Source: Leucoraja erinacea (Eukaryota). Taken from it: 64,000 bases of DNA. Both the position numbers and the translations under genes were made by a program. Below, one piece after another: positions 1 through 64,000 of this stretch. The stretch covers positions 5,518,001 to 5,582,000 of the forward strand of contig NC_073389.1 in the NCBI RefSeq assembly GCF_028641065.1, given 5' to 3'. The notes under the pieces were generated by a model that was not told where the DNA came from, searched no databases, and saw only the letters and a program-made list of their open reading frames with translations. The stretch's first letter is position 1; the number at the start of each line of letters is the position of its first letter.

Positions 1-272
1 CCGAGTTTCCCCTGATTTGAACTCGTAGAATTCAGGTAATAGCCGTTCGTAGGTACTCGGGGCTCTCGTGGACATTTTTCACACTGTTCAAAAAAGTTCA
101 GGAGTTTACCGTGTTTCCCGGGTATCTGCCGTTAGCGTTACGAGCCGCTAAGAGACGTCCCCGAGCTCCGACGTACCCGCCACGTACATTCTACGTGCTT
201 ACCACGAGTTTGATTTTTTTGTTAAACTCGGGAGACCGCTTGAATTACCTCGTACAGTGGGACAGGAGCTAT
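1..272. mobile_element. MITE (Harbinger-like), cut by the window edge; same family as 32771-33101 in opposite orientation
   Basis: Reverse-complement similarity to 32790-33060; ends in the TIR-like GTACAGTGGGACAGG. Superfamily is inferred from the CTGTCCCAC terminus. Confidence 0.7.
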
Positions 273-274
273 AG

Positions 275-765
275 AGTCACTGTCAGAGAACTGTACAGCA
301 AGGAAACAGGCCCTTCGGCCCAACTTGCCTGTGCCAATCAAGTTGACATTCTGTGCCAGTCCCATTTGCCTGTATTTGCCCCATATCACTCTAAGCCTTC
401 CTGCCCATGTATCTGTACAAATGCCTTTGAAAAATAATTATTGTATCTGTTCTATACTTTCCTCTGGCAGCTCAATCCAGGATACAGACTACTCTATGAG
501 TGAAAATGTTGCCCCTGAGGTCTCTCTTAAATCTCTCCCCTCACCTTAAGCCTGAGCCGTCTTGTTCTAAAATCTTCTTCCCTGGGGAAAAGATTGTGAG
601 CGTTCACCTTATCCGTGCCCTTCATGATCTTGTACACGTCAATAAGGTCACCCCTCAGCCTCCTGCGCTCCAAAGTCAAAAGTCCCGGCCTATCCAACCT
701 CTCCCTGTAACTCAAGCCCACAAGCCCAGGTAACATCCTGGTGAATCTTTTCTGAAACCTCTCCA
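275..765 (-). mobile_element. CR1 LINE 3' fragment
   Basis: ORF 527..889 contains LERFQKRFTRMLPGL..SYRERL..LERRRLRGDLI, the typical CR1 ORF2 C-terminus, followed by the CR1 3' UTR. Confidence 0.9.
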
Positions 766-774
766 AGTTACCAG

Positions 775-1140
775 TTTGTAAAACAAAGCAAAGTTCCAGG
801 ATTTTCAGCATAGCTATTTTAAAATATATATTAGTTACAAAAATACATACAAACAAAAACAAACCCACCACCATAATACAAAATAACAAATATTCTTCAA
901 CATTAAATAACTATTTCCCCATCCTTATTGAGGTTACATTCCACCTCCCGTGGAGCCCAGCGGTCCTGGAAATCCCCCAGGGCGCCCGTGGACAGCGTGA
1001 AGTCCCTTTCTCGTTCCACCCGGGCACGGACGTACTGTAACCCTGTAAAAGGGGCGGGCAGCAGACTCGGGCATCCAGCGTAGTTCTTGGGGAGATGAAG
1101 TTGGAACTGGGTACGAAATGTCTGGACACAAGCCTGTCAT
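775..1140 (-). mobile_element. Tx1-type (L1 clade) LINE 3' fragment
   Basis: Minus-strand translation YVRARVERERDFTLSTGALGDFQDRWAPREVEC resembles the Tx1 ORF2 C-terminus; T-rich 3' UTR follows. Confidence 0.7.
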
Positions 1141-1189
1141 TTATTCCCCTTGTGGCCAGAAGGGGAATAAACTGGCTCTGATTTATGGA

Positions 1190-1410
1190 TTGTGTAAGAA
1201 GGAACTGCAGATGCTGGTTTAAACCAAAGATAGACACAAAAAGCTGGAGTAACTCAGTGAGACAGGCATCATCTCTGGAGAGAAGGAATGGGTGATGTTT
1301 CAGGTCTTTCTGAAGAAGGGTGTCGACCTGAAAACGTCACATCACCCATTCCTTCTCTCTAGTGATGCTGCCTGTCCCGCTGAGTTACTCCAGCTTTTTG
1401 TGTCTATTAA
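1190..1410. mobile_element. Penelope-derived palindromic non-autonomous repeat; related pieces near 1705, 3070, 12420, 25345, 26205, 28930, 29725, 31290, 43680, 47030, 47320, 58205, 59650, 61170, 61630, 62625, 63555
   Basis: Inverted arms GCTGGAGTAACTCAG..CATCTCTGGAGAGAAGGAATGGGTGA; the same sequence lies directly 3' of the GIY-YIG ORF at 28170-28250. Confidence 0.75.
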
Positions 1411-2529
1411 ATTTGTGGTGTATCGAGTTGTGTATTTCCATTTCGCCTTCATCTCAGCCCTGCCCCTGATGTTGGCTCTGGAGTAATTGGCCCATTGCAT
1501 CTCAGCCGAACCAATCTTGCCTGCACTCATAATGCGTATACAACCTGATATGGATGGTGTGGGCTGGAGGTGTGAAGGGTTGATCGGGTGATACTCGTTA
1601 ATGGGGAATCCTGATGCTAAACCGTGGGGCTCAGCTGAGAATGGATCTATATTTCTGAAGCAAGCTTCCATTTTCAATTTGGTGAAGTAGGTTTAGTCCC
1701 TGACCTAAGATAGACACACAATGCTGGAGTAACTCAGCGGGGCAGGCAGCATCTCTGGAGAGAAGGCCTGGGTTTGACATTCAGCCTGACCTGCTGAGTA
1801 ACTCCAGCACTCTGTATCTTTTCTTGTATACCAGCATCTGCAGTTTCCTTCTTTCTACTCTTCTCTTCAATTTTTAGCTGTCAACCCACATAGACACTTG
1901 TCATCGTTCTACTTTAGTGCGTTTTTGACATTCTTTCCGTGCCTGAGATTCACGTGCCTGAAATTGCAGGGAGACGGGTTTTTCCGGTTATACTGGCCTT
2001 CCAGATTATTTCCCTCCTTCGTTGGCATGTGGTTGCTGGAGAATTTTAAAAGGTTTAAATCCACACCCAGGCACCAGAAACACCTACAGTCATACAGCAC
2101 GGAAACAGGCCCTTCGGCCCAACATATCCATGCCGCCCAACATACAATAATCCCATTTTCCTGCATTCAACCTATTGTACACACCTCTAAACCCACACTG
2201 GAGGCCCTTGCACAACCTTTAATCAGACTATACTGGATTTTACCTTGCTCTAAATGTTAAACCCTTTATCCTGTATCTGGACACTGTTGACGGCCCGATT
2301 GTAATCTTGTATAGTCTTTACGCTGACTGGTTAGCACGTAACACAATGCTTTTCACTGTACCTCAGTAACTTGTGCCAATAAACGGAACTGAAGTAAAGT
2401 TCCCCTGGGTAAAAGACTCTGTGCACTCACCCTATCTATTCCCCTCTTGTGTGTGCTGTCAAAAGCTTAGAGAAAGCAAGTTGTTGATATTGCAGGGTAT
2501 TTGGTGTTTTCTTTTATAAGTTGGATATC

Positions 2530-2865
2530 GGGCGGCACGGCGGCGCAGCAGGTAGAGCTGCTGACTCACATCACCGGAAACCCGGGTTACATCCTGACCT
2601 CGAGTTCTGTTTGTACAAAGTTTGCACCTTCTCCCTGGGACTGTGTGGGCTTTCTCCGGGTGCTCTGGTTTCCTTCCACACTGCAGAGACGTGTGGGGTT
2701 GTAGGTTAATTGGCCCTCTGTAAATTGGCCCTAGTGCGTAGGGCGTGGATGAGAAAGTGGGATAGCATAGAACTATTGTGAACCGGTGATCAAAGATCGG
2801 CATGGACTATGTGGGCCGAAGGGCCTGTTTCCTTGCTGTATCTCTAAACCAAACTAAAGTAAACT
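2530..2865 (+). mobile_element. tRNA-derived HE1/V-type SINE; other copies about 11175-11800(-) with nested 11409-11737(+), 24310-24605(+), 26790-27150(+), 30368-30630(+), 49018-49290(+), 55000-55130(-), 58575-58870(-)
   Basis: tRNA-like head with A/B boxes (GGCGCAGCGGTAGAG..GGTTCGATCCC in the best copy), V-domain core GAGTTTGCACGTTCTCCCCGTG..GGTTTCCTCCCA, CR1-like 3' end, (TAAAC)n tail. Confidence 0.85.
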
Positions 2866-2892
2866 TGGCTTACCCAGTGTTGTTGCCACAGT

Positions 2893-2906
2893 CTGCCACC
2901 TAGTGG
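2893..2906 (-). promoter_or_regulatory. Candidate CTCF site
   Basis: Minus strand reads CCACTAGGTGGCAG, matching the CCACYAGRKGGCAG core, in non-repetitive sequence. Motif match only. Confidence 0.5.
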
Positions 2907-3374
2907 TGACTGCGCTGAACTCACTCCTGGTTTTCTCAGTATTCCTGCCCAGGGAAATGGCAGGAACTCTTTTTCCTCGGCATTGGGCAACAAAGGTTAT
3001 TTTTTGTTAAAGTGTTTCCAAGTTGCTTCACGTAACTGCAAATATCACCAGCCATTTGCAAGCACGTACGCACAAGGAACTGCAGATGCTGGAATCTAGA
3101 ATGGAAACAGAATGCTGGAAGAACTCAGCGGGTCAGGCAGCCTCTGTGGGGGTGACAGCGAATGACACATCAGGACTGAGTGGGGACTGAGTGTGGGGGG
3201 GATTTGGGTTTCAAAAGGAAGGAGTCCACGATGTGTAACTGAAACAAGTTATCCACCCACAAGCCACGTGTACAGAGATGGGATTTAAAGGTGTGGTTCC
3301 CAGCCAGATGTTGCCTGCTGGGTACCACTGGCAACATCTGTCCTCCTCTGCCCATCAGTGCCAGATGCTGAATG

Positions 3375-6300
3375 CAACCAAATAGAAAACCAGGCGCATG
3401 GGCTTACGGTGATGGGAAAAGCTTTAACAAGAACCTGAGGGACAACCTTTTCACACACAAGGTGTCGGGGTTTATGGAACGAGCTGCCGGAGGAGGTAGT
3501 TGAGGCAGGTACTGTCACACCATTTAAGACATTTGGACAGGTACATGGATAGGAAAGGTTTAGAGGGATATGGGCCAAGCGCTTGTCACTCATCACCCAC
3601 TAAATCACCCTCTGTCTGCTTCTGGTGAGTTGAGGTTGGATCCAGTCACCAACCTGCTCTGAACTCACAGGTCCTAACCAGCCTGGCATGTGGAGCAGCT
3701 CACAGTTACTGAAGTCCTTGTAAACCGCATCCACCACTCTGCCCTCGTCAATATCGATGGTCATTGGCGGTTGTGGCCGTGGGTTTGTGCTGCACACATG
3801 CTCCAGGGTCAGTCTACTGCCATGACTGCACTCTGGCAACTCTCTGATTACAAGTAGCCCGGGAAACATGCAGAGATGTAACACAGAGGGCCCAGTCCTG
3901 CCCTCACGCACGTTTTGTGATGGCTTGTGGTCGGCAGGGCTGCCACACATTGACGGCAATCACCAAGTCACAGAGTCACACAGCACGGAAACAGGCCTTT
4001 CGACCCAACTCATCCATGCCGACCAATATACCCCATCTACATTAGTCCCACCAGCCTGCGTTTGGCCCATATCCCTCTAAACCTTTCCTATCCATGTACC
4101 TGTCAAAGTGTATTTTAAATATTGTTATGGTACTTGCCTCAATGACCTCCTCTGGCAACTCGTTCCATTCTCCCACCACCCTCTGTATGAAAAAGTTGCT
4201 CCTCAGATTCCTATTAAATCTTTCCCCCTTCGCATTAAACCTATGTCTCTTAGTTCTTGGTTCCCTCCCCTGGGTACAAGACTGTGTGCATTCACCCTAT
4301 TTATTCCCCTTTATACCCCTCTATAAGATCACTTCTCAGCCTCCTGCATCCGATGCTGCTGCCTTCTCTGCGGACGTGCCGTTGGAGATGATGGTGCAGA
4401 GAGGAAGGTTCCATTGCGCAAATTGGTGACAAACACATAGCCAGAGGAGTGTGGGGCAGAAGACAGGGGGCCGGCAGCACACTGCGCACTGTCTCTCCCT
4501 CGGATGGGGTCACTTTGTGATACACAGTTCTGTGCACGCCACATCCATGGTTAGTATTCTTGCACTATGACTACCACTTCACACAGAGGGTGGTGGGTAT
4601 ATGGAACGAGCTGTCAGGCGAGGTCATTGAGGCAGGTACCAAAACAACAATTAAAAGACATTTGGACAGGGATAGGAAAGATCCAGAAGGATATGGTCTG
4701 CCGCAGGGTTCGGTGCTGGGCCCGTTACTGTTTGTCATCTACATCAATGATTTGGTTGTAACATAGAACATAGAAAATAGGTGCAGGGGTAGGCCATTCG
4801 GCCCTTCGAGGCTGCACCGCCATTCAATATGATCATGGCTGATCATCCAACTCAGTATCCCGTACCTGCCTTCTCTCCATACCCCCTGATCCCCTTAGCC
4901 AGAAGGGCCACATCTAACTCCCTCTTAAATACAGCCAAGGAACTGGCCTCAACTACCTTCTGTGGCAGAGAATTCCACAGATTCACCACTCTCTGTGTGA
5001 AAAATTGTATGAGAACATACATGATAAGATTAGCAAGTTTGCAAATGATACAACAGTTAGTGGTTTTACAGATAGTGAAGATGGTTGTGAACAATTGCAG
5101 CAGGTTCTTGATCGATTGGCCAGGTGGGTGGAGGAATGGTTGATGGAATCTAATATAGAGAAGTGTGTGGTGTTGCATTTTGGGAAGTCTAACGTGGGCA
5201 GGACCTACACAGTGAATGGTCGGGCTCTGGGGAGTGTTGTAGAGCAGAGGGATCTAGGAGCATAGGTGCATGGTTCCTTTAAGGTGGAGCCACAGATAGA
5301 TGAGGTGGTCAAAATGGCTTTTGGTACATTAGTGTATTGTGTATCCATCAGTGTATTGAGTATAGAAGTTGGGAGGCCATGTTGCAGTTGTATAAGACGT
5401 TGGTGAGGCCGCATTTAGAGTATTGTGTTCAGTTCTGGGCACCATGTTATAGGAAAGATGTAGTCAAGCTGGAAAGGGTACAGAGAAGATTCATGAGGAT
5501 GCTGCCAGGACTAGAGGGTGTAAGCTACAGGGAGAGGTTGAGTAGGCTAGGTCTCTATTCATTGGAGCACAGGATGATGAGGGGTGATCTTATAGAGGTG
5601 TACATAACCATGAGAGGAATGGATTGGGTAGTCTCTTGCCCAGAGTAGGTGGATCGATGACCAGAGGATATAGGTTTAAGGTGAAGGGGAAAAGATTTAA
5701 GACAAATCTGAGAGGTAAACGTTTCATACAAAGGGTGGTGGGTGCATGGCACAAGCTGCCAGAGCGGGGTAGTTGAGGCTGGGACTATCCCAATGTTTAA
5801 GAAAGTTAGACAGGTACATGGATAGGACAGGTTTGGAGGGATATGGATCAAACGTGGGCAGGTGGGACTAGTATAGGTGGGACATGTGGGTTGTTGTGGG
5901 CCGAAGGGCCTGTTTCCATGCTGTATCACTGTACGACGATGATATGAATCTAACGCAAGCAGGTGGGACTAGTGTGGATGGGGCACCATGGTCAGCATGG
6001 GCATGTTGGGTCGAAGGGCCTGTGTCTGTGATGTGTGACTCTATGACTATTTCACCAGTGAGAAAGTAAAGAGCACATGATGGTACATGGCAGGAAGTTG
6101 TTTACAGCTCTATAGGACTTTAGTTCGGCCACATTTGGAGTATTACGTGCAGTTCTGGTCGCCCCATTACAGGGGGGATGTGGAGGTTTGGAGAGAATGT
6201 ATAGAATGTTGACCAGAATAACACCTGCATTGGTTGGGATTAGCTACAGGGAGAGGTCGCTCTGGTGAATTGTTTTCTCTGGATTGCCCGGAGGTTTCGA

Positions 6301-6570
6301 GGAGCCCTGATACAAGTCTAGAACATTATGAGAGGCAGAGTTCGGGTAGACAGTCAGAACCTTTTTTCCCAGCATTGAAAAATCAAATATTAGTGGGCGT
6401 GGCTTTAAAGTGAAAGGGGCAAAGTTTAAAGGAGATTTGTGAGGCAGGTTTTTCACACAGGTGGGTGCCTGGAACTGATGACTGGGGGGCTGTGGTTGAG
6501 AAAGATATGTTAGAGGCATTTTAAAGGCCTGTACTTGTACTGTTGTATGTTCTATGTTGTATGATCTATG
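3375..6570. mobile_element. Patchwork of CR1 LINE fragments in both orientations
   Basis: ORFs with GLPQGSVLGPLLFVIYINDL, ISKFANDT, LYKTLVRPHLEYCVQFWAP and FFTQRVVNLWNSLP; several 3' UTRs. Small unique islands at about 3760-3960 and 4345-4575. Confidence 0.9.
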
Positions 6571-6702
6571 TTGTATGTTCCAGCTGTTCCCTCAACATGG
6601 GGCCAGATCACTGATGTCCAGATAACGCAAGCGTGGCCACTGACCAGCTTCCTGTCCACACAGGATGTGTGTTGGAGTTATCTCCACACTGATCTCCACA
6701 CT

Positions 6703-7763
6703 CAGGGCCGGCCTTAAGCCGATTGGACAGATTGCTCCCAATTGGGCCCCGCGAGTAAGGGGGCCCCGGCGCCAGAGTAATCTACTCTCGACTCGGGTAG
6801 ATCTACCCCGGGTGGAGGGGGGAGAGAGGGGCAGAGAGCGCGTAGAGGGGTGGAGGGGGAAGAAAGGGGTAGACGGGGAGGGGAGTGTGAGGGGGAATGG
6901 AGAACGGGGAGCGGGGGAGGTGGGTCATTCGCTCACGGCAGCGCCCCCACCCCTCCAGTCGCCGTGCTTCACGCACACAGCCCCGGCTCCACCCCTCTCT
7001 CTCCCCGGGGAGACGCGGTGAACAATACAAGGAGGGCCGGGCTGGGGGGGTTGGAGCAACGTTTACAAACCTCGTCCTCAGCTCACACCCGTCCGCCCGG
7101 ACCCCGCATCCGCTCCTGCTGTCGGCTCTCTCCTTCCCTTTCTCTCCTTCTCTCCTTCCCTCCCTCCCTTCTCTCTTTCCCTCCCTCCTTCCTCTCTCTT
7201 TTCCCTTCTCTCATTTGCTCCATCCCTTCTTTCTTTCTCTCCTTTCCTCCCTCCCTTCTCTCCTTCCCTCCCTCCCTTCTCTCCTTCCCTCCCACACACA
7301 CATAAAGCACAGACAACTAACACACACAACTATGTTAGGATGGGGTAGAAGCCCAAAGGGTAGGATGGGGCTGAAACACAAAATGTAATGGTTTTTCACC
7401 AATGGTTATTGGTTTTCCAGGATCTATTTAATTAAATTACTTCTTTTTTTTCATTTTACAGTAATTAAAACACGAGGTATTGTAACTATGTACTTTTCAG
7501 AGGCGATCTATACATTTTGTTTGTTACTTGTAAGCTTACATGTATGCAATTATAAATTAAAATGCAGCTTAGATCTGTTTGGTCCATTAAGTCGCAGGCA
7601 CTTTTTAAGCGCACATTTTGATGACTTTCCATTCTACCATAGAGATATAACGTCTATAATAGACTTTATTTATATTTCTATGAATCTACAGACCTTGGCT
7701 GGGAACCTGGGGCTCACCAAAATAGTTCCCAATTGTGCCCCGCACCTCCTAAGGCCGGCCCGG
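6703..7763. mobile_element. Non-autonomous hAT-like DNA transposon
   Basis: 14-bp TIRs CAGGGCCGGCCTTA (6703) and TAAGGCCGGCCCGG (7750-7763), 13/14 match; subterminal repeat CCCAATTG(G/T)GCCCCGC at both ends; internal CT-rich tract. No TSD found. Confidence 0.75.
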
Positions 7764-8479
7764 CTCGGCCCATGTTGGCCGATTGACTGCACATTACGTG
7801 CGCTGGTAGAACGTAGCGGTTGGTACAAGGACACAATGCAGAAATATCTTTATAATATTTCATGCGGTAACTGAAGCCAGAACAAGATGATATTGTTGAC
7901 GATGTTTGCTGCATAATACACACACAAAGCTCTAATACATGGACATTATGGATTAAACATTGCGTATAACCACTTGTTGCCCATTGTGTATACACTAAAT
8001 GCAGGTTATCACGTTTACAGTTGGGGTGACCTGACCGTGGGCACGGACGGAGCAGTCTATCAGGTAGTGAGCACATTAGTCCTGACCCAGACAAGGGCCG
8101 GGACTTCCCGTCTCCTGGGCCCTGATGGAAGGTCCAGGTGAGAGTTCACAAGTTGCCAGGTCCAGAATGGCGATGCAGGTGAGGCTTCCACCAGGGTCTG
8201 CTGGTCCTGCTCATTGACGATGGTGACCACACTGTACACGAGAGTGTGTACACACTTGAATAGTAGATCTTGTCCAATTCCCAATGAGCGCGTCAGGTGG
8301 GATCACACTCTAAACTCAACCAGTGTTAACTAATTCCAGGGTTCCAGCTCCGACAGAGGAGATGGTCTTTGCATGGGACCACAGTGTAACTTCACAACCA
8401 AGGCTGAGGATGGCTCTGGGAATATAGGAATTGTACACATCTCTATAGAGCATTCAGGCTGCTTGAATCTACAACAGCT

Positions 8480-8900
8480 TCCAATGATAAATATGAAAAG
8501 TTAATGAACCAGTCGAAATATTTAGATATTAACAATATTCCAGAAGATTCACATTTTACCTTAGGAGATAATGATGTAGAAGGAATGGCAGAACGATTTG
8601 TCTTAAATGGTCAGCTTTGTATCAGAGCCTTCAGAGATTTCACGGAATCTAAAGGCTGCAAAGACAATTCCGGTATCAACAGCAGAATGTGAAAGACAAA
8701 AGCATGAATGTCTGCATGTCACCGCAACGTGCAAGACTTCAAACTGATCATCTCTCAACTCCTCTATTTATGAAGTTGGTGGGACCTCCTCTGTCAAAAT
8801 TCAACCCCGAAGAATATGTGAGGACATGGCTTCACAGTGGCAGAAGGCGTGCTGAAGAAACAGCATGCAGAAAGAAAGAGGTGACCAAAAAAATGGAGAT
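8480..8900 (+). pseudogene. Decayed hAT transposase C-terminal dimerisation domain (KIAA1586/ZNF862-like)
   Basis: Across frameshifts reads TIPVSTAECER..SMNVCMSPQRARLQTDHLSTPLFMKLVGPPLSKFNPEEYVRTWLHSGRR; the SxAxCER motif and xGPPLxxFNP..W tail fit this hAT group. Confidence 0.8.
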
Positions 8901-11900
8901 TATATACTATTATGGAACATTTTGTAATGTAAACTGGACTGTAATGTAAATTGTTGCATTTGTTCATTAATAAATAAGTAGAAATATCAGAATAGTAGAT
9001 TGTACTTACATTTATGTATTGGCCGATCATCGTACTACATATAGCAATATTTGCAAACTGTATACTTATTATTATTGGCGGATCATTGTATGTATATAGT
9101 ACATGTAACAAGATATGCAAAGTTGTAAACTATACACTATTATTATTCTCAATAAATTTATGAAAAATCTGATTATTTTTTTAATTTACCAAAATATATA
9201 TTTGTTATACCTATCTTTATTTGACTGAGTTACTGATTAGTATCCTGGCAAAACAGAGTATCCAACGCCGAGATCCTGTCTCGCGCTGGTCTTCCCAGTA
9301 TGTACACTCTACTCAGGCAGCGGAGACTCCGGTGGCTGGGCCCTGTCCACCGCATGGAGGATGGGCGTATTCGCTGACATCTCAAAACGGGGAAGAGAAA
9401 AATGATCCGACATCTCAAAACAGGGAAGAGAAACTGTTGAACACAGCAGCAGACAAGCAGGCCGGGCTGAAAGGAACGCAGCAACTTCAACAGTTGGTCT
9501 CTTCAGCCATAAGCAACGCTGCTCCAGCCAAGGTTTGGAGCAAGCTGGCAACAACTAGGATGCATCACCCACGGTCAGTCATGACTGAAAGGGGGCCTAC
9601 AAACTGATACAATGTGTCTGTAACCATCATACCCAGTGCTATATTTAAGAGGGAGTTAGATGTGGCCCTTGTGGCTAAAGAAAGTAGGTACAGGATACTG
9701 AGTTGGATGATCATATTGAATGGCGGTGCAGGCTCGAAGGGCCAGATGGCCTACTCCTGCACCTATTTTCTATGTTTCTATGTTTCTATATAGGCACAAA
9801 ATGGCCCTGAAATTTACCATATTACAAAAAATTTATCATGAGGGGCATATGGCCCCTGTGTTCTCTTTAACTGAGCCTAGGGTGGCTCAGTGTGGCCTCA
9901 CCAGCGCCTTGTACAGCTGCAACATTAGGTCCCGACTCCTAAACTCCACAGCCTGCCCTGAAGACATCCAGCTCATCACATTCACTGCCGCATCCAACCC
10001 TCGCCATTGGCAGGAGCTGTCAACTTACACAGAGGTCCCTCTCCACATCTACACCGCTCTGACCCTCTGCCATCTATACCCCGAGCGCCCTCTCCATGGC
10101 CTCATGCTAGTGCCAGGAAATGTCTAATGAAACAGAAACATGGAATGATTGAGAAAGTAATGGAAGGTGAAACATAAAAGCACCCACCAGACAGACATCT
10201 GTTAACAAATTTTTTACATTGAAATTTGTGATAAACATTGCCCAATATGTACAGTCTGAACGTGTTCGAATTGTGTAGAATATTTAAATTTCACATCAAT
10301 GACATTATGATACATGGGTCTACTAAATAATAAATAATGCGTAACCTATATAAAAAATAGCCCCCTCTTCACACTGTCAGAAACCTCAAGACCCGGTTCC
10401 AAATATGTCCATCACAGGTAGATACGACTTGTTTGAAGATCTCTCATTTACTCTGGTGTGAGCTCCATCACTTGTGCTCTTATTAGCTTCGCCATTGTTA
10501 CGTCTCTCATGTGGATGAGGACAAGAGGTGATTGGAGATATAAACTCCTCTTACCTACGAGTGGAAACTCCAGGACCAGTCGTTGCATCGATGCTCGGGC
10601 AGACAAGTATGTCAGACACACTCTCGTGTGCAACTGCTCGTTCTTCTGAAGATTCCTTCAATCTCGCTGAAGGTCTGGTTCTGAAGCGAGTTTGCAAGTT
10701 GCATAAACACATACATGTGCGAAAGCAGGGTTTTTTGCTTTGAGAGTGTGTGGGTGGGAGGGAGGCAGTGAAGCCTGTGCACTTGTGACACCACAGAACT
10801 TGACTTCCTTCCTCCAGGATTTCACTCGGACGATTGCAAAGATATCTCAGTTTCAATCTGCATACCACTGGGTTGGTAGCTGCCCAAGCGAAATATGAGT
10901 CCAGTTTGCATGTGCATGTGCATCTAGCAATGGTGGAGGCCCACGACAGAAAGGTAAGTATGGGAATGGGAATGGGAAGGGGTTAGTGGTTGGCAGAAGA
11001 TTAAATCATGCCTTTGTCGTGTCTGAAATCCTGAGCTGTTTGCACGATGTGTTGCAGGAAGCTTCCCTGGGTAGATTTTGAGATTGCTGGAAAGTAGGTC
11101 AGATGGATAACTACTGTGTGATAATATATTTTAAATGTTCATGAGTGATCTCTGTCTGCAAAACTTGCTGATCTTTTAGTTTAGTTTCGAGATACAGGGC
11201 GGAAACGGGCCTTGCGGCCTACCTAGTCCGTGCTGACCAGCGATCCCTGCACTTTAACACTACCCTACACACAGTAGGAACAATTTACAATTTTACCGAA
11301 GCCAATTAATCTTTTAACATGTAGGTTTTTGGAATGTGATATGAAACTGGAGCACCCGTGGAAAACCCACGCAGGTCACGTGGAGAACGTACAAACTCCA
11401 TATAGACATTGGGCAGCACGGTGGCGCAGCGGTAGAGTTGCTGCATTACATCGCTTACAGCTCCAGAGACACGGGTTCGATCCCGACAACGGGTGCCGTC
11501 TGCACGGAGTTTGTACGTTCTCCCCGTGACCTGCGTGGGTTTCCTCCAAGATCTTTGGTTTCCTCCAACACTCCAAAGACGTACAGGTTTGTAGGTTAAT
11601 TGGTCTGGTATAATTGTAAATTGTCCCTAGTGTGTGTAGGATAGTGTCAATGTGCGGGGATCGCTGGTCGGCACGGACTCGGTGGGCCGAAGGGCCTGTT
11701 TCCGCGCTGTATCTCTAAACTAAACTAAACTAAACTAATCAAGCACCCATAGTCAGGATGGAACCCAGGTCTCTGCCGACGTAAGGCAGTAGCTTTACCA
11801 CTAAACCCATGTTGATAAAGTCCCACAAACTTTCCCCTGTGTGGTTCAAAAGTCCTCTTCAATTGTCCATTAACGTATGATCAGCAAAGGTTGAGTGTGC

Positions 11901-12689
11901 CCTTGAGCACTACTGAAAATCCTCAGCAAGGAAGTGTTTACTCATCAGCCAGCCACTGTTAGTAGAGGGCTTTATGTCCAGCACTCTCCACAAAAGTGTT
12001 GCACACATGACGGGTGCCAGCAGATAAGTGAAGTGCCAATCCACCCCTTGATGGTTCTCACAGCTGTATTCCTGCAGCTCGCTTCAACTCCAGTGAGAAG
12101 AAGCAATCCTGCAATAACCGCAGGCTAAACTGGCATCTCAACCCAAGAACCCACCATGGGTTCCCCACAGGCTCCATGGTCCATAATGGAACCTTCATTC
12201 TCAGCAGAGAGTCTCTGGGACAATGTTAATGTTGCAATCACACACTCTACTTTCTCCAGTATCTTTCAACACTCCAGCAACACAACATTCCTGCTGCACA
12301 TCGCTTCATTGCCAGAACACATGGTTTGTGTGGAACCTACAGGAGACCCGTTCTTCACTGAGAGAGTGAAGTCATTGCCAAGACAGGAATGATCTCCTGA
12401 ATGACCTGAAGAGGAGATGGGTCATGAAGAGAAGGGATAGAAGGTCACCTATCCATGTTGTCCAGAGATGCTGCCTGACCCGCTGAGTTACTCCAGCACT
12501 TTGTGTCTATCTTGAATGGCCTTCTGCTTTTGCAAAAAGCATTCAGGAGAAGCGCGAATGGTGGACGTAGCCCAGACCATCACACAAACCAACCTCCCTT
12601 CTATTAACTCCATTTATACATCATGCTGCTTCACCAAGGCCAGCAGCATAATCAAAGATAAGACACCCTGGCCACTCCCTCTTAGTCAT

Positions 12690-13258
12690 AGAGACATAGA
12701 GTGATACAGAGTAGATACAGGCCCCTCGACCCAACTTGCCCACACTGGCCAACATGTCCCAGCTATACTAGTCCCACCAGCCCGTGTTTGGCCCATATCC
12801 CTCCTATCCATGTACCTGTCCAACTATTTCTTAAATGGTAGGATAGTTCCTGCCTCAACTATCTCCTCTGGCAGCTTGTTCCATACACCCACCACTCTTT
12901 GTGTGAAAAAATGATCCCTCAGATTCCTATTAAATCTTTTCCCCTTCACCTTAAACCTATTTCCTCTTATCCTAGACTTTGTTTATCTACCTGATCTATT
13001 CCTCTCATGATTTTATACACCATTATAAGATCGCCCCTCGTCCTCCTGCACTTCAAGGAATAGAGTCCCAGCCTACTCAACCTCTCCCTGTAGCTCACAC
13101 CCTCTAGTCCTGGCAACATCCTTGTAAATCTTCTCTGTGCCCTTTCCAGCTTGACAACATCTTTCCTGTAACATGGTGCCCAGAACTGAACACAATACTC
13201 TAAATGCAATACTCACCATGTGCAACTGCAACATGACCTCCCAACTTCTATACTCAAC
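12690..13258 (-). mobile_element. CR1 LINE 3' fragment
   Basis: ORF 12967..13209 HLEYCVQFWAPCYRKDVVKLERAQRRFTRMLPGL plus 3' UTR. Confidence 0.9.
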
Positions 13259-26205: not shown

Positions 26206-27264
26206 CCCGAACTGTCACCTATTTCCTTCGCTCCATAGATGCTGCTGCAGTTTTGTGTACCTTCGATCTTCCAGCATCTGCAGTTCCTTCTTGAACACCC
26301 ATTCCTTCTCTCCAGAGATGCTGCCTGTCCCTGGGGAGGGAGATGTAGAGGCCAGGCCAGCAGAGACTGAGCTGACCACAGCCTGGCTTGCTGCTCTTCA
26401 CCAATGCAGTTTGTGTGGAAGGGCAGGCAGGGCTGCGCTGATGGAGGGGGCAACTTTCAACTTTACTTCCCTGGAAAGTGGAAGCAGATCTAGGGAGACC
26501 AGGACAGGGAAGCTGTGTCTTTCAATGACGCTTGAGTTGGCCACATGACAGTAACAAACCTGAACATAAACCTAAATGGGCCAACTTTAAACGAGAAATG
26601 ATGTAATATTTATTCTCCCTGACCACCTTATGTTTTGCATTTGAAAATCTCCTTGAAATCTATTGTTCTGACTACATTTTGAGCTACCTCTCTCCTAACT
26701 TCGTCTCTGACTCAGTTTTGTGTACCAACACATACACTTGTGAAGCAAGTGCGTGGATTCATTTATATATGTTTAGGTTGGAGAGATAAGGCCCAGTGGC
26801 GCAGCTGGTAGAGCTGCTGCCTCACAGCGCCAGAGACCCGGTTTCTATCCTGACCTCAGTTGCTGTCCATGTGGAGTTTGCACGTTCTCCGTGTGACCGT
26901 GTGGGTTTCCCCCGGGGGTGCTCCGGTTTCCTCCCACTTCCCAAAGAGGTGCGGGTTTGTAGGTTCATTGGCCCTCTGTAAGTTGCCCCCAGTGTGTAGA
27001 GTGGATGGGAAAGTGGGATAGCATAGAACTGGTGGGCCGAAGGAACTGCTTCAATGCTGTATCTCTAAACTAAACTAAACTAAACTAAGCTAAACTAAAC
27101 TAAGCTGAACTGAACTAAACTAAGCTGAACTGAACTAAACTAATCTAAACTAAAGGAGATGAAAGTGAACTGGCAGCTTGTTATCTCCAGATGTTGATTG
27201 CCGTCTGTGTATCTAGACACAGCTCCATTGTCTAAGGTTTCACTGGGTTCTTGCTTCCTTCCAG

Positions 27265-27549
27265 GTGACAGTAAGAACCTGACACTTTTGCCCCCAAACA
27301 CACTGAGTGCTGAGGTCAACATCTCCTGTGGTGTGACTGGTGCTTATCCACAGCCGTTAATAACATGGCGGGATGAGAATGGGATCGACCTCACTAACAA
27401 TGCAACATCAAGTAACACTAATGACTCGCAAGGTCTTTACAACATGGAGAGCATTCTGAAGACAGATTATACGTCAAGGACAATGTACGTGTGCACCATA
27501 AGGAATGAACGATTGCAAAAGTCATGGACTGCATCCTGGAAAATGCAAG
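27265..27549 (+). CDS. HHLA2: HHLA2-like gene, IgC exon
   Basis: CTTCCTTCCAG acceptor, G|GTAATG donor, 285 nt, phase 1-1; ISC..GAYPQPLITW..GLYNMESIL..YVCTIRNERLQKSWTASWKMQ. The ending resembles recalled human HHLA2 YECTIENSLLKQTWTGRWTMK. Confidence 0.9.
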
Positions 27550-27721
27550 GTAATGATAAAGAATAAATTACAGGAGACCTGGCCATGTTTTCTTCCAGTC
27601 TGTGATCATGTTTAACTGGATATAAGGTGATACAGGATATACTGTACACTGTGCTTGCAACTGTAGCAGTTTGTGTCATTCAAACTCCTGTCAAATTAAG
27701 TGATGTTGCCAAGATGAACCC

Positions 27722-28640
27722 CGAGTCTTCCCAGGTGAGGCAGAGGTTCACTTGCACCTACTCCAACCTCATCTACTGTATCCACTGTTCCTGGTGTCAA
27801 ATCCTGTACATCGGCGAGACCAAGCGCAGGCTCGGCGACCGTTTCAGTGAACACCTCCGCTCAGTCCGCCTTAACCTACCTGATCTCCCGGTGGCTCAGT
27901 ACTTGAACTCCCATTCCCATTCCCAATCTGGCCCTTCTGTCCTGGGCCTCCTCGATTGTCAGAGTGAGGCCCAGCGCAAATTGGAGGAACAGCACCTCAT
28001 ATTTTGCTTGGGTAGCTTACACCCCCAGCGGTATGAACATTGACTTCTCTAACTTCAAATAGCCCTTGCTTTCCCTCTCTCTCCATCCCCTCCCCATTCC
28101 CAGTTCTCCCACCAGTCTTACTGTCTCCGACTACATTCTATCTCTGTCCCGCCCACTCCCCTGACATCAGTCTGAAGAAGGGTCTCGACACGAAACGTCA
28201 CCCATTCCTTCTCTCCATAGATGCTGCCTGTCCCATTTTGTGTCTATCTTCGGTATGAATATTGATTTCTCCAACTTCAAGTAACTCCTGCATTCCCTCT
28301 CTCTCCATCCCTCCCCCATCCAAATCGTACCAGCTTCAAAGTCGTCTTCAGTCTCATGGTCTGTAATATGTTCTCACCGCACAAACAGCTAACAATGACC
28401 TGTTGCCTTTATCATCGCTACATTTTTGCATATCTTTCATTCATTGTTCTATATCTCTCCACAAAACCATCTACATCTCTCGATTCCCTTTCCCCGACTC
28501 TCAGTCTGAAGAAGAGTTTCAACCCGACACATCAACCATTCCTTCTCTCCAGAGATGCTGCCTGTCCCACTGAGTTACTCCGACATTTTGTATCCACCTT
28601 CGGCAGTTCCTTTGTACACCAGCATCTGCAGTTCCTTTGT
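27722..28640 (+). mobile_element. Penelope-like element 3' fragment: GIY-YIG endonuclease plus tandem pseudo-LTRs
   Basis: FTCTYSNLIYCIHCSWCQILYIGETKRRLGDRFSEHL..RKLEEQHLIFCLGSLHP; the terminal region is repeated from about 28250. Confidence 0.9.
28172..28199 (+). ncRNA. Minimal type-I hammerhead ribozyme core in the Penelope pseudo-LTR
   Basis: CTGAAGA-A-GGGTC-TC-GACAC-GAAA-C-GTC, i.e. CUGAnGA, stem II with one mismatch, GAAA and a GUC site; stem I is weak. Confidence 0.65.
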
Positions 28641-29064
28641 ACACATGCCAATAGACTTGTTCTCAAGTTCCCAGATTCACTTATTCCTGTTGTTTGATGA
28701 TTTTACGACAGAAAACCTTAACAGAGCTGGATCTGGCCCCTGGATTATTTTGATGCCTATCATTTCCTGCAGGGTGATGTCCATTACATTGCTGACTGGA
28801 GTATCATGCAAACTCATAACATGAAGTGATTTGGGCCAGAATTTGATATAAAATGCCAGCAGTTCTCTGTCCACACTTCCCCACAACATGTCTGCAACGT
28901 TGGAATTTCACCAGAAAATTCAGGTCACTTCTTCAGACCCAAAATGTCACCGATCCATGTTCCCCAGAGATGCTGCTGCCTGACCTGCTGAGCATTTTGT
29001 ATCTATTTTTGTAAACCAACATCTGTGGTCCCTGGTGTCTATGTTCATTTCTCCAACCCTTCTG

Positions 29065-29505
29065 AGACTGATACAACACGGGAAAAGGCCCTTAGGCCCA
29101 ACTTGTCCATGCTGACCAAGATAAGCCGTCTACACTAGTCCCACCAGCCCCCATTTGGCCCTTATCCCTCTAAACATTTCCTATCCATGCCCCTGTCTTT
29201 TAAATGTTGTTATAGTACCTGCCTCAACTACCTCCTCTGGCAGCTCGTTCCACATGCCACCATCCTGTGTGTGAAAAGGTTGCCCCTCAGGTTCCTATTA
29301 AATCGATCCCCTCTCACCTTAAACCTAGGTCCTCGTGTTCTTGAGTCCCCTCCTCTGGGTGAAACACTCTGTGTATTCACCCCATCTATTCTCCTCATGA
29401 TTTTTTTACACTTCTATAAGATCACACCTCAGTCACCTGTGCTCCATGGAATAAAGTCCTCGCCTGCCCAACCTCTCCCTGTAGCTCAGGCCCTCGGGTC
29501 CTGGC
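29065..29505 (-). mobile_element. CR1 LINE 3' fragment
   Basis: Same 3' UTR and ORF2 end as the other CR1 copies. Confidence 0.85.
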
Positions 29506-29964
29506 AGATGGTATAAATTATTTTGAATGTGTCGGACATTTCAATACACTATACAAGTGATGGATATTTTCTGCTTTGTCATACAGGCTAGCTGCCCTCT
29601 CTTCCTGGGTGTTGAACAATCACTGCCTTTGTTATATGTACATGCACCAGTACCCAAAGTGGTACCACACCCTTCCACAACTCAGGAAAACAAAGAGATT
29701 CTATTCTATTCCAAGTATTGGAAACGAGGAACTGCAGATGCTGGTTAATAAACAAAAGGACCCAAAGCACTGGAATAACTCAGCATCATTGGGGAAAGAA
29801 CAGAATCTAAAGAATGTTCCCTCCCCGAAACGTGACCTATCCCTGTTCTCCATCGATGCTGCCTAACCCGCTGAGTCACTCCACCACTTTGTGTCCTTGT
29901 GAGATCTCACGTCAAAGAGTTTACTGTGTTTCGTGTAAAACATTACATGTTTTTTTTTTTGAAG

Positions 29965-30276
29965 GCACATTGAAAGAAAATGAGACTCATCCAGCTACCA
30001 TTCATTGCCAATATCCCCCTAACAATGATCAAGATTTGACAATTATATGGAGGTTTAGGAACTCAGAAACCTCTTCCTTGGCAGTAATGTGTGAATCAAC
30101 GCCGCAGAATGCCAGTGAGAGTTCAGGTTGCAAGAAGGAGCGAATGGAAGTGATAAACACCAAGAACTCTTCCACACTTCAACTGGGCCGTGCAATGAAG
30201 GAGGATGCTGGAGAATATATCTGTGAAATCAGGACCCGAGATGTGTTGCAAATATTCACCTACGTACTACAAATAG
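29965..30276 (+). CDS. HHLA2: HHLA2-like gene, IgV2 exon
   Basis: Poly-T acceptor, G|GTAGGC donor, 312 nt, phase 1-1; TIHC..LTIIW..STLQL..EDAGEYICEI. The V-C-V order is the HHLA2 signature within the B7 family. Confidence 0.9.
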
Positions 30277-31304
30277 GTAGGCCGTCAACATGTCTGTGTG
30301 CTTCATTCTCAACACTTCAAGTTTAGTTGAACTAAACGTAACGATATGATAAAACGTGAGAAATAAGGGCGGCACAGTGGCGCAGCGGTAGAGCTGCTGT
30401 CTCACAACTCCACAGACCCAGGTTCGATTCTGGTCTCGGGTGCTGCCTGTACGGAATTTGCACATTCTCCTGTGGGATTTCTCCGGTTTCCTCCTCCATC
30501 CCAAAGATGTGCAGGTTTGTAGGTTAATCGGCTTCTGTACGTCGTCCCTAGTGTGTAGGGTAGTGCTAGTGTATGGGCGGATTCGATGGGCCGAAGGGCC
30601 TGTTTTCCGGCCCTATCTCCAAACTAAACTACAGAGGGTAGAAGTCCTGAGCAATAATGTTAGTATGTGGTTGAGTCTTTGCTGCTCCTCCAGAACAGAA
30701 GTGTTTGTATGATAATACACATTGGTTTGCCGAACCGACCCCTGCGAACAGTTAAAAGCCAGATATCCACATTCTTAGCGTTTGAATTTGTAACAGTGTT
30801 GATATTATAGTTTTTTAGTTCTACAGTTTACAGACACAAGAAGGGGTGACGTAACGTGCAGCGCAAGATTTCAGATTTGTGAACAATTTAAATAAATTGC
30901 TCAAGAAATAATGCATCAACTTTTTAGGTGAGGTGATTTTTGACATCACGGCATAAATCTCTATTGGAGGAGATCAGAATCGTTTTCGAGGAGATCAGAA
31001 TCGCAGACCAGCATCACACACACACATACACACAAATACATCCACATCCAAGATCAGAGTTTTATAAGTATAAAGGTAAAGATATATGTGCCCCTCCTTG
31101 TCTACAAAACAAGCACTGCTCCAGAATACTCAGCTATGTTGAAGAAAGTGAAACTAGGTACAATCTGGGAAGCATAAAAAATATCTGATCCACCCTCTCT
31201 CCTGAACCATTCTGGCTCCTGATCGACTATTGCTCTTAATCCACCATAACTCCTGATCCACTCCTGGTCCTAATCCACTCTCACTCCTTGTGTAGGAAAG
31301 AACT

Positions 31305-31408
31305 TCTTCTTGCGTAAGGCCAACTTGTTCTTATTTGATTGTGCACGCCGGGTTGATTGCATTCGGTGAAACAGGGCGGACCTTGTGGAGGTTGCAATCT
31401 TCCACCGC
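31305..31408 (-). mobile_element. Short retroposon with HDV-like ribozyme head, degenerate copy
   Basis: 11-bp TSD AGGA(A/G)AGAACT at 31294-31304 and 31409-31419; (AAG)n tail; homologous to 37351-37486 with an internal deletion. Confidence 0.8.
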
Positions 31409-32389
31409 AGGAGAGAACTGCAGATACTGGTTTAAATCGAAGGTAAACACAAAATGCTGCAGTAACTCAGCAGGACAGGCAGCATCTTTGGAGAGAAGGA
31501 ATGGGTGACGTTTCGGATCGAAACCCTTCTGAAGCCTGAATTCCTTCTCCAATTCCTTCTCTCCAGACATGCTGTCTGTCCTGCTGAGTTACTCCAGCAT
31601 TTTGTGTGTCCCCTCACTCCTGATCGCTCTCACTCCTGATCGGCTCCCGATCCTTTGCTCCTCATCCACTCTGGCTCAACCATATCACCCCCTATCACTT
31701 CCCAACTCTGCATTTCCCTTCCAGGAGTGGGATGTGAAGGGTCCAGGTGAGATTCACATTTATAGCTGGTGGCCACCAAACCTGGCTAGACCGGCCCTTT
31801 GCAACCACTTCCTTATTCTCCCACAGATCTCCCCCTGGTTAGTGAAGATTCACTTCAGCAATCTTCAATGCAAAGGTGATTCAATTTAATTATTTACTTT
31901 AATTATCACTGAATAAAGCTTTCCTTTATTCCCACTAAGACAAGGGAGAACATTTGGAGACTGTCGTTCAAATGGAGATCCATAAACACTAACATCAGTT
32001 TGCAGTCTTTTTCACTGGGTGAATGGATGGTATTAAATAAACAAATTATTGTAAATGGTAACAAAAAATTCTTGTGTTCTTCCATCAGGCAATAATGGCC
32101 TTACATTTAATTACATTCTCAGCTTATATTTTTGTATTTCAAAACCATTTATTGAGGAACAACTAACCATCTTCTGTGTATTTAAAAAAATAATAATAAT
32201 AATTGTCAAGCTGGAACACAAACTGCCCAAGTTTTGTTTTGAGGGAACGCTCAGTCATTTAAGTAGTTTTGCTGCATTTATTCTTGAATTTTAGAATGTT
32301 TTATTTTTTATTTAAATTCTCTACTATTGTTGGATCTTTTATGTAAATTCTCTGATCCGTGCAAAGAATGTCTTTTGTTCAAATTTCAG

Positions 32390-32516
32390 ACCCGGCAGCA
32401 TTTGAGGAAAGTCACAAACACACGCGTTATGGATTATTTGCTGTCTTGCAATGGTGCCTTTGCTGATCATCTGTATTCTAATCATAATCAGTTGCAAAAT
32501 TTCTCAGAGGAGTTAG
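32390..32516 (+). CDS. HHLA2: HHLA2-like gene, stalk/TM/short-tail exon with a frame problem
   Basis: The frame ending at TAG 32514-32516 reads KSQTHALWIICCLAMVPLLIICILIIISCKISQRS. The strong acceptor TTTCAG|32390 enters another frame (DPAAFEESH..CLC*). Confidence 0.7.
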
Positions 32517-32770
32517 CACAAACCTTTTGCAACAGAAAGGTTCACGCAGTTACAATTATAGCATTATTAAACCTGGAACAAATGTGATGTGGACAGTGTC
32601 TTTCCACTTATACTGGAGTCAAGTACTGGGTTTTATCTCCAACATGTGTTTCTGAACTCCATTTCCAGCAACAAGGATTATTTCAACCCGAGTAACTTCC
32701 TGATCCACTGGAACAGTGCCATCATGCTAAATGACTATCTATCTGAATCACCCAGCAGTTCGATCAGTTA

Positions 32771-33101
32771 AAGCACAGTCCCATGGTACGAGTTCATTCC
32801 AAGAGCTCTCCCGAGTTTAAAAAAAAATCAAACTCGGGGTAAGCACGGAGAATGAATGTAGCGGGTACGTCGGAGCTCGGGGATGTCTCTTAGCGGCTCG
32901 TAACGCTAACGGCAGGTACTTGGGAAGACTCGCTAACTGCAAGTAAGCACAGGACGACTTGTGAAGATTTTTCAACATGTTGAAAAATGTCCACGAGAGC
33001 CCCGAGTACCGACGAGTGGCCATTACCGTAAATCTCCGAGTTCGAATCGGGGCAAACTTGGTAGAGCTTTTGGAATGAACTTGTACCGTGGGACAGGGGT
33101 T
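32771..33101. mobile_element. MITE (Harbinger-like)
   Basis: About 35-bp imperfect TIRs, CAGTCCCATGGTACGAGTTCATTCCAAGAGCTCT and AGAGCTTTTGGAATGAACTTGTACCGTGGGACAG; second copy at 1-272. Confidence 0.8.
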
Positions 33102-34207
33102 TGAGGGCGTCAAAGGTGATAGCGAGAATGCAGGAGAATGGGGTTGAGAGGGAAAGATATAAACTATAGTTGCATATTGTTGACAAAATAACAGTTGTAT
33201 AGTTGTATAAACTATAGTTGCACTATATTAAAACATATTCATATTTAAAAGGTTTATTTTGTCAACAGGATGAAAGAAAGATGTACATTGAATGTTTGGA
33301 TGTGCCAGCTAACTAAAAATTAGTGTGACTAAAACAAGCACCCGATTCAAAATAGGGTCAAAACTCTTTACTAATGTGAAAATGAGTCGAATTAGTGAGA
33401 GGTGCACATGGTCATTTTTTGCAATGTAATTAGTCGCATACATTGTTTAGCTTAAATTTTAAATCAGTGGACTGGTTTTTGTTTTACAAGCTGTCAGAAA
33501 TCATTGTAAGAATTTTGAAAAATAACATCTAACTAATATCTTTGCACACGAGCCGATGAACATCACGATTAAGATGAATTTGCTCATCTTAAATACTGCA
33601 ATAAAATCAAATGTAGAATTGATTATAGGAAAATTGTAACTGGGTTTGGATATTAGAATCCAAGGCAGGATTTAATGGTTGACCTATATCAAGTATTAAT
33701 ATATCAGTAAAATTTCACTACTCTATCACTAGGTACAGACTTGTTCCAAGTTTGAAAGAACTATTGTCCAAATCTAAAGGACACCTCCTCAATATATACA
33801 CACTACTGAAATGTTTGGTTATTCACAGTATTTTACTATATCATGAACAAAAATGCGTTCAAGCCTAAATGTGACTACACCAAATCTACAGCCTGCAACG
33901 TCAGTATTTCTACACGTAATAAGGGCCCAGAGCAGTGTGATTCAAGCAACATCAAATACTTGCTTCCAAAGCCAGCACTTTAAATGCTGTTCATATTTAA
34001 TGGTTTAAAATTTTGTTAAAATTTAATCCCATAGTATGAACATGTCATCTTCCAGCCACAGAGACTTAACGGTAACAGTTGATCTCAGCTCCATTTCTGT
34101 TCACATTAAAATGTCAGAAAGCAGCAAGGCTACAGACTGAGATTGACAGTGTTCGATGGCAATTTACTGCTACTCAGGCTATGAATCATTGCTATCATCT
34201 GGGAATG

Positions 34208-35833
34208 CTCAGCCAGATTTAGATGAAGAGAGGCCCTGGGCTATTCCACGTGAGGCCCTTCTCAATCCCCCACCCCCACGACTAGAGGAAGATTGATGAG
34301 TCCACCAGATTGACACCAATGTGCAGCCGAGAGTAGCCAATGAGATAAGGGCTGGAAAGCTGCGCTTTTTATTTATTGCCAGTGCTAGTGTCAAGTTATC
34401 GGCTTAAAACACTATTATTCTGAAATGGAGAGCAAGAAAAATTACTGAAGTGTTGTTAGAGACTACGGTGTGTTGTGGCAGCATTTGTAAGAAAGACCTA
34501 TGAGAGTGTCAAAAATATTATACACCAGGCCCCTACGAAGCTTTTCAAAAAGAGGGGTGGCATGGCAGGATTACAAATATTTTATGTGAAATAAGTACAC
34601 GCAGCACATTTCACAAATGGAAAGCTGAAAGTCCCTTGTAGCCGGAGTCCAGGGCTTAGGCGGGCCCTGGAAGCTCTGCGGTTTTAGATGCTCTCTGGTG
34701 CATTCTGATCCTTATTTTGGAGCATTTTTGCACCAAATTTATGACCAATATTTCAGAAATGATTTTAGTTGTGAGTGGGTTGAATGGGATGATTGGGATC
34801 ATTGTTGTATACATTTAAAAAAATCAAGAATTGAAGTTGTCCATGTTTTAATAATCAAGTTGTACTGTAAAATGCTTTGTAAAATGTTATAAAGGATCAT
34901 GCAAACACTGCAAAATAAAATACTGTTTTTGAAGTCAATTTTTAGAAAATGTTTTGTGTGTTGATTTGATTGCCTGTTACTGTTCGACTGTGTTAGTGTG
35001 TGCACATTAAAAATATGATGCAAAAATAAAGTCACAAACTCTGGAATTCATATTTTTCAGTATTGTTATCAAGGAGAAGAAACCAGTTCCAATTGTTTGA
35101 TATTATTCATATGGAGGAGAAAATATAATTGCTCTAAAACCTACCTTAATTTTGCAATCTCTCTAAAGATAATCCCCCNNNNNNNNNNNNNNNNNNNNNN
35201 NNNNNNNNNNNNNNNNNNNNNNNNNNNNNNNNNNNNNNNNNNNNNNNNNNNNNNNNNNNNNNNNNNNNNNNNNNNNNNNNNNNNNNNNNNNNNNNNNNNN
35301 NNNNNNNNNNNNNNNNNNNCTCCTCTGTCTCCCCCCCATCTCCCCCTCTCACATCCCCCATCTCTCTCCCTCCCTTCCACCCAGTGAGGCTCTGACTCCG
35401 CGACGCAGACACCGAAGCCCCCCCCCCCCCCCCCCCCCGGCCCATAGAAACGGGCACTCCCACAACGCAATATTGCACTACTTACCTGGTGTGGACACGA
35501 GGCATTGAGGTGGTTGTGTGGAGTACAAATGGAGATCTGAACCCGCCCGGGCACACTGCGCGGAGAGACAGCGTGATTTTGCATCGCTACTGCGTCTCCG
35601 GCTTCCCCCAACTGCGCAGGCGCGGATGGTTGCAATTTTTTCTCCCAAAACTTCCAGTGGGCCGGAACCAGAATTTTGAGTCATTTTTGTCTAAGTGGAA
35701 ATGCTGATTGCGCTCCAAATTTTTTTTTTCTCACTTTTTTTTACTCTGGGAAAAAAACACCTTGGCCGGAGGTCCCCTGGATTTTGAGGCTTTAGACTTC
35801 AGCCTACAAAGCCTATAGGTAAATCCGGCTCTG
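34208..35833. mobile_element. Non-autonomous hAT-like transposon inside the last CIP2A exon (spans gap 35179-35319)
   Basis: Termini CTCAGCCAGATTTA and TAAATCCGGCTCTG; direct repeat CTGGGAATG at 34199-34207 and 35831-35839 (6-9 bp TSD depending on the TIR boundary). Confidence 0.8.
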
Positions 35834-36269
35834 GGAATGTTTGCTGAGTTCCTCCTGCTGTGCTTGGACCAAGGCTTCCTGTTGATGTAACCGGGCCTCC
35901 AGCTGCGATTTCTGTACTTCGAAGGATGACAACTATGAACAGATAAAGTAGATACATGATGTAGAATAAAATCACATGAATACATTCACCCAAAGCTACA
36001 TTTCGTTCTACTTTGGTTGCAATGAGAAGCCTGTACACAAATTGCAAATGATTTGTTTTGGCTTAGTTCTGCCCAATCATTTACATATCACTGAAATTAA
36101 ATTCTATCATCAACATAAGAATGTTTGTTATTGTAAAACTAACCTAGAGCAGTTTAATTAATACATTTGGAAAATGGTTTCTAATCATAAAAAATAATAT
36201 TTCAGTATTAACCCATAATTTGATTTCAAGTAAAAAATGATTAAAAAATGTAAAGTTTCCACCTGGGGG

Positions 36270-37045
36270 CACCAACAACAGCAACCTCGCCAACAGTCTG
36301 TCTGTTTTTTTGTCATTTTTTTGTTATTGTTTTAAAAGTTTGTGTTAGTGTTCTTTGGTTTGTTTTATGTGGGGGGAGGAGGAGGGGGTCGGGGGGGGAA
36401 GCTTTTTTTTTTCAATCTCTTACCTTGCCGGAGATGCGATTGTTTTCCGGGTCGTATCTCCGGTCTCTCTGCGGCCTAACACCATGGAGCTGTCGGCCTT
36501 GCTCGGAACTGTCTGTGAGCCCCACCGCGGGGACGTGGACTTGTCATTGGAGCCTGCGATCCCTTGCCTGGGATCGACGCATCAACCGCGGCCTACGGAT
36601 TTCAACATCAAAGAGCTCGCAGTCTCGAGTAGAGACCGTAGATGTCGGGAGCTCCAACCACACAGAAGGTTCGACCAGCCCCGACCCGGGGTCCGATCGC
36701 CCGGCGCGGGGGAGCTGAGATCCCCCCTCGATGCTGGAGCTTGATCGCCCCGACAAGGAGGGCTCGACCGCCGGCTACAGGAGCTAAGACCGCCCCGTCA
36801 ACGGAAGGCTCAAGGCCCCCGACCGTGGGAGAACAGAGAAGGGAAGAGATTGAACTTTTCTTTTTTTGCCTTCCATCACAGTGAGGAATGTGGAGGAGTC
36901 ACTGTGGTGGATGTTTATGTTTAAATGTATTTTGTGTGTCCTGTTGCTTTTTATTTGTATGACTGTATGGAAAATCAAATTCCTCATAAGTTGCAAAATA
37001 TACCTGGCTGATAAAGTATTATTGTGATTGAGATTGATTGTGATA
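36270..37045 (+). mobile_element. Non-autonomous retroposon with Rex1-like 3' end; related shorter copy 38404-38782
   Basis: Both share TTGCCTTCCA.CACAGTGAGG..TCACTGTGGTGGATGTT and a tandem tail; the second copy has TSD AACCTTC (38397-38403, 38783-38789) and a (TCTAA)n tail. Confidence 0.65.
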
Positions 37046-37350
37046 AAGAAGTCTTTAACTAATACCATTATGTATAAAAATCAGTTTTTATGATTGAACA
37101 TTTAAAAGACCATTTAAAACCTATTGACCAAAAAATTAAATGCTTCCTTGAAGTCTACAAGAAGCAAGCAGCAAACAAGTGGTTGTGATTAACTTGGGTC
37201 CTTACCAAGACAGTGCTATCTTCATATCTGGAGGTTTATGTAAAAGTTCATAGTAATTCTATTCGTACTAACAAAATTTTGTGGACTTTGGGTACTTTGG
37301 TTAATTTTGGGTGATCTGTATTAAAAAATTATCAGCAAGATCTAGATGCT

Positions 37351-37486
37351 TCTTCTAGCGTATGGCGTGCACAGCCTAAAGTTGTAAGACAACTTGTTCT
37401 ATTTGATCATGTTTGATTGTGCACGCCGGGTTAATTGCATTCGTTGAAACAGGGCGGACCACGTGAAGGTTGCAATCTCCCACCCC
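37351..37486 (-). mobile_element. Short retroposon with HDV-like ribozyme head, best copy
   Basis: Perfect 11-bp TSD ATCTAGATGCT at 37340-37350 and 37487-37497; (AAG)n tail; no tRNA A/B boxes seen. Confidence 0.85.
37433..37486 (-). ncRNA. Minimal HDV/CPEB3-like self-cleaving ribozyme (predicted)
   Basis: GGGGUGG-GA-GAUUGCA-ACC-UUCACGU-GGU-CCGCCCU-GU-UUCAA-CGAA-UGCAAUU: 7-bp P1 with G1.U wobble, 7-bp P2, 3-bp P3, L3 UUCACGU, J4/2 CGAA, P4 reduced to a short loop. Confidence 0.8.
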
Positions 37487-39286
37487 ATCTAGATGCTAAT
37501 ATACCAATATTATTAGGCATATTTGAAGAATGTCACAATTAAATACAGATTATATATAGCAACAAATATCAATTATAAATACTTGAGAACTTTAAGTATA
37601 AGCAAATTATGTAACGTGGACTTTAAAATTCCCAAGAACAAATTTAAACATTTTTTAATAAATAATTACTGACTAACAATGCACGACAGGATTGAATCCC
37701 ACCAATTCCCCACATATCCCCCACGCTTCTAACGTGCAAAATTATAGGCAACTTCCACCAATAATTTAAAAATTACTCTCCCATCTCCGAACACCAAAAG
37801 GCAGTGCCACAACAGTGCTAGCTTCCAAGTTGTGTGCAGGACATTACCTTTATCTTCTGACAAATCCCAAACTATAAGGGCCGGGCAATTTTTGAACTGT
37901 TTATGAAGTTACGATTTCTATTCCAAGCATTAAGAGATATTCTCTCAAGCTGGAGTGCTCACTGCTCTCTTGTAATCGGAATTGCAACTCTCATAATCAG
38001 TTTACTCTCTGCAGCTATTTAACAGAATATTTAGCAGCAATATTGCATATCACAGTCTTCACACACTGAGTATCCTGGGAAGACTGATTAACAATACTGT
38101 TCAAATAGGCAGCGGATTGTGTACCTTAATGCTGAGTTCTTTCCGTGCTAACTCGATCTTGCTAAGCTCCCTTTGGAGAGCACTAATAGCAAGATAATTT
38201 TTCGTGTTGTGCCTGGGACCTTTGTTGTAAATCTGCAAGTCATTATAAGACAGTTTGAGACCGGCACATAGAGGGAATAATTATCACGTTATAACCAAGC
38301 ATATTCTTTTGCATTGGATATCTTGTCCACTGCTTTACTGCGTTACGTTTCAGCAATATTATCAGTTTCACCAGGTCAGAAAATTGCCAGCCCATCAACC
38401 TTCAACTTTTTTTCTGTTGTTTTCCCTGTCCCCGTCTCCGTCTGCGCCGAGGCCTAATGGCGGAGCTTGCGGCCTCGGAGCTGTGGTGGCGGCAGTGGCA
38501 GCAGAAACCCCGACTTTACCATCACCCGGTGGGGTCACAACATCTGGAGCCTGGATCGCCTCGGCGCAGAGGGAGAACAAAGAGGGAAGAGACAGAGACT
38601 TTAAGATTTTGCCTTCCACCACAGTGAGGAGGTGTTTGGTGAACTCACTGTGGTGGATGTTAAATTTGTGTTGATTGTGTGTTTTTGTCATTTTTTATTA
38701 TATGTATGACTGCAGGGAAACAAAATTTCATTCAGACCAAAAGGTCTGAATGACAATAAACAAATCTAATCTAATCTAATCTAACCTTCCAGTTCGTCAC
38801 GGTGGTTTTTGACAAAACTCTGGAAATGTCTGAAATATCAATCTCCCATTTCAGACATGGCAATGACATCTGTAATTTTGCATGTGGTTTTTTATCATAA
38901 TTTTCTGTACATCTTCCCCTTGTTAAAAGACCCAGACCCAGGCTTTTTAATTCATTTTTCCCCCCCAGTCATTTCCTTCAATCATTCCAATTACCATCTG
39001 CTGGTAGTCATAATACCGTAAACACACAAGATACAAATATAGAACAGTGCGTTTCAGTAATTCCTTCTGTCAAGGGAAGGCAATTTAATACTGAGGTTGT
39101 ACCCAATTTATTCTAACAATCCGCTTGCTATATGGTTACAAACCTCCACACCATCCCATAATAGGAATAACTTCTCAAACGTGAGGTGAAGAATAAGAAA
39201 GGTGAAAGAAAAGATGTACGGCATATTTCTGCATGTAAAATAAACATCCAGTGTTATGCCTGATATTCTATGGAATATTTTTTTTT

Positions 39287-40485
39287 TATCTTTGCGGAGC
39301 TCTCGTCCAACTACAGCCTCCCAAACTCCCACCTTTTTCGTTTTTTCCAGATTAGGGATTTTGTGAAGAAGACACTCCCCCATTTCCCAAATTGCCCTCC
39401 TGAAACCCTGACCGATACCATCTTAGCTCTAGATCCCAACCGGAAGAAATGCATCTCTGTTTTGTATAACTTGTTAGGGTCGGTTATATTGAAACCTCAT
39501 ACCTCATTAAAAGCTGCGTGGGAGGGTGAGCTGAATACGAAACTAACAGACCAGCAATAGGACTCTGCCTTGGATTTGATCCATTCATCCTCCATATGTG
39601 CCCGTCATGGCCTAATCCAACGCAAAGTCCTTCACAAAGTCCACTACACAAATGCAAGATTATCTAGAATTTACCCTGCTGTTAGGGACACCTGCAACAG
39701 ATGTAATCAATCCCCTGCCAACCATAGCCATATGTTTTGGTCTTGCCCTAAGCTAGCAGCCTTTTGGAGGAGTGCTTTCGGCTTGATAAGCAGAGCCTAC
39801 GGCCAGACTATTCCTCCAAACCCACTGTCAGCCATTTTCGGTACCCCTCCCAACACCAACCTCTCTGTTGCGGTGAAACGGGTTCTAGCTTTTACAACCT
39901 TGTTAGCCCGGAGACTGATCTTGCTTAACTGGAGGCTTACCTGTCCCCCGACACATGCCCGCTGGATTAAGGAGGTGCTTTACAATTTAAAGCTTGAAAA
40001 ACTTAGGTTCTCTCTCAAAAGCTCTACCAAGACATTCCTAGACACATGGAACCCTTTCTTGGAACTTGTTAACTCTCTCAACTTGTCCCTGGACTCGGAA
40101 GAGGACTGAGTGCTCTCCACCATTGTTCTACTGCACTACTGCAGCTGCTCTCCCCTTAACCCCACCCCCCCCTCCCAACACTTATTTATTTAATTACTTA
40201 CTTATTTACTGTTATTAGTGACCCCTTTTTTTTTTTCTTTAGTACTTTTTGTTTCGTTAATCTTACCATATTTGTGTGGATGTGTACGTATGTGAGTGTT
40301 GTTTGTCCCCGTTTGGTTCCGACCTGATTCGGGTGGGTTGAAGGTGGGTAAGGGTAAGGGCTTTGAGGGTCGCTTACATACTGTTGCACAATTATGCCTT
40401 GACTGTCACTGTCTGTTATCATAGTACGTATGCAAATTGCTGTGAAATTCAAATAAAAAGATTTAAATAAAAAAATTAGAAAAAA
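39287..40485 (+). mobile_element. L1 LINE 3' fragment
   Basis: ORFs 39270..39560 and 39570..40109 (FRFFQIRDF, CNRC..HMFWSCPKL..FW, LEKLRF..W.PFL), 3' UTR, AATAAA and A-rich tail. Confidence 0.9.
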
Positions 40486-40891
40486 CTGTATGCTGACGGG
40501 CACAAATGGAGGACGAAATGTAGCTTTAATGCTAATTGTCAACAGTTTTCCCCCAAAATAAACCTTTATATAATGAAATGTATATCCAACCCAATAATTT
40601 ATTGTCCTTTTCCTGTAACTGGATGCACATCTCATTTTTCTGTGCTTCCAATTCCGCGAATTGAGCCTTTACACCTGTGATCCAAAACAGAAAAGACAAG
40701 ACATGTTGTTGTATTTCCCCCATCTGACAAACATGACATCAGGATGTATGAATACCATGTCTAAACACACATCCTAAGATGGGCTTACCTGTCATTCTGT
40801 TGCTTAAGTGAGTCAACTTGCTTTTTGAACAATTCACATTGCTTGCCCAATGATTTATATTCAATCTGAAGTTCTTTAAATTGCCTTTCAA

Positions 40892-42322
40892 TCTTGCATA
40901 AAACTTCATAAATTTTGGAGCGAAATCTTTGAAAATTTTACAAAACTATTTAAGATAAAACCTGATCCTAATATTGAAATGCTTATATTCGGATCAATGG
41001 AAGATGGGAATAAATTGAACATGTTTCAAAAAATCTTTCCTTAATTATGGTTTAATAACGGCAAAAAAACTTATACTTAAATTTTGGAAAAATACATCCA
41101 TACCAACGCTTAAAATGTGGATTTCAAACATGTCGGAAACCTTACATCTTGAAGAAATGCGACTCCTCCTAATAGACAAAGCAGACCAATTCTTAATGAT
41201 TTGGTCTCCATTTATCCACCTCTTACAAGCATATGGTGCAACATAACCATAGAAATTAATTGTTTCAGGATCGGGTGAAGGGTGGTCAAGAATAATAATG
41301 AGCTATTTCTCCTTCAATCTCCTGTTTTCTATCTCATCTTTTTCTCTCTCTATTCTCTTTTCTTCTTTCCTTCTCCTCACTGTTCGGCATCACGCACTTC
41401 TCTATTTTTCTACGATTCTCTTTCTTTTCTTTCTTTTACCGCTAAAATAAAATAAGAAGTTGTACATAAAGTGTAACATATAACCATGTAACCATATAAC
41501 AATTACAGCACGGAAACAGGCCATCTCGACCCTTCTAGTCCGTGCCGAACACATAATCTCCCCTAGTCCCATATACCTGCGCTCAGACCATAACCCTCCA
41601 TTCCCTTCCCATCCATATAACTTTCCAATTTATTTTTAACTGATAAAAACGAACTTGCCTCCAGCACCTTCACTGGAAGCTCATTCCACACAGCCACCAC
41701 TCTCTGAGTAAAGAAGTTCCCCCTCATGTTACCCCTAAACTTCAGTCTCTTAATTCTCAAGTCATGTCCCCTTGTTTGAATCTTCCCTACTCTCAGTGGG
41801 AAAAGCTTTTCCACGTCAACTCTGCCTATCCCTCTCATCATTTTAAAAACCTCTATCAAGTCCCCCCTTAACCTTCTGCGCTCCAAAGAATAAAGCCCTA
41901 ACTTGTTCAACCTTTCTCTGTAACTTAGTTGCTGAAACCCAGGCAACATTCTAGTAAATCTCCTCTGTACTCTCTCTATTTTGTTGACATCCTTCCTATA
42001 ATTAGGCGACCAAAATTGTACACCATACTCCAGAATTGGCCTCACCAATGCCTTGTACAATTTTAACATTACATCCCAACTTCTATACTCAATGCTCTGA
42101 TTTATAAAAAGGCCAGCACACACCAAAGCTTTCTTTACCACCCTATCTACATGAGATTCCACTTTCAGGGAACTGTGCACAGTTATTCCCAGATCCCTCT
42201 GTTCACCTACATTCTTCAATTCCCTACCATTTACCATGTAACATGTCAATATATATTAGGTATCTACAAGGTACCACATTATTGTCCTTACTTCTAATAA
42301 AATTAAAATTAAAACAATTAAA
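40892..42322 (+). mobile_element. L1 3' fragment inserted in a CIP2A exon, with nested CR1 (41480-42236, -)
   Basis: 15-bp TSD TAAATTGCCTTTCAA at 40877-40891 and 42323-42337; L1 peptide KKLILKFWK..PTLKMW..LEEMR; nested CR1 flanked by TGTAACAT (41472-41479, 42237-42244). Confidence 0.92.
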
Positions 42323-44099
42323 TAAATTGCCTTTCAACATTATCAAGACTGGAAGGAAAATATTTATGAATTAATGATTAACTGATCAAAAATATGCAGA
42401 TTATGAATAGGTACAATTGTTCTCAAGAATGCCTAACTTTTCTCACAGTAAGTGTATATATCTCCACAGGTAACTTTTCCCCTCATGTTCCTTTGCTGTT
42501 TGAAGTCTCTTGTTGGTGCTTGGAGCCCAATGTATTATTAATGCAATTTTGAAAATAGATGGAAGGAGATGGACAAGAGTTGCCTGGGAGAAATCCCTCT
42601 CAATTCCATTTTCTTCCAAGCAACTTTTGCTTTCAACATGAAGGAATCCAACCCGTGTAACTATGCCATGCAGAAAACCCTCAACTATTGCATATGTACT
42701 CCAATGCCAAACCTATGAATGTTTTAAAGACAGCTGGAACATACCTTCAATAAAACAAAAATAAGCTAAACCCACTTTTGAGAAAGATTTTTTGAGGTAA
42801 TCTTCAAGGATTCGTGCTCATCAGCTACAGTCTGTAGTTTACAATTGTGATGATAAAGCTCTTCAATATCAGCCTTGGCACGGTCAGATTCCAGCAGCTG
42901 AGTCTTCAGCACTCCATCAAGCTCTTCATTTTTTCTCTCTGCTTCCATCAGAAGTGAGGCTAATTGTCGTGCCTACAACTCAAAAACAAATACATCATCA
43001 TTTATAAACTGTAACAGTTCAGTATAAATGTATACAACAGATCCTTGTACATTATATGCTAGACATGGCACTTTAAAACACGAGCTAACTCACCACTAGA
43101 TGTCACTGGTCATTCCACGATCTCAGAATGAACTAAATCACCTCCAGTTTTTATGGCATCTTAGTTTCCAGATCATTAATAAACCCTTTCTCATGAGCCA
43201 ATACCAAATCTAAAACAGCCCGTTCCTTCAGTTGTTCCTCAATATATTGCTTTAGAAAACCATGTCTTACACATTCCATGGATTTGATCTCCACAACTAA
43301 TAAAAACGTTACCTTTCTCTGCAAAGCTTTTAAAATCCATTAGTGGTTGAAGCGTACAAGTTATAATCCGACAGTTCAGTTAATTTTTCTGCTAAATTTA
43401 TGACTTGAATTGCAAACGATAAGTGAAACTAATGTAAAGTTGTATCTGGTAAAGTTACATATCAACATACCTCTGCCTCTGCATGGGCTCTTTGATAACG
43501 ATACTGGGCAATCAAACGGTCAGCCTGTGCTAGGGCCAGTGCTTTAGCTTCCAACAAATCTTGTAAACGATTTTCTTTGGACTGAACAAAGAGGCAGATT
43601 AAATATTGTCAAAATTGAAGCATGTTTCACAACAAGATTGTTTGCAGCATTGCAAACTACAAAAATGCTGACGCTCACAGACCTGAAACATCCCCTTTCC
43701 ATGATCTCCAGAGATGCTGCCTGTCCCGCTGAGTCACTCCAGCACTTTGCGTCGACTCAAAGTGTTTCTGCTGTTTTACCTTCCAGCAGGTTGTTGGTTG
43801 TTGATTTGTTATCCGCTCTCTACACGAACACAAAGTTTCTCATGACAACGTTTCAAAGAGTAGGAGACGTTTTGTCCCCAATGGCCTGACCCACTAATTA
43901 TCACATTCCCCTCCTCACAACAATGTTGTGGTCACCTTGCAGTTCATGCAGTGGAACAGTTCAAGGATACGCGATGGATGGCCTTTAAAATGTTGTGGGA
44001 AATGGTCAGATTATGAGGGGCAGTGAGATCATTGTATTCACCGACATCCCTCCTCACACTGTCGACTTTGACAAGGTCAAGTTCCCATCTTCTTTGTTC

Positions 44100-46510
44100 A
44101 TTAGTGATAGGAGAATAATGAGGTCTACTCTGCCATTCAATCATGGCTGATCAATCTCTCCCTCCTAACCCCATTCTCCTGCCTTCTCCCCATAACCCCT
44201 GATGCCCATACTAATCAAGAATCTATCTGTCTCTGCCTTTAAAATATCAATTGACGACCTCCTCAACCTTCTGTGGCAAAGAATTCCACAGATTCACCAC
44301 CCTGACTAAAGACCCTTAACCTTATCTCATTCCTAAAGGAGCGAACTTTTATTCTGAGGTTATGACCACTGATCCAAGACTCTCCCAGCAGTGGAAAAAT
44401 CCTCTCCACATCCACTCTATCCAGGTCTTTCACTGTTCCGTGAGTTTCAATGAGGTCTCTCCTCATCCTTCTAAACTCCAGCGAGTACATGCCCAGCGCC
44501 ATCAAATGCTCACTCATAGAAAGATAGAAACATAGAAAATAGGTGCAAGAGTAGGCCATTCGGCCCTTCGAGCCTGCACCGCTATTCAATATGATCATGG
44601 CTGATCATCCAACACAGTATCCTGTACCTGCCTTCTCTCCATACCCCCTAAACCCTTTAGCCACAAGGGCCACATCTAACTCCCTCTTAAATATAGCCAA
44701 CGAACTGGCCTCAACTACCTTCTGTGGCAGAGAATTCCACAGATTCACCACTCTCTATGTAAAAAATGTTTTCCTCATCTCGGTCCTAAAAGATTTCCCC
44801 CTTATCTTTAAACTGTGACCCCTTGTTCTGGACTTCCCCAACATTGGAAACAATCTTCCTGCATCTAGCCTGTCCAACCCCTTAAGAATTTTGTAAGTTT
44901 CTATAAGATCCCCCTTCAATCGTCTAAATTCTAGCGGGTACAAACCAGTTCTATCCAGTCTTTCTTCATATGAAAGTCCTGACATCCCAGGAATCAGTCT
45001 GGTGAACCTTCTCTGTACTCCCTCTATGGCAAGAATGTCTTTCCTCAGATTGGGAGACCAAAACTGTACGAAATACTCCAGGTGTGGTCTCACCAAGACC
45101 CTGTACAACTGCAGCAGAACCTCCCTGCTCCTATACTCAAATCCTTTTGCTATGAATGCTAACACACCATTCGCCTTCTTCACTGCCTGCTGCACCTGCA
45201 TGCCTACTTTGCCTGGGATAATTCTCAGAAACCTCCTCTGGGCCCTCTCCAGCACATCCTCCTCAGATATGGGGCCCAGAATTACTCACAATATTGCATA
45301 TGCAATCTGACCAGTGTCTTATAAAGCCTCAGCATTACAAGCTTAGTTGAGTTGTTCAGCTCAATGCGTGAAAGACAATTGGACAGGTACAGGGATAGGA
45401 ATGGTTTAGAGGGATGTGGGCCAAATGCAAGCGAACGGGACTAGCTCAGGAAGGCAATATGGTCGGAATGGATGAGATGGGCCGAATGGCCTGTGTCCGT
45501 GCTCATTGGTCAATGACAGTGGCAACGAGTTCCATTCTTACCAATGGAATCACAGAGCAGTGCCGGGTGCCACTGTGATCCCACAAGTGAATGCCCTGCA
45601 GTCTGTCTAGAATTGCCCTTGGACTTCAGCCCCTCTGCCTGGCTCTGGGGCTCTGTTTCCTCTCTGGGACACACAGGTTGGGATCACGGAAGCCTCCTCA
45701 TTCTCCCTCGTGAGGGTCTGCCTAGTCTGTGCTCGTTCGATGAGGTCCTGGTGCCACTCCTGGTGTCCAGCGTTAGGGCAGAGAAGGACATCAGGACCGT
45801 GGCTGTTCCTCTCACAGACGCAGAGGGCTGTTGTGTCTACAATTCCCACCACTGCTGAGGGACTAAGAATGTGTGAGAAGTTTCCATATGGTTTTTGTTT
45901 AGTATATATGTTTTATTCTGAATTAAGTTAATTTTAACAATATATTTAAAATTGCTGCAGCATTTGATGTTTCAGATAGCTGGCCGCTTGTTCATGAGTT
46001 CAAAGTGATAGGAGCTGAAGGGTCAGTGTGGGAATAAGGCCATATGGCCCATCATGTCTACTCCACCATTCAATCATGGCTGATCTATCTCTCCCTCCTA
46101 ACCCCATTCTCCTGCCTTCTCCCCCAAAAACTAATCAAAAGTCTATTTATCTCTGCCTGAAAAGTATCCATTAACTTGGCCTCCTCAGACTTCAGGAGCA
46201 ATGAATTATGCAGATTCACCACCCTCTGACTAAAGAAATTCCTCCTCATCTCCTTCTTAAAGGAACACCCTTTATTTCTGAGGCTGTGACCTCTAGTCCA
46301 AGACTCTCCCACTAGTGGAAACATCCTCTCCACATCCACTTTTTCAGAACCTTGCCCTATTCAGTGAGTTTCAATGAGATGAAACTCATAACTTATGTTC
46401 ATGTTCATAAGTGATAGGAGCAGATTTAGGCCATTCGGCCCATCACGTCAACTCCACCATTCCATCATGGCTGATCTATCTCTCCCCCTGCCTTCTCCCC
46501 ATAACCCCTG
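44100..46510. mobile_element. Cluster of CR1 3' fragments, mostly - strand; unique island about 45520-45980
   Basis: ORFs 44263..44598, 44755..45255 and 46085..46339 are CR1 ORF2 C-termini. Confidence 0.88.
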
Positions 46511-48494
46511 ACACGTGTATCATTTTCAGCAGTGTAGTTCAGTGCCCCGTAGCTGAATGTGTCCAACGTGATTTTAAACCATTCACCTTGCTGTAGTCAA
46601 CATGGCTTGCACACTGCAGCTGTTGAGCTGAGTTCCCTTTAGAGTTTTCCTCTTTGGTTTATTGCAGTGAAGAAGGAGGTGAGATCGATAAAGTCCAGGG
46701 CGGAGAGTGTAGAGAATGTGGAGCCGGTGAGGACGGAGCACCTTGGGAATGAACATGCCATCTACCATCTGCTCGGACAGGGCTGTGCCCGTGAATCATG
46801 AACGAACGCACCCACCAGAGGCAACCCCACAGTCACAGCATCGCAAACGTTCAGTCTCCACACAGTGTTCTTCTTCAAACCCGGCACCTCTCTTGCTGTC
46901 CACAGCTGGTGACTCATTCAATATTACTCTGGAAATTCTTCTGGTGAACTATTAATTCTTCTGGTGAATTATTAAATAAAAATCTATTCTATATCAGGCA
47001 ATTGATTTAATGCTGCAATTTGGACAATCCCCTTCTGTATGAAGAAGGGTCCCGACCCGAAACGTCACCGATTCAAGTTCTCCTGAGATGCTGCCTGACC
47101 TGCTGAGTTACTCCAGCACTTTGTGTCTTGTTGTGTATTAACCAGCACCTGCAGTTCTCTGTTTCTAGTAAATGTGGAGGCTTTGTGAAGCTCCGTGAAG
47201 CTCGGTGTTGCTTCTTGAAGCTTGAAGCCCTGTACCTGAGCTCTGAAACGCTCTATATCTATGTCCTTTAATTCTGAGGCAAGAATCTCCCACTGGTGGC
47301 AGATCAGGGTGAAGAGACCCGACCTCTCCTTGTTCTCTAGAGCTGCTGCCTGACCTGTTGAGTTAGTCTGGCACTTTGTATATTTTTTGTAATGCAGCAT
47401 CCGCAGTTCCTTATTTTCCTATCTGTTCACACACGTGACCAGAACCAATAATGCTGTCATCAGCATGGCTCCCTTTATGAATCATACAGCAGTAGTTAGC
47501 TGGTGTTTTGTCCACACACTGCTAGTGACCTGGGCTAATGCAGAATGTGTAAGTATATCTTCATCTCCACACATTTTGAGTATGGATTTATCATGTAATC
47601 CGGCACCAAAGGCCTACATTTTATTTTTTAAAATATTTTAATTTGTATTTTCGGATCATCTCCATGTCATGAAATAGTCAGCAAGTGTGGACCAATTGGA
47701 CATTAACTGATCAAGGTGCCAACCAAGATTAATGTTGCTGGCTAGTAAATCTTTCTCACGATGACTCCAGCTCTCGAACCTTCATAGTTATTGTATCGTG
47801 TAGGAAGGAACTGCAGATGCTGGTTTACACTGAAGATAGACACAACATGCCGGAGTAATTGTATGGGCCAGCTGCAGTGTTAGAGTTGTACATGTAAATA
47901 TTCATGGCATGGAGCATGGACACACACTAAACTCCCAGTGCATGTTCCACACACCGAGAGCTACGTACATTTATACTTGATGATCTAAGTGCCCACTTGA
48001 GACTGTTAGGTTGTACAGTGTGACACTATAATGTGTTGTGATGTAATTAAATCCATGTAATCGTGCCTAGAATTGTTATGCACGGCACAGTGGTGATAAA
48101 TTACACAATTTACCAGACCGTCTATGCTTTCAAGTGGAGCGTCGTTACAATAGATCACTGCAAGAAACGTATTTGTTTTATTTGTTATAGTTCTCACAAG
48201 ATGGCCCGTCTCATGTTGCCTGTCACAGTGAGTCAATAGAACGGCAGCTTGCAGCGGTAGATCAAACCAAGGCAGAGAAGACCACGGCAAAATGAGTTTA
48301 GAACTGAATTTGAACTCTCTCCATTGTCGGGAATCTAGGATTAAAAATACGCTATAAAAATCCACTATTTGTGGCAAAACGTACAGATACAAAATGGTTC
48401 ATTTCAAATAAGAGCATGGAACAGTAAAGCACAGGAACAGGCCCTTCGGCCCACAATGTCCGTGCTAAACATTTAACTAAACATGATGCCAAGA

Positions 48495-48995
48495 TTTGCT
48501 ATTGAGGGAGTGCAGCGTAGGTTCACAAGGTTAATTCCCAGGATGGCGGGACTGTCATATGCTGAGAGAATGGAGCAGCTGGGCTTGTACAGAAGGATGA
48601 GAGGATATCTCATTGAAACATTTAAGATTGTTAAGGGTTTGGACACGCTAGAGGCAGGAAACGTGTTCCCGATGTTGGGGGAGTCCAGAACCAGGGGCCA
48701 CAGTTTAAAAATAAGGGGTAATCCATTTAGAACGGAGACGAGGAAAGACTTTTTCTCACAGAGATTGGTGAATCTGTGGAATTCTCTGCCTCAGGGTGGT
48801 GGAGACCGGTTCTCTGGATGCTTTCAAGAGAGAGCTAGATAGGGCTCTTAAAAATAGCGGAGTCAGGGGATATGGGGAGAAGGCAGGAACGGGGTACTGA
48901 TTGGGGATGATCAGCCATGATCACATTGAATGGCGATGCTAACTCGAAGGGCCCAATGGCCTACTCCTGCACCTACTGTCTATTGTCCATTGTCT
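48495..48995 (+). mobile_element. CR1 LINE 3' fragment
   Basis: AIEGVQRRFTRLIP..RTRGHSLKI..FFSQRLVNLWNSLP plus 3' UTR. Confidence 0.9.
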
Positions 48996-50598
48996 AAGAC
49001 CAACCCTTATCTATCTGCGGCATGGTGGTGCAACGGTGGAGTTGCTGCCTTACAGCGGCAGAGACCCGGGTTTGATCGCGACTACGGGTGCTGTCTGTAC
49101 GTAGTTTGTACGCTCTCCCCGTGACCTGTGTGGCTTTTCTCCAAGATCTTCGGATTCCTTCCAAAGACGCACAGGGTTCTAGGCTAATTAGCTTGGTAAA
49201 ATTGTCGTGTATCATATGCGGGGATCGCGTCAGTACGGACTCGATGGGCCGAAGGGCCTGTTTCTGCGCTGTATCTCTAAACTAAACTAAACCAAAAAAA
49301 CTTAAAGTAAACTATCTGCACGAGGTGGTGGGAGGTACAATAACAACTTTTGATACGAACATGGATTGTATGGACATGGGCCAAACATGGGCATGTGGGA
49401 CTGCTGTGGATGGGGCAACATGGTCAGCATGAGCAGGTTCTGCTGAAGGGCCTGTTTCAGTGCAGTATGATTCTATGGCAATGTCAATAAATTGGTCAGA
49501 CTGATTGAAACTGCCATTTATTCTGAGCTGACACACAAGATGGATGCACTTTTCTCACCAGAACAATACAGGGAGCTGTAAACAAACGTGCGTTTAATTG
49601 TAAATTGGCCGTTACTTTGTGCAGAAGCTGCAGATTACAGGTGACGGTGAGGCCCAGATAATGTGCCCAGACGGCCCATCCTGGTGACATGATCTTTCAC
49701 ACACGCAGACAACGCCGCGCTTCATACTATATTTGGTTTCTCCTTTTCACACACTAGCTGTAAATAACATCTTGTTAACGTTTTGTGAAATTGTCATCCT
49801 TTGCTTGTCATTAGAAATAACGTCTCTCCTTGTTGTAGAAACCAGCTTTTGCCCAAAGTCTAGCTAATATTTAAAATGGGGAAGTACACAAAGTAACTGT
49901 ATTTAAATGTTACAATGCTTTTTCACAAGTTGAGTATAATGATAAAAATGTCTACTTTTTATGCCTGACCAAGTAGAATATAATTCATTGTATTTTTGCA
50001 TTTATTTTGTTTGTTTTACTGTTAAGTGAAGTTTCCATGACATTGATAGGTGGGATATCGAGTTCATCGATGACCCTTCTTTGAATTATAGCGAGAGAGT
50101 GTGACTATTTTGAAGTATAGCTTATTGCACTTGATATCACTTTTTTTAGCATGTGAAAAGACTGCAACATTTGATCACCAACATAGACATGTGTGAGGTT
50201 GTAACAGCGGTAATTGGATGCCCCAACTCTGCCATGGTGCCTGTTCCTTGAGTGTGGCCAGTTGCTTACAATGGACAACGTGAGAGTTAGTGGATGAGGG
50301 AGAGCGGGGAGGACAGACACATCCTCTCTGTAACGCTGCTTCTGTTGTTGCTGCAGTGGTGAGCACAGGGCGAGTTTGCTGTCAATGCCACAGTTGTACA
50401 GCAGGGGGCAGTAGGATGAATGTTGTTGTCTGTAGGGGTGTCTCATTGATAACTGCTCTGAAACATCTGCCCATTCACTTTGGCCCTTGTGTGCATCTGA
50501 AGGGATAAACCGTGTGAGAATAAGGTCTGTGCCAGAACCTTCTCCAGGCCTACGCCCCAATACCATAACTTTAGAAGAAGTTTGATAGAGAGCCGATA

Positions 50599-50681
50599 TT
50601 ACCCGGTGAACGTGAGGCTGTGGGAGGAAGAGTAGAGATCATCACCGTGAACAGCAGGCGATGAACCTTCATCACCATCAC
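50599..50681 (-). CDS. V-C1 receptor, candidate last coding exon
   Basis: CCATTTGCAG acceptor; phase-1 frame DGDEGSSPAVHGDDLYSSSHSLTFTG*; followed by unique sequence and a minus-strand AATAAA at 50001-50006. Confidence 0.45.
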
Positions 50682-62766: not shown

Positions 62767-63505
62767 ACCATATAACCATATAACCATATAACCATATAAC
62801 AATTACAGCACGGAAACAGGCCATCTCGGCCCTACAAGTCCGTGCCGAACAACTTTTTTTCCCCTTAGTCCCACCTGCCTGCACTCGTACCATAACCCTC
62901 CATTCCCTTCTCATCCATATGCCTATCCAATTTATTTTTAAATGATACCAATGAACCTGCCTCCACCACTTCCACTGGAAGCTCATTCCACACCGCCACC
63001 ACTCTCTGAGTAAAGAAGTTCCCCCTCATGTTACCCCTAAACTTCTGTCCCTTAATTCTGAAGTCATGTCCTCTTGTTTGAATCTTCTCTATTCTCAAAG
63101 GGAAAAGCTTGTCCACATCAACTCTGTCTATCCCTCTCATCATTTTAAAGACCTCTATCAAGTCCCCCCTTAACCTTCTGCGCTCCAGAGAATAAAGCCC
63201 TAACTTATTCAACCTATCTCTGTAACGTAGTTGTTGAAACCCAGGCAACATTCTAGTAAATCTCCTCTGTACTCTCTCTATTTTGTTGACATCCTTCCTA
63301 TAATTGGGCGACCAAAATTGTACACCGTACTCCAGATTTGGTCTCACCAATGCCTTGTACAATTTTAACATTACATCCCAGCTTCTATACTCAATGCTCT
63401 GATTTATAAAGGCTAGCATACCAAAAGCTTTCTTTACCACCCTATCTACATGAGATTCCACCTTCAAGGAACTATGCACGGTTATACCCAGATCCCTCTG
63501 TTCTA
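62767..63505 (-). mobile_element. Young CR1 3' fragment
   Basis: Uninterrupted 204-aa ORF 62865..63479 and (ATATGGTT)n tail. Confidence 0.95.
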
Positions 63506-63792
63506 CTGTTTAGTTGAGTTTACCTAAACTAAACTAAACGAAACCAATTTGTGACAGGCACAAAATGCTGGAGTAACTCAGCGGGTCAGACAGCATCTCT
63601 GGCGAAAAGGAATAGGTGGCGTTTCAGGTCCAGACCCTTCTTCAGCAGATTTGTGGCTGTTTTCAATATGTTTTTCATAATATTCTACTTCATCCATGGG
63701 CTTGTTGATTCTGCTGTTAAAATGAGAACCACCCCTCTTGCCCCGAACATTCCCTCACTCACTGCTGCCAAGATTCTTCCCCGGGGCTGGGC

Positions 63793-63861
63793 AAGAGTCA
63801 AGAGAGTCAAGAGTCAAGAGTCAAGAGTCAAGAGTCAAGAGTCAAGAGAGTCAAGAGTCAA
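63793..63861. repeat. (AGAGTCA)n heptamer tandem repeat
   Basis: Direct reading. Confidence 0.9.
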
Positions 63862-64000
63862 GGGCACACGGTGTTCACAAGTTCATAAGTTCTAGGAACA
63901 GAGTTAGGCCATTCGGCCCATCCAGTCTACTCCACCATTCAAGCACGGCTGATCTATCTTTCCCTCTCAACCCCATTCTCCTGCCTTTCCCCCATAACCC

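Follow-up and report, generated by a model that had tools for sequence, protein, structure and literature searches.

In the present work, we identified a 136-nt retroposon of the little skate Leucoraja erinacea that begins exactly at the predicted cut site of a stripped-down HDV/CPEB3-type self-cleaving RNA fold, ends in an (AAG)n tail, and belongs to a family present tens of thousands of times in this cartilaginous-fish genome. It is best read as a SIDE-like (short internally deleted element), LINE-dependent retroposon that most likely trims its own 5' end out of host transcripts, with self-cleavage inferred from sequence and fold alone; we give this reading a probability of roughly 0.75. The element lies on the minus strand of a 64,000-nt window, i.e. 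the whole stretch of DNA that was analysed (assembly GCF_028641065.1, contig NC_073389.1, positions 5,518,001 to 5,582,000), and all coordinates below refer to this window. An earlier sequence-only reading had described the element with its 11-bp target-site duplication, the CPEB3-like head with hardly any P4, the 3' stem-loop and the tail, and this description was confirmed, the minus strand reading exactly as written there. The parts are as follows.

37487-37497, minus strand: upstream copy of the target-site duplication (AGCATCTAGAT), identical to 37340-37350.
37433-37486, minus strand: 54-nt P4-less HDV/CPEB3-type predicted ribozyme fold with G1 at 37486; P1 37480-37486/37451-37457, P2 37471-37477/37433-37439, P3 37468-37470/37458-37460, L3 (UUCACGU) 37461-37467, GU joiner (J1/4) 37449-37450, a 5-nt linker standing in for P4 37444-37448, and the J4/2 joiner CGAA 37440-37443 with the putative catalytic C (C44) at 37443.
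37428-37432, minus strand: 5-nt linker (AACCC) between the fold and the 3' domain.
37364-37427, minus strand: 3' domain, a 10-bp stem (GGCGTGCACA/TGTGCACGCC) enclosing a 7-bp hairpin at 37379-37395, by inference the recognition structure for a partner reverse transcriptase.
37349-37363, minus strand: 3'-terminal ATACGCT followed by the (AAG)n tail (AGAAGAAG), whose last AG overlaps the duplication.
37340-37350, minus strand: downstream copy of the target-site duplication.
31305-31408, minus strand: second, decayed copy of the same family, starting with GCGGTGG directly after its own duplication (AGTTCT[C/T]TCCT at 31409-31419 and 31294-31304), with mutations in L3 and P1, lacking the 3' half of the stem and ending in an AAGAAGAAG tail.

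The element proper spans 37351-37486, yet since the first two duplicated bases, AG, could equally be the last bases of the tail, this boundary is uncertain by 2 nt. Its head has the potential for a nested double pseudoknot, with a P1 of 7 bp including the G1.U36 wobble, a P2 of 7 bp, a P3 of 3 bp, and C22-G37 available for P1.1. The positions that matter in HDV-type ribozymes are all present, namely the G1.U wobble, U20, C22 and G25 in L3, G37 for P1.1 and the C in CGAA, their roles being those established for HDV and CPEB3 structures. The ViennaRNA minimum-energy fold contained P1 and P3, and the centroid contained P2. The 3' domain folded at -23.7 kcal/mol (z -3.46), and 0 of 200 shuffles folded as well. 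A P4 helix, on the other hand, is absent, with only the 5-nt linker in its place (UUCAA here, UUCGA in the family consensus). Besides, no Rfam model reached its gathering score in a search of the whole window; in a 351-nt search the best was a weak but full-length match to HDV-F-prausnitzii over exactly 37486-37433 (15.7 bits, E 1.5, against a gathering score of 44), and there was no RF00622 hit at E of 10 or less.

Could the resemblance to a ribozyme be mere chance, in an ordinary SINE or DNA transposon? A loose HDV descriptor is indeed not significant on its own, as it gave about 8 hits per shuffled window. However, a strict descriptor (this L3, P1 of 7 bp with G1.U, P3, GU, CGAA and a P2 of 6 bp or more) gave 0 hits in 50 Mb of shuffled window sequence and found only this site in the window. 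The fold starts at the first base of the element in both copies, and a similar fold heads a LINE elsewhere (see below). There are no terminal inverted repeats and the duplications vary in sequence. We found no tRNA and no Pol III A or B box at 2 or fewer mismatches, and hence neither an internal Pol III promoter nor a small-RNA-derived head as in classical SINEs. We therefore consider chance resemblance very unlikely.

That the element is a family was apparent from Logan contigs of DNA runs from three organisms, in which 11,212-16,109 contigs lay on the element and summed depth was 0.5-3.6 million inside 37336-37491, against about 20-60 in the flanks. Loose ends with random continuation clustered at 37486/37487/37488 (454-676 contigs per run), whereas those at 37349/37351 continued as (AAG)n (TTCTTCTT on the plus strand), and no other preferred 5' end was listed. 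The family consensus turns G10.U54 into G10-C54 and the linker into UUCGA, so that the copy in the window differs from it at two ribozyme positions (A42 and U54 here); besides, its insertion is shared by three organisms, which makes it an old copy. One might argue that this is not a self-propagating family but a set of repeatedly generated, internally deleted or dead-on-arrival fragments of a full-length ribozyme-headed LINE, and the related LINE described below does produce different internally deleted copies. Yet, the 11-16 thousand contigs per run share one and the same junction between the ribozyme and the 3' domain, most are 90-99% like this copy, and only one common indel variant was seen, while independent deletions would give many different junctions. 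This alternative thus appears improbable.

A further possibility is that the 5' fold is a catalytically dead relic of a LINE ribozyme, or serves another role such as a protein-binding or 5'-end-recognition structure for the LINE machinery, in which case the uniform 5' end would stem from transcription starting at G1 or from some other processing. In line with this, P4 is reduced to a linker, which could make the ribozyme slow or inactive, no Rfam hit reached threshold, and contigs of a probable RNA run passed through the G1 site into unrelated upstream sequence (27 loose ends at 37486), implying that uncleaved copies exist or that DNA is present in that run; all runs were assembled contigs, which cannot show RNA 5' ends. 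Against it, the known important positions are retained, the family consensus makes P2 better rather than worse, no Pol III boxes are present, and an upstream promoter cannot be carried along by retroposition, yet tens of thousands of copies share the same first base. Moreover, P4-less, "minimal" HDV-like ribozymes are an accepted subclass in which P4 is dispensable (PMC10879173). We regard the relic scenario as unlikely, although only two copies were readable, which do not suffice to gauge covariation or a preferential conservation of P1-P3 within the family.

Indirect support for a LINE partner came from a pattern scan of metagenomes, which returned 88 loci, all from one LINE family; two scans of viral contigs were empty. 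The samples of this metagenome LINE are JGI24158J21664, JGI24159J19872, JGI24021J15306, JGI24022J15233 and Ga0210059. As the scan pattern was taken from the skate sequence, identity of these loci at those 21 bases is by construction, and a covariance model built from them would be circular as a test of the skate copy. The metagenome copies begin at G1 of a fold with the same helix lengths and the same L3, and their P1, P2 and P3 differ from the skate's by paired changes (U5.G32 versus A5-U32, A17-U29 versus G17-C29, and a P2 that is wholly different but 7 bp in both). MAFFT aligned the skate CGAA and P2' to the P4 of the metagenome ribozymes, which we took as a sequence coincidence, and helices were compared by position instead. 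The Rfam CPEB3 model is the best match of the metagenome ribozymes (28.6-30 bits), and Exo_endo_phos_2 and RVT_1 lie downstream. A full-length copy (contig L025, positions 4280-7540) is 3,261 nt long and ends in (AAG)n, while copies of 335 nt and about 555 nt are internally deleted. Its last 20 nt match those of the skate element at 16 of 20 positions. In contrast to the skate element, this LINE has a full P4, a CUAA/CCAA joiner instead of CGAA, and a different host. Its size, single APE+RT reading frame and trimer-repeat tail are RTE-like, though this is a likeness in architecture only, as a search of the Atlas gave only generic reverse-transcriptase clusters. Within the skate window no partner LINE was found: its two LINE fragments are CR1/L2-like and neither ends in an (AAG)n tail, the only other AAG tail belongs to the second copy, and weak matches of element positions 70-90 turned out to be 3' ends of an unrelated CR1-type repeat.

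Collectively, we propose that the element is one old copy of a very abundant, promoterless, non-autonomous non-LTR retroposon, consisting of the 5' ribozyme of a LINE joined almost directly to a LINE-type 3' recognition hairpin and an (AAG)n tail. In this view, a source copy would be transcribed as part of a longer host or read-through RNA, and the 54-nt double-pseudoknot fold would cleave just 5' of G1, such that the upstream host RNA is discarded and every cDNA starts at the same base. The reverse transcriptase of an APE-type LINE with an (AAG)n tail, of RTE-like architecture, would then recognise the 3' stem-loop and tail, prime on a nicked target with AG microhomology and copy the RNA to its 5' end, creating a 9-12 bp duplication and a new copy that again carries a complete ribozyme. 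Our data show the anatomy, the duplications, the tail, the size of the family, the uniform 5' end at G1, and the related ribozyme-headed LINE with its own short deletion derivatives in another organism, whereas self-cleavage, the identity of the skate partner LINE and the way the RNA 3' end is made are inferences. The interpretation offered by the sequence-only reading, a promoterless SINE-like family that cuts itself out of host transcripts and borrows a LINE, possibly of the RTE type, is accordingly supported only in part: the retroposon family, its common 5' end and the lack of a Pol III promoter held, and borrowing of an RTE-like LINE gained indirect support. Its further claim, that the element lies sense to a CIP2A intron and could have cleaved that pre-mRNA, was not confirmed, as Pfam and Atlas searches of the same-strand ORFs gave only generic coiled-coil signals, and a neighbouring entry of that reading itself calls the gene a disrupted pseudogene.

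HDV-like ribozymes cleave at the 5' junction of R2, R4, L1Tc and RTE elements (Ruminski et al. 2011, as cited in PMC3774820; PMC3185411; PMC3383444), and NARTc is a non-autonomous partner that carries the same head as its LINE. The hosts in these cases are insects, nematodes and trypanosomes, and in L1Tc/NARTc the head also acts as an internal promoter. The R2 SIDEs and R2/R1 hybrid SIDEs of Drosophila (Eickbush & Eickbush 2012, PMC3414825) likewise join a 5' HDV-like ribozyme to the 3' end that a LINE reverse transcriptase recognises, their 5' end being defined by self-cleavage from a co-transcript; however, they are rare, specific to rDNA sites, hundreds of nt long and endowed with a full ribozyme including P4, whereas the skate family is dispersed in about 10^4-10^5 copies in a vertebrate, is only 136 nt long and has a P4-less predicted ribozyme. 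Minimal HDV-like and theta ribozymes (Riccitelli et al. 2014, as cited in PMC10879173) share the double-pseudoknot core without the P4 domain, yet come from metagenomes or phages and lie next to tRNAs, while the present fold heads a eukaryotic retroposon and has CPEB3-type loops. With the mammalian CPEB3 ribozyme (Rfam RF00622), the skate fold has in common a P1 of 7 bp starting GGGG with a G1.U wobble, a 15-nt spacing from GGGG to L3, a P3 of 3 bp, and L3, GU and CGAA identical to the Rfam consensus. It resembles this family but is not a member, since CPEB3 is a single-copy intronic ribozyme of mammals with a 7-bp P4, whereas the skate element is multicopy, lacks P4 and differs in its P1, P2 and P3 sequences. 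Our literature searches, within the library searched, found neither a published description in skates or sharks nor a vertebrate high-copy short family of this kind.

A tentative and rather doubtful extension is that the "mammal-only" CPEB3 ribozyme is a domesticated head of this lineage of ribozyme-headed, (AAG)n-tailed LINEs and their short derivatives, which would have been active in early jawed vertebrates and expanded to about 10^4-10^5 copies in skates. If so, such elements scatter potentially active self-cleaving sites through thousands of vertebrate introns.

Ribozyme-processed retrotransposons are not known as a dominant short repeat of a vertebrate genome. At 136 nt, the element is close to the smallest retroposon that could work, with a 54-nt, putatively self-trimming head, a presumed reverse-transcriptase handle and a tail. 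It shows that a Pol III promoter is not needed for SINE-like success, and places P4-less HDV-type ribozymes, as predicted from sequence, in a eukaryotic nuclear genome. Its CPEB3-type loops also offer a concrete, testable origin for the mammalian CPEB3 ribozyme. If the copies are active, tens of thousands of cleavage sites lying in the sense orientation inside introns would be a genome-wide influence on pre-mRNA integrity.

The observation made by the sequence-only reading held: the minus strand of 37340-37497 reads exactly as that reading had described it. An 11-bp direct repeat (AGCATCTAGAT) at 37487-37497 and 37340-37350 brackets a 136-nt element at 37351-37486. However, the first two repeated bases, AG, could equally be the last bases of the (AAG) tail, so the 3' boundary is uncertain by 2 nt. 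Numbered from G1 at 37486 on the minus strand, the parts of the predicted ribozyme fold are as follows.

1-7 with 30-36: P1, 7 bp, closing with the G1.U36 wobble
between P1 and P2: J1/2, GA
10-16 with 48-54: P2, 7 bp
17-19 with 27-29: P3
the loop of P3: L3, UUCACGU
after P1: J1/4, GU
where P4 would be: a 5-nt linker, UUCAA
before the 3' strand of P2: J4/2, CGAA

The ViennaRNA minimum-energy structure of the whole element contained P1 and P3, while the centroid structure contained P2. The 3' domain, a 10-bp stem around a 7-bp hairpin, folded at -23.7 kcal/mol (z -3.46), and none of 200 shuffles folded as well.

We next asked whether the fold could have arisen by chance. A permissive HDV descriptor hit about 8 times per shuffled window, so that the bare fold would prove nothing. 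In contrast, a strict descriptor requiring this L3, a P1 of 7 bp with G1.U, P3, GU, CGAA and a P2 of at least 6 bp gave no hit in 50 Mb of shuffled sequence and only this site in the window. The Rfam models were less supportive, as none reached its gathering score; the only weak match was HDV-F-prausnitzii, at 15.7 bits against a threshold of 44 (E 1.5), albeit aligned full-length over exactly 37486-37433.

A second copy of the family (copy B) lies on the same strand at 31305-31408. It starts with GCGGTGG directly after its own 11-bp duplication (AGTTCT[C/T]TCCT) and ends in AAGAAGAAG, yet it is decayed: G2, in P1, is C, three changes fall in L3, and the 3' half of the stem is deleted. Directly upstream of copy B, at 31410-31520 (minus strand), lies another interspersed repeat (containing ...GATGCTGCCTGTCCTGCTGAGTTACTGCAGCATTTTGTG...), a common elasmobranch SINE-like sequence, at whose edge copy B inserted.

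To gauge the size of the family, Logan contigs of three DNA runs (X1, X3 and X5, from three organisms coded A, B and C) and of one probable RNA run were aligned to 37050-37800 at 80% likeness. Per DNA run, 11,212-16,109 contigs lay on the stretch, and the summed depth was 0.5-3.6 million inside 37336-37491 against about 20-60 in the flanks, which implies roughly 10^4-10^5 copies, an order of magnitude rather than a count. At the 5' end, loose contig ends with random, AT-rich continuations clustered at 37486, 37487 and 37488 (179/196/79 contigs in X1, 184/209/89 in X3 and 296/259/121 in X5). At the 3' end, they clustered at 37349 and 37351, with a continuation reading TTCTTCTT on the plus strand, that is, more AAG units. 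The only other well-supported loose end (37408) was a 10-nt indel variant that copy B also has. The 5' end of the family is thus G1, give or take chance matches of the next one or two flank bases. Contig ends at 37487 were over-represented, matches extending one base past G1 more often than AT-rich flanks alone would predict, which suggests that T is common at -1. As both window copies carry T there (37487 and 31409), this hints at a target-site or junction preference for T at this position. Runs labelled with seven different organisms held words of the stretch, and contigs of organisms A, B and C bridged from the unique flank into the element, with 0 differences in organism B, which is probably the source, and about 6-8% difference in the flank of organism C. 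This particular insertion therefore predates their split.

In the contig alignments, where variants present at 10% or more were reported, the family majority differed from this copy at five positions:

A42 to G, a CpG site, which makes the linker UUCGA
U54 to C, which makes G10-C54 a Watson-Crick pair
C76 to U
U78 to A
U100 to C, in the hairpin loop

The consensus ribozyme is thus slightly better paired than this copy. As for the class of the element, we found no tRNA-like part, no A or B box at 2 or fewer mismatches and no terminal inverted repeats. With duplications of variable sequence and a microsatellite tail, this is a non-LTR retroposon without a Pol III head.

To look for relatives, metagenome contigs were scanned with a 21-base pattern (GGGG, 15 N, the L3 heptamer, 6 N, CCCTGT, 3-12 N, CGAA), the gap being kept short so that the mammalian CPEB3 sequence would not match; no contig that we took for human was met. 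The scan returned 88 loci from five JGI samples, all of one family. The CGAA of the pattern fell by luck in their P4 loop, whereas their real fold reads GGGGAGG / AA / GACAGAU / GCC / UUCACGU / GGC / CCUCCCU / GU / a 6-bp P4 / a C(U/C)AA joiner / AUCUGUC. While identity at the 21 pattern bases is by construction, several features were not imposed by the pattern. P1 positions 5-7, P3 and all of P2 pair in these sequences and, relative to the skate, differ by paired changes (U5.G32 versus A5-U32, A17-U29 versus G17-C29, and a P2 that is fully different but 7 bp in both). Similarity among 51 loci with different flanks begins at G1. Besides, the CPEB3 model of Rfam was their best match, at 28.6-30 bits against a gathering score of 35 (E about 3e-4), and an Exo_endo_phos_2 endonuclease lies at about +300 to +1000 and RVT_1 at about +1400 to +2000. 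The metagenome copies that define this LINE and its short forms (L numbers denote contigs) are listed below.

L025:4280-7540, minus strand: full-length copy of 3,261 nt, from G1 of a CPEB3-type ribozyme with a full P4 to a ...CTCAAACGACG(AAG)3 end with a duplication-like flank, encoding an APE endonuclease and a reverse transcriptase
L001, L028, L037, L067 and L087: further contigs with this LINE
L007: a second 3' end, which also stops at ...CTCAAACGAAAGAAG
L005:13122-13456, minus strand (the same locus as L057:986-1320): a 335-nt copy in which the first ~256 nt are joined directly to the last ~80 nt and the (AAG)n tail; it sits directly after a fragment of another copy's ribozyme
L027: a similar copy of about 555 nt from G1

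The short copies, in which the ribozyme and 5' part are joined to the 3' end and tail, are natural SIDE-type derivatives caught in another genome. The last 20 nt of the skate element and of this LINE match at 16 of 20 positions and both abut the tail, which is suggestive, although the stretch is short. The size of the LINE, its single APE+RT frame open from the 5' end and its trimer-repeat tail fit the RTE class as reportedly described (Malik & Eickbush 1998), a resemblance that rests on these traits alone; a comparison with the Atlas gave only generic reverse-transcriptase clusters. In a further metagenome contig, L016:12226-12420 gave a sub-threshold Rfam match to plant-type miRNA precursor models (MIR4208, 46 bits against a gathering score of 140), which is probably an inverted repeat and not a miRNA.

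No candidate partner LINE was found within the window. Its two LINE reverse-transcriptase fragments, at 14044-15418 and 16302-18221 (both minus strand), carry RVT_1 plus ALKBH8_N and are hence CR1/L2-like; an (ACTGAT)n-type repeat lies downstream at 16118-16143, neither fragment ends in an (AAG)n tail, and they are unrelated to the ribozyme element. Other repeats and ORFs in the window are the following.

4760-4900 (minus), 21290-21420 (minus), 44520-44680 (minus), 48850-49000 (plus) and 56900-57060 (minus): five copies of the 3' end of a CR1-type LINE or SINE, ending in a (TTCTATGT)n-like tail
24617-25297 (plus) and 57014-57862 (minus): ORFs with an Ig V-set domain and an Ig C1-set domain, consistent with the immune-receptor-like genes that other sequence-only notes report on this window
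39570-40106 (plus): an ORF with a zf-RVT domain (E 1.8e-5), probably another retroelement fragment, inside the region called CIP2A

The sequence-only reading had further placed the element in sense orientation in a CIP2A intron, which we could not confirm. ORFs on the minus strand between 38.1 and 43.6 kb look like coiled-coil exons, and the element does lie on the same strand as these, yet Pfam and the Atlas gave only generic coiled-coil signals and the probable RNA run had no depth on the flanks. A neighbouring sequence-only note moreover calls the gene a disrupted pseudogene. Overall, the earlier interpretation, namely a promoterless SINE-like family that cuts itself out of host transcripts and borrows a LINE, was partly supported.

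Taken together, the element is most likely a SIDE-like mini-retroposon that comprises a ribozyme head, a putative reverse-transcriptase handle and a tail. In this view, source copies would be transcribed within longer RNAs and the ribozyme would cut 5' of G1, which would explain a uniform first base without a portable promoter, while a LINE of the ribozyme-headed, (AAG)n-tailed kind would copy the RNA by target-primed reverse transcription, using AG microhomology. The anatomy of the element, the family with its fixed 5' end and the related LINE with its short derivatives were established from sequence, whereas cleavage, RNA 5' ends at G1 and a partner LINE in skate are inferred. In the probable RNA run, which like the others consisted of assembled contigs, 27 contigs continued upstream of G1, so uncleaved transcripts or DNA are present. 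The proposed mechanism matches known biology: HDV-like ribozymes cleave at the 5' junctions of R2, R4, L1Tc and RTE elements (PMC3774820), R2 SIDEs are ribozyme-plus-3'-end elements (PMC3414825), NARTc shares its head with L1Tc (PMC3383444), and P4-less minimal HDV-like ribozymes are a recognised subclass (PMC10879173).

In the literature searched, we found no paper describing HDV-like ribozyme retroposons in skates, sharks or other jawed vertebrates. Ribozyme-processed non-LTR elements and their SIDEs are already known as such, while the vertebrate host, the genome-wide abundance, the size of 136 nt, the P4-less core and the CPEB3-type loops of the present family are new relative to the literature searched.
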